Positions 1-64,000 of a stretch of 64,000 nt of DNA are shown piece after piece. This DNA comes from an uncultured Actinomycetota bacterium (GTDB taxonomy: Bacteria; Actinomycetota; Actinomycetes; JAFAQI01), in contig CAVYQE010000002.1 of the NCBI GenBank assembly GCA_963770565.1, positions 288,001 through 352,000 of the forward strand. The letters run 5' to 3'. Position numbers and translations under genes: made by a program. The notes beneath the pieces are model-generated. The model had not been told where the DNA came from. It searched no databases and was given only the letters and a program-made list of their open reading frames with translations. Positions within the stretch are counted from its first letter, which is position 1. Each line of letters starts with the position of its first letter.

Positions 1-287
1 TTGCGGCGCGCCGCCTGCTCGTGCACCGCCGGGGCGACTCCGTGCGCCGAGAAGACCACGACGGCGCCCTCGGGCACCTGCTCAGTCTCGTCGACGAAGA
101 TCGCACCGAGGCCCTCGAGCTGGGCCACGACGTGGGAGTTGTGGACGATCTGCTTGCGGACGTAGACCGGCGCACCGAAGCGCTCAAGCGCGATCTCGAC
201 GGTCTGAACCGCTCGATCCACCCCCGCGCAATAGCCGCGCGGAGCGGCGAGCAGCACGCGGCGCTGTGCGCCCTGTGGATCGGCCAT
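1..287 (-). CDS. ispH: 4-hydroxy-3-methylbut-2-enyl diphosphate reductase, 5' part (runs off window)
   Basis: Manual translation [27 protein letters not shown]...[10 protein letters not shown]...[10 protein letters not shown] shows IspH/LytB motifs; divergent from xseA as is usual. Not in the ORF track. Confidence 0.95.
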
Positions 288-323
288 CACGATCCCATCG
301 TAGGTCGCCCCTAGGCTGAGCCG

Positions 324-1541
324 ATGCCGCTGGAGTCCAGCCCCGAGTCGCCGGTTCCGGTTCGCGTCGTCGCGAAGCTGATCGGCGACTGGATCGGCCG
401 GTTGGGACGGGTGTGGGTCGAGGGCCAGGTGACCGAGCTCACCCGGCGGCCCGGCCAGTCGACCGCGTTCCTGGTCCTGCGCGACACCGCCGCCGAGATG
501 TCGCTGCGGGTGAGCTGTCGCGGCCATCTGCTTGACGCCCTCGACGCGCCGTTGACCGAGGGCGCCCGGATCGTGGTCTGGGGCCGACCTGAGTACTGGG
601 CGGCCCGGGGCTCGTTGACCTTCACCGCCTACGACATCAAGCCGGTGGGGATCGGTGCGCTGCTCGCCCGGCTCGAGGAGCTGCGCAAGCTGCTCGCCGC
701 CGAAGGGTTGTTCGCGGCCGAGCGGAAGCGGCCGCTGCCGTTCCTGCCGCGCCAGGTCGGGTTGGTCACCGGCCGGGCCAGCGCCGCTGAACGCGATGTC
801 GTCGAGAACGCCCGCCGACGCTGGCCCGCGGTGAGCTTCCAGATCGAGCCGGTGGCGGTCCAGGGCCCGTACGCCGTCACCGAGGTGATCGCCGCCGTGC
901 AGCGCCTCGACGCCGACCCGGTCATCGACGTGATCGTGATCGCCCGCGGTGGCGGGTCGATGGAGGACTTGCTGGTCTTTTCCGACGAGTCCCTTGTCAG
1001 AGCGGTCGCGGCCTGCTTCACCCCGATCGTCTCCGCGATCGGTCACGAGACCGACACCCCGCTGCTCGACCATGCCGCCGACCGACGCGCATCGACCCCG
1101 ACTGATGCCGGCAAGCTGATCGTCCCCGACGTCGCGGAGGAGCTGGCCAGGGTCAGCGCGCTGATCGACCGGGCCAGGCGTTGCGTCGCGGGCCGGCTCG
1201 ACTCCGAGCAACATCGGCTCGACGCACTACGCACCCGGCCGGCGCTCGCCGACCCGCTCGGCACTCTTGCCGGCTGGCGGCTCGACCTCGAAGCGGTCCG
1301 CGAGCGTGGTCGGCGCGCGACCCTGGGCGCCCTGGCCCAGGCCACCGCCGAGATCGCGGCCCTGCGCGGCCAGGTCGTGGCACTGTCACCGCAGGCGACG
1401 CTTGACCGCGGTTACTCGGTTCTTCAGCGCGCCGACGGCACGATTGCCCGCGACGCCGACGAGCTTCGCCGCGGGGAGCGGCTGACCGGTCGGCTGGCCC
1501 GCGGCCGGGTCCCACTGGTCGTCGAGGAGATGGCGCAATGA
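324..1541 (+). CDS. xseA: Exodeoxyribonuclease VII large subunit
   Basis: [38 protein letters not shown] motifs. Confidence 0.97.
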
Positions 1542-1783
1542 GCGACGCACCCGGCTCGGCCGACCGACCGACCTACGAGCAGGCGCGTGCGGAGCTCGTC
1601 GAGGTGGTCCGGGCGCTCGAAGCCGGTGGCGCGACCCTGGAAGAGTCACTGGCGCTGTGGGAGCGCGGCGAGGCGCTCACCGCGATCTGCCAGGAATGGC
1701 TCGACGGCGCCAAGCAGCGCCTCGACGCCGCCCGGATCGCCACCGGCGAGGCCGAGACCGACGGGGCCGACCCCGATTCGTGA
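1538..1783 (+). CDS. xseB: Exodeoxyribonuclease VII small subunit
   Basis: TYEQARAELVEVVRALEAGGATLEESLALWERG; ATGA overlap with xseA. Confidence 0.96.
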   Translation: MSDAPGSADRPTYEQARAELVEVVRALEAGGATLEESLALWERGEALTAICQEWLDGAKQRLDAARIATGEAETDGADPDS

Positions 1784-1799
1784 GGCCACACCCGCGGGG

Positions 1800-2348
1800 T
1801 CAGTGCAGCGACGCCGCGAGCAGCTGAAGCTGGGCCTGCGTCGCGCTCCCCGTGATGACCTCGGTGAGACCCGCGTTCGTGTGGACCAGCGAATACTCGC
1901 CGCGCGCGGACCGAAGGGTCTGCCAGGCCGCCCCGCCGACGGCGACGGTGCCGGTCGCCGAACCAATCGGCACTCCGAGCACCAATGACACGAAGCCGGC
2001 CGGCGGGCCCACGGTCTCATCGAGCCCGGCGTACTGGGCGCCCGGCACGTCGAACCCGATCTGGAGGTGCGCGGTGGTGCGGGTGCCGGTCAGCGCCGCG
2101 GCGTTGGCCGACCAGCTGCTCGGCAGCGACCGCGGGGTCAGCGCGGGACGCCCGGTCAGCTGGTGGAAGCCGGCGACGTAGTCGCTGTAGTCGGTCGCGG
2201 GAAATCGTTGGGATTTGCTCGGGTGGAACAGACCCGGCACGAAGATCAGCGTCACCGCAGCGATCACCGCGACCAGCCCGAGCGAGCGCACCATGTCGGC
2301 CACCGACTCGCGGCCACGCTTCGGCCTGGCGACGTCAGTCGTCGTCAC
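1800..2348 (-). CDS. DUF4245-family membrane-anchored protein
   Basis: DMVRSLGLV followed by a TM helix, LPSSWSANAA, C-terminal VITGSATQAQLQLLAASL; usual position between xseB and glpX; GTG start chosen manually. Confidence 0.75.
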   Translation of the reverse strand: MTTTDVARPKRGRESVADMVRSLGLVAVIAAVTLIFVPGLFHPSKSQRFPATDYSDYVAGFHQLTGRPALTPRSLPSSWSANAAALTGTRTTAHLQIGFDVPGAQYAGLDETVGPPAGFVSLVLGVPIGSATGTVAVGGAAWQTLRSARGEYSLVHTNAGLTEVITGSATQAQLQLLAASLH

Positions 2349-3498
2349 GGATCCGCACCATCTCATCGAGCACGGCCACGCACTCTTCGGCCGTGGAGAA
2401 GAAGTGTGGTCCGATCCGGATGCCTCCGCCGGGACGGAAGTCGACGATGAATCCACGCTCGATCAGCACCTGATGGACCCGCTCCGCGTCCGGCACGTCG
2501 ATCGTGACGTGCCCGCCGCGGCGGTGCGGGTCGAGTGGTGACCGTACGGCGAAGCCCCGCTCGAGCGCACCGTCCACGATCGTCTGGGTCAGCGCCTGCG
2601 AGCGCTCGCGCACCCGGCCGATGCCGATGTCGACGATCGCCTGGTATCCCGGCGACGCCGCGTAGGCAGCGGGCACATTCGGCGTGCCGCCGGCGAAGCG
2701 CTGAATGCCTGTGGCATAAGCGATTTCGGCCCATTCGAAGTCGAAAGGCCGGGCGTGCGAGATCCAGCCGACCGCGCTCGGCCGGAGCGTCTCCACCAGG
2801 TCCGGCCGGATGTAGAGCCAGCCGTTGCCCGGCCCGCCGCAGAGGAACTTCACCGAGCCGCCGACGCACACATCAATGTCGTTCGCGGTGACCTCGACCG
2901 GCAGCACGCCGGCGGCCTGATAGGCATCGAGGATCAACAGTGCGTCGTGCTGCCGCGCCGCGTCGCGGACCGGCTCGAGGTCGAGCAGCGCCGAGGTCCG
3001 GAACTGCACGAGGCTCACCGAGACGACCGCCGTACGGTCGTCGATCGTCTCGGCCACTCGCTGCGGATCGATCGTGATGCCGTCGGGCTCGTACGGCACG
3101 ACCACGAGCTCCCCGCCATGGCGGCGACAGTGCTCCGACCACATGTAGTGCGTGCCGGGCCAATCCGCTGCGGTCGACACCACTCGGTTGCGGGTGGGGG
3201 TGAAGTCGACGCAGGAGACCACGGCATTGATCGCGTCGGCCACCGCCTGCCGCAGGATCGTCGTGCCGGGTGCCGCGCCGATGATCGCGCCGAGCAGGTC
3301 GGCGACCCGGCCCATCTCCGGAAACCAGGTCGACCACGCGGAGACGCCGTCGGTGTCCCAGAGCGAGGCGAACTCGGCCAGCTTGGTCGCGGTCTCGCGG
3401 TGCATGGCTCCGAGCGAGTTGTTGATCAGGTACGCCGCCTTGCGATCCACGATCGGGTAGTCGACGCGGCGGGCCAGGAGGTCGTCATGCACCCGCAC
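2335..3498 (-). CDS. PLP-dependent aminotransferase class V (kynureninase-like)
   Basis: YLINNSLGAM, ILDAYQAAG, GGSVKFLCGGPG (PLP lysine), RRGGHV, GIRIGPHFF. Confidence 0.85.
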   Translation of the reverse strand: MRVHDDLLARRVDYPIVDRKAAYLINNSLGAMHRETATKLAEFASLWDTDGVSAWSTWFPEMGRVADLLGAIIGAAPGTTILRQAVADAINAVVSCVDFTPTRNRVVSTAADWPGTHYMWSEHCRRHGGELVVVPYEPDGITIDPQRVAETIDDRTAVVSVSLVQFRTSALLDLEPVRDAARQHDALLILDAYQAAGVLPVEVTANDIDVCVGGSVKFLCGGPGNGWLYIRPDLVETLRPSAVGWISHARPFDFEWAEIAYATGIQRFAGGTPNVPAAYAASPGYQAIVDIGIGRVRERSQALTQTIVDGALERGFAVRSPLDPHRRGGHVTIDVPDAERVHQVLIERGFIVDFRPGGGIRIGPHFFSTAEECVAVLDEMVRIRDDD

Positions 3499-3556
3499 AG
3501 CCTGTCATGTCCGAATCCCGCTAGAGATCCGTCCGGCCAGCGGCGAAGATAGATCC

Positions 3557-4993
3557 GTGCATGAGGACCACGACCGCTGCTACCGGGCCGTCGCCAGCCG
3601 CGACTCCCGCTTCGACGGGCGCTTTGTGACCGCGGTCACGACCACCGGCATCTACTGCCGGCCATCCTGCCCGGCGCAGACGCCGAGGCGAGAGAACGTC
3701 CGCTTCTACCCATGCGCGGCCGCCGCCGTCGCAGCCGGCTTCCGGGCCTGCAAGCGCTGCCGGCCGGAGGCCGCACCCGGCTCGCGCGAATGGGACCTCC
3801 GCGGTGACCTCGCGGCGCGAGCCCTGCGGGCGATCGCGGGTGGCGTCCTCGACGGCGCGAGTGGCGACTCGGCGGGTGGCATTCCTGCGCTCGCCCGGTC
3901 ACTCCACGTCAGCGAGCGACACCTGCACCGGGTGCTGGTCGCGGAAGTCGGCGCGGGCCCGCTGGCGCTGGCCCGGACCCGGCGCGCCCAGACCGCACGG
4001 CTGCTGCTCGACGCCACCGATCTGCCGATCACGACGGTCGCGTTCACGGCTGGCTTCGCCAGCCTCCGCCAGTTCAACGACACCATGCGCGAGCACTTCG
4101 GCATGCCGCCCCGGGAGATCCGTCGGCGCCCCTCGGCACAGCTGGCCGGGACCGGTTCGCTCACCCTGCGGCTCGCGGTCCGAACCCCGTACGCCGCGGG
4201 CCCGTTCCTCGGCTGGCTGCGCCCGCACCTGCTGACCGGGGTCGAGGAGCTCGAGGACGCGACGTACCGGCGGGTGCTGCCGTCCGGATCCGTGGTCGAG
4301 ATGCAGATCGGCGGGGATGCGGTCAGCCTCACCACCCGGATCGACGACGTCCGGGCACTTCCCGACACCGTGAGCCGGTGCCGGCGGATGCTCGATGCCG
4401 ACGCCGACCCGGTCGCAGTCGACGCGGCGCTGAGCGAGGATCCGCAGCTCGCGCCGCTGGTGGCGGCCCGCCCCGGGCTGCGCGTGCCGGGGGCCGCGGA
4501 CGGCTTCGAGCTGCTCGTGCGCACCGTGCTCGCGCAGCAGGTCTCACTGACCGCTGCGCACACGTTCGCCCGCCGCCTGGTCGACGCCTACGGCAAACCG
4601 CTGGACGCCCCCTCGGGCACGCTGACCGCCTGCTTCCCCACCGCCGACGTGCTCGCCGACGCCTCCTTCGACGGGATCGGCCTGACCGGCGGGCGGATCC
4701 GCACGGTTCGGGCGGTCGCCGCCGCGTACACGGCGGGTGACCTGACCCTCGACCCGAGCGCGGATCGCGACGAGACCCGCGCCCGGTTGCTGGCACTGCC
4801 GGGGATCGGGCCGTGGACGGCCGACTACGTCGCGATGCGCGCGCTCGGTGACCCGGACGCGTTCCCCGGCAGCGACCTCGTCCTGCGCCGCCGGGCAGCT
4901 GACCTCACGCCAGAACGCTGGCGGCCGTGGCGTTCGTACGCCGCGATGCACCTGTGGATCGACCACCTGATGACGACTGGAGCCTTGGCATGA
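3557..4993 (+). CDS. alkA: Bifunctional Ada-type regulator / DNA-3-methyladenine glycosylase (AdaA-AlkA)
   Basis: TTGIYCRPSC...GFRACKRC Zn site, AraC HTH (AGFASLRQFN), HhH LPGIGPWTADY, WRPWRSYA. Confidence 0.93.
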   Translation: MHEDHDRCYRAVASRDSRFDGRFVTAVTTTGIYCRPSCPAQTPRRENVRFYPCAAAAVAAGFRACKRCRPEAAPGSREWDLRGDLAARALRAIAGGVLDGASGDSAGGIPALARSLHVSERHLHRVLVAEVGAGPLALARTRRAQTARLLLDATDLPITTVAFTAGFASLRQFNDTMREHFGMPPREIRRRPSAQLAGTGSLTLRLAVRTPYAAGPFLGWLRPHLLTGVEELEDATYRRVLPSGSVVEMQIGGDAVSLTTRIDDVRALPDTVSRCRRMLDADADPVAVDAALSEDPQLAPLVAARPGLRVPGAADGFELLVRTVLAQQVSLTAAHTFARRLVDAYGKPLDAPSGTLTACFPTADVLADASFDGIGLTGGRIRTVRAVAAAYTAGDLTLDPSADRDETRARLLALPGIGPWTADYVAMRALGDPDAFPGSDLVLRRRAADLTPERWRPWRSYAAMHLWIDHLMTTGALA

Positions 4994-5478
4994 CCCTCGA
5001 CGCCACCACCTTGACCACCCCTGTCGGCGACCTCACGTTGGTCGCCCGAGACGACGTCCTGGTCGCGGCCGGGTTCGACACCGTCGACGCGATGACGGCC
5101 CGGCTCGACAACGAGCCGGTGACGGTTCGCCCCGACCTCCGCCGGCTGTCGGTCGCGGTGGCGGCGTACTTCGAGGGCGACGTCCACGCCCTTGACGACC
5201 TGCCGGTGTCGCAACCGGGCGGCGACTTCCACCAGGCCGCATGGAAGGTCATGCGCGAGGTGCCACCCGGCGAGACGATCACCTACGCCGAGTTGGCCGC
5301 ACGGGCCGGAAACCCGCAGGCGGTGCGGGCGGCCGGCAGCGCGTGCGCGCGCAACCTGATCGCGCCGATCGTGCCTTGCCACCGCATCGTCCGCACCGGC
5401 GGCGCACTCGGCGGCTACTACTACGGCCTCCCGACTAAGCAGTGGCTGCTGGCCCACGAAGGGCGCTTCGCCAGGTAG
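4990..5478 (+). CDS. ogt: Methylated-DNA--protein-cysteine methyltransferase
   Basis: IVPCHRIV active site, GETITYAELA; ATGA coupling with alkA. Confidence 0.93.
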   Translation: MTLDATTLTTPVGDLTLVARDDVLVAAGFDTVDAMTARLDNEPVTVRPDLRRLSVAVAAYFEGDVHALDDLPVSQPGGDFHQAAWKVMREVPPGETITYAELAARAGNPQAVRAAGSACARNLIAPIVPCHRIVRTGGALGGYYYGLPTKQWLLAHEGRFAR

Positions 5479-5487
5479 AACAGCGGG

Positions 5488-6093
5488 ATGGAGTTTTCCG
5501 AGGTCCTGCGCCAACGGCGGATGATCCGCCACTATCTCGACCAGCCGGTGGATCCCGAGGTGGTCGAACGGGTCCTTGCCGCGGGTCTGCGAGCACCGTC
5601 GGCCGGGTTCTCCCAGGGGTACGCCCTGCTGGTACTCGAATCGCCCGAGGACCGGGCCCGGTTCTGGGAAGTGACCGACACCGAGCCCGAGACCGCGAGC
5701 TGGCCGGCCGACACCCGGGCCGGCGTGATGCGGGTGCCGGTCATCGTGGTCGCGCTGTCGTGCAAGCGGGTCTACCTGGACCGCTACGCACAGGACGACA
5801 AGGGCTGGACCGATCGTGACGAGTCACGGTGGCCGGTCCCGTTCTGGCACATCGACACCGGCATGGTCGCGTTGCTGATGCTGTTGCAGGCCGTCGACGA
5901 GGGCCTCGGCGCGCTGTTCATCGGGATGCAGCCCGAGGTGATCCCGGCATTCCGGGCCGAGTTCGGCGTACCGGACGACCATGACGTCGTCGGGGTGGTG
6001 TGCTTCGGTCACGCCGATCCGGAGGCGCCCAAGCGCAACCTGTCCAGCCGGCGCCGGGCGACCGAGGACGTCGTCCATCGCGGCCGGTGGTGA
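5488..6093 (+). CDS. Nitroreductase family protein
   Basis: [26 protein letters not shown]. Confidence 0.88.
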
Positions 6094-6109
6094 CCGCCGG
6101 GCGACCGCG

Positions 6110-6712
6110 TCAGCCGGTGCCGACCCGCCGGAGCAACTCGACGAACTCGTCGGCCAGCCGCATCGCCGCCTTCTCGGTCTCCTGCACCGCGACCTCGCGA
6201 CCGGCTTCCGCGACGATGCTGGTCAGGACGACCACGATGGTGTCGCCGAGCGGCTGGTCCACGGTGTCGAGCAAGGCGGTGTTGACTCGGACCCACTCGC
6301 GATAGCGCCGGCGCGCGATCAGCTCGAAACCCGGTGGGCCGCCGCCGTCGAGAAACACCCGGGCGAGGTTGCGCTCCTCCCAACACCCGCGCAGATACGC
6401 CGCGGCTCCGACGAGGAACAGCTGGAGCGTGTCGACGACCCCGCGCGCCCGAGCCTCGCGGACCGCCTCGGCGGCGCGGTGCTCCTGCCGGGCCTGGTAG
6501 TCGTCGAACAGCGCCAGATAGAGGTCGGCCTTGCCGCCGAAATGGTGGTACAGACTGCCGACGCTGGCGCCGGCGCGCGCCACCACGTCGGTGATGTTCG
6601 CGTCCGCGAAGCCCCCAGCGGCGAACGCATCACTCGCCGCCGACAGGAGCGAGGCACGGGTCGCCTGAGCGCGACCCCCGGTGCGCTCACCCGACGTACG
6701 CCGACTCGGCAC
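6110..6712 (-). CDS. TetR-family transcriptional regulator
   Basis: [35 protein letters not shown]. Confidence 0.9.
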
Positions 6713-6781
6713 GGCGTCACTCTTTCACTTCCTTCCCCGCTGGGGCGACCAAGTCCCCGACTCGGTGGGAGGATCACGCAC

Positions 6782-7813
6782 ATGACGGACACCACCGTGC
6801 CCGGCTCCCTCCGTGTCGGCGGAGAGCAGCCCGACCGAAACCTCGCCCTCGAACTGGTCCGAGTAACCGAGGCGGCGGCAATGGCCGCGGGCCGCTGGGT
6901 CGGCCGGGGCGACAAGCACGGTGCCGACCAAGCTGCCGTCAACGCGATGCGCCAACTCGTGTCGACCGTGTCGATGAAGGGCACCGTCGTCATCGGCGAG
7001 GGCGAGAAGGACGAAGCGCCGATGCTCTACAACGGCGAAGAGGTCGGCGACGGCAACGGCCCGGACTGCGATGTCGCGGTCGACCCGGTCGACGGTACGA
7101 CGCTGACCGCCAAGGGCATGACCAACGCGATCTCGGTCATGGCGGTGGCCGACCGCGGTGCGATGTATGACCCGTCCGCGCTGTTCTACATGCAGAAGCT
7201 GGTCACCGGCCCGGCCGCCGCGCAGCTGGTGGACATCGAGGCACCGGTCGAGCACAACGTCCAGGCAGTCGCGAAGGCAAAGGGCTGCTCGCCCGAGGAC
7301 GTCACCGTCGTCGTCCTCGACCGTCCCCGCCACGCAGACCTCGTTCAGGAGATCCGGGAGGCCGGCGCCCGGATCCGGTTCATCCAGGACGGCGATGTCG
7401 CCGGCGCGATCATGGCCGCGCGCGACGGCACCGGGGTCGACCTGCTCCTCGGCGTCGGCGGCACCCCCGAGGGGATCATCGCCGCGAGCGCGCTCAAGTG
7501 CCTCGGCGGGGTGATCCTCGGCAAGCTCTGGCCGCGCAACGACGAGGAGCGGCAGCGGGCGATCGACGCCGGCCACGATCTCAACCGGGTGCTTGACACC
7601 AACGACCTGGTCAGCGGCAACAACGTCTTCTTCGTAGCGACCGGGGTCACCGACGGCGAGCTGCTCGAAGGCGTTCGCTACTTCGCCGGCGGCGCGAGCA
7701 CCCACTCGCTCGTGATGCGGTCCAAGAGTGGCACGATCCGCTCGATCCACAGCGACCACAAACTGACCAAGCTCCGCGCCTACAGCTCGGTTGACTTCGA
7801 CCACCACGCCTGA
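6782..7813 (+). CDS. glpX: Class II fructose-1,6-bisphosphatase
   Basis: [42 protein letters not shown]; real start at ATG 6782 inside the longer ORF. Confidence 0.97.
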
Positions 7814-7842
7814 ACACTTCCGCGCTGCGGAACAATGAACGT

Positions 7843-9258
7843 ATGAGCACTGAGGAGTTCCGGATCGAGCACGACTCGATGGGCGAAGTACGAGTGCCGA
7901 AGGACGCGCTCTGGCGAGCCCAGACCCAGCGCGCGGTCGAGAACTTCCCGCTGTCCGGGGTCACGGTCGACCCCGCCCTGATCGCCTCGCTCGGCGCGAT
8001 CAAGTCCGCGGCCGCAACCGTCAACGCCGAGCTCGGGGTGGTCGACGGTGACATCGCGGCCGCGATCGCGGCCGCGGCCGACGAAATCGCCGCTGGACAG
8101 CACGACGACGCGTTCCCGATCGACGTCTACCAGACCGGTTCCGGGACCTCGACGAACATGAACGCCAACGAGGTCATCGCCACCTTGGCCTCGCGGCACC
8201 TCGGCCGCGACGTGCACGCGAACGATCATGTCAACGCCTCGCAGTCGTCCAACGACGTCTTCCCGTCCGCGATCCATATCGCCGCGGTCGGCTCGATCAC
8301 TGCGGGGTTGATCCCCTCGTTGCGACACCTCGAAGCCTCGCTCGCCCGGAAGGCATCGGAGTGGGCCGACGTGGTCAAGAGCGGCCGCACTCACCTGATG
8401 GATGCGACCCCGGTGACACTGGGCCAGGAGTTCGGCGGGTACGCCGCAGCGATCCGCTACGGGGTCGAGCGGCTCGAGTCCTCGCTCCCACGGATCGGAG
8501 AACTTCCGCTCGGCGGCACCGCGGTCGGTACCGGCATCAACGCCCCCGCCGAGTTTGCCCCTCGGGTGATCGCAAACCTGAAGGCCAAGCTCGAATTACC
8601 GCTGTCCGAAGCCCGCAACCACTTCGAGGCCCAGGGCGCACGCGATTCTCTGGTCGAGGCGAGCGGACAACTCCGGACCATCGCGGCGAGTCTCTACAAG
8701 CTTGCGAACGACCTGCGCTGGATGTCGTCGGGCCCCCGCGCCGGGCTCAGTGAGATCCACCTGCCCGATCTGCAGCCGGGCTCCTCGATCATGCCGGGCA
8801 AGGTCAACCCGGTCATCCCCGAAGCGGTCTGCCAGATCGTCGCGCAGGTCATCGGGAACGACGCGGCGGTGGCGTTCGGGGGCGCGGCGGGCAATCTCGA
8901 GCTCAACGTGATGCTGCCGGTCATCGCCCGCAACCTGCTCGAGTCGATCCGCCTGCTGGCCAACTGCTCGCGGCTGCTCGCCGACCGATGCATCGATGAC
9001 ACGACCGCGAACGTCGAACGATGCCGGACCTATGCCGAGTCATCCCCCTCGATCGTCACGCCGCTGAACCGCTTCATCGGCTACGAGAAGGCAGCGAAAG
9101 CGGCAAAGAAGGCGCTCGCCGACGGTAAGACGGTGCGTCAGGCCGTCGTCGACCTCGGCTTCGTCGGCGACGGCGATGGCCAGGTGACCGAGGCCGAGCT
9201 CGACGAGGCGCTCGACGTCCTGTCGATGGCATATCCGCACGGCCGGCCCCACGGCTGA
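7843..9258 (+). CDS. fumC: Class II fumarate hydratase
   Basis: [29 protein letters not shown] signature. Confidence 0.97.
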
Positions 9259-9348
9259 CCGACGATCGGTTTTCCGTTTCGGTTGACAGCGCCGCGCCGG
9301 GTCGAAAAGACTTCGCCACCGTCGGGGGTCAAACCTGGGGTGGTCACC

Positions 9349-10476
9349 ATGGGTGTTCGGGTTACGACGATCGGTCTTGCTGCCGGCCTCGCTGTCATCG
9401 GGCTGGTGGCGATGCCGCTCACGGCCTCAGCAGCGCCGAAGATCAAAGCTATCGGTGCTCATACGATTCCCGGCAAGACCTACGCGTACGCCGTCGCCTG
9501 TCCGCCCGGCAAGACGGTGCCCAAGGAAACCTGCATGGTGGTCGGCCAGGACACGGCCGGCGGCAATGCGATCTCGCTCGTGCGCCGCGGCAAGCCGGGC
9601 GCGCCGAAGAGCACGACCGGCGGCCTCAGCGCCACCTGTCCGAGTGCCACCATCTGCGTCACCGGCGGCGCCGAGGACTCGAGCACCGCACCGGGCGGCG
9701 TGGTCGGAACGGTCAGCTGGTTCACCTCGGGCACGCTGACGAAGACCACCGTCGTCGACGGAACGAGCGACATAACCGGAGTGGGCTGCGAGACGCCGGC
9801 GTTGTGCGTCGCGTCCGGCTACATCAACGGCAAGTCGACCTCGAGCGGCACGGTGCAGCACGGCGAGGTCGCGATCGTCAAGAACACCTCCTCGACCGTG
9901 CATGCGCACCGGGTCGCCAAGACCGATCAGCTCTCCGGCGTCGGCTGCGACGCCAACGACTCGTGCGTGGTGGTCGGCTTCGGCGGCCCGACCTCGTCGA
10001 CGCACGGCCTCATCATCGTGGTCAAGCACAGCAAGGTCGGCGCGGCACGGACCGCGCCGGGCGCTGGTCAGCTCAACGACGTTTCCTGCGGCTCGTCGAC
10101 AACGTGCTGGGCCACCGGCGAACACCTATCCGCGAAGAAGGGCGTCCTCGAGGTCGTCACGGAGGTGCATAACGGCAAGCCGCTTCATGCCCGTGACATC
10201 CCCGAAGGCACCGCCGCGATCTCGTGCGTGTCCACGACGACCTGCTACCTCGCCGGCGGGAAGGCGCGAGGCAAGAGCGGCCAGTCGAGCACCGGTGAGG
10301 TCCTCCGGTTGGTCAAGGGCCACGTGAAAGCGATCACGCTCGTTCCACACACGATGGGATACAGCGGGATCTCGTGCCCGGTGAGCTCCTCGTGCCTGGT
10401 AACCGGACCGCAGAGCTTCCACAACCCGGGACCGAGCTCCTACTGGCGCTCTGACGTCGTCGTACTCAAGGTCTAA
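9349..10476 (+). CDS. Secreted Cys-repeat protein, probable 7-bladed beta-propeller
   Basis: Signal peptide ending ASA-A; seven repeats of an (S/G/A/T)C-x5-C-x3-G pattern, the first with a longer loop. Confidence 0.7.
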   Translation: MGVRVTTIGLAAGLAVIGLVAMPLTASAAPKIKAIGAHTIPGKTYAYAVACPPGKTVPKETCMVVGQDTAGGNAISLVRRGKPGAPKSTTGGLSATCPSATICVTGGAEDSSTAPGGVVGTVSWFTSGTLTKTTVVDGTSDITGVGCETPALCVASGYINGKSTSSGTVQHGEVAIVKNTSSTVHAHRVAKTDQLSGVGCDANDSCVVVGFGGPTSSTHGLIIVVKHSKVGAARTAPGAGQLNDVSCGSSTTCWATGEHLSAKKGVLEVVTEVHNGKPLHARDIPEGTAAISCVSTTTCYLAGGKARGKSGQSSTGEVLRLVKGHVKAITLVPHTMGYSGISCPVSSSCLVTGPQSFHNPGPSSYWRSDVVVLKV

Positions 10477-11144
10477 ACCGGCACGGCCCGGATCCAGCGG
10501 CCGGCCGAGTCCAGCCACCGGTCGAACCTCAACCCTTGCCGGTCGAGCGAAGTCGCGATCTGGGTGTCATCGACGCGCTCGGTAGTGAATCGATGGGTCC
10601 AGGTCTGATCGCCGATGCGATACGTCATGACCGCGGACAACTGCCCGGGCGCCGGGTGCGCGATCTCGCCGAGCGACATCACGACGCCGCCGACCTCGAC
10701 GGTCACCGCCTCGGCCTCATCGAACCAGGCCGGCTCATGTCGTTCGATCACGACGCAGCCGTTGGTCGCGACGTGCCGGGCGCAGGTGGCGAGGAACGCA
10801 TCGCGCTGCGGTGCCGGGCTGTTGATGAGGTGCGAGCAAAGCAGTACGCCGTCGAAGCGGCGACCGAGGTCCAGACCTTCGATGCTGGAGAGCACGGTTT
10901 CCGCACCCGTGATCCGAGCGAGCATCTCGGGTGAGTCGTCGACCGCGACGATGCGGTAGCCCTGGGCGATGAGCGCGTGTGTCACCCGCCCGGCACCCGC
11001 GCCGAGCTCGAGCAACGAGGCCGGCGGCGCCACGGCCGCGGCAACGATGTCCGGCTCGACTCCGGCGGGCAGCGCGGCGTAGACCTCGACCGAGCAGCCG
11101 TCGGCAGTGATCGCTCCAGGGCCGGTACCGGCACCGGGTGTCAC
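10473..11144 (-). CDS. Class I SAM-dependent methyltransferase
   Basis: LLELGAGAGRV, VAVDDSPEML. Confidence 0.85.
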   Translation of the reverse strand: MTPGAGTGPGAITADGCSVEVYAALPAGVEPDIVAAAVAPPASLLELGAGAGRVTHALIAQGYRIVAVDDSPEMLARITGAETVLSSIEGLDLGRRFDGVLLCSHLINSPAPQRDAFLATCARHVATNGCVVIERHEPAWFDEAEAVTVEVGGVVMSLGEIAHPAPGQLSAVMTYRIGDQTWTHRFTTERVDDTQIATSLDRQGLRFDRWLDSAGRWIRAVPV

Positions 11145-11154
11145 GAGCAGCCTC

Positions 11155-12495
11155 CTAGCTGCCGATGTCTTCCAGCATCTCGGTGACGAGGGCTGCGATC
11201 GGCGATCGTTCGGAGCGGGTCAGCGTGACGTGGGCAAACAACGGATGGCCCTTCAACGCCTCGATGACCGCAGCCACGCCATCGTGACGTCCCACCCGCA
11301 GATTGTCGCGCTGCGCGACATCGTGGGTGAGCACCACCCGCGAGTTTTGGCCGATCCGGGACAGGACGGTGAGCAGGACACCGCGTTCGAGCGACTGCGC
11401 CTCGTCGACGATCACGAAGGAGTCGTGCAGACTCCGGCCGCGGATATGGGTGAGCGGCATCACCTCGAGCAGGTCCCGATCGACGACTTCCTCGATCACG
11501 GTTTCGGGCACGACTGCACCCAAGGTGTCGAAGACCGCCTGTGCCCACGGCGTCATCTTCTCCGCTTCGCTGCCCGGCAGGTAGCCGAGCTCCTGCCCGC
11601 CGACCGGATAGAGCGGCCGGAAGACCAGCACCTTCCGGTGCTGCCGGCGCTCGAGCACGGCTTCGAGACCGGCACACAGCGCAAGCGCGGACTTGCCGGT
11701 CCCGGCCCGGCCACCCAGCGACACGATTCCGATCTCGGTGTCGAGCAACAGGTCCAGCGCGATCCGCTGCTCAGCGCTGCGTCCGTGCAGGCCGAACGCC
11801 TCACGGTCGCCACGGACGAGTTGCAGGGTCTTGTCCGGCGCGACCCGGGCAAGCGCGCTGCCCCGTTCGGAGAGCAACACCACGCCGGTGTGACAAGGAA
11901 GGTGGCGGGCCACCTCGAGGTCGAGACTGTCCGCGGCGTACAACGCGTCGACCTCGTCGCCTGAGACGTCGAGCTCGGCCATTCCGGTCCATCCGGTGGC
12001 CACCTGCTCGGCAAGGTATTCGTCGGCGACCAGGCCCATGCTCGCGGCCTTGATCCGCAGCGGGGTGTCCTTGCTGATCAGTACGACGTCGGTGCCTTCA
12101 GCCGCAAGGTTGGCGGCCACGGTAAGAATCCGGCTGTCGTTGTCGGCCAGCCGGTAGCCGGCCGGCAGCACGGACGAATCGCTGTGATTGAGCTCGACCC
12201 GCAGCGTGCCACCCGCGTCGTTGATCGGGACGGGTGTGTCGAGCCGGCCGTGCTGCACCCGAAGGTCGTCGAGCAGGTGCAGCGCCTGCCGGGCGAACCA
12301 GCCGAGCTCGGGGTGATGCCGCTTGGCTTCGAGTTCAGCGATCACGACGACCGGCAGAACGACATCGTGCTCGGCAAATCGATTGAGCGCGGACGGATCG
12401 GCGAGCAGCACGCTCGTGTCGAGGACGTAGACCCGCCGGCGCAACTTGCGCCGCTTGGTCGAGGGGGACACGGCGCTTGTCGCGGCTGGGGTCAC
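11155..12495 (-). CDS. PIN-PhoH protein (PhoH2-type RNase/ATPase)
   Basis: N-terminal PIN (VLDTSVLL...DSRIL...SKD), Walker [19 protein letters not shown]. Confidence 0.93.
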
Positions 12496-12629
12496 GAGGC
12501 CTCCGAGAACGCAGCCGGCACGGTGTCGACCGCCTCGGCCGACGCTACGTCGTGGTCCGTGTCCGCGCGGCGTACGACACGCAACGGTTGGGTGAAGGAA
12601 CGGCTCAGGCCGCGTCCGGGCCCAGCCGG

Positions 12630-13160
12630 TCAGTGCACGCGGAAGGACCGGACCTGGCCGGGCCGCCCGGCACGCCGGGCGCGATGCCCGTCCACCGATA
12701 TCCGGACGGCCCCGGCATTGCCCAGCCGTACGTCGAGACCGTGATGGCGGAACGTCACTCGCTGGCCGGGGTGCAGGATCCGTCGCAGCAGCAGATGTCC
12801 GTGGCGGGTGACCTGGATGTAGCAGTCGGCGCCGGCATCACGCACCACCAGCGCCGGCGGTGCCGGCCGATGTCGATGGGGTGTCCGCTTCGGCTTCGCG
12901 GTCGCCGGTGGCGCCGGGCTGGCCGGCGCAGCGGCGATCACTGGAGGGACGACCCGAGGAGTCCGCGGTGTCACTACCCCTGCGCTGCGCGGCGCCTGGC
13001 CCTGAGCGATGGCGTGGCCGAAGGCAACCCCGCCGACCGCGAGAACGGCGACCGCGGTCACGGTCGGGACGACCGCTCGCTGCCGCGACGGCGGCTTGCG
13101 GTGCCGGCCACGATGGCCATGCGAACGCACCGCGTGCTGCTTGCGATGACGTCCGGCCAT
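12630..13160 (-). CDS. Membrane-anchored protein with RodZ C-terminal-like (DUF4115) domain
   Basis: MAGRHRK basic N-terminus, TM helix, Pro-rich linker, CYIQV...[17 protein letters not shown]. Confidence 0.7.
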
Positions 13161-13228
13161 GAATTCATCATCCCTTGCAGGACGCGAAAACCCTGGCAAC
13201 CAAGGCCGGTCGGGGAGTTGTCGACGGC

Positions 13229-14010
13229 TCAGGCGCCGTGCCGCCGCTCCCGTTGCGCGTATGAGCGCAGGGCGCGCAGGAAGTCGATCCGCCGGAAGTC
13301 CGGCCAGAGCGCGTCGCAGAAGTAGAACTCGGAGTGTGCGCTCTGCCACAGCAGGAACCCGCCGAGCCGCTGCTCTCCCGACGTACGGATCACCAGGTCG
13401 GGGTCCGGCTGGCCGCGGGTGTAGAGGTGGTCGGCGATGTGCTCGACGTCGAGCACGCCGGCCACCTCCTCGAGCGACGCGCCGCGCGAGGCGTGCTCCT
13501 GCAAGAGGCTGCGTACGGCGTCGGCGATCTCGCGCCGGCCGCCGTAGCCGATCGCGACGTTGACCACGATGCCGGTCTTGTCGCGGGTGGCCTCGTCGGC
13601 CTCCTTCAGCGCCCGCACGGTCGAGTCGCGCAGCAGGTCGAGCGAGCCGACCGGATGCACGCGCCACGGACGCTCGGGGGCGGCCAGATCAGTCACCGTG
13701 GCCTCGATGATGTCGAGCAGCGGCAACAGCTCCTCGGGCGGCCGGCTGAGGTTGTCACTCGACAGCAGCCAGAGCGTGACGACCTCGACGTGGGCGTCGC
13801 TGCACCACCCGAGCAGGTCGACGATGTGGTTCGCGCCGGCTGGTGCCCTTGACTGACGTTGCTGGCGCCGGACGCTCTGGCCCAGCGGCGGTTGCCGTCG
13901 AGGATGACGCCGACGTGGCGCGGGCGCGGGCCGTCTCCGAGCGACCGCTCGAGCCGGCGCTCATAGAGCCCGTAGATCGGCACGTACGCCCACCCGGCAG
14001 CCCTCCTCAC
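13229..14010 (-). pseudogene. cis-isoprenyl diphosphate synthase (UppS family) with a 1-nt frameshift near 13840; pseudogene or sequencing error
   Basis: [16 protein letters not shown] in one frame; [12 protein letters not shown]...[10 protein letters not shown]...NVAIGYGGRREI...PDLVIRTSGEQRLGGF in another; adding one G (cac cag [g]cc ggc) joins them. Confidence 0.85.
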
Positions 14011-14047
14011 GTGCAACGGTAGCCGCCACAACGTGTAGTAGGCGGAC

Positions 14048-15865
14048 CTATCCGAGTCGGGCGTTCAGAGTGTCGAGCTGCTCCCAGAGCAGGCCCGGGA
14101 GGTGATCACCGAACCGCTCGTAGTGCGGGCGGACGAGAGCGGCCTCTTCACGCCAGGCTTCGGGGTCGACCGAGAGCAGCACGTCGAGGGCGTCCGCGCT
14201 GATGTCGAGCCCGTCGAGGTCGAGCGACTCAACGGTCGGCACCCGGCCGATCGGGGTGTCAGCGGCGTCGGCGGTGCCGGCGATCCGGTCCGAGATCCAC
14301 TTCAGAACCCGGCTGTTCTCACCGAAGCCCGGCCAGACGTACTTGCCCTCGGCGTTCTTGCGGAACCAGTTGACGAAGTAGATCCGCGGCAGCTTGGCCG
14401 GGTCGGCCGACGCACCCAGCGTGAGCCAGTGCCCGAAGTAGTCGCCCATGTTGTAGCCGCAGAACGGCAGCATCGCGAACGGGTCCCGGCGAAGCTCGCC
14501 GATCTTGTTCTCTGCCGCCGCGGTGCCCTCGGAGGCGACGTTCGATGCGAGGAAGACGCCGTGCGCCCAGTCGAACGACTCGGTGACCAGCGGGACGCTC
14601 GTTGCGCGCCGGCCACCGAAGAGGATCGCGTCGATCGGCACGCCGGCCGGGTCTTCCCACTCGGGGGCAATCGTCGGGCACTGCGACGCGGGTGCGGTGA
14701 ATCGGGCGTTGGGGTGCGCGGCGGGTTCGCTCGACTCGGGCGTCCAGTCGTGGCCCTTCCAGTCGATGAGGTGCGCGGGCGGCGTGTCGGTCAAGCCCTC
14801 CCACCACACGTCGCCGTCGTCGGTCAGGGCGACATTCGTGAAGATGCAATTGGCGTTCAGCGTCGCGATCGCGTTGGCGTTGGTCGACTCGCCGGTGCCC
14901 GGTGCGACGCCGAAGAAACCGGCCTCGGGGTTGATCGCGCGCAGCCGCCCGTCATCACCGAAACGCATCCAGCAGATGTCGTCGCCGATGGTCTCGGCCT
15001 TCCAGCCTTCGAGGGTCGGCTGCAACATCGCCAGATTGGTCTTGCCGCACGCACTCGGAAACGCCGCCGCCAGGTAATGCACAGCGCCTTCGGGTGAGGT
15101 CAGCTTCACGATCAGCATGTGCTCGGCGAGCCAACCCTCGTCGCGGGCCATCACGCTCGCGATCCGCAGGGCGTAGCACTTCTTGCCGAGCAGCGCGTTG
15201 CCGCCGTACCCGGATCCGTAGGACCAGATCTCGCGGGTCTCCGGGTAGTGAACGATGTACTTCTCGGAATTGCAGGGCCAGGCGACATCGGCCTGTCCCT
15301 CGGCGAGCGGCGCACCGACCGAGTGCACGGCCGGCACGAAGAAGCCGTCCTCGCCCATCGCGTCGAGGGCGGCCTTGCCCATCCGGGTCATGATCTTCAT
15401 CGAGATGACGACGTACGGCGAGTCGGTGATCTCGACCCCCAACGCCGAGATCGGCGAGCCGAGCGGCCCCATGCAGAACGGGACGACATACATCGTGCGG
15501 CCGCGCATGCAGCCGGCAAACAATCCGTTCAGGGTCTGCCGCATCTCGGCCGGGTCGACCCAGTTGTTCGTCGGCCCGGCGTCGGCTTCGCGCTCGGAGC
15601 AGATGAAGGTCCGGCTCTCGACCCGGGCAACGTCGGCCGGGTCGGACTTGGCATAGAAGGAGTTCGGTCGCTTCTCGGCGTTGAGGCGGGTCAGCGTGCC
15701 TGCGGCTTCGAGCTGGCGGGTGATGCGGTCCCACTCCTCCTCGGATCCGTCGCACCACTCGACCCGGTCCGGGGTGGTCAGCGCCGCGATGTCGCGGACC
15801 CAGGCGGCGAGCCGGCCATGTTTGGTCGGCACGGCCTCGAGGCCGGGAATCGGGGCGGCAGCCAT
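14048..15865 (-). CDS. pckG: Phosphoenolpyruvate carboxykinase (GTP)
   Basis: [38 protein letters not shown]. Confidence 0.97.
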
Positions 15866-15988
15866 GACACTCTCCTCGGACGAGCCACGCGTCGAAAACG
15901 GTATGACGCGGAACGCATTGGCGCTGGAAGGACGCCAAGCATAACGCTTGTCCGGTATTTCCCGCTACGCGGGCCCTGCATCCACCGA

Positions 15989-16501
15989 TCAGCCCGCTGC
16001 GGCGTCCGGCCCCTGCTCGCGCAGCCGCTCGACGTCGCTGAGCGCTGCGCGAAGCTCGCCGAGCCACTCGCTGCTGTGCTGGCCGACCAGCCGCACACAC
16101 CAGGCCAGCGCGTGCGAGCGCGAGCGTGCGACGCCGGCGTCCACCAGGGTGTCGAGCACGATCCGCTCCGGCTGCCGCAACCTGGTCATCACCGGTACGG
16201 CGATCCGGGTGAACATCGTCTCGGTGTCACCGCAGCGGGCACCCCAGGCCACCTTGCGGGCAAAGCGGTGCTCGGCCTCGCGGGCGATCTGGATTCGCCG
16301 CTCGCGGGTGTCCTCGCGGAACCTCGCGATCCGCCCGGCCGCCGCCTCGGCCCGCGCCGCGTCATCGCCGTCGACCTCCGCGGGCGCCTCGAGCGTGCCG
16401 ACGACCACGATCTCGTCGCGGTCAACCGTCACCTCAGGTGCGGCGGTGAACCACTCGGCCGGTACTCGACCGGTGAACCATGCACTCACGTCTTCGGCCA
16501 T
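15989..16501 (-). CDS. Conserved actinobacterial hypothetical protein with RHH-like C-terminus
   Basis: WFTGRVPAEWF...VDRDEIVVVG...VPVMTRLRQPERIVLDTLVDAGVARSRSHALAWCV; host-like codon usage. Confidence 0.7.
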   Translation of the reverse strand: MAEDVSAWFTGRVPAEWFTAAPEVTVDRDEIVVVGTLEAPAEVDGDDAARAEAAAGRIARFREDTRERRIQIAREAEHRFARKVAWGARCGDTETMFTRIAVPVMTRLRQPERIVLDTLVDAGVARSRSHALAWCVRLVGQHSSEWLGELRAALSDVERLREQGPDAAAG

Positions 16502-16533
16502 CTGCAGCTCACCCACACTCTCGTTGTCCGCTG

Positions 16534-16561
16534 GATGATTACAGGTAATCATGTAATCATC
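16534..16561. promoter_or_regulatory. Palindromic operator GATGATTACA-GGTAATCA-TGTAATCATC
   Basis: Perfect 10-bp inverted repeat whose 8-bp spacer holds a third GTAATCA half-site; about 30 bp upstream of the 16501 start. Confidence 0.6.
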
Positions 16562-16590
16562 CCGGGGACCAGCCCGTTCGCCAAAGGCGA

Positions 16591-16672
16591 AAGCAATGTC
16601 ACATCGCCCAGCGCTCAGCGGGGGGATGTCACATTGCCCCCACGAAGTGCGGGGCAATGTGACATTGCTTGG
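16591..16672. repeat. REP/MITE-like triple-palindrome repeat, family A copy 1
   Basis: AAGCAATGTCACAT...ATGTCACATTGCCCC...GGGGCAATGTGACATTGCTTGG; matches copies at 53455 and 57288. Confidence 0.85.
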
Positions 16673-16692
16673 CCCGGAGCGGCGCTGAGGGA

Positions 16693-17277
16693 TCAGGGGC
16701 GCTGAGCGGGCGCCGGGTGGTAGCGCATGCCGTCCATCAGCAGCGCGACCAGCCGGCGGGCGTGGTCACGCCAGTCCTCGCGGTCGGTCGCGAGGCAGAT
16801 CCCGCTGACCGCCCGGAGCAGGTCCATCGGCTCGACGTCGTCGCGGATCGCGCTGGCGCGGACACCGGCATCGACGAGCCCCGTGACGGCGGCGGTCACC
16901 CGCCGGTGGGACTCCGCGAACAGCTCTGAGTCGGCGCCCACCACGGACTTCAGCGCGGCCGCCATCCCGCGCTTGGTCGCGACGTAGGCGACGAAGCGCT
17001 GGAGCCACTCCTCGAGTGCTTCGCCGGGCGGGCACTCGGTGGCCAGCTCGTCCGCGGACTCGCAGAGCAGCTCGACCTCATGCCGATAAACCGCTTCGAT
17101 CAGCGCGTCCCGAGTGGGAAAGTGTCGGTAGAGGGTGCCGATGCCAACGTCGGAGCGGCGGGCGATCTCCTCGAGCGGTACGTCGATTCCGCGCTCGAAG
17201 AACGCAGCCGCGGCCTCGGTCACGAGCCGGTCGTGATTGCGGCGGGCGTCGACGCGCATCGGTCGCGTCGTCACCAT
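16693..17277 (-). CDS. TetR-family transcriptional regulator
   Basis: MRVDARRNHDRL...LEEIARRSDVGIGTLYRHFPTRDAL. Confidence 0.92.
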   Translation of the reverse strand: MVTTRPMRVDARRNHDRLVTEAAAAFFERGIDVPLEEIARRSDVGIGTLYRHFPTRDALIEAVYRHEVELLCESADELATECPPGEALEEWLQRFVAYVATKRGMAAALKSVVGADSELFAESHRRVTAAVTGLVDAGVRASAIRDDVEPMDLLRAVSGICLATDREDWRDHARRLVALLMDGMRYHPAPAQRP

Positions 17278-17379
17278 CTCGGTCTCCTCACCGGCGGCCG
17301 TGGCCGCAGAAACGCCTGTGCACCGGAATTGTCACCGGTAGCGGGTTGACTGGCTGTGGAACCAGCCAAATAAATCAGC

Positions 17380-17427
17380 TTGCAACCGGAGGATGCCTCC
17401 GTTATAGTACCGGAGGAACCATCCGTT
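17380..17427 (+). promoter_or_regulatory. Sigma70-type promoter of the MFS gene overlapped by two TetR-like operators
   Basis: TTGCAA (17380-85), 17-bp spacer, TATAGT (17403-08); AACCGGAGGATGCCTCCGTT (17384-17403) and TACCGGAGGAACCATCCGTT (17408-27). Confidence 0.7.
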
Positions 17428-17476
17428 TTCATCGATCGTACTGCAGCGGGCAACCGTCTGCGTGGAAGAAGTAGTC

Positions 17477-19006
17477 GTGAGCATCGATTTCCGTACCTCT
17501 GCGGCCAGCCGCGAGCAGCTGCACCGCCGCCACCCCGGCCTGGTCCTCGCCGTGATCCTCACCGTTCAGCTCATGGTCGTGCTCGACGCGACCATCGTGA
17601 ACATCGCGCTGCCGCATATCCGGACCGCGCTGGGCTTCTCGACCGCCAACCTGTCCTGGGTCATCAACGCCTACACCCTGACCTTCGGCGGCCTGCTCTT
17701 GCTCGGGGCCCGAAGCGGCGACATCCTCGGGCGCCGCTCGACCTTCATCTGGGGCATCGCGCTGTTCACCGTGGCCTCCCTGCTCGGTGGGTTCTCGCAG
17801 AACCCCGCCGAGCTCCTGATCGCCCGCGCCGCCCAAGGCGTCGGCGGCGCGTTCGCCGCACCCTCAGCGCTGGCACTGCTCATGACCATGTTCACCGAGG
17901 GTCGCGAGCGGACCAGGGCGATCGGGCTCTACACCGCGGTGTCCGTCGGCGGAAGCGCTGTCGGGCTGCTCGCCGGCGGCGCCCTCACGCAGTGGGTGTC
18001 ATGGCGCTGGGTGCTGTTCGTCAACGTGCCGATCGGCATCGTGGTCGTCGCGCTCGCCCGGATGGTGATCCACGAGACGCCGCGACACAAGGGCGCCTTC
18101 GACCTGCTCGGCGCCCTCACCTCGACGCTCGGCATGGCCGCACTGGTCTATGGCTTCGTGCGCGCCGCCACCGGCGGCTGGACCGACCCCGACACGATCG
18201 CGTCCTTCGTCGGCGGCGTCGTCCTCCTGGTCTGGTTCGTGCTCACCGAGCGCCGGGCCGCGTCACCGATCACGCCACTGCGGTTGTTCGCGGATCGCAA
18301 CCGGGCCAGCTCCTACGTCGCCCGGCTGCTTCTGGTCGCCGGCATGATGGGGATGTTCTTCTTCCTCACCCAGTTCCTGCAGAACGTCCTCGGCTACAGC
18401 CCGATCCGCACCGGCCTGGCCTTCCTGCCGATCACCATCGTGTTGTTCGCGGCGTCGCAGGTGACCTCACGGGTGCTGATCGAGCGCTTCGGCCCGCGGC
18501 CGTTGATGATCGCTGGGGTCGCGATCTCCACCCTCGGCCTGCTCTGGATGACGCAGCTGTCAGCGGGCAGCTCGTACCCGTCGCTGCTCGGACCGCTGGT
18601 TCTGTTCGGCACCGGCAACGGCCTGTCCTTCGTGCCGCTCACCACCGCATCGCTGGCGGGCGTCGCTCCCGAGGACGCCGGCGCGGCCTCCGGCCTGGTC
18701 AACGTGATGCAACAGGTCGGTGGCTCGCTCGGGCTCGCCGTCCTGGTCACGGTCTTCGGGTCGGCCAGCCGGCACGCAGCGACCCATGCCGCCGCCGGGC
18801 TGAGCGCGGTCGCCCGAGCGAACCACGCGTACGTCGCCGGCGCCGACCGCGCGTTCCAGGTGTCGACCGCGTTGCTGTTCGCCACCTTGCTGATGGTGAT
18901 CTTCGCGATCCGCACCGAGACGACGCCGTCGTACCCGACGCTGGAAGAAGAGTTGATCGAGGAGCTGGAGACGGCCGGGTCGATCAGCGCAGTCGCGTCA
19001 GGTTGA
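17477..19006 (+). CDS. MFS drug efflux transporter (DHA2/EmrB-like, 14 TM)
   Basis: MVVLDATIVNIALP, WVINAYTLTFGGLLLLGARSGDILGRR, WRWVLFVNVPIG. Confidence 0.92.
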   Translation: MSIDFRTSAASREQLHRRHPGLVLAVILTVQLMVVLDATIVNIALPHIRTALGFSTANLSWVINAYTLTFGGLLLLGARSGDILGRRSTFIWGIALFTVASLLGGFSQNPAELLIARAAQGVGGAFAAPSALALLMTMFTEGRERTRAIGLYTAVSVGGSAVGLLAGGALTQWVSWRWVLFVNVPIGIVVVALARMVIHETPRHKGAFDLLGALTSTLGMAALVYGFVRAATGGWTDPDTIASFVGGVVLLVWFVLTERRAASPITPLRLFADRNRASSYVARLLLVAGMMGMFFFLTQFLQNVLGYSPIRTGLAFLPITIVLFAASQVTSRVLIERFGPRPLMIAGVAISTLGLLWMTQLSAGSSYPSLLGPLVLFGTGNGLSFVPLTTASLAGVAPEDAGAASGLVNVMQQVGGSLGLAVLVTVFGSASRHAATHAAAGLSAVARANHAYVAGADRAFQVSTALLFATLLMVIFAIRTETTPSYPTLEEELIEELETAGSISAVASG

Positions 19007-19829
19007 CCTCGACCTCCAGGGTGGCCTGGCCGCCGCCGGAGTGGACCCCGCGCAGCGGCGCGACATCGGCGTAGTCGCGCCCGCGGGCCACTCCGACGTG
19101 GCGGTGGCCGATCTCCTGGTGGTTGGTCGGATCGAAGCCCCACCAGTCACCCGTCCACGTCTCGATCCACGCGTGTGATTGGCCCTCGACCCGCTCGCCG
19201 ATCTCGGCGCCCTGCTGCGAGTGCAGGTAGCCGGAGACGTACCGCGCCGGGATCCCCATCGACCGGATCACGACGAGGGCGACGTGCGCGAAGTCCTGGC
19301 AGACCCCCAGCCGCGCTTGCCACGCCTGTGCCGCAGAGGTGTGAACGCCGGTGACCCCTGGCTGGTAGGTCAGCGACTCGTGCACCCACTCGGTTGCAGC
19401 GAGCACGGCGTCGACCGGGTCGTCATGCGCGGCCGCCAGCTCCCGCCCGCGTCCGGCCAGCTCATCGTCCTGCGCGGTGTACGGCGTCGCAGCCAGCAGC
19501 TCGGCATAGGTGTCGAGGACGTCGGCGGTCGCGAGATCCGGCCAGCGCATCCCCCGCGCCGGGTCGCCGGCGGCCTCGGTCTCGACCACCGCACCACTGC
19601 TCAGGACCAGCCGGTCATGCGGCTCGATGATGTCGAACGCGGTCACCTGGGTGCCCCAGTAGTCCCAGTAGCGGCGGACCTGGGCCGTCGGCTGCGTCGT
19701 GAAGCGCACGTTGACGGTCGACTGATGCAGGTCGGTGATCGGCGTCATCCGTGCCTCGTTGTACGACGACCGCACGGACGTCTCGTACTGGTACGTCGTG
19801 TGGTGTGCCACATCGAGTCGCCACGTCAC
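18984..19829 (-). CDS. Transglutaminase-like protein
   Basis: N-terminal HHTTYQY...NEARMTP; GVCQDFAH, ARYVSGY, SHAW, GFDPTN, GRDYADV. Confidence 0.92.
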   Translation of the reverse strand: MTWRLDVAHHTTYQYETSVRSSYNEARMTPITDLHQSTVNVRFTTQPTAQVRRYWDYWGTQVTAFDIIEPHDRLVLSSGAVVETEAAGDPARGMRWPDLATADVLDTYAELLAATPYTAQDDELAGRGRELAAAHDDPVDAVLAATEWVHESLTYQPGVTGVHTSAAQAWQARLGVCQDFAHVALVVIRSMGIPARYVSGYLHSQQGAEIGERVEGQSHAWIETWTGDWWGFDPTNHQEIGHRHVGVARGRDYADVAPLRGVHSGGGQATLEVEVNLTRLR

Positions 19830-20767
19830 GACGACCGCCCTGCGACCCACTCGACCGGCGCCGAAGCGCGGAAGAAGCGGTCGGACACCGCGCCGGTGAC
19901 CGCCGCGCAGGCCCGCTGGATCTCGTCGAGTCGTTCGGCGAGCCCGACCTCGATGTCAGCGGCCCGGGTGAACTCCAGGTCCGTCCGGGTCCGGCCGAGT
20001 GCGAGCAAACCGGCGTCGGCCACGCCGATCCGGGAGCTCGATGCCGGCACCAGCTCCGTCAACCGCCGCTCAGCCGTTGAGATCGCGGCATACACCGACC
20101 GCGGGAACAGCCGGTCCAGCAACAGGAACTCGGTCGCGTGGCGCGGGTCGAGACTGCCGCGATAGGTCCGGAGGAACGACTCGTATGCGCCGCAGCTGCG
20201 CAGCAGGGCGTTGCCGGAGTTCGAGGGGTCGACGACGACCTGATACAGCGACAACGCGCGCACGGTCATGTCGGCGCGCTCGAGGCTGCGACCGAGCACG
20301 AGGAACCGCCAGCCGTCGTCGTGGCTCATCGTGCCGTCGACGAGACCCGACACCAGCGCGGCGCGCTCCTTGACGAAGTTGAAGTACGTCGTCGGGCTTC
20401 CTCGACGGGCCCGGGCGCGCTGGGTCGGCAGCTCGTTGTGGGTGGTGTTGAGGCACAGCCACATCTCCGAGGAGATGACTTCGCGGACCGTCCGGGCGTT
20501 CTCCCGCGCACCTTCGAGCGAGCTCCACACCGGACTGCTGGTGTCGAAGGCGAGCCGATCGAGCACCAGGTCGGTGTCGAACGACCCTTCGTCGAGATCC
20601 TCGGTGATGCCGATCACCGACAGCAGCGTCCGGCAGGCCTCGACGTCGCTCGCCGAGGACTCCTCGAGCAGCAGGTTGACGGAAACCTCGAGCATCCGCG
20701 CGACATCCTCGGCCCGCTCGACCAGGCGGCCGATCCAGAACAGTGACTCCGCGACCCGGCTCAGCAT
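19826..20767 (-). CDS. Alpha-E domain protein (DUF403)
   Basis: MLSRVAESLFWIGRLVERAE, ARENARTVRE, GRSLERADM, FPRSV. Confidence 0.92.
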   Translation of the reverse strand: MLSRVAESLFWIGRLVERAEDVARMLEVSVNLLLEESSASDVEACRTLLSVIGITEDLDEGSFDTDLVLDRLAFDTSSPVWSSLEGARENARTVREVISSEMWLCLNTTHNELPTQRARARRGSPTTYFNFVKERAALVSGLVDGTMSHDDGWRFLVLGRSLERADMTVRALSLYQVVVDPSNSGNALLRSCGAYESFLRTYRGSLDPRHATEFLLLDRLFPRSVYAAISTAERRLTELVPASSSRIGVADAGLLALGRTRTDLEFTRAADIEVGLAERLDEIQRACAAVTGAVSDRFFRASAPVEWVAGRSS

Positions 20768-22335
20768 TCGTCGACCTGCTGTTGTTGTTGCTGGGCCTGG
20801 CCGCGATGCGGCGCGGCGGCCGGCACACCGACGTGCAACTGCCCGCCGACCGACGCCGAACCACGCCCCGCGCTGCCCTCGACCAGATCGGCCGCGCCGC
20901 TGAGCACCCAGGTGTCCTTCGATCCACCGCCTTGGCTCGAGTTGACGACCAGGCTGCCCTCGACCAGGGCCACCCGCGTCAATCCGCCGGGCATCACCCA
21001 GACCCGCTCGCCGTCGTTGACCGCGAACGGGCGCAGATCGAGGTGGCGCGGCACGAGCTCGCCGTCGACCAATGTCGGCGCGGTCGACAACGGCACCACC
21101 GGCTGCGCGATCCAGCGGCGCGGATCGGCGATCACGTCGCGGCGCAGCTTCGCCAACTGGCGTTCGGTCGCCGACGGCCCGATTACCAGCCCGTAGCCGC
21201 CGGAGCCGTCCACCGGCTTGAGCACCAGCTCGGCGAGGTGGTCGAGGACGTGTGCCCGGGCTTCGGGCTCCTCGAGCCGATAGGTGTCGACGTTGCGCAG
21301 CAGCGGTGTCTCGCCGAGGTAGTAGTCGATCATCGCCGGTACGTAGGTGTAGGCGAGCTTGTCGTCGGCCACACCGTTGCCGACCGCGTTGGATATGACG
21401 ACGTTGCCGGCGCGCGCCGCACCGAGGATGCCGGGGCAGCCGATCACCGAGTCGGGCCGGAAATGGACCGGGTCGAGAAACTCGTCGTCGATCCGCCGGT
21501 AGACGACATCGACCCGTTGCTCGCCCTCCGTCGTACCGAGGAACACCACCCCGTTCCGGCTCACCAGATCCCGGCCCTCGACCAGCTCGACGCCCATCTG
21601 GCGCGCGAGCAACGAGTGCTCGAAGTACGCCGAGTTGTAGGCGCCCGGTGTGAGCACCACCACCAGCGGGTCGGCGACCCCCGCAGGCACCGACTCGCGC
21701 AACGCCGACAGCAGCCGGGAGGGATAGCTCGACACCCGGCGGACCCGCTCGCTGCCGAACAGGTCGGGCAGCACCCGGGCCATCGTCCGCCGGTTCTCCA
21801 GCACGTAGCTCACGCCGGAGGGAGTTCGCAGGTTGTCCTCGAGCACGCGCAGCTCACCGGTCTCGTCGCGCACCAGGTCGATGCCCGCGACGTGAATCCG
21901 TACGCCGTTGGGCGGCTCGATCCCGTGCGCGGCCCGGTGGAAATGTTGAGAGGTCGTGACCAGCCGGCGCGGCAGCGCGCGGTCGGTGAACGCCCGCCCC
22001 TCGCCGTAGACGTCGGCGAGAAACGCTTCGAGGGCGCGCACCCGCTGAGCGACGCCGCGCTCGATCAGGCTCCACTCATCGGTGCTGAACAGCCGTGGCA
22101 CGACGTCGAGCGGAAACGGCCGCTCCTCGCCGGACAGCGAAAACGTGACGCCGGCGTCGGTGAATGCACTCGACAGCGCGTTGCCGCGCGCCGCCAGGTC
22201 GGACATCGACAGCGACTCCAGCGCCGCCACCACGGACCGGTACGCCGGTCGCGGTGACCCGTCCGGCGCGAAGACCTCGTCGTACGCGCCGGTAGCTCGC
22301 TGTCGCTCGAGGTAGCCACCGAGCAGGTCGCCCAT
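20761..22335 (-). CDS. Circularly permuted type 2 ATP-grasp protein
   Basis: VLEDNLRTPSGVSY, NSAYFEH, GNGVADDK, KPVDGSGGYG, VNSSQGGGSKDTWV. Confidence 0.93.
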   Translation of the reverse strand: MGDLLGGYLERQRATGAYDEVFAPDGSPRPAYRSVVAALESLSMSDLAARGNALSSAFTDAGVTFSLSGEERPFPLDVVPRLFSTDEWSLIERGVAQRVRALEAFLADVYGEGRAFTDRALPRRLVTTSQHFHRAAHGIEPPNGVRIHVAGIDLVRDETGELRVLEDNLRTPSGVSYVLENRRTMARVLPDLFGSERVRRVSSYPSRLLSALRESVPAGVADPLVVVLTPGAYNSAYFEHSLLARQMGVELVEGRDLVSRNGVVFLGTTEGEQRVDVVYRRIDDEFLDPVHFRPDSVIGCPGILGAARAGNVVISNAVGNGVADDKLAYTYVPAMIDYYLGETPLLRNVDTYRLEEPEARAHVLDHLAELVLKPVDGSGGYGLVIGPSATERQLAKLRRDVIADPRRWIAQPVVPLSTAPTLVDGELVPRHLDLRPFAVNDGERVWVMPGGLTRVALVEGSLVVNSSQGGGSKDTWVLSGAADLVEGSAGRGSASVGGQLHVGVPAAAPHRGQAQQQQQQVDEC

Positions 22336-22365
22336 GGGGGAAGGTTAGAGCCGCCGAGCGAGCGG

Positions 22366-24321
22366 CTAGGCGTCGGCCGCGCCGCGCGTGCCCACCCGGT
22401 CGGCAAGTGCAGCGGGGTCGGTCGTCGGCGCGTCGCACACGAAGCCCCTGCAGACATACGCCGCGCCGGGCGGCCGGTCGGCGAGCAGTGGCGAGTCACC
22501 CCCGGTCACGACAACGGCGCCGGGTGAAGTCGCGCGCCGGGCAATCGCGGCCAGCTCCGGTGCCTCGACGACGGCGATCTCCAGTGGTCCCGCGAGGAGC
22601 GCTTCGGCTGCGGCGGCCGACCATCCGGCGAAGCGCGGGAAACGCTCGATCAGCGGCGCGGCCTTGCCGAGCGCGACCACGGCGGTGTCGCGAAGGTCGG
22701 CGCGACCGGTCAGGGCCGACGCGGTCAGCATTGCGGCAACGACCGACGAGAAGCCGGACGGGGTCGCACCGTCGGTCGGGTCCTGTGGCCGGCGAACCAG
22801 CCGCTGCGCGTCGTCGGCGGTATCGAAGAAGCCATTGGAGCCGTCGTCGAAGTGCACGGTCGCGACCTCGATCAGTTCCTCGGCGAGGTCGAGCCACCGG
22901 CGTTCGCCGGTCGCCTGGTGCAGGGCGAGCAATCCCTCGCCGAGATCGCCGTAGTCCTCGAGCACACCGATCGGATCGCCGACCACGCCGTTGCGCGACA
23001 CTCGCCGCAACCTGCCGTCGACGACGTGCCGCTCAGCGAGGAACTCGGCGCATCTAGAGGCCGCGTCGATGAAGTCGTCCCGGCCGAACAACACGCCGAT
23101 CTCTGCGAGCGAGGCGATCGCCAGCCCGTTCCACGCGGTGACCACCTTGTCGTCACGAGCCGGTGGAACGCGCTGCGCCCTGACCGCCAGCAGCCGCGCG
23201 CGTTCCGCGCGGTACTCGTCCGGATCAGTAGGGTCGCTCAGCAGCTGAAGCACCGACCGACCGTGTTCGAAGGTGCCCTCCGGGGTCACGGTGAAGATCG
23301 CCGCCGCCCGTTGGCCCACCTCGTCCGGAGTCCAGACGTAGTAGCGACCCTCATCGCCCTCGCTGTCGGCATCGAGTGAGGAGGCAAAGCCGCCGGACTC
23401 GGTCAACAGGTCGGCGAGCATCCACTCGCAGGTCTCGATCGCCACCCGCCGGCCGAGCTCGGCGGCGCAGAGCCGCCACCAGTGCGCGTAGACCCGGGCG
23501 AGCAAAGCGCTGTCGTACAACATCTTCTCGAAGTGCGGCACGACCCAGTGCGCGTCGACCGAATAGCGGGCGAAGCCGCCGCCGAGCTGGTCGTACATCC
23601 CGCCGCGCGCCATTCGCTCGCAGGTGATGTCGACGATCTCGGCGCTGCGACTCGAGCCGGATCGAGCCGCGTGCCGCAGCAAGAACTCGAGCACCATCGA
23701 CGGCGGGAACTGTGGAGCGCCGCCGAAGCCGCCGGTCACGTCGTTGTGACGGTCCGCCAACGCGGACGCCGCAGCATCGAGACCGGTCGCGGTCACCCCG
23801 GAGCCGGACAGCGGGGACGCTGCGCGCTCGTTCAACTCCGCCACGATGTGCGCGCCTGATTTCTCGATCTCATCCCGACGGGTCGTCCACGCCTCGACGA
23901 TCGACTCGAGCAGCCGCCGGAACGACGGCATGCCGGGCCGGTTGTGCGGCGGGAAGTAGGTGCCGCAGAAGAACGGGTCGCCGGTCGGCGTGAGGAAGCA
24001 GGTCATCGGCCAGCCGCCGCTCCCGGTCAGCGCCTGAGTCGCCTCCATGTAGACCGCATCGACGTCCGGGCGTTCCTCCCGGTCCACCTTGATACAGACA
24101 AAGTGCTCGTTGAGATATGTCGCCGTCGCCTCGTCCTCGAACGACTCGTGCGCCATCACGTGACACCAATGGCAACTGGAATAACCAATACTGAGCAGTA
24201 TTGGCACGTTCCGGCAGCGAGCTTCAGCAAATGCTTCGTCGCCCCACGGCCACCAGTCAACGGGATTGTCCTTGTGCTGCAACAAATATGGGCTCGTCGA
24301 GGACGCGAGGCGGTTGGCCAT
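22366..24321 (-). CDS. Thioredoxin-domain protein, YyaL/SPATA20 family (DUF255 plus alpha/alpha barrel)
   Basis: [58 protein letters not shown]. Confidence 0.93.
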
Positions 24322-24542
24322 GTAGTCGACTCTAGGTCCTACGCGAACGAGTACCGAGACGTGTCGGATCGTGCCGAAAGACATACGGGACAGACACAGG
24401 AAACCAGTGACCAAATCTGTCTAAGGGTCGCGTTAGACATGTGAGACCTCGGCGCCCCCCGCGTGTTCGTGACTGCGAACCAGTGGCAGTCTTTGTCCAG
24501 TCTGGGCTTGTACTCCTTTCTCTATCTATGTAGATTTACGAC

Positions 24543-24848
24543 ATGAGACCAGTGCGAGTTACCTCTGCAGCCCTGAGCGTCATGGCGTGTCTGGCAGCTG
24601 GGTCCGAGGAATGGCGCCATGGGTACGAGCTGTTGGCCGAGACCGGGCTGAAGTCCGGATCGCTGTACCCGATCCTCATGCGCATGGCCGAGCGCGAATT
24701 GTTAGAGGCGGCTTGGGAGCCTGATCCGCCGGCAGGACGTCCACCTCGACATCTGTACCGGCTGACGCCATCTGGGCGTGAATGGTTGCAGGCCGCCAGT
24801 GCTGTTCGCGAACGGCGCACTGTCGCGCGGCTCGAGGCGGCAACATGA
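24543..24848 (+). CDS. PadR-family transcriptional regulator
   Basis: RHGYELLAETGLKSGSLYPILMRM...GRPPRHLYRLTPSG. Confidence 0.9.
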   Translation: MRPVRVTSAALSVMACLAAGSEEWRHGYELLAETGLKSGSLYPILMRMAERELLEAAWEPDPPAGRPPRHLYRLTPSGREWLQAASAVRERRTVARLEAAT

Positions 24849-25732
24849 TCGTGGTGATCGCCTCGCTGGTACTCGCCGCGGCCGCCGTCGTTGTGACGCG
24901 TCACGGCGCCAACGATGGTGTCGCTGCGCTGGTGATGCGAGAGCTGGCCGGACCGGTACCGTCCGCGGAACGGACGTGGATCTCGGCCATGCTCGCCGAG
25001 CACGACTCAATCGACGATGCCCGTCTTCGGCGAGCGTTTGCTCGTGGTTGTCTTCGCGCGATGCTGTTCTCGCGTTGCGAGCCTGATCGGACGGCCACCC
25101 TGATCGGTGGGGTGATCGGCGTCGCTGCCCTAGGCGCTGCGGGTCTTGCGGCCGCTGGGTTGGTTCGCTATCCCGGCCTGCGCGAGGGTTGGTTGTGGAT
25201 TGTTGTTGCGACGGTGTTCGTGTTCGCCGTCGCTGGCTATGCAGTGATCGGCTTGTGGCTGAGCCAGCTCGGCTCTGCGGCCACACGGAGGATCGGCCTG
25301 ATGGCTGCCGTGCCTGCGGTCGTCATCGGATGGTGGGCCGGACACTCCAACGGCGTCGTCTCCTCGGCAACCCTCATCCTGCTCGCGATTCCGGTTGCGC
25401 TCGTTGGCGCGGGCGTGGCGAGGAGTGAGCGCCACACTGACGAAGCCGGGGTCGCTGTCGGCTGCGCCGCCGTGGCGGCCGGCCTTTTCACCTTTGTTGC
25501 CTACGCCTCGACGACATTCATTACCGGTGGCGGGCAAGCGACCGCGTCATCGCTGCAGCAATTCACACAGAGCGGCGCGTCCAGCTACCGGGCGTGGGCG
25601 ATCGGTGACCACCTGGACGGAGCGGTCTTCTTACTTCTCTTCGTGCCGCTCGTCGCGGGCGCTCTCGGCATGCTGTCCGCACACCTCGCCGCGCCGAGTT
25701 CCTCATCCGCCGTTAGCCAAACTCTCGAGTAG
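24845..25732 (+). CDS. Multi-pass membrane protein coupled to PadR
   Basis: ATGA overlap with padR; about 7-8 hydrophobic segments; WISAMLAE..SIDDARLRRAFARGC motif typical of PadR partners. Confidence 0.7.
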   Translation: MIVVIASLVLAAAAVVVTRHGANDGVAALVMRELAGPVPSAERTWISAMLAEHDSIDDARLRRAFARGCLRAMLFSRCEPDRTATLIGGVIGVAALGAAGLAAAGLVRYPGLREGWLWIVVATVFVFAVAGYAVIGLWLSQLGSAATRRIGLMAAVPAVVIGWWAGHSNGVVSSATLILLAIPVALVGAGVARSERHTDEAGVAVGCAAVAAGLFTFVAYASTTFITGGGQATASSLQQFTQSGASSYRAWAIGDHLDGAVFLLLFVPLVAGALGMLSAHLAAPSSSSAVSQTLE

Positions 25733-25849
25733 GCGATGAACTCGATCGTGCCACGGGACAGCGGCAGCGCGTCGAGCCGACGACTATCGGAACCTCTAAC
25801 TAGGAATAGCAAATCGCTAGACTGCCTTATAAGTTGCTAGATTCGCTTC

Positions 25850-27022
25850 ATGGATGCAATCCGCAATCCCTATTCGCCCGGCGCAGGCCGAGCCCCGGCC
25901 GCGCTGGTCGGACGGGACAGCGAGCTACGCACCTGGCACGTTGCGGTCGAACGCGTTCAGGCAGGCCGTTCTGCACAGTCGATCGTTCTCTATGGGCTAC
26001 GCGGAGTCGGCAAGACCGTGCTGTTGTCGGTCTTCCAGCGGGAGGCGATCGCACGCGGGTGGATCGTCGCGCAGGTCGAGGGCGGCGCTGGCAAGGGCCT
26101 TCGCGACGCCCTCGGCGACGCCCTGCACGCACCGCTGTCGGATCTGGCCCGACCGAGCGCCGGCAAGCGGTTGCTGCAGGCATTGAAGACGGCGTTGAGC
26201 TTCCGCGCTTCGGTGGACCCAACCGGATCGTGGAGCTTTGGACTCGATCTATCTGAAAGCCTCGGCGGCGGCGCCGACACCGGGTCGCTCGAAACCGACC
26301 TAGCGAAGTTGGTTCGCGATCTGTCCGCGGCAGCCAGCGAGGAATCCCTCGGACTAGCCATCCTCATCGATGAAGCGCAAGACCTCACCTCCGAAGAGCT
26401 GACGGCCGTGTGCGCCGCCGCGCACCAAGCAAGCCAGAACGAGTGGCCATGCCTGTTCGCGCTCGCCGGTTTACCGAGCCTGCCCCGAGTCCTCGCCGAG
26501 GCGAAGTCATACGCAGAGCGGCTGTTTACGTACCACCACATCGAACAACTCGCACCGGCCCTGGCGCGCGAAGCACTCGTCGAACCTGCGGCCGGCGAGG
26601 GTGCCGGCTGGGACGACGACGCAGTAACACTCATCCTTGGTGAGGCCGCCGGCTACCCATACTTCATTCAGCAGTTCGGCCAAGAAACCTGGGACGAGGC
26701 GCCAGGATCACCGATCACCATCGCCGACGCGCGTGTTGGCGCCGCACGGGGACGAGCGGCGCTCGACGACGGCTTCTTTCGAGCACGGTGGGACCGGGCC
26801 ACCCGGGCCGAACAGCAATATCTGCGCGCAGTCGCTGACGACGGCGACGACGGCGCCAGTTCCAGCGAGGTCGCACGCAGACTGGGCAGACGACCGACCA
26901 GCCTCGGCCCAGCCCGAGCCAGCCTGATCGCGAAGGGACTCGTCTACGCCCCGGAACACGGCGTGATCGCATTCACAGTGCCGGGGATGGCCCACTTCAT
27001 CCAGCGGCAACCGGACACGTAG
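25850..27022 (+). CDS. AAA_16/STAND-like ATPase with C-terminal winged HTH
   Basis: NPYSPGAG..P..LVGRD, Walker A GLRGVGKT, Walker B ILIDEAQ, GYPYFIQ, RASLIAKGLVYAPEHG. Confidence 0.85.
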   Translation: MDAIRNPYSPGAGRAPAALVGRDSELRTWHVAVERVQAGRSAQSIVLYGLRGVGKTVLLSVFQREAIARGWIVAQVEGGAGKGLRDALGDALHAPLSDLARPSAGKRLLQALKTALSFRASVDPTGSWSFGLDLSESLGGGADTGSLETDLAKLVRDLSAAASEESLGLAILIDEAQDLTSEELTAVCAAAHQASQNEWPCLFALAGLPSLPRVLAEAKSYAERLFTYHHIEQLAPALAREALVEPAAGEGAGWDDDAVTLILGEAAGYPYFIQQFGQETWDEAPGSPITIADARVGAARGRAALDDGFFRARWDRATRAEQQYLRAVADDGDDGASSSEVARRLGRRPTSLGPARASLIAKGLVYAPEHGVIAFTVPGMAHFIQRQPDT

Positions 27023-27160
27023 CGGCGGATTGTCGAGCCGTTGTGAAGGTCGACCTCAGCGTCCTCGCAGACATACGAAACAGACATACGAAACCCGGGA
27101 AGCACCAACCCAGAGCGGTCAGATTCGTCACGACTTGAGCGTGTACGGCAGCTCTCTTCG

Positions 27161-27346
27161 CTACTGCACGCTCGGAATGCTGACGTGGCACCAGTGGCAT
27201 GCGGCGTACCCGACGCTGAGTAGGACCGGCACCTCGCGGCGGCGGGCCTCGTCGAACGCTTCGTCGCACCACGGCCACCAGTCGACCGGATTGTCCTTGT
27301 GCTGCAATAGATACGGGCTCGCCGAGGTCGCGAGACGGTTAGCCAC
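27161..27346 (-). pseudogene. Orphan 5' fragment of yyaL (probable original start)
   Basis: [55 protein letters not shown], then unrelated SIPSVQ*. Confidence 0.9.
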
Positions 27347-27395
27347 CTGCTCGCTCCCTCGGCATCGGACAGATTCACGACGACCGTACCTGTTG

Positions 27396-29504
27396 CTAGG
27401 TCGGGGCGGTCGTCGAGGAGCTTGCCGCGGTCAGGTCGTAGACGGTTGTCCCGCCGATCGTGGTTGCGGTGTAGTGCGACTCGACCCAGGCGGTGATCTG
27501 GCTCGCGTCGTCGCTGCCACCCTGGGTGGATCCACCCGGGCCGCCGAAGCCACCTCCGGCAATGAAGTAGTGGATGTCGCCGGCGCGCACGAACGCCTCG
27601 AACTGCGCAAGCGACGGCGCCTGGTCGGTGCCGTTGAACCCGCCGATGGCCATCACCGGCTCGTCCACTGCGAGTTGATAACCCGACGCGTTCTCGGCAC
27701 CGATCGTTGCGGCAACCCAGCGGTACGACGACGCGTCCGCCTTCAGCGCCGTGGCCAACGCGGAGCTCACGCTGCCGGCATTCAGCAACCCGCCGCCGCC
27801 CTGTCGGCCGCCGACACCTCCCGCGCCGGGCTGACCGAAGGGCGTTCCACCCTGACCTTGCGCGCCGAAGCCGGGCACACCCAAACCTTGGCCGGTGAAG
27901 CCCCGGCCGCCGAGACCCTGGCCACCAGGTCCGTTGGTGCCGCCGGGCAGCCCGCCTCGCCCACCCTGACCGGGCGTCCCGAACACGGTCGTCACGGCCG
28001 GGCCGGCGGACGGGATCGCCCCGGTGTGACTGGTCGCCGCGGTGTCGAGGGAGTAGGCAACCGGGCCGGCCAGCGCGACCACCAGCGCACCTGTCGCGAT
28101 CAATCGGCCGGCACCGAATCGACGTACCCGATCGAGTGGCAGGAGCACGGCGACGGCGGTGAGCAGGCCGACCACCAGGATCGCGCTGCGAAGCCACGGA
28201 TGCCACGCCGGGCTGCGGGCGAGCAGATGGTGTGACCACACAGCGGACACCGCCACCGTCACCGCGATCACTTCGCGCGACCACCATCCGTCGCGCGCCT
28301 GCCACAGGCTCACGGCGCCGATTCCGACGAGTGCGCCGATGGCCGGCGCCAGTGCGACCGTGTAGTAGGGGTGGATGATGCCCTTGCCGAAGGAGAAGAC
28401 CAGCCCGGTCACCAGCAGCCAGCTCACCCACAGCAATACCTGACCGCGCCGGCCCGATGCCTCCGGCGTCCGGCGCAATGCCCACCAGGTCCCGGCCGCC
28501 AGCAACAGCGCAGCGGGAATCAGCCAAGAAACCTGGCCGCCCATATCGGCGCCGAACAGCCGGGTGATGCCGGTCGCCCCCCACATGCCCGTGCCGCCGC
28601 CACCACCACCGCCGCCGACACTGCCGGTCTCGTTACCGGTGAGCCGGCCGAGCCCGTTGTAGCCGAAAGCCAGCTGCAGGATCGAGTTGTCGGTCGAGCC
28701 GCCGATGTACGGCCGGCTCGACGCCGGTGTCAGCATCACCGCTGCCACCCACCAGCCGGCCGCGACGACGACCGCGGCACCTGCGGCGAGGAGCTGGACG
28801 ATCCGCCGGCGCAGCGTCGTCTTCGCATAGAGGAGGTAGACCAGGCCGAAGCCGGGCACGAGGAAGGCTTGCAGCATCTTGGTGATGAAGCCGAAGCCGA
28901 CCAGCGATCCGGCGAGCAGCAGCCATCGGGTGCTGGCCGACTCGAGCGCCCGGGTCACGGCGTACGCCGCACCGACGAGCAGCAGGACGAGCAACGCGTC
29001 AGGATTGTTGAAGCGGAACATCAGCGTGGCGACCGGGGTGGTCGCCAAGACCAGCCCGGCAATCAGTCCCGCCGTCGCCGAGAAGTGTCGTCGCACGGTG
29101 GCGTAGAGCAGGCCGACCGCGGCAACACCTTCCAGCGCCTGCGGGACCAAGATGCTCCACGCGTTGACGCCGAACAATCGCGCCGACAGATCCATCACCC
29201 ACAGCGACGCCGGCGGCTTGTCGACGGTGATGAAGTTCGACGAGTCGAACGACCCGAAGAAGAACGACTTCCAGCTGGTCGACCCGGCTTGCACGGCGGC
29301 CGAGTAGAAGCTGTTCGCCCAGCCGGACCCGCCGAGGTCCCACTGGTAGAGCAGCGCGGTCGAGGCGAGCAGCGCGATCAGCGCGGGTCGCGCCCAAGCC
29401 GGGTCGTCCGCGCGGCCGCGAAGCAGTCGTCGAGCCCACGCCCGGTCTCCGGAGGAGTCGACGGCGTCCGCCGGGGCAACGTGATCGATGGTGGCGGCGG
29501 TCAT
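27396..29504 (-). CDS. GT39/ArnT-like (PMT_2) membrane glycosyltransferase
   Basis: [63 protein letters not shown]; Gly-rich linkers. Confidence 0.88.
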
Positions 29505-29597
29505 GTGATCAACGGTCGAGGCTGTTGCTGGGAGAACGCTGGAGCCCGGCTGTCCCCTTGCGCACAAGTCCGCGCGACCCGCGCGGAGGCGGGTGAG

Positions 29598-30035
29598 CTA
29601 GTCGTTGAGCAGCGACTCGAGCACCGGCAACAGCTCGATCAGCCGCCGGACATCGTCGTCCGGCATCTTGGACAACCGCTGAGCGAGCGAGGCAGTGCCG
29701 ACACTGCGCGCCCACTCGAGCTTGTCGGCACCGGCGTCGGTAAGCGCGATGTACGCGGTCCGGCGATCGGCCGGGTCGCCGGTGCGGGCAAGCAGTCCGG
29801 CCTCCTCGAGGCTCGCGACCAGCCGGGTCGCGGTCGGTGCACTCACGCCTTCGCGGTCGGCCATGTCGCCGATCCGCATCGAACCGCCGGTCTCGACCGT
29901 GACCAGCGCCGACCACTGTGACGGCGTGAGACCACCCGGGCTGTTCTGGCGCAGCTGCCGGGCCAGCCGCGCGATCGCGACCCGAAGTCGCGCGGCCGTC
30001 GGCGCGTAGGCGATCGCCTCGGTCTCAATGGTCAT
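29598..30035 (-). CDS. MarR-family regulator
   Basis: LTPSQWSAL...MADREGVSAPTATRLVASLEEAGL...DPADRR. Confidence 0.92.
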   Translation of the reverse strand: MTIETEAIAYAPTAARLRVAIARLARQLRQNSPGGLTPSQWSALVTVETGGSMRIGDMADREGVSAPTATRLVASLEEAGLLARTGDPADRRTAYIALTDAGADKLEWARSVGTASLAQRLSKMPDDDVRRLIELLPVLESLLND

Positions 30036-30208
30036 CGAGGGTCATCCGGATCGGCCGGCGGCGGCGATTCGAAGCTCTTCGGCACTTTGCCGAGGTGCCG
30101 GGTCATCGATCGGAAGAGGAAGTAACAGGCCACCGAGAGCCCGACTACGACGAGGAACGCGATGAAGCCGGCGCCGAATGCGCTGTCGCCGCTCGCGAGC
30201 AGCGTCAC
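30032..30208 (-). CDS. Small single-pass membrane protein downstream of mca
   Basis: [33 protein letters not shown]; 4-bp overlaps with mca and marR. Confidence 0.7.
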
Positions 30209-31086
30209 CGTCTGGCCTCGTCCTTGATCCCCGCGAACAGGTCGTCCTCCGGCTTGGTCGTGTCGACCAGCGATCGGGCCAGCTCGTAGTCCTCGGTCGG
30301 CCAGGCCTTCTGCTGGATCTCGAGTGGGCAGGCGAACCAGAACGAGGTTGGATCGACCTGGGTGGCGTGCGCGATCAACGCCTGGTCGCGCACCTCGAAA
30401 TAGTCGCCGCACGGCACCCGGGTGGTGACCCGGTAGCCGAGGTCTGGTCGCTCGGTCCACTCCTCGAGCCGGTCCTTGTACGGCGACTCGAGCCCGGCCT
30501 CGACCATCGCCTCGTGCAGCGCAAGGAAGCGATTGCGGTGGAACGTCATGTGGTAGTAGAGCTTCAGCGGCTGCCAAGGCTCACCGGTGCCGGGATAGCG
30601 GTCGGGGTCGGCAGCCGCTTCGAACGCCTCGACGCTGATCTTGTGACACATGATGTGGTCAGGATGCGGATAGCCGCCGTTCTCGTCGTACGTCGTCATG
30701 ACATGCGGCCGGAAGGTCCGCACCACGCGAACCAGTGGCTCGGCCGCGTCCTCGAGAGTCTCAAGGCCGAAGCAGCCCTCGGGCAACGGCGGCAGCGGGT
30801 CGCCCTCGGGCAGACCCGAGTCGACGAACCCCAGCCAGGTGTGGTGCACCCCGAGGATCTCGATCGCCTTCTGCATCTCGTGATGGCGGATCCCGCTGAG
30901 GTTGGCGTTGACTTCCGGAGTGTCCATCGCCGGGTTGAGGATCGAACCGCGCTCCCCACCGGTGCAGGTCGCCACCAGTACGTCGACGCCCTCGGCGACG
31001 TAACGGGCCATCGTGGCGGCGCCCTTGCTGGCCTCGTCGTCCGGGTGGGCGTGGACGGCAAGCAGACGCAGCGGTGCATCGGTCAC
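30205..31086 (-). CDS. mca: Mycothiol conjugate amidase
   Basis: [46 protein letters not shown]. Confidence 0.95.
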
Positions 31087-31127
31087 AACGCAATGGTGTC
31101 ACGAGCACCACGGGTAACCTGCTTGAG

Positions 31128-31622
31128 ATGAGCGACGCGAACCAGACGTGGCTGACCCAGGACGCCTATGACCGGCTCGCCGCCGAGCTGGAGCACCTCT
31201 CCGGCCCGGCGCGGACCGAGATCACGGCCCGGATCGCGGCGGCCCGCGCCGAAGGCGACCTGAAGGAGAACGGCGGCTACCACGCCGCCAAGGACGAGCA
31301 GGGCAAGATGGAGGCCCGGATCCGCCAGCTCAACCAGCTGCTGCGGGACGCGAAGGTCGGCACCCCTCCCTCGGCCGACGCCGGGGTCGCCGGTCCAGGC
31401 ATGGTCGTCACCGTGCGCTTTGTCGACGGAGACGACGAGGAGACGTTCCTGATCGGATCGCGCGAGGAAGCCGCGGTCAGCGACATCGCGGTGTATTCCG
31501 CGCAGTCGCCGCTGGGCAAGGAGCTGACCGGGGCGAAGCCGGGCGAGACGGTGACCTACACCGCTCCCAACGGCAACCAGATCGGCGTCCAGCTGCTCGA
31601 GGTCAAGCCGCACTCCCGCTGA
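31128..31622 (+). CDS. greA: Transcription elongation factor GreA
   Basis: WLTQDAYDRL..EL, EGDLKENGGYHAAKDEQ, SAQSPLG. Confidence 0.96.
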   Translation: MSDANQTWLTQDAYDRLAAELEHLSGPARTEITARIAAARAEGDLKENGGYHAAKDEQGKMEARIRQLNQLLRDAKVGTPPSADAGVAGPGMVVTVRFVDGDDEETFLIGSREEAAVSDIAVYSAQSPLGKELTGAKPGETVTYTAPNGNQIGVQLLEVKPHSR

Positions 31623-31645
31623 CCTCGCCGCAACGCCGGTTCCCC

Positions 31646-31746
31646 GTTTCAGCACACAACGAGACTGGCCGCCGTCCGCAGAATCGGAACCGCGGTCGCC
31701 AACCGCACAGGTGGCGGGGCGTTGTGGCGGCGTCGTGTGCTGAAAC
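31646..31746. repeat. MITE-like repeat, family B copy 1 (16-bp terminal inverted repeats)
   Basis: GTTTCAGCACACAACG ... CGTCGTGTGCTGAAAC; internal similarity to 38707-38806. Confidence 0.8.
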
Positions 31747-31759
31747 CGGCGTACATGAA

Positions 31760-31771
31760 AGAAGTCTCATT
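31760..31771 (+). promoter_or_regulatory. Shared motif AGAAGTCTCATT upstream of the NuoF-like gene
   Basis: 12/12 identical to the minus-strand copy at 38682-38693. Confidence 0.55.
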
Positions 31772-31820
31772 GCCGATACATCATGAGAGCGCGACCGAGC
31801 CCTCAGCCTGAAAGGGCAGG

Positions 31821-33170
31821 ATGCAGCCGACTCATGCGGGAGGTGCAGCGGTGGCTGGCACGTGCGCGCAGCCTGCGCTGGCTCCGGCAACCCGGTGGTC
31901 GGCCCCCGGCCGCGATCCGGCCGCCCTTCCCCGGCTGCTGCCGGTCGATCCGAGCACGCCGGTCTCGCTGGCCGGCCACCTTGCGAGCGTCGGCGCGCCG
32001 GCCGACCTTGCCGCAGCCGACCTGGTCGGCGCACTGACGGCGGCCGGATTGACCGGCCGCGGCGGAGCGGCCTTCCCGGTCGCGCGGAAGGTCAGCGCCG
32101 TACTCGCGCAGGCTCCGCGACCCGCGGTCGTCGTTGCGAACGCGGCCGAGGGGGAACCCGCCGCGTCGAAAGACAAGAGCCTGCTCGCGATGTCGCCACA
32201 CCTGGTGCTCGACGGACTCGTGACAGTGGCCCATGCGATCGGTGCGGTGCGCACGATCGTCTATCTCCACGCCAGCCCGCGGCTGGAAGCGCTGCTCCGC
32301 CACGCACTCGCCGAACGACGGGCGGCCCGGGTCGACCACCTGTCGATCGAGGTCGTCACGGCGCCCAGTCGCTTCATCGCCGGCGAGGAGTCGGCCGTGG
32401 TGACCGCGATCGACGGAGGTCGCGCGATCCCGCGGGTAAAGCCACCGAGGGTGTTCGAGCAAGGAGTCGGGAAGCTGCCGACCCTCGTGCACAACGTCGA
32501 GACCCTCGCCCAGGTCGGGCTGATCGCGCGGTACGGCCCGGACTGGTTCCGGGCGGTCGGCACGCCCGAAGAACCCGGCAGCATGCTGTTCAGCGTCGGC
32601 GGAGCGGTCCCGCAACCGCGGGTGCTCGAGGGTCCGATCGGCGTCCCGCTCGACCGGGTCCTGGCATCGGTCGGCGGCGCCACCCAACCGCTTCAGGCCA
32701 TCCTCGTCGGCGGCTATCACGGCGGCTGGATCGCGGCCTCGGAGATCGGCGCGCTACGACTCTGCAACGCCGAGCTCCGGCCCTTCGGGGTGGCGCTCGG
32801 TGCGGGTGTGATCGTCGCGCTCCCCGACGATGTGTGCGGCTTGGTCGAGACCACGCGGGTGCTGCGCTACCTGGCCGGCGAGTCGGCGGGCCAGTGCGGT
32901 CCGTGCCTGCACGGGCTGCCTCAACTGGCGGATCAGTTCGCCGCGATCGCCCGACCTCGGCGGTCGCGACGCGCCCGCCGCCAGGTCGAGGACACCGCTG
33001 CCCTGTTGCGCGGTCGTGGCGCGTGTGCCCACCCGGACGGAAGCCTGCGGTTCGCGCTCAGCGCGCTGAGCGCCTTCCGGGCCGAACTCGACGAGCACGC
33101 GCGCGGGCGGTGCACCGCGCGTTCGCGCCGGGCCGTCCTGCCGATTCCGGCGCACGCCACCTCGGACTGA
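31821..33170 (+). CDS. Stand-alone NuoF-like NADH-oxidising flavoprotein (FMN, 4Fe-4S)
   Basis: GLTGRGGAAFP, NAAEGEPAASKD, FIAGEES, HNVETL, ESAGQCGPC...CAHPDG. Confidence 0.88.
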   Translation: MQPTHAGGAAVAGTCAQPALAPATRWSAPGRDPAALPRLLPVDPSTPVSLAGHLASVGAPADLAAADLVGALTAAGLTGRGGAAFPVARKVSAVLAQAPRPAVVVANAAEGEPAASKDKSLLAMSPHLVLDGLVTVAHAIGAVRTIVYLHASPRLEALLRHALAERRAARVDHLSIEVVTAPSRFIAGEESAVVTAIDGGRAIPRVKPPRVFEQGVGKLPTLVHNVETLAQVGLIARYGPDWFRAVGTPEEPGSMLFSVGGAVPQPRVLEGPIGVPLDRVLASVGGATQPLQAILVGGYHGGWIAASEIGALRLCNAELRPFGVALGAGVIVALPDDVCGLVETTRVLRYLAGESAGQCGPCLHGLPQLADQFAAIARPRRSRRARRQVEDTAALLRGRGACAHPDGSLRFALSALSAFRAELDEHARGRCTARSRRAVLPIPAHATSD

Positions 33171-33192
33171 CGGTGTCCGAAATCGTTGCCGG

Positions 33193-33870
33193 CTATGGGT
33201 TCAGCAGGCGGTAGCCAGCGCCGCGCACGGTGTAGATTAGGGCCTCGACGCCCGGGGTGTTGAGCTTGCGGCGGAGGTACCCGACGTACACGTCGACGAT
33301 GTTGGTGCCCGGGTCCGCGTTGTAGTCCCAGACGCTGTTGAGGATGTGGGTGCGGGTGAAAACCCGGGTCGGTTGCCGCATGAACAGCTCGAGGAGCGCC
33401 CATTCGCGCGGTGCCAGGTCGATTCGGCGACCGCTGCGCCAAGCGACCTTCGACAGCAGGTCGAGGCGCAGGTCGGACACCGCAAGCTCGGTCGAGCTCG
33501 GCTGCTCCGCGGTTCGCTGGCAGGCCCTGATCCGGGCCAGCAGCTCCTCGAACGCGAACGGCTTGACGACGTAGTCGTTGGCGCCGGCGTCCAGCCCGCG
33601 CACCCGGTCGCCGACCTCCGATCGGGCGGTCAGGACGATCACCGGTACGCCGTCGCCGCGGCCGCGTAGCCCGCGGAGCAAGGTCTCGCCGTCGGTGTCG
33701 GGCAGTCCGAGGTCGAGCAGCAGCAGGTCCGGCTTCGCGGCCGTGGCCTTCAGTGCGTGCTCGGCGTCAGCCGCGGTGTGCACGACATCACACGCATAGC
33801 CCTCGCCCCGGAGACCCTTGGCCAGAAACGACGCGATCCGCTCGTCGTCCTCGACCACCAAGATGCGCAT
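33193..33870 (-). CDS. OmpR-family response regulator
   Basis: ILVVEDD, LLDLGLP, GANDYVVKPF, NIVDVYVGYLRRKL, TVRGAGY. Confidence 0.95.
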   Translation of the reverse strand: MRILVVEDDERIASFLAKGLRGEGYACDVVHTAADAEHALKATAAKPDLLLLDLGLPDTDGETLLRGLRGRGDGVPVIVLTARSEVGDRVRGLDAGANDYVVKPFAFEELLARIRACQRTAEQPSSTELAVSDLRLDLLSKVAWRSGRRIDLAPREWALLELFMRQPTRVFTRTHILNSVWDYNADPGTNIVDVYVGYLRRKLNTPGVEALIYTVRGAGYRLLNP

Positions 33871-35375
33871 CAGGTCCCGGCCCCGCTCGTGACGATCGTG
33901 GGCGGCAGCACAATCGCAATCCGGGCGCCGCCCAGGGTGGAGTCGGTGACCTCGAGGTGGCCGCCGTGACCTTCGGCCACCGCCTTCACGATCGCCAGCC
34001 CTAGACCGGAGCCCCTGGTGGCCCCGGCATCGGGACGGCTGAAGCGATCCAGCACCACGTGCCGGCGATTGGCCGGGATGCCGGGTCCGCTGTCAGACAC
34101 GACCAGCTCGACCCAGCCGTCGGCGCGCTGCCGCGCCGCCAGCGCGATCTGGTCCCCCGGGCCGGTTGCGTTCACCGCGTTGTCCAGCAGGTTGAGCAGC
34201 GCACCCCGCAGCTTGTCGAGACTTGCGTGCAAGGTCAGGTCGGGTACGTCGCCAAGCTGCCAGTCCCGGTCGGCGAGCACCTGCGCGGTGGCGAACAGAT
34301 CGATCACCATGCTGCGCAGGTCGATCGGCGCCGGCTCGACGAAGTCGGGTTCGAGGGCGCGGCCGAGCATGAGCAGGCGCTCGACCAGGGCGGTCATGTG
34401 GTCGATCTCGTCGACGACCACCGCGATCGTCTCGTGCACGTCCTGCGGGTCGGCGGTGCCGGTACGACCGAGTACCTCGAGGTGACCGCGGGCGACCGTG
34501 AGCGGCGTACGCAGTTGGTGCGACACATCGGCGAGCAGGCTGCGCTGGGTCGCCATCGCAGCCGCCACCCGGTCGGCCATCGAGTCGAAGGTGGCCGCCA
34601 GCTTGCCCACCTCGTCGTCGGTGCCCTGGTCGCCGAGCCGGCGGTCCATCTCCCCCTGACCAAGGCCGGCGGCGGTCTCGGTGATCCGGCCGATCCGGCG
34701 GAGCAGTCCCCGCAAGAGCAGGTAGCCCGCGAAGGCGCCGGCCAGCAACGCGATCAGCGCCTCGATGAGGGCAAGGTGCAACACCCGCGACTCGTTCTCG
34801 CGGACCTGGTCCTGGGCGGCGGCAACGATGAACGTCGCCTGCGCCTGACCGGCGTGCACGGGGACCGCCAGGACCTCGTACGTCGTAGCACCCACCCGCA
34901 TCGACCGCTCGACCGACCGGGCCAGCGGCGAACCGAGCATGGACTCAATCGCCGGCGAGGAAGCGAACGGCGCGGAGTTCGCACTGCCGAGCGCCGACTG
35001 CCCCGGGAAGCCGATCAGGATGACCTGACCGTCGGGAAGCGCGTGGGTGCGGAGGTAGCTGCGACTGAACGACCGAAGCCCGACCTGGGTGCCACGCGCA
35101 TCGGCTGCGCGCTGAAATCCGACCACCTCGGCCGTCAGCAGATGGGTGGTCGTGGAGTGCGACTGGCTGGCGAAGGTCCGGACCAGGCTGAGCACCACAG
35201 CCGACAAGATGATTGCGAGGACGCCGGCCTGCAACAGACCGAGCCGAGCCGCAGTGCCGAGCCGGCGGTTTCGCCGCGGGCGATCAGGGCGTGCGGGCAG
35301 CACCTGGCGGCTGGCCGGCTCGTCGGGGTGCGATCGATCCCCCACTCCCGGCTGGGCTGCCGTCGTGGTGGCCAT
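33870..35375 (-). CDS. HAMP sensor histidine kinase
   Basis: Two TM helices, HAMP, DVSHQLRTPLT H-box, NLLDNA, DSGPGI, GSGLGLAIV. Confidence 0.93.
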   Translation of the reverse strand: MATTTAAQPGVGDRSHPDEPASRQVLPARPDRPRRNRRLGTAARLGLLQAGVLAIILSAVVLSLVRTFASQSHSTTTHLLTAEVVGFQRAADARGTQVGLRSFSRSYLRTHALPDGQVILIGFPGQSALGSANSAPFASSPAIESMLGSPLARSVERSMRVGATTYEVLAVPVHAGQAQATFIVAAAQDQVRENESRVLHLALIEALIALLAGAFAGYLLLRGLLRRIGRITETAAGLGQGEMDRRLGDQGTDDEVGKLAATFDSMADRVAAAMATQRSLLADVSHQLRTPLTVARGHLEVLGRTGTADPQDVHETIAVVVDEIDHMTALVERLLMLGRALEPDFVEPAPIDLRSMVIDLFATAQVLADRDWQLGDVPDLTLHASLDKLRGALLNLLDNAVNATGPGDQIALAARQRADGWVELVVSDSGPGIPANRRHVVLDRFSRPDAGATRGSGLGLAIVKAVAEGHGGHLEVTDSTLGGARIAIVLPPTIVTSGAGT

Positions 35376-35377
35376 GG

Positions 35378-35791
35378 TCAATTATCGCCGCCGTGGCCGC
35401 CGCCTCCGTCGTCGTGCCCGTCGTCACTGCCGCCATGCCCGTCGTCACTGCCGCCGTCGCCGCCGCCGTAGTCACCGTGGTGGGTCGGCGTGGCCACGAC
35501 GACCGGCCGGCTCGGCGTGATCACCGTGACGGCCGTCGGCTCGGCAACCGGCGACTCGGTATCGGTCACCGTGACGGTCGGCGCCGGATGGGGATGTCGA
35601 TGGTGCCGAGGGGTCGCCGAGGACGCCGGACCGACCGCCGCCTCAGGGCGGACCGAGATCGCAAGCGGGATCGCCGATCGGTGCGTCCAGTGCGGGGCGG
35701 CGATGGCGACAAAGCCGAGCGTTGCCCCGATCGAGAGCGCAGCCGGGATCGACCACCAAGCTGCGCCGCGATCTCGCAGACCACGGGTCAC
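35378..35791 (-). CDS. Membrane-anchored Pro/Thr-rich protein with Gly-Asp-His tail
   Basis: TM helix, low-complexity linker, tail GGSDDGHGGSDDGHDDGGGGHGGDN; lies between the ferredoxin and kinase genes. Confidence 0.65.
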   Translation of the reverse strand: MTRGLRDRGAAWWSIPAALSIGATLGFVAIAAPHWTHRSAIPLAISVRPEAAVGPASSATPRHHRHPHPAPTVTVTDTESPVAEPTAVTVITPSRPVVVATPTHHGDYGGGDGGSDDGHGGSDDGHDDGGGGHGGDN

Positions 35792-35804
35792 GATGATCTC
35801 CCCC

Positions 35805-36029
35805 TCACCGATTCGCTGGGCGTTCGGCCGCCGACCGATCGATCAGCAGCGCGCGGCGCGGACAGGCCCGGGCAGCCCGAAGCGCCTTGCGGAGCACGGC
35901 GCCGGTGAGCGGCTCGGAGTCGGCGATCGCGAAGCCCCACGGGTCAAGTGTCACCCGTTCCGGCAAGACATGCGCGCAGATCCCGTGTCCTGCGCATCGC
36001 ACCATGTCCACCCGAATCGAGTCGGTCAT
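35805..36029 (-). CDS. Ferredoxin (3Fe-4S type)
   Basis: CAGHGIC...DPWGF...ACPRRAL (CxxHxxC...CP). Confidence 0.9.
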   Translation of the reverse strand: MTDSIRVDMVRCAGHGICAHVLPERVTLDPWGFAIADSEPLTGAVLRKALRAARACPRRALLIDRSAAERPANR

Positions 36030-36700
36030 CTGCGGCTGCCGCTGTAGTCGGGGCGGGCCACCATGCTCTCCGGCAGCACGGCGGCTCGCCGCGTGCAGGC
36101 CAGAACCGCCACCAGCAGGCCGCTCACGAGGTAGATCGGCAGGAGCACTCGCTCGTCACTTCCCGCCAGCACGCCGTGCAGCCACACGAGCGCAAACGCC
36201 ACCAGCGCGAGCCGGTGTACGGCGTACCAGGTCCGGCCGCCCACCCATCCGGCCAGCGCCGCAGTGAACCCGACCGCCAGCCCGACGTACAGGCTGATCG
36301 TGCCCAATGCGACGGCGAGCGGCCGGTAGCCGGATCGACCTGGGACGAACGCTCCCGACCACCCGACCCCCGCGAATCGATCGACGGACAGCGCAATCAC
36401 GTGTCCGGCGACGAGCAGCAAGACCATCGTCGCGAGCAACGAGTGGGCCCGGTGCGCACTCGCCGCACTCGGCCGTGGATGGTTGACCCGCCAGGGATGA
36501 CGCAGCCAAAGTCCCACCACGGTGAGCGCGGTCAGGGCGAGGTATGCGCCGACCCCGAACCCTCGGCCCAGGACCCACGGCAACATCCGGGCGGAGACGC
36601 GGCTGATCAGCGCCGCGGTGATCGCGTAGCCGACGGTCGCGGCGGCCGCGACCCACATCAGGTGCAGCGAGGAGTTCCGCTCGATGCTGGAAGTGCTCAC
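36026..36700 (-). CDS. Ferric-reductase-like / MsrQ-like heme b membrane protein (TM domain only)
   Basis: About 6 TM helices with His ligands (AHSLLA, GHVIA, WYAVHRLA, WLHGVLAGSD); AFVPGRSGYRPLAVALG. Confidence 0.82.
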   Translation of the reverse strand: MSTSSIERNSSLHLMWVAAAATVGYAITAALISRVSARMLPWVLGRGFGVGAYLALTALTVVGLWLRHPWRVNHPRPSAASAHRAHSLLATMVLLLVAGHVIALSVDRFAGVGWSGAFVPGRSGYRPLAVALGTISLYVGLAVGFTAALAGWVGGRTWYAVHRLALVAFALVWLHGVLAGSDERVLLPIYLVSGLLVAVLACTRRAAVLPESMVARPDYSGSRR

Positions 36701-37674
36701 ATCGCCCGCCACAGAACGAAGGGCTCGACCTCCGGGGTGAACCGGGCTTGCCCGCTCGACTCGACCCAGATCGCCGCGACGCGCCGGCGGCGGGCTTCCT
36801 CGGCAATCCGTTCAGCACCGGCAAGAAACAGCGTCTTGCTCCAGACCTCCGCGACTGCGGCATCGTCGGCGACCACTGTCACGGCGGCCAGCCCGCGGCC
36901 ACCCGGCAGGCCGGTCCCCGGGTCGATCAGGTGGTGGACCCGGGTCGAGCCGATCGCCCACGAGCACACCCTGACCGAAGACGTGGCGACCGCCAGGTCG
37001 GAGAGCGTGAGCACTGCGGCCGGCAGTGCGCCACCGGACGGATCCTCGACGGCGAGCCGCCACGGCCCGCCGTCCGGCGACGACCCGTCGCACCAGCAGT
37101 CACCGCCGGCCTCGATCAGGAAGCCGACCCCGAGGGGCATGAGCCGCCCGGCCGCGGCCCGCACCGCCAGACCCTTACCGATCCCGCCGAGATCGATGGG
37201 CGCCGGACCCAAGCGAACCTGACGGGTGGAGGGCCGAAACTCCGGCTCCCAAGCCGGCAGCTCCGTGCGCGGTTGCAGGACCTCTTCGGCACGGTGACTC
37301 ATGGCGCCGAATCGGCGCGACCGGTCATAGCCGAGGCGCACCAGGTCGTCGTGCACGCGCGGGTCGAAGCGGCCGTCGGTCGCGCGGTAGGCCTCGGCCG
37401 CGGCGGCGAGGGCGTCGAAGCAGACCGGCGTCACCTCGCACCAGGAACCACCCGCCGCGTTCGCCCGCATCAGTGAGCTGTCCGGGTTGAACCGCGTGCA
37501 GTGCCGATCGACGTCGTGGAAGACCTCGAGCGCGTCGGTCATCGCCTCGATCACGTCACCGTCGCGCTCACTGCCCGCCACCGCCTGGATGGTGATCTCG
37601 CTGCCCATTGCGTGGGTGCTTCGCACCACCGTCGAGGTGTCGCAGTAGTCCACCTCGCGGATGTCGTCAGCCAC
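36697..37674 (-). CDS. apbE: FAD:protein FMN transferase
   Basis: AMGS, TRFNPDSSL, TDGRFDP, IDLGGIGKG, EAGGD, AVATSS, HHLIDPGTG. Confidence 0.92.
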   Translation of the reverse strand: MADDIREVDYCDTSTVVRSTHAMGSEITIQAVAGSERDGDVIEAMTDALEVFHDVDRHCTRFNPDSSLMRANAAGGSWCEVTPVCFDALAAAAEAYRATDGRFDPRVHDDLVRLGYDRSRRFGAMSHRAEEVLQPRTELPAWEPEFRPSTRQVRLGPAPIDLGGIGKGLAVRAAAGRLMPLGVGFLIEAGGDCWCDGSSPDGGPWRLAVEDPSGGALPAAVLTLSDLAVATSSVRVCSWAIGSTRVHHLIDPGTGLPGGRGLAAVTVVADDAAVAEVWSKTLFLAGAERIAEEARRRRVAAIWVESSGQARFTPEVEPFVLWRAM

Positions 37675-38107
37675 CGCTTCCGCCGGTCGAGGACTGGGTC
37701 GGCGGTGGTGGCGGGGGCGCAGGTGCCGGTGCGGGCGGCTGGGTCGCCGGCGGCGCCCCGGAGCCCGACGTCGTGCCTCCTCCCGAGCCCTGCGACTGGA
37801 CCGGTGTTCGGTAAGCGAACGAGCCGCTGGTCGCAGCCGCATGCGGGAGGTGCGCCGACCGCCGGGCCACTTGTTTGAGGTCGCGACGGACCCGGGCAAG
37901 TCGCGCCTCGACGGCGAGCATCTCCCGCTCGGCGCGGGCATCCTGCGCGCTGTGCTGCGGCAGGGCCGCGACGGCCGGTACCGGGCGCGCCGGCAAGGTG
38001 GCGGCCGCCCAGGCGAGCGCGCCGGAGGTGACCGCCGAGGTCACGCCGACCACGACGACACTCACGCCGGCTGCCCGCCGAGCGCGGGCCTGGCGACTGT
38101 CAGTCAT
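37667..38107 (-). CDS. Exported coiled-coil/Pro-rich protein ending TQSSTGGSGG (candidate ApbE substrate)
   Basis: Arg-rich N-terminus plus hydrophobic helix, helical segment, poly-Pro, TGGS terminus; 8-bp overlaps with both neighbours. Confidence 0.7.
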   Translation of the reverse strand: MTDSRQARARRAAGVSVVVVGVTSAVTSGALAWAAATLPARPVPAVAALPQHSAQDARAEREMLAVEARLARVRRDLKQVARRSAHLPHAAATSGSFAYRTPVQSQGSGGGTTSGSGAPPATQPPAPAPAPPPPPPTQSSTGGSGG

Positions 38108-38606
38108 CGCCACCGCCGTCGCCACCCCCGCCGTCGTCTCCACCGCCACCATGACCGTCATCTCCCCCGCCACCCTGACCCGACCCGCCGCTGGCGCCGG
38201 TGCTGCCGTGCGTCGACGGAGTCGGCGACGGAGCGACCGAATGGGTCGGGGTGGGCGCGGGGCGAGACGTCGGCGGAGCCGATGGCGCGCTCGCGGGTGG
38301 TGCCGCCTGCCGTGACTCTGCAAGCCGCTGTCGTGCCATCGCCTCGTTCTCGGCGTGTACCCGAGCGGCGAGGTTGTGCCGGGCCTTTCGCAGCGCGTCC
38401 TGCAGCCCCTGGTCCTGGCCGAGCAGGTGATTGAGCTGGCGCTGCAGCTCGGTCGTCTGTACGTCGGCCACCGGCCGCGAGGAAGCGGAGCCAGGTTTGG
38501 CGCTGGTCGCACTGGGGCCCTCGGCCTGCGTGAGCGCGAAGCCACCACCGGCGGTAACCGCACCGATCAGAGCGAGCGACAACAGGTTTCTACGTCGTGC
38601 GTCCAT
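38100..38606 (-). CDS. Exported coiled-coil/Pro-rich protein with THGSTGAS motif and GGDD tail (candidate ApbE substrate)
   Basis: Tat-like ARRRNLL signal, heptad region, Pro-rich linker, TGAS, GGGGDDGHGGGGDD tail. Confidence 0.7.
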   Translation of the reverse strand: MDARRRNLLSLALIGAVTAGGGFALTQAEGPSATSAKPGSASSRPVADVQTTELQRQLNHLLGQDQGLQDALRKARHNLAARVHAENEAMARQRLAESRQAAPPASAPSAPPTSRPAPTPTHSVAPSPTPSTHGSTGASGGSGQGGGGDDGHGGGGDDGGGGDGGGDD

Positions 38607-38681
38607 CAAGGGCCTCCGGCAGATCGGTACCAACGTCGGTTCCAGTCTCGGAATCCGACCTGGCCCACTCGATGAGCAGCG

Positions 38682-38693
38682 AATGAGACTTCT
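38682..38693 (-). promoter_or_regulatory. Shared motif AGAAGTCTCATT upstream of the apbE operon
   Basis: Identical to 31760-31771; followed by GCTCAT at an 11-bp period. Confidence 0.55.
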
Positions 38694-38706
38694 CTTAGCC
38701 CGCCCC

Positions 38707-38806
38707 GTTTCAGCACACAACGCTCGTCGCCACCTCCAGGGAATCGGACCCGAGGTCGAAAACGGCGCGACTGGCGAGGCGTCGGGGCGGCGTTGTGTGC
38801 TGGAAC
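38707..38806. repeat. MITE-like repeat, family B copy 2
   Basis: GTTTCAGCACACAACG ... CGTTGTGTGCTGGAAC. Confidence 0.8.
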
Positions 38807-38858
38807 TGGAGAGCGGGGCGCGAGGGCTTAGTCGATCGAGAGCGGCCCGGTCACCCGC

Positions 38859-39821
38859 TCAATCTGCACCGGCCGGCCAGTATCGATCGCCCACCGCCAC
38901 GAGGGCGGCCGCACCGATCACACCCGCATTGACCCCGAGGCCTGCCTCGATGATCTGACAGCCGGCCGCGAACGACATCCGCACGTGGTGGGCGAAGGCG
39001 ACCCGGGCCGGGCCGAGCAGCAACTCACCAGCGGCGGACAGCCCGCCGCCGACCGCGACGACGTCGAGCTCGAGCAGGTGCGTGGCCGACCCGATCGCGA
39101 TCCCCAATGCGGTGCCGGCTCGCTCGAAGGCCGCCGCACCCACCGGATCCCCTGCTTGCGCGCCGGCCAGGAGCGCGCGGCCGTCCGCCGGCACACCGCC
39201 CGCCGGTTTCCAGCCCTGGTCGACCGCCCACTGCACGAGGGCGGGCCCCCGGGCGATCGCCTCGAGACAGCCGCGGCCGCCGCAGCCGCACGGTGGGCCG
39301 CCGGGCTCGACCACCACGTGACCGATGTGGCCCGCATTGCCGGTGACCCCCGCGACCACCCGCCCGTCGAGCACGAGGCCGCCACCGACCCCGGTCGAGA
39401 CGACGATCCCGAGCAGGCCGTGCGCGCCGCGGCCGGCCCCGCGCCAGTGCTCCCCGATCGTCATCGCGATGGCGTCGTTGGCCACCCTGACCTCGGTATC
39501 CGGGAACCTGGCGCAGAGCCGGTCGCGCAACGGGAAGTCCCGCCAGGCCGGGAGATTCAACGGCGAGACCACACCGGCCGGCCATTGCATCGGGCCACCA
39601 CAACCGACCCCGACGCCGATCGGTGACCGGCCTGCGCAGACGTCATCGATCAGTGCGAGCAGCGTGTCCCATAGTGCGTCGCCCTGACCGGCCGTGCTCG
39701 GCGCGGTCGGCACCTGCTGCCGGCGGAGCAGGGTGCCCTCAGGACTGACCTGCGCCGCGGCGAGCTTGGTGCCGCCGACGTCAATCGCAAGAAAGAAGTC
39801 AGCGTCTGCCGGCGTCACCAC
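38859..39821 (-). CDS. ROK-family sugar kinase
   Basis: AIDVGGTK, ANDAIA, STGVGGG, GHIGH, CGCGGRGCLE. Confidence 0.92.
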   Translation of the reverse strand: MVTPADADFFLAIDVGGTKLAAAQVSPEGTLLRRQQVPTAPSTAGQGDALWDTLLALIDDVCAGRSPIGVGVGCGGPMQWPAGVVSPLNLPAWRDFPLRDRLCARFPDTEVRVANDAIAMTIGEHWRGAGRGAHGLLGIVVSTGVGGGLVLDGRVVAGVTGNAGHIGHVVVEPGGPPCGCGGRGCLEAIARGPALVQWAVDQGWKPAGGVPADGRALLAGAQAGDPVGAAAFERAGTALGIAIGSATHLLELDVVAVGGGLSAAGELLLGPARVAFAHHVRMSFAAGCQIIEAGLGVNAGVIGAAALVAVGDRYWPAGAD

Positions 39822-39839
39822 GGAAGTCTCAAACCGCCA

Positions 39840-41036
39840 TCAGCCGACGCCGGTCGACGCCGCACCGAACGCCAGGATCGACGCGGTGAAGCCGTGGACG
39901 AAGTTGCGCCCACCGACCGGTCCGATTTCGCCGGCCGCGAAGATCCCCGCGACCCCGTGCGCGGCCAGTCCGGACCGCACTGCCTGCGGGTCGTGGTCGG
40001 CGCTGCCGAACAGGTGCGCGCCGCGCCCGTTGCACGAGAACAACAGGGCGCCTTCGACCGGCTCGGCGTCGTCGGCGTCCCGGAACTCCTTCAACCGCTC
40101 CTGCAGATCGACATCGGCCGCGGTCGCGTCGCGGACCTGGAACCGCACGGTCCGACCCACCGGTACGACGTCACCCACCACCAGCCAGCCGTGCCCCTCG
40201 TCGGCCCCGGCCACGCCGCGGATCAGGAAGTCGCCCTGGACGTGCTCTTCGACGTACTCGTCCCGCGCGATGCCGAGCTGCAGCCCTTCAGAGACGAGCG
40301 CCTGCTCGTCGGGCGGCAACATCGCAAGGATGTCCCGCAGCTTCTCGAGCGCCGGCACACCGGCCAGCTCGAGCAGCAGGTTGCCCTCGGCCGCCGTCAC
40401 CGTCATCGCCGGGCCCACCGGCCGGCAACCCTGGCTGACAAAGGCGTGCGCTCCGACCGGTCCACCGAGCACTACGCCGACCGCGCCGCGATCCACCACG
40501 TGATCGTCGACGAGCAGTCGGGTCGACCCGCGGCCAGCCGCGCCGGCCGCCATCCCGCCGACGATCGGAAGGCCGGGCAGCACCGCGTTGCATTGATCGA
40601 CGAAGCCGTCGACCGGGAACGACCACGGATCGGCCAGCAAGATCGCTACCGAATCCTCGTCGTGATGGTCCGGCATCCCGACGACGGTGATGCCGCTGTC
40701 GCCTTTGATTACCTCGAGATCGAACGTTCGCAGGTGCGCGTCCGGGAGCACCGCGCACCACGCGGCAGCCGCCGCGGTCGCCTCGACCCCGCGCCCGTCG
40801 CCGATCACCCCCGGCGCGGTGCACCCGATCGCGGCATTCGCACCGGACATGCCCGCGGCCCGCTGCAGAGCGGCTTCCGCGGCCTCGACCTCGCCGCCGC
40901 AGACGAACACCGCGAGCAGGTCCGGAGCCTCGCCGCCGAGGGCGTCGATCGCCTGCGCGGTGGCCTGCTCGGCCGCGACCAGCAGATCGGCGTCGACCGC
41001 CAGCCCATCACCGAAACGCACCGTCCCAGTCTGCAC
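39840..41036 (-). CDS. FIST N/C-domain sensory protein
   Basis: IGCTAPGVIG, VGGMA, VSQGCRPVGP, DFLIRG, LFSCNGRG, GIFAAGEIGPV; start approximate. Confidence 0.88.
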   Translation of the reverse strand: MQTGTVRFGDGLAVDADLLVAAEQATAQAIDALGGEAPDLLAVFVCGGEVEAAEAALQRAAGMSGANAAIGCTAPGVIGDGRGVEATAAAAAWCAVLPDAHLRTFDLEVIKGDSGITVVGMPDHHDEDSVAILLADPWSFPVDGFVDQCNAVLPGLPIVGGMAAGAAGRGSTRLLVDDHVVDRGAVGVVLGGPVGAHAFVSQGCRPVGPAMTVTAAEGNLLLELAGVPALEKLRDILAMLPPDEQALVSEGLQLGIARDEYVEEHVQGDFLIRGVAGADEGHGWLVVGDVVPVGRTVRFQVRDATAADVDLQERLKEFRDADDAEPVEGALLFSCNGRGAHLFGSADHDPQAVRSGLAAHGVAGIFAAGEIGPVGGRNFVHGFTASILAFGAASTGVG

Positions 41037-41085
41037 CTGCTCGGCCGGGATGAACGCCGCCGGACGGCGGACGTAGCGTGAAGTG

Positions 41086-42513
41086 ATGAGCTCCGCCACC
41101 ACGCCTTCCGCACCGTCCACCCTGCGCGCCCTCCGCGACTCCGGCCATGTCGCCAAGACGGTCAAGACCGAACTGCGCGACAACTTGCTCGCCCGGCTGT
41201 CCCGCGGCGAGGAGCGGTTTCCCGGAATCGTCGGCTTCGACGACACCGTTCTCCCCCAGCTCGAGCGCGCCCTGCTGGCCGGCCATGACGTCGTACTGCT
41301 CGGTGAGCGCGGACAGGGCAAGACTCGGCTGATCCGCACCTTGGTGCAGCTGCTCGACGAGTGGACCCCGGTCGTCGCCGGCTGCGAGATCAACGACCAC
41401 CCCTACTACCCGGTCTGCACCCGGTGCCGGCAACTCGCCAGTGAGCGCGGCGACGACCTGCCGGTCGCGTGGAAGCACCGCGACGAGCGGTACGCCGAGA
41501 AGCTCGCCACCCCTGACGTGTCGGTCGGTGATCTGATCGGGGACGTCGACCCGATCAAGGTGGCCGAGGGCCGGGTGCTCGGCGACCCCGAGACGGTGCA
41601 CTACGGCCTGGTGCCGCGCACGAACCGCGGCATCATCGCGATCAACGAGCTGCCCGACCTGGCCGAGCGGATCCAGGTCGCGCTGCTCAACGTGCTCGAG
41701 GAGCGCGACATCCAGGTCCGCGGCTATACCCTGCGGCTCCCGCTCGACGTCCTGCTGCTCGCCACTGCCAACCCCGAGGACTACACCAACCGCGGCCGGA
41801 TCATCACGCCGTTGAAGGACCGCTTCGGCGCCGAGGTGCGCACCCACTACCCGCTCGACCTCGAGGACGAGCTCCACCTGGTCCGGCAGGAGGCGCTGGT
41901 CGACTGGGGCGAGGACGCGGTGTCCGCCGCGCTCCCCGACCACCTGGTCGAGGTGATCGCCCGCTTCACCCGCCATGTCCGGGAGTCTCCGGCCGTCGAC
42001 CAACGCTCCGGAGTGTCGGCTCGATTCGCCGTGGCTGCCGCAGAGACCGTCGCCGCGTCCGCGGTGCGGCGGGCGGCCCTGACCGGCGAGCAGCTCGCGG
42101 TCGCGCGGGTCGCCGACCTGCCGTCAATCGTTCCGGCGGTCCAGGGCAAGGTCGAGTTCGAAGCGTCGGAGGAGGGCCGCGAGGCCGAGGTGCTCGAGCA
42201 CCTGCTCCGCCGATCGGTCGCGGACACCTTCCGGGCCCGGCTCGGCGGAGTCGACCTCGGGCCGCTCGTCGAGATGTTCGCCGACGGCGCGACCGTCGAG
42301 ACCGGCGAGCTGGTGCCGGCCACCGACCTGCTGTCCGGCCTCGGCACGGTGCCCGGTCTCGGCCGGCTGCTGACCGCGGTCGGGATCGACGAAGGCGCGG
42401 AGACCCCCGAGCTGGCCGCGGCCGGGCTCGAGTTCGCCCTCGAAGGCCTGTACCTGCTCCGCCGGCTGTCGAAGGAGACGGTCGCCGACCGCGCCGTCTA
42501 CGGATCGCGGTAG
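41086..42513 (+). CDS. Magnesium-chelatase-like / MoxR AAA+ ATPase
   Basis: GERGQGKT, INELPDL, TANPEDYTNRGRIITPLKDRF. Confidence 0.9.
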   Translation: MSSATTPSAPSTLRALRDSGHVAKTVKTELRDNLLARLSRGEERFPGIVGFDDTVLPQLERALLAGHDVVLLGERGQGKTRLIRTLVQLLDEWTPVVAGCEINDHPYYPVCTRCRQLASERGDDLPVAWKHRDERYAEKLATPDVSVGDLIGDVDPIKVAEGRVLGDPETVHYGLVPRTNRGIIAINELPDLAERIQVALLNVLEERDIQVRGYTLRLPLDVLLLATANPEDYTNRGRIITPLKDRFGAEVRTHYPLDLEDELHLVRQEALVDWGEDAVSAALPDHLVEVIARFTRHVRESPAVDQRSGVSARFAVAAAETVAASAVRRAALTGEQLAVARVADLPSIVPAVQGKVEFEASEEGREAEVLEHLLRRSVADTFRARLGGVDLGPLVEMFADGATVETGELVPATDLLSGLGTVPGLGRLLTAVGIDEGAETPELAAAGLEFALEGLYLLRRLSKETVADRAVYGSR

Positions 42514-42524
42514 GCGCCGACCCG

Positions 42525-44483
42525 ATGACCCGGTCCCGGTACGGCGAATGGCACGGTGGAGACGATCCGCTGGCCGCGCCGTACGACGTCAGCGACGCGA
42601 TCGACGAGCTCGGCGACTCCGTTCTTGACGGCCTGTCGCCCGCTGAGGCGCTCGCCCAGCTCATGCGCCGGGGCCTGTCGGACCGGCGCGGACTCGACGA
42701 CCTGCTCCGGCAGGTCCGCGAGCAGCAGCGCCGGGCCCGCCGGGCCGGCCGGCTGGACGGCACTCTCGAACAGGTCCGCGAGCTACTCGACCGGGCGCTC
42801 GAGGCCGAGCGCGCGGCGTTGTTCCCCGACCCGAGCGACGACGCGCGGCTCGCCGAAGCCGAGCTCGACAACCTCCCCGCCGACACCGCGCGCGCGGTCC
42901 GCGAGCTGACCGAGTATTCGTGGCACTCGCCCGAGGCGCAGGCGGCGTACGACGAGATCCAGGACCTGCTCAGACGCGAGGTGCTCGACAGCCAGTTCCG
43001 CGGGATCAAGCAGGCGCTGCAAGGCGGCGATCCCGAAACGCAGCAACGGGTCAAGGACATGCTTCGGGCGCTGAACGAGATGCTCGACGCCGACGCCCGT
43101 GGCGATGACACCGCGCAGCAGTTCGACGAGTTCATGGCGAACTACGGCGACTTCTTCCCGGACCACCCGCAGTCGCTGGAAGAGCTGATCGACTCGCTCG
43201 CACGTCGCGCCGCCGCTGCCCAACGCCTGATGAACTCGCTGTCACCGGAGCAGCAGTCCGAGCTCGCCGAGCTGATGATGCAGGCGATGCAGGACTCCGG
43301 CCTCGCCGGTGAGATGGCCCGGCTGTCGGACCAGTTGCGCGCGCGCCGGCCGGAGCTCGACTGGCAGGGCCGGCAGCGGATGCGCGGCGACACTCCGCTC
43401 GGCCTCGGCGATGCGACCACCGCGCTGGAGGAGTCCGCCGATCTCGACGAGCTCGAGCAGATGCTGTCGCAGGACTACGCCGGCGCCTCGCTCGACGATG
43501 TCGACCCGGAGCTGCTCGAGCGCGCGCTCGGCCGTAACGCGGTCGACGACCTGGCCGCGCTTCGCCGGATCGAACGCGAGCTGCAACAGCAGGGCTACCT
43601 GCAGCGCAGCGGGGGCGACGTGACCTTGACCCCGCGCGGGATGCGGCGGATCGGCGAGACGGCGCTCGCCCGGATCTTCGCCCGACTGCACGCCGATGGC
43701 CGGGGCGACCACGACACCCGCGACGCCGGTCCGGCCGGCGACCCCACCGGTGCGACCCGCCAGTGGCAGTTCGGCGACGAGCAGCCGTTCGACGTCGTAC
43801 GAACCGTTCGCAACGCGGTCCTGCGGTCCGGCGCCGGGACTCCGGTGAAGATCGGCGTCGACGATTTCGAGGTGGTCGAAACCGAGCGACGGTCAGGTGC
43901 CGCGGTGGCGCTGCTGATCGACCTGTCGTACTCGATGGCGCTGCGCGGCACCTGGGCGGCGGCCAAGTCGACCGCACTCGCGCTGCACACGTTGGTCTCG
44001 ACCAAGTATCCGCAGGACGCGATCGAGATCATCGGCTTCTCGCGCTATGCCCGGGTGCTTCGCCCGGCCGACCTGCCGACCCTGTCGTGGGACATGGTGC
44101 AGGGCACCAACCTCCAGCACGCGTTGATGCTCGCGACCCGTCACTTGTCCAAGCATCCCGAGGCCGAGCCGGTCGTGATGGTCGTCACCGACGGCGAGCC
44201 CACGGCGCACCTGATGCCGGACGGCAACGCATGGTTCGACTGGCCGACCCACCCGGAGACCACGGCGGCGACGATGGCCGAGGTGGAGCGGGTCACCCGG
44301 CGCGGAGCGACGATCAATGTCTTCATGCTCGACGACGAGCCCGGCCTGGTCCGCTTCGTCGAGGCGATGGCGGCCCGGAACGGGGGGCGCGTCTTCACCT
44401 CTGACAGCGACCGGCTCGGCGACTACGTCGTGAGCGACTATCTGCGCGCGCGTCGGGGCCGGCGAGCCGGCCGGTCGGCATAG
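42525..44483 (+). CDS. VWA-domain protein, partner of the AAA+ ATPase
   Basis: DLSYSM MIDAS, GTNLQHAL, VTDGEPTAH. Confidence 0.9.
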   Translation: MTRSRYGEWHGGDDPLAAPYDVSDAIDELGDSVLDGLSPAEALAQLMRRGLSDRRGLDDLLRQVREQQRRARRAGRLDGTLEQVRELLDRALEAERAALFPDPSDDARLAEAELDNLPADTARAVRELTEYSWHSPEAQAAYDEIQDLLRREVLDSQFRGIKQALQGGDPETQQRVKDMLRALNEMLDADARGDDTAQQFDEFMANYGDFFPDHPQSLEELIDSLARRAAAAQRLMNSLSPEQQSELAELMMQAMQDSGLAGEMARLSDQLRARRPELDWQGRQRMRGDTPLGLGDATTALEESADLDELEQMLSQDYAGASLDDVDPELLERALGRNAVDDLAALRRIERELQQQGYLQRSGGDVTLTPRGMRRIGETALARIFARLHADGRGDHDTRDAGPAGDPTGATRQWQFGDEQPFDVVRTVRNAVLRSGAGTPVKIGVDDFEVVETERRSGAAVALLIDLSYSMALRGTWAAAKSTALALHTLVSTKYPQDAIEIIGFSRYARVLRPADLPTLSWDMVQGTNLQHALMLATRHLSKHPEAEPVVMVVTDGEPTAHLMPDGNAWFDWPTHPETTAATMAEVERVTRRGATINVFMLDDEPGLVRFVEAMAARNGGRVFTSDSDRLGDYVVSDYLRARRGRRAGRSA

Positions 44484-44544
44484 CCGCAACGCGCCACCGG
44501 TGGCTCGGGCCACGAATGATGCGACGGCAGGGCAAGATCGACGG

Positions 44545-45801
44545 GTGACCTCGCCGGACCGACCGCCGCTGCCGCGCGAGGTCCGGATCCTGGTCGCGGT
44601 CGCCTTCTTCGTCGCGCTCGGCTTCGGAATCGTCGCTCCGGCCCTCCCGGTCTTCGCGCGCGACTTCGGCGTGGGGCGCGCGGCCGCAGCAGCGGTGATC
44701 AGCGCCTTCGCGTTCCTGCGGATCGCGTTCGCGTTGCCCGCGGGCCGGCTGGTCGACCGGCTCGGCGAGCGGCTCGTGCTCGCGATCGGCATCGGCATCG
44801 TGGCCGTGAGCAGCGCGCTCGCCGGCCTTGCGCACAGCTACGCCGAGCTGATCGCGCTGCGCGGGATCGGCGGCGTCGGCTCGGCAATGTTCTCGATCAG
44901 CGCGATGAGCCTGCTGGTCAGGATGGTGCCGGCCGTGCAGCGCGGTCGGGCGCTCGGCTTCTGGCAGGGCGGCTTCCTGCTCGGCGGCATCACCGGCCCA
45001 GTGCTCGGCGGCGTGGTCACGGGGGTGTCGATCCGGCTCCCCTTCTTCCTGTACGCCGGCACCCTTGCGATGGCCGGGACGGTCGCGATCGTTGCGCTGC
45101 GCGCCACTCCGCTGGCCGACCGCGCGGACGCCGCGTCGACCTCGCGGACCTCGCTGGCAACCGCACTTCGCGATCCGGCGTACCGAGCGGCACTGGCCGC
45201 GAACTTCGCCGACTCGTGGGGTGCGGTCGGCGTCCGGTCTGCGCTCATCCCGCTGTTCGTCTCGGACGTCCTTCACAAGCCGGTGATCTGGACCGGCTTC
45301 GGCTTTCTGGTCGTGTCCGCGGTCAACGGCGCAATGCTGCTGCCCGCCGCGCACTACGCGGATCGGGTCGGCCGCAAGCCGGTCCTGCTCACCGGCTGTC
45401 TCGGCAGCGGGATCGGAATCGCGGTGCTCGCGATCTGGCCGGACCTCGGGGGCTACTTCGTCGGGCTGGCGTTACTCGGGTTCGGCTCGGGCCTGCTCGA
45501 CGTCGCACCGGGGGCAGTCGTGGGAGATGTCGTCGAGGGCCGCGGCGGCCCGGTGTTCGCGGCGTACTCGATGTCGTCCGACCTCGGCACGGTCATCGGC
45601 CCGGTAGTCGCCGGCCGGATCGCGGATGCCTCCTACTCCGATGCGTTCGGGGTGACCGCCAGCATCCTGGCCGTGGCCGCCGTGTTCGCCGCCCGGTCAC
45701 CGGAGACGCTGCATCGCGCCACGGCGCGCGCCGCTGCACACGCGGCGGCCGTACCCGGCCCGCACCCGGACGGTGCGACCTCGGCGACCACCACGACTTG
45801 A
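44545..45801 (+). CDS. MFS transporter (12 TM)
   Basis: GFGIVAPALP, AGRLVDRLGER, ADRVGRKP; start could be 44500. Confidence 0.88.
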   Translation: MTSPDRPPLPREVRILVAVAFFVALGFGIVAPALPVFARDFGVGRAAAAAVISAFAFLRIAFALPAGRLVDRLGERLVLAIGIGIVAVSSALAGLAHSYAELIALRGIGGVGSAMFSISAMSLLVRMVPAVQRGRALGFWQGGFLLGGITGPVLGGVVTGVSIRLPFFLYAGTLAMAGTVAIVALRATPLADRADAASTSRTSLATALRDPAYRAALAANFADSWGAVGVRSALIPLFVSDVLHKPVIWTGFGFLVVSAVNGAMLLPAAHYADRVGRKPVLLTGCLGSGIGIAVLAIWPDLGGYFVGLALLGFGSGLLDVAPGAVVGDVVEGRGGPVFAAYSMSSDLGTVIGPVVAGRIADASYSDAFGVTASILAVAAVFAARSPETLHRATARAAAHAAAVPGPHPDGATSATTTT

Positions 45802-45846
45802 CCGTTTGCCATGACACCGCCTCGCTGAGCCATCAGACTCAACGAG

Positions 45847-48800
45847 ATGATCAACCGCCGATTCGTGCCGGCGCTCGCGGCAGTCGCGCTGGCGGCCGGC
45901 GGCCTGATCGCGGGCCCGGCGTCCAGCGCGCATGCCGACGGTGACGGGTCGCCCGGTGACAGCACGATCTCGGTCAACAACCTGCGGGACGGTTGGGACG
46001 ACAGCGAACCCGAGCTGCTGCCCGCGAACGTCAGCGCCAGCGACTTCGGGCCGCTGTTCACCACCCCGGTCACCGGCCAGGTCTATGCCCAGCCGCTCGT
46101 CGTGAAGCAGTCGGTCGGCTCGACCGGCACGCTGGTCGTCGCCACCGAGGACGACGACGTCTACGGCATGAACCCGGCGAGCGGGGCGATCGAGTGGACC
46201 GACGAACTCGGCACCCCGTGGTCGGCGAGCGTCCTCGACTGCGGCGATCTCTCGCCGGACATCGGGGTCACGTCGACCCCCGTCTACGACCCGTCGTCCA
46301 ACACCCTCTACGTGATGGCCAAGGAGGCCCCGGACGGCGCGGACAGCACCGACCCGGTCTGGCGCCTGCACGCCCTCGACGCGAGCACCGGTGCCGAACG
46401 CACCGGCTGGCCGGTGCCGATCGGCGGCCATCCCGACAACGACCCGACCGAGACCTTCAACTCGGAGACCGAGGCACAACGGCCCGGCCTGCTTCTGCTC
46501 GACGGCATCGTCTATGCGGGGTTCGCCAGCTACTGCGACCACGGGCCGTACAACGGGTACGTCGTCGGAGTCAGCACCTCCACCGCGACCCAGACCGCGA
46601 TGTTCACCACCGAGGTCGGCACCAACGACGGCGAGGGCGGGATCTGGCAGTCGGGCGGCGGGCTGGTCTCGGACGGCCCCGGCCAGATCATCATCACGAC
46701 CGGCAACGGCGACACCTCGCCGGTGCCACCCGGCGACTCCCCGCCGACCTCGCTGGAGGAGGCGGTCGTCCGGCTCACGGTCCAGCCCGACGGGACGCTC
46801 TCGGCGACCGACTGGTTCAGCCCGGACACCAGGGCGGTCCTCGACGAGAACGACACCGACCTCGGCGCCGGCGGCCCGATGGCGATACCCGACGGCTACG
46901 GCAGCACGTCGTACCCGCACCTGCTGGTGCAGGACGGGAAGGATGGCCACGTCTACCTGCTCGACCGCAACAACCTCGGCGGGCTCGGTCAGGGTCCCGG
47001 GGGAACCGACGACGCGCTGGGGATCAGCGGGCCCTACGACGGCATGTGGGGTCACCCGGCGTTCTGGGGCGGCCCGGACGGCGCCTTCGTCTACACGGTC
47101 GAGAACGGCGGGTATCTCCGCGCGCTGGAGCTCACTTCCGATGCCGGCGGCGTGCCGTCGCTGACGTCAGTGGCCACCAGCACGGCCACCTTCGGCTTCA
47201 CGAGCGGGTCGCCAATCGTCACATCGGACGGCGCCGACTCGCCGGCGTTGATCTGGGTGGTCAGCGTGATCGGGTCGTCCGGCCGCTTCCCGGTGCTCAA
47301 CGCCTACAACGCCGCGCCCGACAACGGCGTCCTCAACAAGGTCTACTCGGCACCACTCGATCCGCCCGGAGTCACCGATGGCAACGACGCGCACGGCACG
47401 AAGTTCGCGACCGCGGCCACCTCGGACGGTCGGGTCTACGTCGCGACCCGGGACGGCGACGTCTTCGGCTTCGGCCATCCGTCGGCCGCACCCCTGAACG
47501 CTTCGCCAACTGACTTCGGCAACGTCGCCGTCGGTGACAACGCAATGCTGCCGGTGACCCTGACCGCCACCAGGCCGATCACGATCACCGCAGCGACCGC
47601 CGGTGGGGGGTTCACAGTCGCCCTGCCCGACGACGAGAGCCTTCCGGCCACCCTCACGACCGGCCAGCAGTTCGCCGTCGACGTGACCTTCACCCCGACC
47701 TTCGCGGGCCCGCAGTCGACCACCTTGCAACTGGCGACCAAAGCGGGCAGTACGACGGGTGCCGTCACGTTCGATGTCGACGGCTACGGCACAAGGCCCG
47801 GGCTGACCGTGTCGCCCGGCAGCGTCGACTTCGGCGAGGTACCGGTCGGATCCGTCAACACCGCCGGGCTCAACGTGGTCAACACCTCCGGGACCGAGGA
47901 GTCGTTCACCGTCGACGCATCCGGACTCGCACCGCCGTTCGCGTCCGCGAACCTGCCCGCTCCCGACACCATCCTTCAGGCCGGCGCGTCGATCGCCGTA
48001 CCGCTCAGCTATGCGCCGACCGCACCGTCCGCGGCCGACTCGGGGTCGCTGGTCTTCACCGTCGAGGGGGTCGCGCCGCTGACCGTTCCGCTGACCGGCA
48101 GCGCGATCGTCGGCGCCGCTCACCTGACGCTGAGCCCCGCGACGCTGAACTTCGGACTGGTCGCCCGCGGCCACTCGGTCACTAAGAGCTTCAAGATCCG
48201 CAACACCGGCACCGTCACCCTGACGCTGGAAAAGGCGGCGCCGCCGACCGGGGAGTTCACCGCGGCCAACCCGGTTTCGGAAGGTTCCAAGATCCTGCCG
48301 GACGCGGCGATCGTGCAGTCCGTGACCTTCCGGCCGACCCGGCACGGCGTGAGCACGGCGCAATACCTCATCACCGGCGACGACGGGCAGGGCCACCAGG
48401 CCGAGCAGCTGATCGGCCAGGACGACGAGATCGCCGACTGGTACGACCGGCACGGCGGGACGTCGTCATCCCTCGGCAAGCCCACCGATCGGGAACACGG
48501 CGTGGCCGGCGGATACGTCCGCAACTACCAGCACGGCCGGCTCTACTGGTCGGCGGCGACCGGCGTGCACGAGATCCGCGGCCCGGTGCTGAGCCGTTAC
48601 CTGGCCCTCGGCGGGGCGGCCGGCCCGGCCGGCTTCCCGACCAGCAATGTGACCGTCCTCGCGCACGGCCGGCGGGCCCGCTTCTCCGATGGGTACGCGA
48701 TCTACTGGTCGCGGCCGACCGGCGCCTGGGCGGTCTTCGGTCGGGTCGAGAACAAGTGGCTCGCGCTCGGCGGCCAGCACGGGCGGCTCGGCTACCCGAT

Positions 48801-48903
48801 CGCGAACACCCACCCGATCAAGGACGGCTGGCGCGGCCGGTTCCGGAACGGCACGATCACCTGGACCTCGACGAACGGGTACGTCGTGCACTACCGCGCC
48901 TGA
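45847..48903 (+). CDS. Large secreted protein: PQQ-like beta-propeller, three Ig-like (choice-of-anchor D/ASH) domains, LGFP repeats
   Basis: Signal peptide; GQVYAQPL, GVTSTPV, GGIWQSG, DLGAGGP; DFGNV/DFGEV/NFGLV Ig starts; LGKPT, AGFPTS, LGYPI repeats. Confidence 0.78.
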   Translation: MINRRFVPALAAVALAAGGLIAGPASSAHADGDGSPGDSTISVNNLRDGWDDSEPELLPANVSASDFGPLFTTPVTGQVYAQPLVVKQSVGSTGTLVVATEDDDVYGMNPASGAIEWTDELGTPWSASVLDCGDLSPDIGVTSTPVYDPSSNTLYVMAKEAPDGADSTDPVWRLHALDASTGAERTGWPVPIGGHPDNDPTETFNSETEAQRPGLLLLDGIVYAGFASYCDHGPYNGYVVGVSTSTATQTAMFTTEVGTNDGEGGIWQSGGGLVSDGPGQIIITTGNGDTSPVPPGDSPPTSLEEAVVRLTVQPDGTLSATDWFSPDTRAVLDENDTDLGAGGPMAIPDGYGSTSYPHLLVQDGKDGHVYLLDRNNLGGLGQGPGGTDDALGISGPYDGMWGHPAFWGGPDGAFVYTVENGGYLRALELTSDAGGVPSLTSVATSTATFGFTSGSPIVTSDGADSPALIWVVSVIGSSGRFPVLNAYNAAPDNGVLNKVYSAPLDPPGVTDGNDAHGTKFATAATSDGRVYVATRDGDVFGFGHPSAAPLNASPTDFGNVAVGDNAMLPVTLTATRPITITAATAGGGFTVALPDDESLPATLTTGQQFAVDVTFTPTFAGPQSTTLQLATKAGSTTGAVTFDVDGYGTRPGLTVSPGSVDFGEVPVGSVNTAGLNVVNTSGTEESFTVDASGLAPPFASANLPAPDTILQAGASIAVPLSYAPTAPSAADSGSLVFTVEGVAPLTVPLTGSAIVGAAHLTLSPATLNFGLVARGHSVTKSFKIRNTGTVTLTLEKAAPPTGEFTAANPVSEGSKILPDAAIVQSVTFRPTRHGVSTAQYLITGDDGQGHQAEQLIGQDDEIADWYDRHGGTSSSLGKPTDREHGVAGGYVRNYQHGRLYWSAATGVHEIRGPVLSRYLALGGAAGPAGFPTSNVTVLAHGRRARFSDGYAIYWSRPTGAWAVFGRVENKWLALGGQHGRLGYPIANTHPIKDGWRGRFRNGTITWTSTNGYVVHYRA

Positions 48904-48935
48904 CCGTCCTGAGGACCACACCTTAGGTTGGATGG

Positions 48936-49607
48936 GTGCGTACTTCACTCGGACTGCTGGCCGCGGCGACTGCCCTGGCCCTGACCGCTTCTCCCTTCGC
49001 AACAGCGACGGCCGGTCCGACCGTGCCCTCGGGGATCGGAGTCACGGGATCAGTGCATCGGTCCGCGCACCCGCAGTTCACTTACCGCTTTCCGGTGAAG
49101 GGCTGTCACGTCTCCTACAGCCACTACCACCACGACTACCCGGCGACCGACATCTTCGCGGCCCGGGGATGCCGGTTCGTCTCGCCCATCAACGGAACGG
49201 TCGACGAGGTCAGCCGGCACGACCACTGGTCGCCGAGCACCAACAAGGGCTCCCAGCGCGGCGGCCTGTTCGTGTCCGTGATCGGCGTCGACGGCGTGCG
49301 CTACTACGGCTCGCACCTCGAGAAGGTCGCGCCCGGCATCAAGCCCGGGGTCACGGTCAAGCGCGGCCAGGTGCTCGGGCGGATCGGCAACAGTGGTGAC
49401 GCCCGTGGAATCGCGACGCAGGTTCATTTCGGGATCTCGTGGACGACCCCGCACCACATCTGGTGGATCCGTCGCGGGGTGATCTATCCGTGGCCGTACC
49501 TCGACGCCTGGCGGGCCGGGCACCTGCACAAGTCACCGGTCGCGGCGATCAGGCGGGCGTTGCACAAGGCCGGCAAGCGGGTACCGCCTTGCACCGCTGA
49601 CTGCTGA
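48936..49607 (+). CDS. Secreted M23-family peptidase-like protein
   Basis: Signal peptide; ATDIFA, SPINGTV, YYGSHL, VKRGQVLGRIGNSG, VHFGI. Confidence 0.82.
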   Translation: MRTSLGLLAAATALALTASPFATATAGPTVPSGIGVTGSVHRSAHPQFTYRFPVKGCHVSYSHYHHDYPATDIFAARGCRFVSPINGTVDEVSRHDHWSPSTNKGSQRGGLFVSVIGVDGVRYYGSHLEKVAPGIKPGVTVKRGQVLGRIGNSGDARGIATQVHFGISWTTPHHIWWIRRGVIYPWPYLDAWRAGHLHKSPVAAIRRALHKAGKRVPPCTADC

Positions 49608-49612
49608 CCAGG

Positions 49613-50437
49613 TCAGGCCGCCACGGAGGCGGTGAAGATCTGGAACGCCAGTGGCGCGGCGATGCGTCCGTCACCGGCGCGTAGCGGATCAAGCCGGTCA
49701 TCGACCGCTTGGCGAGCGGGGTCGATCGACTCCTCCGGCACTCCCAGGAACCTCAGTTGCTCATCGTCGACGATGGCGTCCCGGTCGACGGTCACCACCA
49801 GCTCGTGGGCGGTCCGCTCGATGCCCACCCAGCCCGCGGAGGACAGGATCCCGCACACCCGCTCGGGGTCGCCGAAGGTGAACGGCCCGGTCGGGCTCTT
49901 GCCGGGCGCGGGCGGCTGCGGGGGTGGAACAAAGGGGGCGAGCGCCGGACTGGCGTGCCACGGGTTGCGCTCGACCGGCTGCCAGCAGGCAAACCCGATC
50001 CGGCCGCCGCCCGACAGCTGCCTCCGGATGTTCGCGAACGCGACCGTCGGCTGGTCGAAGAACATCACCCCGAACTGGCTCAAGGCCACGTCGAATGGCG
50101 CCCCAGCAATCGCCGAGAGCTGGACATCCGCGACCACGAAGTCGATGTTTCGGACGTGCTGTTCGAGCGCCCGACGCCGGGCGGACTCGACCAACGGTTG
50201 CGAGATGTCAGCGCCGACCACCGCGCCGGGAGCGACCGCGCGAGCAGCGGCGATCGTCGTGCCGCCGCCGCCACTTCCGATGTCGAGCACCGATTCGCCC
50301 GCAGCCAGCGCGAGCCGATCGAACAGCACGTCGGTGACGGCGTTGGTCATCGGCTCCCGCCGGTGCCAGACCGATACCCAGTACTCGTCGTTCCACCGAC
50401 GGCGCTCGGCGGCGTTCGGCGCTTGGTCCGTGGTCAC
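49613..50437 (-). CDS. Class I SAM-dependent methyltransferase
   Basis: VLDIGSGGG, GADISQPL, SQFGVMFFDQP, GPFTFGDP. Confidence 0.87.
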   Translation of the reverse strand: MTTDQAPNAAERRRWNDEYWVSVWHRREPMTNAVTDVLFDRLALAAGESVLDIGSGGGGTTIAAARAVAPGAVVGADISQPLVESARRRALEQHVRNIDFVVADVQLSAIAGAPFDVALSQFGVMFFDQPTVAFANIRRQLSGGGRIGFACWQPVERNPWHASPALAPFVPPPQPPAPGKSPTGPFTFGDPERVCGILSSAGWVGIERTAHELVVTVDRDAIVDDEQLRFLGVPEESIDPARQAVDDRLDPLRAGDGRIAAPLAFQIFTASVAA

Positions 50438-50487
50438 CCTGATGCCTCCTCGAAACCCGGATCCCGTCGGCTGCGGCGGGCGTCGTA

Positions 50488-51321
50488 CTAGTCGATCACC
50501 CGGCGTTGGAAGGTCCGCAGCGAGAGCAGGGTCAAGCCGAGTACGCCGAAGACCAACGCGCAGGAGAACCCCCAGATCGGCATGTGCGGAAGACTCGGGG
50601 TGAGGGCCGCGCGCAGGCCCTCGCTCATGTAGACCAGCGGGTTGATCAGGACCGCCCACTTCAGCCACGGGATCGGGCCGAGCGTCGACCACGGGTAGTA
50701 GATGCAACCAAGAAACGTCAGCGGGAGCAACACGACGCTGAAGATGAGCGGCACCTTGCGCGGCTCGAACGTCGTACCGATGAGCAGCCCGAACGCGCTG
50801 CCGAGCAGCGAGGCGAAGACCAACACGAAGATGAACAACGGCACGTTATGGATCGCGACCGACGGCGCCTCGCCCTTCGCGTGCACCAGCAGCACGACCG
50901 GGAAGACGATCCCCGCCGCGAGCATCGACTGGGTCGCGCCGGAGAAGATCTTGGCCAGACCCACGGTCCACACCGGTGCCGGCGCCAGCACCCGGTCCTC
51001 GATCTCCTTCGAGTACGAGAACTCCTGCACCAGCGGAAGCGCAACCGCTTGGATGCCCTGGAAGTTGATCGCGACCGCGATCAACCCGGGCACCAGGATG
51101 GTCGAGAACGATGGCGCACCGGCAGCGTGGTGCATCGGGCCGATGCCCTGGCCGATCTTGGGAAAGACATACGCAAAGACGAAGGTGAACAGCAGCGGCT
51201 GCATCACCACGCGGACGAGAAACTGCCCGATGTCCTTGCGCAGCACCCAGATGTCGCGGGCATAAAGCGCGGCCAGCACGCGCATCGCGCCGGTCGACCC
51301 GCCGGGTTGGGGGCTACTCAC
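50488..51321 (-). CDS. ABC-2 type permease
   Basis: MQPLLFTFVFAYV, EIEDRVLAP, NPLVYMSEGLR. Confidence 0.9.
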   Translation of the reverse strand: MSSPQPGGSTGAMRVLAALYARDIWVLRKDIGQFLVRVVMQPLLFTFVFAYVFPKIGQGIGPMHHAAGAPSFSTILVPGLIAVAINFQGIQAVALPLVQEFSYSKEIEDRVLAPAPVWTVGLAKIFSGATQSMLAAGIVFPVVLLVHAKGEAPSVAIHNVPLFIFVLVFASLLGSAFGLLIGTTFEPRKVPLIFSVVLLPLTFLGCIYYPWSTLGPIPWLKWAVLINPLVYMSEGLRAALTPSLPHMPIWGFSCALVFGVLGLTLLSLRTFQRRVID

Positions 51322-52279
51322 GGTAGGCCCGCCCGGTGAGGGTCAGGAACACGATCTCGAGCGTCGGCGGCGTCACGGTCGCATCGCGGAGCGCAAGGTC
51401 ATGGCGAGCCCCGGTGGTCGCAACCTGGCCGACGATGCCGGACGCGTCATGAGTGAAGACCCGCGCCACCGGACCCTCGATCTCGACCCGCGACACTCCG
51501 GCGATTGCCTCGACGTCGGACTTGATCGCGGCCGCATCCAGGTCGAACGTCACGGTCACCAAGCTCTCCGCATCGAGGCCCGCCTTCAGTTCCGCCGGCG
51601 ATCCGAGCGCGAGCAACTTGCCGTTGTCGATGATCGCGATCCGCTGGCACAACGTGTCGGCTTCTTCCATGTAGTGCGTGGTCAGCAGGATCGTCTGGCC
51701 GGCTGCATGCAGGTCTTGCAGGATCTCCCACAGGTTGATCCGGGTCTGCGGGTCGATCCCACTGGTCGGCTCGTCGAGGATGAGCACATCGGGCTCATGC
51801 AGGAGTGCGCGCGCGAACATCAAGCGTTGCGCCATCCCGCCCGAGAGCGTCAGCACCTGCGAGTCGGCGCGATCGGTGAGCTGGAACCGCTCGAGCAGCT
51901 CCCCCGCGCGCCGGCGTGACTCGCGGCCACTCAACCCGAAGTAGCGACCGTGGAAAACCAGGTTGTCCCGCACCGACAGCGCCCGGTCGAGGGTGTTGGT
52001 TTGCGGCACCACACCGATCTGCTGCTTGACCGCCGCCGGGTTCTTGGTGACGTCGATGCCGGCGACCTCGGCCGTCCCGCCGGTCGGCCGGACCCGCGTG
52101 GTCAGCATGCCGATCGTGGTCGACTTGCCTGCACCATTTGGCCCGAGCAACCCGAAGAACTCCCCCGAGGTGATCTCGAGGTCGATTCCGTCGACTGCCA
52201 CGATCGGGCCGTGCGGGCCGTCGTACACCTTGCGAAGGCCGCGCACCCGGATCGGCGCCGTGCCCGCGGCGGCCGCCAT
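51314..52279 (-). CDS. ABC transporter ATP-binding protein (DrrA-like)
   Basis: GPNGAGKST, LSGGMAQR, LDEPTSG, TTHYMEEA. Confidence 0.93.
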   Translation of the reverse strand: MAAAAGTAPIRVRGLRKVYDGPHGPIVAVDGIDLEITSGEFFGLLGPNGAGKSTTIGMLTTRVRPTGGTAEVAGIDVTKNPAAVKQQIGVVPQTNTLDRALSVRDNLVFHGRYFGLSGRESRRRAGELLERFQLTDRADSQVLTLSGGMAQRLMFARALLHEPDVLILDEPTSGIDPQTRINLWEILQDLHAAGQTILLTTHYMEEADTLCQRIAIIDNGKLLALGSPAELKAGLDAESLVTVTFDLDAAAIKSDVEAIAGVSRVEIEGPVARVFTHDASGIVGQVATTGARHDLALRDATVTPPTLEIVFLTLTGRAYRE

Positions 52280-53409
52280 CAACCGAGCGCCTGCCGCAGG
52301 TCGGCGAGCAGGTCGTGCGCGGTCTCGATGCCGACCGACAGGCGGACGAGGTCGCTCGGCACCTCGAGCGCAGACCCCGCGACGCTCGAGTGGGTCATCC
52401 GGCCCGGATGCTCGATCAGCGACTCGACCCCGCCGAGTGACTCGGCGAGGGTGAACACGCGGGTCCTGGCACAGATCTCGAGCGCGTGCGCCTCGCCGCC
52501 GGCCACGCGGAACGACACCATGCCGCCGAACCGGGACATCTGCTTGGCGGCGACCTCGTCGCCGTCCGGGTAGTGCACCTGCGTGACCGCGTCGTGCTCG
52601 CGCAGCATCGCCACCACCCGCTCGGCGTTGTCGCAATGGCGATCCATCCGTACGCCGAGGGTCTTGAGGCCACGCAACACCAGCCAGGCGTCGAACGCGC
52701 CGGCCACGCTCCCTATCGCGTTGTGATGGAACGCGATCCGCTCGGCCAGCTCCTGGTCGGAGACGACGAGAGCGCCGCCGACCACATCGCTGTGGCCGCC
52801 GAGGTATTTCGTCGTCGAGTGCATGACGATGTCCGCGCCGAGCCCGATCGGCCGTTGCAGGTACGGCGACGCAAACGTGTTGTCGACGCCGAGCAGCGCG
52901 CCGGCCTCGTGCGCGATCGCTGCGACCGCACCGATATCGACGATCGCCAGCAACGGGTTGGTCGGTGTCTCACACCAGATCAACTTGGTCTCGTCGCGCA
53001 CCGCTGCGCGCACCGCCGCGAGGTCGGTTTGGTCGACCGCGGTGTAGTGCAGGCCCCAGCGCTCGAGCACCTTGTCGAACAACCGGAAGGTTCCGCCGTA
53101 CGCATCTCCGGGGATGACGACGTGGTCGCCCGGAGCGCACAAGGTCCGGAGCAAGGTGTCCTCGGCGGCCAGCCCGCTGGCGAACGCGAACCCGCGTACG
53201 CCGCCTTCGAGCGCGGCGAGGCAGGTCTCGAGCGCGGTCCGGGTCGGGTTGGCGCTTCGGCTGTATTCGTAGCCGCCGCGCAGCCCGCCGACACCGTCCT
53301 GGGCATAGGTGGAGGTGAGGTAGACCGGGGTGATGACCGCGCCGGTCGTCGGGTCGGGTTCCTGACCGGCGTGGATCGCCAGCGTCTCGAAGCCCGGCTG
53401 CTCACCCAC
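52279..53409 (-). CDS. metB: Cystathionine gamma-synthase/lyase
   Basis: YEYSRSANPTR, ETPTNP, DNTFASP, HSTTKYLGGHSD, AESLGGVESL. Confidence 0.93.
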   Translation of the reverse strand: MGEQPGFETLAIHAGQEPDPTTGAVITPVYLTSTYAQDGVGGLRGGYEYSRSANPTRTALETCLAALEGGVRGFAFASGLAAEDTLLRTLCAPGDHVVIPGDAYGGTFRLFDKVLERWGLHYTAVDQTDLAAVRAAVRDETKLIWCETPTNPLLAIVDIGAVAAIAHEAGALLGVDNTFASPYLQRPIGLGADIVMHSTTKYLGGHSDVVGGALVVSDQELAERIAFHHNAIGSVAGAFDAWLVLRGLKTLGVRMDRHCDNAERVVAMLREHDAVTQVHYPDGDEVAAKQMSRFGGMVSFRVAGGEAHALEICARTRVFTLAESLGGVESLIEHPGRMTHSSVAGSALEVPSDLVRLSVGIETAHDLLADLRQALG

Positions 53410-53454
53410 GCCGGCCAGCCTATTGCCGCGTCCCCGCCGATCCCCCGCCATCGA

Positions 53455-53539
53455 CCAAGCAATGTCACATTGCCCAGCCCTTTCCTGGGGGACTGTCACA
53501 TTGCCCCCACGAAGTGTGGGGCAATGTGACATTGCTTGG
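53455..53539. repeat. REP/MITE-like triple-palindrome repeat, family A copy 2
   Basis: CCAAGCAATGTCACATTGCCC ... GGGCAATGTGACATTGCTTGG. Confidence 0.88.
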
Positions 53540-53545
53540 AATGGG

Positions 53546-54916
53546 CTAGCCGGCCGCGAGGAAGCCGAGCAGGTCCTGCCGCGTGACGATCCCGACCGGG
53601 CGGCCGTCGTCGAGGACGAGGGCGGCGTCGGCGTGGTGCAACGCGGCCATCGCCGCCTCGACCGGCTCGCCGGCGCCGATCATCGGCAGCGGGTCGGACA
53701 TGTGCCGCTCGAGCGGGTCGGCCAGCCTGGCCCGGCCGCTGAACAACGCATCGAGCAGGTCTCGCTCGACCACCGACCCCATTACCTCGGCTGCCATCAC
53801 CGGCGGCTCGGTCTGCACGACCGGCATCTGCGACACGGCGTACTCCCGCAGGATGTCGATCGCTTCGCGAACTGTCTCGTTCGGATGGACGTGGACGAAC
53901 TCCGGCATCTGCAGGCCCTTGCGGGTCAGCACCTCCGCGACCGTCGCGGTTCGGTCGCCGACCGCGAGGAAGCCGTAGTCGGCCATCCAGTCGTCATTGA
54001 AAATCTTCGACAGGTAGCCGCGGCCGCCGTCCGGCAACAGCACGACGACGATGTCGTCGGCGGTCAGCCGCGACGCAACCTCGAGCGCGGCGACCACCGC
54101 CATGCCGCAGGATCCGCCGACGAGCAGCCCCTCCTCCCGCGCCAGCCGCCGGGTCATGACGAAGGAGTCGGCGTCCGAGACCGCGATGATCTCGTCGCAG
54201 ACCTCGCGGTCGTAGTTGGCCGGCCAGAAGTCCTCGCCGACGCCTTCGACGAGATAAGGCCGGCCGGTCCCGCCCGAATAAACCGAGCCCTCCGGGTCCG
54301 CACCGATCACCTGCACCCGGCCCTCGGACTCCGCCTTCAAGAACCGGCCGGTGCCGCTGATCGTGCCGCCGGTGCCGACGCCGGCCACGAAGTGGGTGAT
54401 CTGCCCGTCGGTCTGCTGCCAGAGCTCAGGCCCGGTGGTCTCGTAGTGCGACCGGGGGTTGGCCGGGTTGGAGTACTGGTCGGGCTTCCAGCCGCCGGGG
54501 CGCTCGCGGGCCAGCCGGTCGGACACGCTGTAGTAGGAATCCGGGTGGTCGGGCGGCACCGCGGTGGGGCACACCACGACCTCTGCGCCGTACGCCTTGA
54601 GCACGTTGATCTTGTCGGCCGACACCTTGTCCGGGCAGACGAAGACGCAGGAATAGCCGCGCTGCTGCGCCACCAGGGCCAGGCCGATCCCGGTGTTGCC
54701 ACTGGTCGGCTCGACGATCGTGCCGCCCGGCTTCAGCGCGCCCGAGCGTTCCGCGTCGTCGATCATCCGCAACGCGATCCGATCCTTGACCGACCCGCCC
54801 GGATTCAGGTATTCGACCTTCGCCAGCACGGTGGCCGCGACCCCTTTGGTCACCGAGCGAAGCCGGACAAGCGGGGTGTGCCCGATCAGGTCAACTACTG
54901 AGTCGTAGACCTCCAC
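53546..54916 (-). CDS. cbs: Cystathionine beta-synthase with C-terminal CBS domains
   Basis: KVEYLNPGGSVKDR, EPTSGNTG, GVGTGGT, PDGGRGYLSK. Confidence 0.95.
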   Translation of the reverse strand: MEVYDSVVDLIGHTPLVRLRSVTKGVAATVLAKVEYLNPGGSVKDRIALRMIDDAERSGALKPGGTIVEPTSGNTGIGLALVAQQRGYSCVFVCPDKVSADKINVLKAYGAEVVVCPTAVPPDHPDSYYSVSDRLARERPGGWKPDQYSNPANPRSHYETTGPELWQQTDGQITHFVAGVGTGGTISGTGRFLKAESEGRVQVIGADPEGSVYSGGTGRPYLVEGVGEDFWPANYDREVCDEIIAVSDADSFVMTRRLAREEGLLVGGSCGMAVVAALEVASRLTADDIVVVLLPDGGRGYLSKIFNDDWMADYGFLAVGDRTATVAEVLTRKGLQMPEFVHVHPNETVREAIDILREYAVSQMPVVQTEPPVMAAEVMGSVVERDLLDALFSGRARLADPLERHMSDPLPMIGAGEPVEAAMAALHHADAALVLDDGRPVGIVTRQDLLGFLAAG

Positions 54917-54962
54917 GTGGGGGAACGTACCCTGAGAGGCACCGCCACTGTGAGGAGTCACC

Positions 54963-56186
54963 ATGTCCGAGGCCGTCATCGTCGCGACCGCACGCTCCCC
55001 GATCGGTCGGGCGTTCAAGGGCTCGATGGTCGACTTCCGGCCCGACGACCTCGCCGCCACGATCATCCGCACCGCACTGGACAAGGTGCCGCAACTCGAC
55101 CCGCACACCGTCAACGACCTGATCGTCGGATGCGGCCTGCCCGGGGGCGAGCAGGGGTTCAACCTCGGCCGGGTGCTCGCCGTCAAGCTCGGTCTGGACG
55201 ACGTACCGGGTACGACGATCACCCGCTACTGCTCGTCGAGCCTGCAGTCCACCCGGATGGCCTTCCATGCCATCAAGGCCAGTGAAGGAGACGTCTTCAT
55301 CAGCGCGGGGGTCGAGATGGTCAGCCGCTTCATCAAGGGCAGCAGCGACTCGCTGCCGGACACCCAGGACCCGACCTTCGCCGAGGCCCAGGCCCGCTCG
55401 GCCAAGGCCGCCGAGGGCAACTTCCACTGGTCCGACCCGCGCGACTCCGGTGACATCCCCGACGTCTACATCGCGATGGGCCAGACCGCCGAGAACGTCG
55501 CCGAGATCAAGGGCGTCACCCGCGCCGAGCAGGACGAGTTCGGCGTCCGCTCGCAGAACCTGGCCGAGAAGGCGATCGCGAACGGCTTCTGGGAGCGCGA
55601 GATCACCGCAGTCACCTCGCCAGCCGGTGCGGTGGTCGAGAAGGACGACGGACCGCGGCCGGGGGTGACCCTCGAGGGCGTGTCCGGGCTCAAGCCGGTC
55701 TTCCGGCCGGACGGCACGGTCACCGCCGGCAACTGCTGCCCGCTCAACGACGGCGCCGCCGCGGTCATCGTCATGAGCGCCGAGAAGGCCGCCGAGCTGG
55801 GCATCACGCCGCTGGCCCGGATCGTGTCAACCGGCCTGTCCGGGTTGAGCCCCGAGATCATGGGCCTCGGCCCGATCGAGGCCACCCGTCGCGCCCTGGC
55901 CTACGCCGGCAAGACGATCGACGACATCGACCTGATCGAGATCAACGAGGCGTTCGCCGCCCAGGTGATCCCCTCCGCCCGTGGCATCGGGATCGACCCG
56001 TTCGGCGACAAGCTCAACGTCAACGGCGGCGCGATCGCGGTCGGCCACCCGTTCGGGATGACCGGCGCCCGGATCACCACGACGCTGATCAACTCGCTGC
56101 AGACCCACGACAAGACCTTCGGCCTCGAGACGATGTGCGTCGGCGGCGGCCAGGGCATGGCGATGGTGCTGGAGCGGTTGAGCTGA
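54963..56186 (+). CDS. Acetyl-CoA C-acetyltransferase (thiolase)
   Basis: RYCSSSLQ, NEAFAAQV, GHPFGMTG, MCVGGGQG. Confidence 0.95.
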   Translation: MSEAVIVATARSPIGRAFKGSMVDFRPDDLAATIIRTALDKVPQLDPHTVNDLIVGCGLPGGEQGFNLGRVLAVKLGLDDVPGTTITRYCSSSLQSTRMAFHAIKASEGDVFISAGVEMVSRFIKGSSDSLPDTQDPTFAEAQARSAKAAEGNFHWSDPRDSGDIPDVYIAMGQTAENVAEIKGVTRAEQDEFGVRSQNLAEKAIANGFWEREITAVTSPAGAVVEKDDGPRPGVTLEGVSGLKPVFRPDGTVTAGNCCPLNDGAAAVIVMSAEKAAELGITPLARIVSTGLSGLSPEIMGLGPIEATRRALAYAGKTIDDIDLIEINEAFAAQVIPSARGIGIDPFGDKLNVNGGAIAVGHPFGMTGARITTTLINSLQTHDKTFGLETMCVGGGQGMAMVLERLS

Positions 56187-56209
56187 CCGGCTCGCCCGCT
56201 GCCCGCTAG

Positions 56210-56542
56210 CTAGCGGGTCTGCTCGAGCGCCTCGCGGATCGCCTCGACCACGGCGGTCAGCAGGTCGTCGTCGGGAGTGGCGCTCAGGGCGGCCAGGGCG
56301 TCGCCGCCAACCACCGCCACCGCGTCGGCAAGCGCATGCATCGCGATCGGCGGCACCGGTGGGACCGGGCGCCCCTCGGCCAGCCCGGAGAGCTCGGCGA
56401 GGCGGTCCACGGCGGCCACCGCGGCCTTGCGCCGAGACCGCCAGGCCGGCGGGGACAACGACCGGAGCCGCAGCACCAGCCGGGCCAGCTCCCCACGGGC
56501 CAGCACCAGCCGATGCTCGTAGTCGGGATCCCCACCCCTCAT
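56210..56542 (-). CDS. Hypothetical protein
   Basis: High-GC codon pattern; ELARLVLRLRSLSPPAW...PVPPVP...ALADAVAVVG. Confidence 0.55.
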   Translation of the reverse strand: MRGGDPDYEHRLVLARGELARLVLRLRSLSPPAWRSRRKAAVAAVDRLAELSGLAEGRPVPPVPPIAMHALADAVAVVGGDALAALSATPDDDLLTAVVEAIREALEQTR

Positions 56543-56639
56543 CCGGCGAAGGCTAGCGAGAACTAGGCGCCGAAGGCTTGTCCACGGCCCGCGACTGCGG
56601 GAGACTGTCGGTACCGCTATCGCCAGCCAGGAGGCGCAC

Positions 56640-56867
56640 ATGTCGTTGCCCCAGTCCGAGGACACCCACCAGTCACTTCTGGCGAGAATCCCTCTGACTA
56701 CGGGCCGCGATGTCCCGGCCTGGCTGGGCTGCCTTGACGAAGGCCCCACCCTGCTGCGCTTCGACGAGCGGGTGACGTGGCTGCGCGACGAGCACAGCCT
56801 GCCGCACGGCTATGCCCGGGCGATCGTGCACGAGCACGACCGGCGCCGCGCGGCCAACCGGGCCTAG
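56640..56867 (+). CDS. DUF4287-family protein
   Basis: AGGAGG RBS; RIPLTTGR..W, WLRDEHSLPHGYARAIVHE. Confidence 0.85.
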   Translation: MSLPQSEDTHQSLLARIPLTTGRDVPAWLGCLDEGPTLLRFDERVTWLRDEHSLPHGYARAIVHEHDRRRAANRA

Positions 56868-56875
56868 CCCCGGCA

Positions 56876-57286
56876 GTGGACCTCGACGTCGCGCGAGGGT
56901 TCCTCCGCGCCAACCATCGCGCCGTACTCGCCACGCTTCGCCGGGACGGCGCGCCTCAGCTGTCGCCGATCACCGCCGGGATCGACGCCGACGGCTACGT
57001 GATCGTGTCCACCCGCGAGACAGCGGCCAAGACCAAGAACGTACGGCGTGACCCGCGGGCCTGGCTCTGCGTACTCACCGACGGGTTCTTCGGCGAGTTC
57101 GTCCAGATCGAGGGCACCGTCACGGTGGTCTCGCTCCCAGAGGCGATGGATGCGCTGGTCGACTACTACCGGTCGATCTCCGGCGAGCACCCCGACTGGG
57201 ACGACTACCGGGCCGCGATGGTGCGCGACCAGCGGGTGGTCCTCAAGATCGAGCTGACCCGAGCCGGACCGGACTTCTCCGGCTGA
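56876..57286 (+). CDS. PPOX-class F420-dependent oxidoreductase
   Basis: VLATLRRDGAPQLSPI, AKTKNVRRDPR, GEHPDWDDYRAAM. Confidence 0.9.
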   Translation: MDLDVARGFLRANHRAVLATLRRDGAPQLSPITAGIDADGYVIVSTRETAAKTKNVRRDPRAWLCVLTDGFFGEFVQIEGTVTVVSLPEAMDALVDYYRSISGEHPDWDDYRAAMVRDQRVVLKIELTRAGPDFSG

Positions 57287-57287
57287 T

Positions 57288-57374
57288 CCCAAGCAATGTC
57301 ACATTGCCCCGCCCTTTGGCGGGGTGATGTCACAGTGCCCCCGGCTTTGCCGGGGCAATGTGACATTGCTTGGG
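57288..57374. repeat. REP/MITE-like triple-palindrome repeat, family A copy 3
   Basis: CCCAAGCAATGTCACATTGCCCCG ... CGGGGCAATGTGACATTGCTTGGG, between convergent genes. Confidence 0.88.
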
Positions 57375-57396
57375 GTGACCCGGGCGCGGGCCTCGG

Positions 57397-57873
57397 CTAC
57401 GCGTAGATCAGCCGGGTTAGCCAGTCCGCGACAAGTGCCGGCTTCGACTCACCCTCGATCTCGACCGTCATCGTCCGGGTGGTCTGGATGGTGGCCGGGT
57501 CCTTCAGCTCGGCCGCGGCGAGCACGCTCAAGCACCTGATCCGGGAGTCGACCTTGACCGGCGAGATGAAGCGCACCTTTTCGAAGCCGTAGTTCACTCC
57601 CATCACCAGGCCGTCCAGCCGCTCCGGCGGCTGCGGGATCGACGCCGAGAGCTTCACCAGCAGCGACAGGGTGAGGAAGCCGTGCGCGACCGTGACCCCC
57701 CACGGCGAGAGCTCGGCGGCGAGCTTGGGGTCGACGTGGATGAACTGATGGTCCTCGGTGACGTCGGCGAACGCATTGATCCGCTCCTGGGTCACCTCGA
57801 GCCAGTCGCCGGTCCCCTCTGGCTGGCCGATAGCGGCCTTGAACAACTCGTAGGCGTCTTCGGCCTTGGTCAT
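57397..57873 (-). CDS. MaoC-family dehydratase
   Basis: FADVTEDHQFIHVDP, VAHGFLTLSL, NYGFEKVRF. Confidence 0.92.
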   Translation of the reverse strand: MTKAEDAYELFKAAIGQPEGTGDWLEVTQERINAFADVTEDHQFIHVDPKLAAELSPWGVTVAHGFLTLSLLVKLSASIPQPPERLDGLVMGVNYGFEKVRFISPVKVDSRIRCLSVLAAAELKDPATIQTTRTMTVEIEGESKPALVADWLTRLIYA

Positions 57874-57921
57874 CTGCGTGTCCTTCCGATGTCGAGGCCC
57901 GGCGGTTGACCGGCGGTTGCG

Positions 57922-58005
57922 TGCCCGGGGTGGGGTTCGAACCCACAAACCCTTGCGGGCCAGGGCTTTTAAGGCCCCTGCGTCAGCCAGTTGCGCCACC
58001 CGGGC
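57922..58005 (-). tRNA. tRNA-Leu (anticodon TAA; bldA-type)
   Basis: GCCCGGG acceptor stem, anticodon loop CTTAAAA, long variable arm, GTTCGAA T-loop; CCA not encoded. Confidence 0.93.
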
Positions 58006-58042
58006 GGCACCCGAGACGCTACAAGCAACCGGCCGCGGCCGA

Positions 58043-59356
58043 CTACTGTTCGGCGGCGCTGGCGAACTCGCGCTTGGGCTCCGCGAACGTGCCCAACGAC
58101 ACGATCTCGCGCCGGAAGAACAACGCCAGCGTCCAGTCGGCGACGACCCGAACCTTACGGTTGAGCGTCGGCATCCGGGACACGTGGTAGGTGCGGTGCA
58201 TGAACCAGGCCGGGAACCCTTTGACCTTGATGCCGTAGACCTCCGCCACGCCGCGGTGCAGGCCGAGGCTCGCGACCGAGCCGGCGTAGGCATGGCGGTA
58301 GTCCCGAAGCGGTTTGCCCCGCAACGACGCCACCAGGTTGTCGCCCAGCTGCTTCGCCTGCCGGACCGCGTGTTGCGCAGTCGGCCCGCAGAGTGCATTC
58401 GGGTCGTCCTTGGTGAGATCCGGTACGGCGGCGCTGTCGCCGGCCGACCAGGCGCCCTCGACCCCTTCGACCCGGAGGTCGGGGCGGCACTTCAGTCGCT
58501 TGGCGCTGTCGAGCGGCAGGTCGGTCCGCTCCAACATCGGGTTGGCCCGGACGCCGGCCGTCCACACGATCGTGTCGCTCTCGAGCGTCGAACCATCGGT
58601 GAGCACCACCCGGCCGCCGATCATCGACTCGACCTTGGTGTTGCGGCGTACCTCGATGCCACGCTTCTCGAGCTGACGGACGGTGTATTCGGCCATGTCC
58701 GGGCTGACCTCGGGCAGGATCCGCCCGGTGGCCTCGACCATCACCCAGGTCATGTCCGGCTCGGTCAGGCCGGGATAGAACCGCAGCGCGTCGCGGGCCA
58801 TGTCCTCGAGCTCGGCGATCGCCTCGATGCCGGCGTAGCCGCCACCGATGAAGACGAAGGTCAGGGCCCGTCTGCGCAGCGCCGCGTCCTCCGTCGACAC
58901 GGCGAGGTCGAGGCGGGACAGCACCTGGTTGCGCAGGTAGATCGCCTCCGCGACGGTGTGGAAGCCGATGCCGTTCTCGGCCAGACCGGGAATCGGAAGC
59001 GTCCGCGCGATCGACCCGGGTGCCAGCACAAGCACGTCATAGGACAGGTCCCGGCCGGCCCCCTCGACCGGCTCGAACCGGGCCGTACGCCGTTCGTGAC
59101 TGAGCGAAGCGATCCGGCCATTGAGGATCTCGCAGCGGGTGAGGACCTTGCGCAGCGGCACGACCAGATGGCGCGGCTCCAAGTTGCCCGCGGCCGATTC
59201 CGGGAGGAACGGCTGGTAGGTCATGTACGACTGCGGGTCGACGATCGTGATCGTGGCCTCACCGCGCCGCAGCCGGCGTTGCAGCCGCAGCGCGGTGTAC
59301 ATGCCCACATAGCCGCCCCCGACGATCAGGATGCGTGGCGGCGACGGATTAGTCAT
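58043..59356 (-). CDS. ndh: Type II NADH dehydrogenase-like FAD oxidoreductase
   Basis: IVGGGYVG, YQPFLPE, IGGGYAGIEAIAEL, WTAGV, AGDSAAVP, PTAQHAVRQ. Confidence 0.88.
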   Translation of the reverse strand: MTNPSPPRILIVGGGYVGMYTALRLQRRLRRGEATITIVDPQSYMTYQPFLPESAAGNLEPRHLVVPLRKVLTRCEILNGRIASLSHERRTARFEPVEGAGRDLSYDVLVLAPGSIARTLPIPGLAENGIGFHTVAEAIYLRNQVLSRLDLAVSTEDAALRRRALTFVFIGGGYAGIEAIAELEDMARDALRFYPGLTEPDMTWVMVEATGRILPEVSPDMAEYTVRQLEKRGIEVRRNTKVESMIGGRVVLTDGSTLESDTIVWTAGVRANPMLERTDLPLDSAKRLKCRPDLRVEGVEGAWSAGDSAAVPDLTKDDPNALCGPTAQHAVRQAKQLGDNLVASLRGKPLRDYRHAYAGSVASLGLHRGVAEVYGIKVKGFPAWFMHRTYHVSRMPTLNRKVRVVADWTLALFFRREIVSLGTFAEPKREFASAAEQ

Positions 59357-59449
59357 GCTCAGTTCATACCCGAACGGTGGATTGCCAATAACGGCGCCCA
59401 GGTGCGTGAAATGGCACAGTAGACAGGTGGATCGTCGACAGGGGTCTCG

Positions 59450-62400
59450 ATGAGCGACGAGCCGGGTCGGATCATCGAGACCGGGCGGCGCACGACCTTC
59501 CGCGATGTCCTCGGGATCCATGAGTTCCGCGCGCTGTATCTCGCCCAGACCCTGAGCGTCGCCGGCGACCAAGTGGCCCGCATTGCAGTCGCGTCGATCG
59601 TGTTCCAGCGCACCCACTCCGCGCTGCTCACCGGCATCAGCTATGCGGTCACCTACCTCCCGTGGCTGATCGGCGGCCCGCTCGGATCGGTGTTCGCCGA
59701 CCGCCATCCGCGCCGGCACGTGATGATCGTCTGCGACACCCTGCGGATCCTGCTGGTGCTGCTGGTCGCGATCCCGGGGATGCCGACCGCACTCCTGCTG
59801 GTGCTGGTCACCATGGTGGCCTTCCTCGAGCCACCGTTCTCAGCGGCTCGGGCCGCCATGGTTCCGGACATCGTTGGCGAGGGCGACGCTTACGTCGCGG
59901 CGGCGACGCTGGGCAACTCGACGAACCAGCTCGCGGTCGTGGTCGGCTTCGCGGTCGGTGGTGCTCTGGTCGCACTCGTCGGCGCCCATGGCGCGCTGGT
60001 GGTCGACGCAGTGACCTTCGCGCTGTCCGCGCTGGTCGCCACCCGGTACGTCAGCCACCGCCCGGCAGCGATGGTCGAGCGCAGCCGCTGGCGCACCGAG
60101 ATCAGCGATGGCGCTCGCGTCGTCTTCCGCGACGCCAAGCTGCGCTGGCTCGTCGTCACGTCCTGGATCGTGGTCGGCACGGTCGTCGTCACCGAGGCGG
60201 TCGCCGTACCGTACGCGCGCTCTAGCGGCCACGGGGCCCTGGCGGCTGGCTTCCTCAGCGCCGCCGCCCCGCTCGGCATCGTCGTGGGCGCGTTGATCAT
60301 GGGCCGGGTCATGCGGCCCGAGACCGCCGAGCGGCTGATGCTGCCCACCGCACTGCTGGCGCCGGCGATTCTTGCCTTGACCGCGCTCAACTTGTCGCTG
60401 CCCGCCACCGGGGCGCTCTGGTGCGTCGCGGGCGCGATGAGCGCGATGACGGTGGTCGCAAACCGGGTCTTCGTGGTCTCGGTCCGGCACGAGCTGCGCG
60501 GCCGGGCGTTCGGAATCGCCGCGGCCGGCATCTCCGGCGCGCAGGGCATCGGCACGCTGATGGCCGGCCTGCTCACCTCGCACGTGGGCGTCACGCACGC
60601 CGTCGCGGACGTCGCACTGCCCGCTTTCGCCCTCATCGTCGTCTTCTCGGTCGGTTCTGCGTCCTTCAGGCAGCGTCAGCTTGGGTCGATATCGGATGTA
60701 TCGCCCCCGGAGGACGAGGACTTTGCCATGCCGGCACTGAAGCGCCGATCCGAGCTACGGGTCTGGACGCTCAACGCCGTGCTCGCAATCGTTGCCTTCG
60801 CAACCGCGCCACTGCTGCGGCACGACCACGCGTACGCCGGCCTGAACCTGCCCGCCTGGTGGGTGCTCTGCCTGTTCGTGCTGGGATTCGCCTTCCCGCT
60901 GCGGTTCGAATACCGCCAGCAGTCCTGGAACATCTACCTCGAGACCGTGCCGTTCGTGCTCGGTCTGCTGTTCCTCCCGCCGCTGATCCTGCTCGCCCTC
61001 CGGACCGGCGCCGTGGTCATCACCTATGCCATCCTCCGGCGGCAACCGGTGATCCGCAGCGCGTTCAACACCACCAGCGCGGCCTGCCACACCCTGGCCG
61101 GGATTTGGATGCTTCGACTGCTGGCACCCGATCACGCCGCTGCTCATCCATCGGTCTGGCCGGCCGTGTTCGCCGCGGTCATCTTCAGCGAGCTGGTATC
61201 CGGTTCCCTGGTCGCCCTGGTGATCTCCACCACGGACACGTCATGGCAGCTCAGGCAGAGCGTCCGGACCGCCATGATCGGCACCGGCGTGGCCACCGCG
61301 ATGGCCTTCCTCGGCCTGGCGATGGCGGCTGCGATCGACTACGACCAGGCGACCGCCTGGGCGATCACGGTCTTCGTGGTGCTCTCGATCGCCGGGCTGC
61401 AGACCTACCAGCGCCTGTCCGAGCGGGCCAACGCACTCGACCGGCTCTACGTGGTGGCCCGCGAGCTGAGCCCGACCGCGACCGGGCCGGCGGACCTGGC
61501 GCCGGCCCTCACCCAGCTACGCCGGATCATCAAGGCCGACTCGCTCGAGCTCGCGGCACCGTCCGGCAACGACGGCGAGTTCGCCACGGTCGTGAGCGTC
61601 TTCGACGACCCGACCAAGGGCGAGGGCACCAGCGTCTCCGAGCGACCGATCGGTGAAGGCTTCGACGCCATGTCGAGCGCCAACGCACCGAGCTCGCACT
61701 GGGCCTGGATCCCGCGACTCGGCCAGCGCCGGGCCACCCACATGCTGTCCACCCCGGTCAAGACCGGCGAACGCGTGCTCGGGCAGCTGACCGTCACGAA
61801 CCGGCCGGGTGAGTCCCAGGCCTTCGAGCGGGCCGACCTGCGGCTGTTGGAAGCGGCCGCCGACCAGATCGCCGCCGCGCTCGAGAAGGGCCGCCTGGTC
61901 GAGAGCCTGCGCCGGGCCGCGACGCTGGACAAGCTGACCGGCCTGGCCAACCTCGAGAGCCTGCGGTCCTTCCTTGACACCACCCTCGACGGCTCGGCCG
62001 GCGGCGTACTCGTCCTGCTCAACATCGACCGCTTCCACGAGGTCAACGACATGCTCGGCCACGACGCCGGCGACAGCGTGCTGGCCGAGGTCGCGCGCCG
62101 GCTCGAGAGCTCGCCCACACACGGCGCCCTCGTCGCGCGAGTCGGCGGCGACCAGTTCGCCCTGGCGATTCCTGGCGCTGCCGGCAGCGAAGTCGCCCGG
62201 CTGGCGGCGATGGCGGTCAAGTCCCGGGTGGACGGCTCGATCCGGTTCGCCGACGTCAGCGCCGACGTGCGGGTCACGATCGGCATCGCGCGCGCGCCCG
62301 ACCACGGCAGCGACGCCGCAACCCTGCTCCGGCGGGCCGAGATGGCGATGACCGCCGCCAAGGGCGGTACGTCGGGCATCGGCGAGTGGGAGCCGGACTA

Positions 62401-63205
62401 CGAGCGCGACGGCAGCCGGCGGCTCCAGTTGCTCGCCGGGCTTCGCACTGCCCTCGGCGACGGCGCGCTACGGGTCGCCTACCAGCCGAAGCTCCGACTG
62501 GGCAGCGGCGAGGTGACCGGCTTCGAGGCGCTCGTGCGGTGGAACCACCCGGAGCTCGGCCCGATCTCGCCGGCCGAGTTCGTCCCGCTCGCCGAAGCGA
62601 CCGGTCTGATCTCGGCACTGACCAGCACGGTGCTGCGGTCGGCGCTGACCACCTGCCGGTCCTGGCACGACGCCGGCAAGCCGGTGGGGATCGCGGTCAA
62701 CATCTCGGCCCGCAGTCTCGACGACTCGGTGCTGGTCGGACAGGTCGCGGCCATGCTGACCGCCAGCGGCCTCGAGCCCCGCTGGCTGACCTTGGAGATC
62801 ACCGAGAGCAGCGTCATGGAAGACCAGTCCCGCAGCGTCGACGTCCTGCGCGAGCTGCGGATGCTCGGCGTCCGGCTCTCGATCGACGACTTCGGCACCG
62901 GCTACTCCTCGCTGCACCAGCTGCGCGGGCTGCCGGTACACGAGGTGAAGATCGACCGAACCTTCGTCGAGACGGTCGACTCGGACGAAGCCGATCGCGC
63001 CGTGGTGCGGGCGGTGGTCGAGCTGTGTGACTCACTCGGCCTGGTCACGGTGGCCGAAGGCGTGGAGAAGGCCGCGCAGGCCTACGCGCTCGAGACCCTC
63101 GGAGTCGCGCAGGTGCAGGGCTACTTCCACGGTCGCCCGATGACCGAGGCGGCGGCGATGGAGTGGCTGCTGCCGCGCCGGGTCGCGTCGTTCGCGACCT
63201 TCTAG
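59450..63205 (+). CDS. MFS transporter fused to membrane sensor / GAF-like / GGDEF (degenerate) / EAL protein
   Basis: About 410 aa MFS (EFRALYLAQTLSVAGDQ, ADRHPRRHVMIVCD, LRGRAFG), then a multi-TM domain (LPAWWVLCLF...ETVPFVLGLLFLPP), DKLTGLAN, GGDQF, FEALVRW, DDFGTGYSSL. Confidence 0.88.
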   Translation: MSDEPGRIIETGRRTTFRDVLGIHEFRALYLAQTLSVAGDQVARIAVASIVFQRTHSALLTGISYAVTYLPWLIGGPLGSVFADRHPRRHVMIVCDTLRILLVLLVAIPGMPTALLLVLVTMVAFLEPPFSAARAAMVPDIVGEGDAYVAAATLGNSTNQLAVVVGFAVGGALVALVGAHGALVVDAVTFALSALVATRYVSHRPAAMVERSRWRTEISDGARVVFRDAKLRWLVVTSWIVVGTVVVTEAVAVPYARSSGHGALAAGFLSAAAPLGIVVGALIMGRVMRPETAERLMLPTALLAPAILALTALNLSLPATGALWCVAGAMSAMTVVANRVFVVSVRHELRGRAFGIAAAGISGAQGIGTLMAGLLTSHVGVTHAVADVALPAFALIVVFSVGSASFRQRQLGSISDVSPPEDEDFAMPALKRRSELRVWTLNAVLAIVAFATAPLLRHDHAYAGLNLPAWWVLCLFVLGFAFPLRFEYRQQSWNIYLETVPFVLGLLFLPPLILLALRTGAVVITYAILRRQPVIRSAFNTTSAACHTLAGIWMLRLLAPDHAAAHPSVWPAVFAAVIFSELVSGSLVALVISTTDTSWQLRQSVRTAMIGTGVATAMAFLGLAMAAAIDYDQATAWAITVFVVLSIAGLQTYQRLSERANALDRLYVVARELSPTATGPADLAPALTQLRRIIKADSLELAAPSGNDGEFATVVSVFDDPTKGEGTSVSERPIGEGFDAMSSANAPSSHWAWIPRLGQRRATHMLSTPVKTGERVLGQLTVTNRPGESQAFERADLRLLEAAADQIAAALEKGRLVESLRRAATLDKLTGLANLESLRSFLDTTLDGSAGGVLVLLNIDRFHEVNDMLGHDAGDSVLAEVARRLESSPTHGALVARVGGDQFALAIPGAAGSEVARLAAMAVKSRVDGSIRFADVSADVRVTIGIARAPDHGSDAATLLRRAEMAMTAAKGGTSGIGEWEPDYERDGSRRLQLLAGLRTALGDGALRVAYQPKLRLGSGEVTGFEALVRWNHPELGPISPAEFVPLAEATGLISALTSTVLRSALTTCRSWHDAGKPVGIAVNISARSLDDSVLVGQVAAMLTASGLEPRWLTLEITESSVMEDQSRSVDVLRELRMLGVRLSIDDFGTGYSSLHQLRGLPVHEVKIDRTFVETVDSDEADRAVVRAVVELCDSLGLVTVAEGVEKAAQAYALETLGVAQVQGYFHGRPMTEAAAMEWLLPRRVASFATF

Positions 63206-63306
63206 ATCTACCAGCGACTTGACTGAGGATGTTGACCGGTCCTGGCCTGCGCGCGGGCTGGTGGCGGCGCACCCAGCTCGACGATCTCGGCGAATCGACC
63301 GGGCCG

Positions 63307-63360
63307 GAAAATAGCGATGGGTTACGACCCGGCGCTGCAGCACCAACTCGTAACCCATCG
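63307..63360 (-). terminator. Intrinsic terminator-like hairpin between the convergent units
   Basis: Perfect 13-bp stem CGATGGGTTACGA (63315-27) / TCGTAACCCATCG (63348-60); CTATTTTC follows on the minus strand. Confidence 0.65.
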
Positions 63361-63424
63361 AACCGACCTGTCGTCACAATGGAGGACACGTCGTATCTGG
63401 TTTTAGCTTAGGAGAGCTCTCGGC

Positions 63425-63451
63425 TCAGCCCCAGCCCTGCGCGTTCTGCAC
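63425..63451 (-). CDS. Candidate micropeptide MQNAQGWG (MTVQNAQGWG if ATG 63457 is used)
   Basis: Minus strand reads GGAGGTG ATGACA GTG CAG AAC GCG CAG GGC TGG GGC TGA: full SD at optimal spacing, all codons G/C-ending, terminator downstream. Confidence 0.55.
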   Translation of the reverse strand: MQNAQGWG

Positions 63452-63719
63452 TGTCATCACCTCCGCCTCACTGGTTCGCTTGTCTTCGCGGTCCAGTGTG
63501 CGCCAGATGGAGCAGTCCCGGTAGGCCAGATGGCGGAATATCTTCGCACCAAATTCGGACATTCGGCTACAGCAGTCCACTAAACGGTCGTTCAATCCGC
63601 GGCAAACGGCTCAAGGTCACTACGCCATCTGCCGAATACCCGTTCGGCCGAGTGGTCTAACCATCGATCGGCCGGATGCAGCAGTCGGCCGACCGACCGA
63701 CCCGAACCCGTGAACTTGC

Positions 63720-64000
63720 CTAGCTGAGGTAACTCACGGCCCGCGCGAACACGGCGTCGAGCATTGGCTCGGTCAGCTTGCCGGTGAAGGTGTTCTGCTG
63801 GCTCGGGTGGTACGAGCCGATCAGCAACAGGTCCCGGTCCGTGCGTACCTGTGCGAGGTGCCCGAACCGCACGCGTGGCGACGGCAGGCCATGTCCGAGC
63901 TCGGCAAGCACCGGCCACAGCGCGTTCCAGGCGAACCCGCCGAGCGCGACGATCGCCTGCAGTGTCGGCGCGAGCAGTGAGAGCTCGCGCACCAGCCACG
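63720..64000 (-). CDS. udgB: Uracil-DNA glycosylase family 5, 3' part
   Basis: IVALGGFAW, SYHPSQQNTFTGKLT. Confidence 0.88.
   Translation of the reverse strand, partial: WLVRELSLLAPTLQAIVALGGFAWNALWPVLAELGHGLPSPRVRFGHLAQVRTDRDLLLIGSYHPSQQNTFTGKLTEPMLDAVFARAVSYLS

Follow-up and report, generated by a model that had tools for sequence, protein, structure and literature searches.

The window analysed here, 64,000 nucleotides of DNA from an uncultured Actinomycetota bacterium, ends in the 3' part of udgB (63720..64000, minus strand; Pfam UDG), a family-5 uracil-DNA glycosylase gene that extends past the window end. A convergent gene on the plus strand (59450..63205) encodes a 1251-aa fusion protein. 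The stops of the two genes (63205 and 63720-63722) are separated by 514 bp, in agreement with the gap of ~500 bp that looked empty according to the first-pass annotation. The micro-ORF that it placed in this gap was also confirmed. The Shine-Dalgarno (SD) sequence GGAGGTG lies on the minus strand at 63458..63464, and after a 6-nt spacer the micro-ORF GTG CAG AAC GCG CAG GGC TGG GGC TGA (63425..63451, minus strand) reads MQNAQGWG plus a stop. In the source genome (G000) only, the micro-ORF is the last part, read in the same frame, of a longer ORF (63425..63595, minus strand; 56 aa from a TTG, 45 aa from an ATG at 63562), which was absent from the earlier description.

Downstream of the micro-ORF is a terminator hairpin (63315..63360, minus strand), with a 13-bp outer stem (inverted-repeat arms 63360-63348 and 63327-63315), a 1x1 mismatch, a 7-bp inner stem and a 4-nt loop. 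The CTATTTT tail that follows (63308..63314, minus strand) provides a U-tract on the micro-ORF strand only; in genome G058 its counterpart is T7. The hairpin has a free energy of -35.6 kcal/mol (z = -6.4), and none of 200 shuffles folded equally well. A simple terminator scan did not detect the hairpin at 63360-63315. In an alignment of 16 sequences, 96.1% of the hairpin cells were paired and 10 of the 15 pairs showed compensatory change, a level reached by 0 of 500 shuffles, while slid controls paired just 38-49%. The terminator is real. The 13-bp hairpin with a T-tract proposed earlier was thus present, but it begins 64 nt past the stop and exceeds 13 bp. Among loci, the distance from stop to hairpin ranged from ~14 to 64 nt.

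Several conserved blocks precede the SD on the same strand. A CAnnnT block, CACACT in the source genome (63495..63500), is a candidate -10 element according to the alignment, and varies across genera as CACACT, CAACAT, CACCAT or CAGACT. Two direct repeats of CCATCTGGC, 23 bp apart (63502..63533), are candidate regulator sites, with counterparts of the form TACTCCAAAyGGCCTAGCG in 2-3 copies in other genera. RNAalifold found no supported structure over the repeat region except a 4-bp helix. The most conserved upstream block, with invariant columns, is AATGTCCGAAT (63553..63563), a candidate promoter element or arm of the udgB terminator; other genera have TGTCCGAAT at this position and then a T-run. 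Farther upstream is the conserved block CTTGAGCCG (63607..63615), with CTTGAG in most genera.

Conservation of the short ORF

We searched 25 loci downstream of udgB by script for an SD, a start codon and 4-25 codons with a Trp among the last three residues. An SD followed by an ORF of 6-9 codons with a terminal or near-terminal Trp was found after udgB in 24 of the 25 assessable family loci. On the reverse complement the identical search yielded 0 of 25, and 200 dinucleotide shuffles averaged 0.1 of 25 (maximum 2). The occurrence of the micro-ORF is far above chance. Beyond the 24 family loci, it was also present in G003, G041, G018, G026, G058 and the metagenome contig L036. Overall, the carriers were 29 genomes spread over three families in two orders, each with a W-x-stop ORF at the homologous locus of the kind that the first-pass annotation had proposed to seek, together with L036 as one distinct contig. 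At every locus examined, udgB was upstream of the micro-ORF on the same strand, and every micro-ORF locus had a GGAGGTG- or GGGGGTG-type SD at similar spacing.

The carriers encoded 28 distinct peptides, for which the consensus reads M-Q-x-(G)-[H/N/Q]-x-W-[G/S/E/A]. The starts were ATG or GTG, and TGA, TAG and TAA were all used as stops. Differences in length were whole codons (6, 7, 8 or 9), and synonymous codons varied, with GGC/GGT/GGA for the Gly after W, CAC/CAT for His and, in ORFs identical elsewhere, ACA/ACG for Thr. The invariant position was the Trp, not the C-terminal residue, while residues 3-6 were highly variable. The strict pattern occurred as a single copy per genome, invariably at the udgB locus, with 0 control matches in the order. 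In G026, four identical SD + ORF units were arranged in tandem with an 84-bp period. Copy number in these genomes speaks for a product, and the tandem units of G026 fit its dosage rather than a cis-acting leader.

The fusion protein and its co-occurrence with the peptide

The domains of the convergent gene product were assigned by Pfam, NCBIfam, hydropathy and motif checks. The MFS domain (aa 24-394) scored above the Pfam gathering score over ~12 TM segments (MFS_1 77.5 bits, cut-off 33.4; MFS_3, the 'transmembrane secretion effector' family, 53 bits, cut-off 27). Scores for the NCBIfam equivalogs Tap and EntS were far below their cut-offs, so no specific substrate class was assigned. About six further TM segments (aa 438-652), a GAF domain (aa 724-812), a degenerate GGDEF domain (aa 824-971) and an intact EAL domain (aa 998-1230) complete the chain. 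The EAL domain (Pfam E = 7.6e-70) has all of the catalytic motifs EAL, DDFGTG, EGVE, QGY and KID in the source genome, and EAL plus DDFGTG were found in 10 of 11 orthologues tested; G014 has ELL. The active GG(D/E)EF motif was replaced by GGDQF in the source genome and in 9 of the 11 orthologues, and by GGDKF in G058. With the GGDEF motif degenerate and the EAL domain intact, the protein is predicted to be a phosphodiesterase rather than a cyclase/phosphodiesterase pair. The proposal that MFS, multi-TM and c-di-GMP domains are joined in one chain therefore held, although it had overlooked the GAF domain and the degeneracy of GGDEF.

The C-terminal ~820 aa of this protein belong to the TM-GAF-GGDEF-EAL type that is widespread in Actinomycetes, with homologues in 123 of 401 sampled class genomes, mostly as frames of ~850-900 aa. 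It is unlike these enzymes in the 12-TM MFS fused at its N-terminus and in the GGDQF or GGDKF motif. Frames of ~1250 aa were confined in the 401-genome sample to family f1, G026 and G058.

At least 14 family genomes, as well as G026 and G058, carry the full fusion in convergent orientation to the short ORF. In G009 and G045 the orthologue consists of the MFS only (54-55% identity), and an 8-aa ORF is still present. G014 retains GGDEF-EAL alone, with no MFS orthologue and no micro-ORF. Four genomes (G044, G048, G051 and G019) have neither MFS nor GGDEF-EAL, and carry a 15-18-aa hydrophobic ORF ending GWG or GWEG. This pattern of co-occurrence and co-loss gives some comparative support to the view that the short peptide follows the MFS part of its neighbour and not the c-di-GMP part; the pattern stems from two or three independent losses, in genomes that are related to one another. 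No comparable ORF was found within 1.5 kb of eight less closely related stand-alone MFS homologues (44-46% identity). The udgB gene too always adjoins the micro-ORF, and G014 has udgB without the ORF. Of the earlier proposal, the link of the peptide to the MFS part was partly supported, whereas export and sensing of the peptide found no support. The c-di-GMP half is dispensable for retention of the peptide, as the MFS-only genomes show.

Interpretation and competing readings

Comparison of the loci shows that the ORF, the SD and the terminator are conserved, that the frame is kept, and that the predicted peptide co-occurs with the MFS orthologue. The recurrence of SD, ORF and terminator at homologous loci supports the self-contained unit suggested in the first-pass annotation, and goes against the refuting condition named there, a lack of similar micro-ORFs near such loci. 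Our preferred reading, held tentatively with a probability of about 0.4, is a translated micro-gene in an mccA-like mini unit, whose free micropeptide works with the MFS module. In such a unit, a putatively regulated promoter region would lead to a strong SD, eight codons and an intrinsic terminator. The eight-codon ORF would be translated and the free octapeptide would be the active product. The MFS module of the convergent gene would be the partner of the peptide, most likely with the peptide as cargo or ligand; its export and subsequent sensing are speculative. We counted the variability of residues 3-6 against the ligand reading, since a specific ligand would not usually vary so much, and noted against a free peptide that the cytoplasmic lifetime of an 8-mer may be short if nothing protects it. 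Four runs had zero cover over 63415-63619, and the sole RNA-library contig touching the unit matched only the hairpin of a relative.

In microcin C loci, the exporter MccC is an MFS protein. The mccA unit serves high output of a very short peptide, and the layout of the micro-ORF is similar, with GGAGGTG ahead of the 8 codons and, after them, a hairpin that covaries and ends in a U-tail. According to PMC4231749, mccA has 7 codons with an intrinsic terminator directly behind them, which results in an abundant and stable short mRNA. Both loci have a gene for a peptide of fewer than 10 residues with its own SD and terminator, and an MFS gene. Both also keep the length of the peptide while its sequence varies, as described for microcin C-type peptides in PMC6495379. 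In contrast to microcin C, the MFS gene here is convergent, not co-transcribed, and is fused to a c-di-GMP phosphodiesterase; the Trp is invariant, and no MccB adenylyltransferase (ThiF/E1-like) was found in Pfam scans of the neighbours. The C-terminal Asn that is adenylated in microcin C was present in 0 of 28 peptide variants.

The likeness to Gram-positive peptide signals claimed earlier was not upheld. The pheromones Phr, SHP, ComS/XIP and AIP are cut from 17-60-aa precursors with export or processing signals, and act via RRNPP regulators or histidine kinases, with a dedicated receptor adjacent. The micro-ORF resembles them as a source of a small Trp-containing ribosomal peptide beside a membrane protein that is a candidate for moving or sensing it. 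However, it is already just 8 codons long, and its neighbours included no RRNPP-type regulator or histidine kinase.

It is possible, but not likely, that the ORF acts in cis. Translation of the eight codons, perhaps with a Trp- or drug-dependent pause at W-x-stop, would govern terminator formation or transcript stability, and transcripts reading through would extend antisense across the convergent MFS-phosphodiesterase gene or, in genus g6, reach ndh. In trpL, the ermCL or mef leader and TnaC, a short SD-ORF precedes a terminator and conserved residues lie near the stop; arrest peptides such as TnaC act at their C-terminal end there. The locus shares this anatomy, with a Trp codon present and the conserved part of the peptide at its C-terminal end by the stop codon. 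Ribosome-controlled termination is documented for mccA (PMC4231749). A small hairpin tends to span the stop codon. The Trp codon and following bases can pair just past the stop in ~15 of 24 loci (mean z -1.0), so RNA pairing could account for some of the conservation of TGG-G. The next gene, however, is convergent at most loci, and a gene on the same strand follows the terminator only in four g6 genomes (ndh) and in G001 (an inserted gene). The spacing from stop to hairpin is inconstant. RNAalifold on 16 sequences gave the terminator and the 4-bp helix only, and revealed no alternative antiterminator structure; the hairpin spanning the stop codon, found separately, is weak. A single attenuator also does not explain the tandem arrangement of four copies in G026. 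In G009, where the convergent gene has a different 3' sequence, the ORF still accompanies the MFS, which argues against a sequence-specific antisense effect.

We consider it unlikely that the unit is a small RNA, with the hairpin and 5' blocks as effector and the ORF translated incidentally or for RNA stability, as in a dual-function sRNA. Hairpin sequence and pairing, including the apical loop and the 1x1 mismatch, are conserved over at least six genera and G058, several upstream blocks are invariant without synonymous-type variation, and the convergent mRNA carries, at its 3' end, sequence complementary to the hairpin. Nonetheless, an Rfam covariance-model scan of 63206-63719 (E <= 1) gave no match, the 5' blocks had no supported structure, and genus g6 and G026 keep the ORF with unrelated hairpins. 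All loci retain frame, start, stop and SD, with which a unit acting purely as RNA could dispense.

Still less probable is a minimal RiPP precursor. An enzyme from another locus would modify it, e.g. with a biarylitide-like cross-link of His-x-Trp or other aromatic residues, and the MFS would then export it. Tandem precursor copies, as in G026, are common in RiPP loci. An aromatic i/i+2 pair, H-x-W, occurs in 9 of 28 peptides, and others have W-x-W or Y..W. Like the micro-ORF, the actinobacterial biarylitide gene bytA is so small that it escapes annotation cut-offs; as outlined in PMC13417212, precursors of 5 aa from an 18-bp gene have their His, Tyr and Trp cross-linked by P450s such as BytO. 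The M-x-Ar-x-Ar form of 5 aa was not found here, as the micro-ORF peptides have 6-9 aa (or 15-18). The remaining 19 of 28 lack H-x-W. In contrast to MxYxH, the aromatic pair is not C-terminal, with another residue after H-x-W in 7 of the 9 peptides; MTGHDW and MQRGHEW end at Trp. No P450, radical-SAM or ThiF-like gene was present within ~8-10 kb either side in G000, G026 and G058 or beside the fusion gene in other genomes, and no P450 gene adjoined the micro-ORF in these three genomes or the family loci.

That the 45/56-aa ORF 63595-63425 is the true gene and the eight-residue reading an artefact, or that the ORF is due to chance throughout, is very improbable: the frame is uninterrupted in G000 and its aa 1-40 are matched in G003 (68% identity), but a 1-nt indel in G003 and G001 closes it at a TGA within GGAGGTGA, the conserved DNA block sits in another reading frame in L036, other genera have no equivalent long frame, protein-family searches with the long ORF gave no match, and the SD-ORF search against the reverse complement and shuffles ruled out a chance origin. 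We rejected the 45/56-aa ORF as a conserved gene, and judged the part upstream of 63451 to be non-coding from these frame comparisons.

Taken together, the eight-codon Trp-peptide gene is probably a real and hitherto undescribed micro-gene, as it has an SD and a terminator of its own and is kept across uncultured soil actinobacteria beside an MFS-phosphodiesterase fusion. If its free peptide works with the MFS module as we propose, peptide traffic could couple to c-di-GMP breakdown, since the MFS is fused in most genomes to a 6-TM/GAF/degenerate-GGDEF/EAL phosphodiesterase.

The micro-ORF unit and its flanking signals

The stop codons of the fusion gene (63205, plus strand) and of udgB (63720-63722, minus strand) are separated by 514 bp. 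The Shine-Dalgarno (SD) site, spacer and 8-codon ORF described in the first-pass annotation were all present in this gap. On the minus strand, GGAGGTG (63464-63458) is followed after 6 nt by GTG CAG AAC GCG CAG GGC TGG GGC TGA (63451-63425), encoding MQNAQGWG. The intergenic DNA is single-copy in the source assembly (4.43 Mb, 11 contigs; the window is G000:C2:288001-352000). An in-frame ATG adjoins the SD (63452-63457, ATG ACA GTG...), with AGG in its place in G003 and AGC in G001, two genomes of the same genus. Because this ATG is not conserved, the GTG at 63451 is the likely start codon.

The first-pass annotation also claimed a 13-bp hairpin with a T-tract. A hairpin followed by CTATTTT does exist on the minus strand (63360-63315), but it lies 64 nt past the micro-ORF and is longer than claimed. 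It consists of a 13-bp outer stem, a 1x1 mismatch, an additional 7-bp inner stem and a 4-nt loop, with a folding energy of -35.6 kcal/mol (z = -6.4), and none of 200 shuffled sequences folded as well. A simple promoter and terminator consensus scan, whose loop limit misses this hairpin, was blank here. An Rfam scan of 62900-64000 (E ≤ 1) returned just a chance miRNA match inside the EAL gene. A strong hairpin was found 3' of the ORF at every locus, and the micro-ORF strand carries its T-rich tail, which assigns the terminator to this unit. Hairpin pairs were counted in A1, an alignment of 16 sequences from ten genera: 96.1% of the cells were paired, 10 of 15 pairs showed compensatory change, and none of 500 shuffles reached these values. 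Controls slid by 1-3 columns paired in 38-49% of cells. The hairpin sequence is nearly identical in six genera, while genus g6 and G026, a genome of a sister family, have unrelated hairpins.

The terminator stem (63315-63360; A1 columns 274-314) retains its 1x1 mismatch (two opposed Gs, each arm reading GAGUC), and the apical stem-loop is near-invariant across genera and in G058, a genome of another order. This sequence conservation exceeds the need of termination alone. A smaller structure surrounds the stop codon: the Trp codon and the next bases (63425-63440 and orthologues) often pair with bases just past the stop, placing it in a small loop. By eye it was seen at about 15 of 24 loci, with a mean z of -1.0 against mononucleotide shuffles and 8 loci below -1.5. 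The locus of G001 (L028:461-1363, minus) has a 300-aa NAD_binding_2/DUF1932 gene between the hairpin and the fusion gene, on the micro-ORF strand and ~140 nt past the hairpin.

The eight codons in the window are also the in-frame end of a longer ORF (63595-63425; 56 aa from a TTG, 45 aa from the ATG at 63562), which the first reading missed. Neither version matched a Pfam or NCBIfam family (top match DUF1583, E = 0.039). A 1-nt deletion upstream of the SD in G003 and G001 splits the upstream frame from the eight codons, and that frame stops at a TGA within GGAGGTGA. The metagenome contig L036 carries the conserved DNA block in another frame relative to the upstream ATG, and the conserved upstream blocks lack synonymous-type variation. 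These comparisons indicate conservation of the upstream part at the DNA or RNA level and not at the protein level.

RNAalifold on A1 supported no structure besides the terminator, except a 4-bp helix; the upstream blocks thus look like DNA-level signals, and we infer a promoter with regulator sites. They comprise CTTGAG, TGTCCGAAT followed by a T-run, two or three direct repeats of TACTCCAAAyGGCCTAGCG (CCATCTGGC twice in the source genome, 23 bp apart) and a CAnnnT hexamer. A candidate promoter is TTGTCA-N17-TGTCCGAAT or CAnnnT. Elsewhere in the window CCATCTGGC occurs only once, so there was no hint of a regulon. Genus g6 (L054-L059, L062) has (T)TATCCACA(G) within the first ~30 nt past the udgB stop, in place of the blocks of other genera; we take this motif to resemble the DnaA-box consensus.

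A sequencing-run search returned 20 runs, none containing more than 0.48 of the sampled words. The contigs of four runs (X20 from RNA; X1, X4 and X8 from DNA), which show neither strand nor transcription, leave 63415-63619 uncovered. X20 includes a 231-nt contig matching only the hairpin (63315-63360, 3 mismatches) and another on the EAL gene.

Conservation in the genus, the family and beyond

The element is present in all 4 other genomes of the genus. All genus sequences and L036 retain the micro-ORF with differing start and stop codons: MQNAQGWG (GTG, TGA) in the source and G003, MQSGQGWG (GTG, TGA) in G001, MQASNGWS (ATG, TAG) in G002, MQEGAGWE (ATG, TAA) in G004 and MQSSHGWS (ATG, TGA) in L036.

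At the family level udgB was present in 31 of 36 genomes. We scanned 500 nt past its stop for an SD, a start codon 8-19 nt after the point where the SD match begins, and an ORF of 4-25 codons with Trp in the last three residues. We assessed the 25 loci where udgB was followed by 200 nt or more, which left out G050 (84 nt) and G006, G046, G047 and the second G003 contig (1-2 nt each); G042 was assigned no udgB locus. A match on the udgB strand was found at 24 loci, the sole miss being G014. The reverse complement gave 0 of 25; in 200 shuffles with dinucleotides preserved, 0.1 of the 25 loci matched on average and 2 at most. The short peptides included MQATVAWG, MQTGHSWE, MQAGHSWE, MQKAVHWA, MQFGHEWG, MQKSNVGWH, MQRHGTWGG, MTGHDW, MQYGNVGWG, MQYGNAGWG, MAKGHTWS, MAKGNAWG, MQRGHEW and MQMSTATWG, as well as MTQIVRWG, which two genomes encode with ACA and ACG, respectively. 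Four forms were longer and hydrophobic: MGLLALVGAILLTIGWG, MIDFLLALLGHGWEG, MQLLLGLLALIQTVAWG and MQALISVVAIVLHTIGWG. In G021 (L109:3125-6891), where MTQIVRWG is intact, tblastn matched the fusion gene piecewise across several frames, an apparent fragmentation due either to pseudogenisation or to faulty assembly.

In the 38 genomes of the whole order, a strict SD-ORF pattern matched 10 genomes, once each, while the backward pattern matched none. It added G041 (MQKGWQWG) and G018 (MQKGHGWG, with His as CAT). The micro-ORF thereby occurs in 27 of the 36 family genomes, G003 counted. The remaining nine are G014, without a micro-ORF at an intact locus, five with udgB at a contig end, and three without a udgB match (completeness 53-68%). 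The family genomes are relatives and not independent samples, yet their sequences differ, with 28 distinct peptides overall. Frame, start and stop are kept, length changes are whole codons, and the types of start and stop codon vary. Synonymous variation was seen for Gly (GGC/GGT/GGA), His (CAC/CAT) and Thr (ACA/ACG). The consensus is M-Q-x-(G)-[H/N/Q]-x-W-[G/S/E/A]-stop, with an invariant Trp and variable residues 3-6.

Beyond the family we used a sample of 401 genomes of the class; its tallies include genomes flagged as unpublished, on which no specific claim rests. Residues 431-830 of the fusion protein found homologues in 123 of these genomes, mostly in frames of ~850-900 aa without the MFS. 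Frames of ~1265 aa outside the family occurred in G026 (sister family, same order) and G058 (the only genome of another order). Both have udgB, then the convergent fusion gene, and both have the micro-ORF. The first-pass annotation had staked its proposal on comparable micro-ORFs at homologous loci, and these recur at 24 of the 25 family loci and in both outside genomes. G058 encodes MNGGWGWP, with a hairpin of the conserved type and then T7 downstream. In G026, the DNA separating udgB from the fusion gene carries four identical tandem 84-bp units (L139:2030-2325, G026:C4), each with GGGAGG and ATG CGT AAC GGT CAC ATC TGG GCC TGA, encoding MRNGHIWA; Tandem Repeats Finder reported a period of 84, 3.5 copies and 100% matches. 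Amplification of SD and ORF together is consistent with selection for a higher yield of product, and tandem amplification of so small a micro-gene is not known to us from any other bacterial locus.

The strict pattern is too strict, missing both G026 and G058. Across the class sample it gave 6 matches in 5 genomes outside the family, a chance level, because the backward control gave ~11. Four of the six end in TGG rather than a stop codon, and another lies out of frame. The only in-frame match (G278:C3:82900-82940, L093; GTG..MQFRRRWF..TAG) is probably also due to chance. A metagenome scan with the hairpin pattern returned 9 loci, 5 of them chance matches in coding DNA.

Gene neighbourhood and the likely partner

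The fusion protein comprises MFS_1/MFS_3 (aa 24-394), about six further TM segments (aa 438-652), GAF (aa 724-812), GGDEF (aa 824-971) and EAL (aa 998-1230). The convergent neighbour had been described as an MFS joined to a multi-TM domain and c-di-GMP output domains. The MFS, TM and EAL parts were borne out and a GAF domain was added, but the GGDEF domain is degenerate. Its motif reads GGDQF in the source (62260-62275, aa ~898-902), as it does in 9 of the 11 orthologues tested; G058 has GGDKF. An E-to-Q change in the motif would be expected to abolish GGDEF catalysis. EAL and DDFGTG are intact in the source and 10 of 11 orthologues tested; EGVE, QGY and KID, checked in the source only, are present. 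With a degenerate GGDEF and intact EAL motifs, the protein is predicted to be a c-di-GMP phosphodiesterase whose GGDEF domain is probably regulatory rather than catalytic.

A full-length fusion was found in 14 genomes. The gene order 'ndh <- | -> fusion -> | <- micro-ORF <- udgB' is kept in genera g1, g2, g3, g5, g7, g9, g10, g12 and g13. Farther out past udgB lie DUF6855, DUF1275, DUF4331, an NHL protein, Ppx/GppA, DivIC and enolase; among the neighbours examined there was no gene for a P450, a radical-SAM enzyme or a ThiF-like protein. The longest ndh (NDH-2) frame (58043-59719, minus) overlaps the fusion-gene start (59450, plus). Given orthologues of about 434-442 aa, ndh probably starts near 59360, leaving a ~90-bp divergent promoter region.

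Several genomes have lost parts of this arrangement. G009 and G045 (genus g6) have the MFS part only, as a stand-alone orthologue (446 aa, 55% identity to aa 7-405 in G009; aa 13-401 at 54% in G045), and in both an 8-aa ORF faces it convergently. In G014 the GGDEF-EAL part alone remains (467 aa), overlapping udgB by 4 nt, and there is no micro-ORF; its assembly (completeness 91%) contains no MFS orthologue anywhere (best 29% identity). To reach this state, the fusion gene must have lost sequence at both ends, in separate deletions. Both parts are absent from G044, G048, G051 and G019 (best MFS matches 26-30% identity); their ORF is the hydrophobic form of 15-18 aa, with ndh next on the same strand. 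By these patterns the short polar peptide tracks the MFS, and neither the c-di-GMP domains nor udgB alone, over only two or three independent events. Eight distant stand-alone MFS homologues from other families (44-46% identity) had no udgB and no micro-ORF within 1.5 kb, and the second MFS paralogue of G058 had no micro-ORF.

Possible functions and implications

The unit shares its anatomy with mccA: a strong SD, very few codons and an intrinsic terminator of its own. On this basis we read it as a device that would produce a free octapeptide partnered with the MFS module, at a probability of about 40%. The 7-codon ORF and terminator of mccA yield a very abundant, ribosome-stabilised short mRNA (PMC4231749), and the length but not the sequence of its precursors is conserved (PMC6495379). 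Unlike microcin C loci, the unit has no MccB and no C-terminal Asn; unlike Gram-positive pheromone systems, it has no longer precursor and no adjacent receptor.

That the ORF is instead a cis-acting translated leader or arrest peptide seems unlikely. The weak small hairpin around the stop codon may bear on such a role, but the four tandem units of G026 are hard to square with a single cis-acting leader, and the co-oriented downstream gene of classical attenuators is missing at most loci. Somewhat more doubtful is an extension of the free-octapeptide reading, under which the unmodified, directly translated peptide would serve soil actinobacteria as a signal between cells. An MFS 'transceptor' joined to a c-di-GMP phosphodiesterase would both export and perceive it. 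Peptide quorum sensing would then reach c-di-GMP turnover without a kinase or RRNPP receptor, and lineages that lost the transporter would instead have given the peptide a hydrophobic extension that inserts into the membrane. A dual-function sRNA is less probable again. It is quite improbable that the peptide is a RiPP precursor modified by an unlinked enzyme: H-x-W occurs in 9 of 28 peptides, recalling the biarylitides (PMC13417212), but no P450 is adjacent and the peptide is not 5 aa long. That the 56-aa or 45-aa ORF is the gene, or that the micro-ORF arose by chance, is the least credible reading by far; the long ORF was rejected as a gene on its lack of a family, on protein-search matches in relatives that stayed within the genus, and on the frame break.

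The literature covered on MFS-GGDEF-EAL fusions in Actinobacteria and on octapeptide or small-ORF signalling, a scope with few subscription journals, held no description of the unit. Genes this small escape annotation, and to our knowledge few are established, such as mccA, bytA and leader peptides. Judged from the comparisons, the signature of translation is clear and the genomic partner specific. We regard the unit as a micro-peptide gene standing alone next to an MFS; at least three families of uncultured Actinomycetes have kept it. It would be an undescribed conserved regulatory unit under the attenuator or dual-function sRNA reading, too. If the peptide is cargo or ligand of the MFS-phosphodiesterase, it would be a rare functional peptide without need for processing, and would open a new route for an extracellular or metabolic cue into c-di-GMP signalling. 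If this link between peptide and c-di-GMP is real, the unit may prove categorically new.
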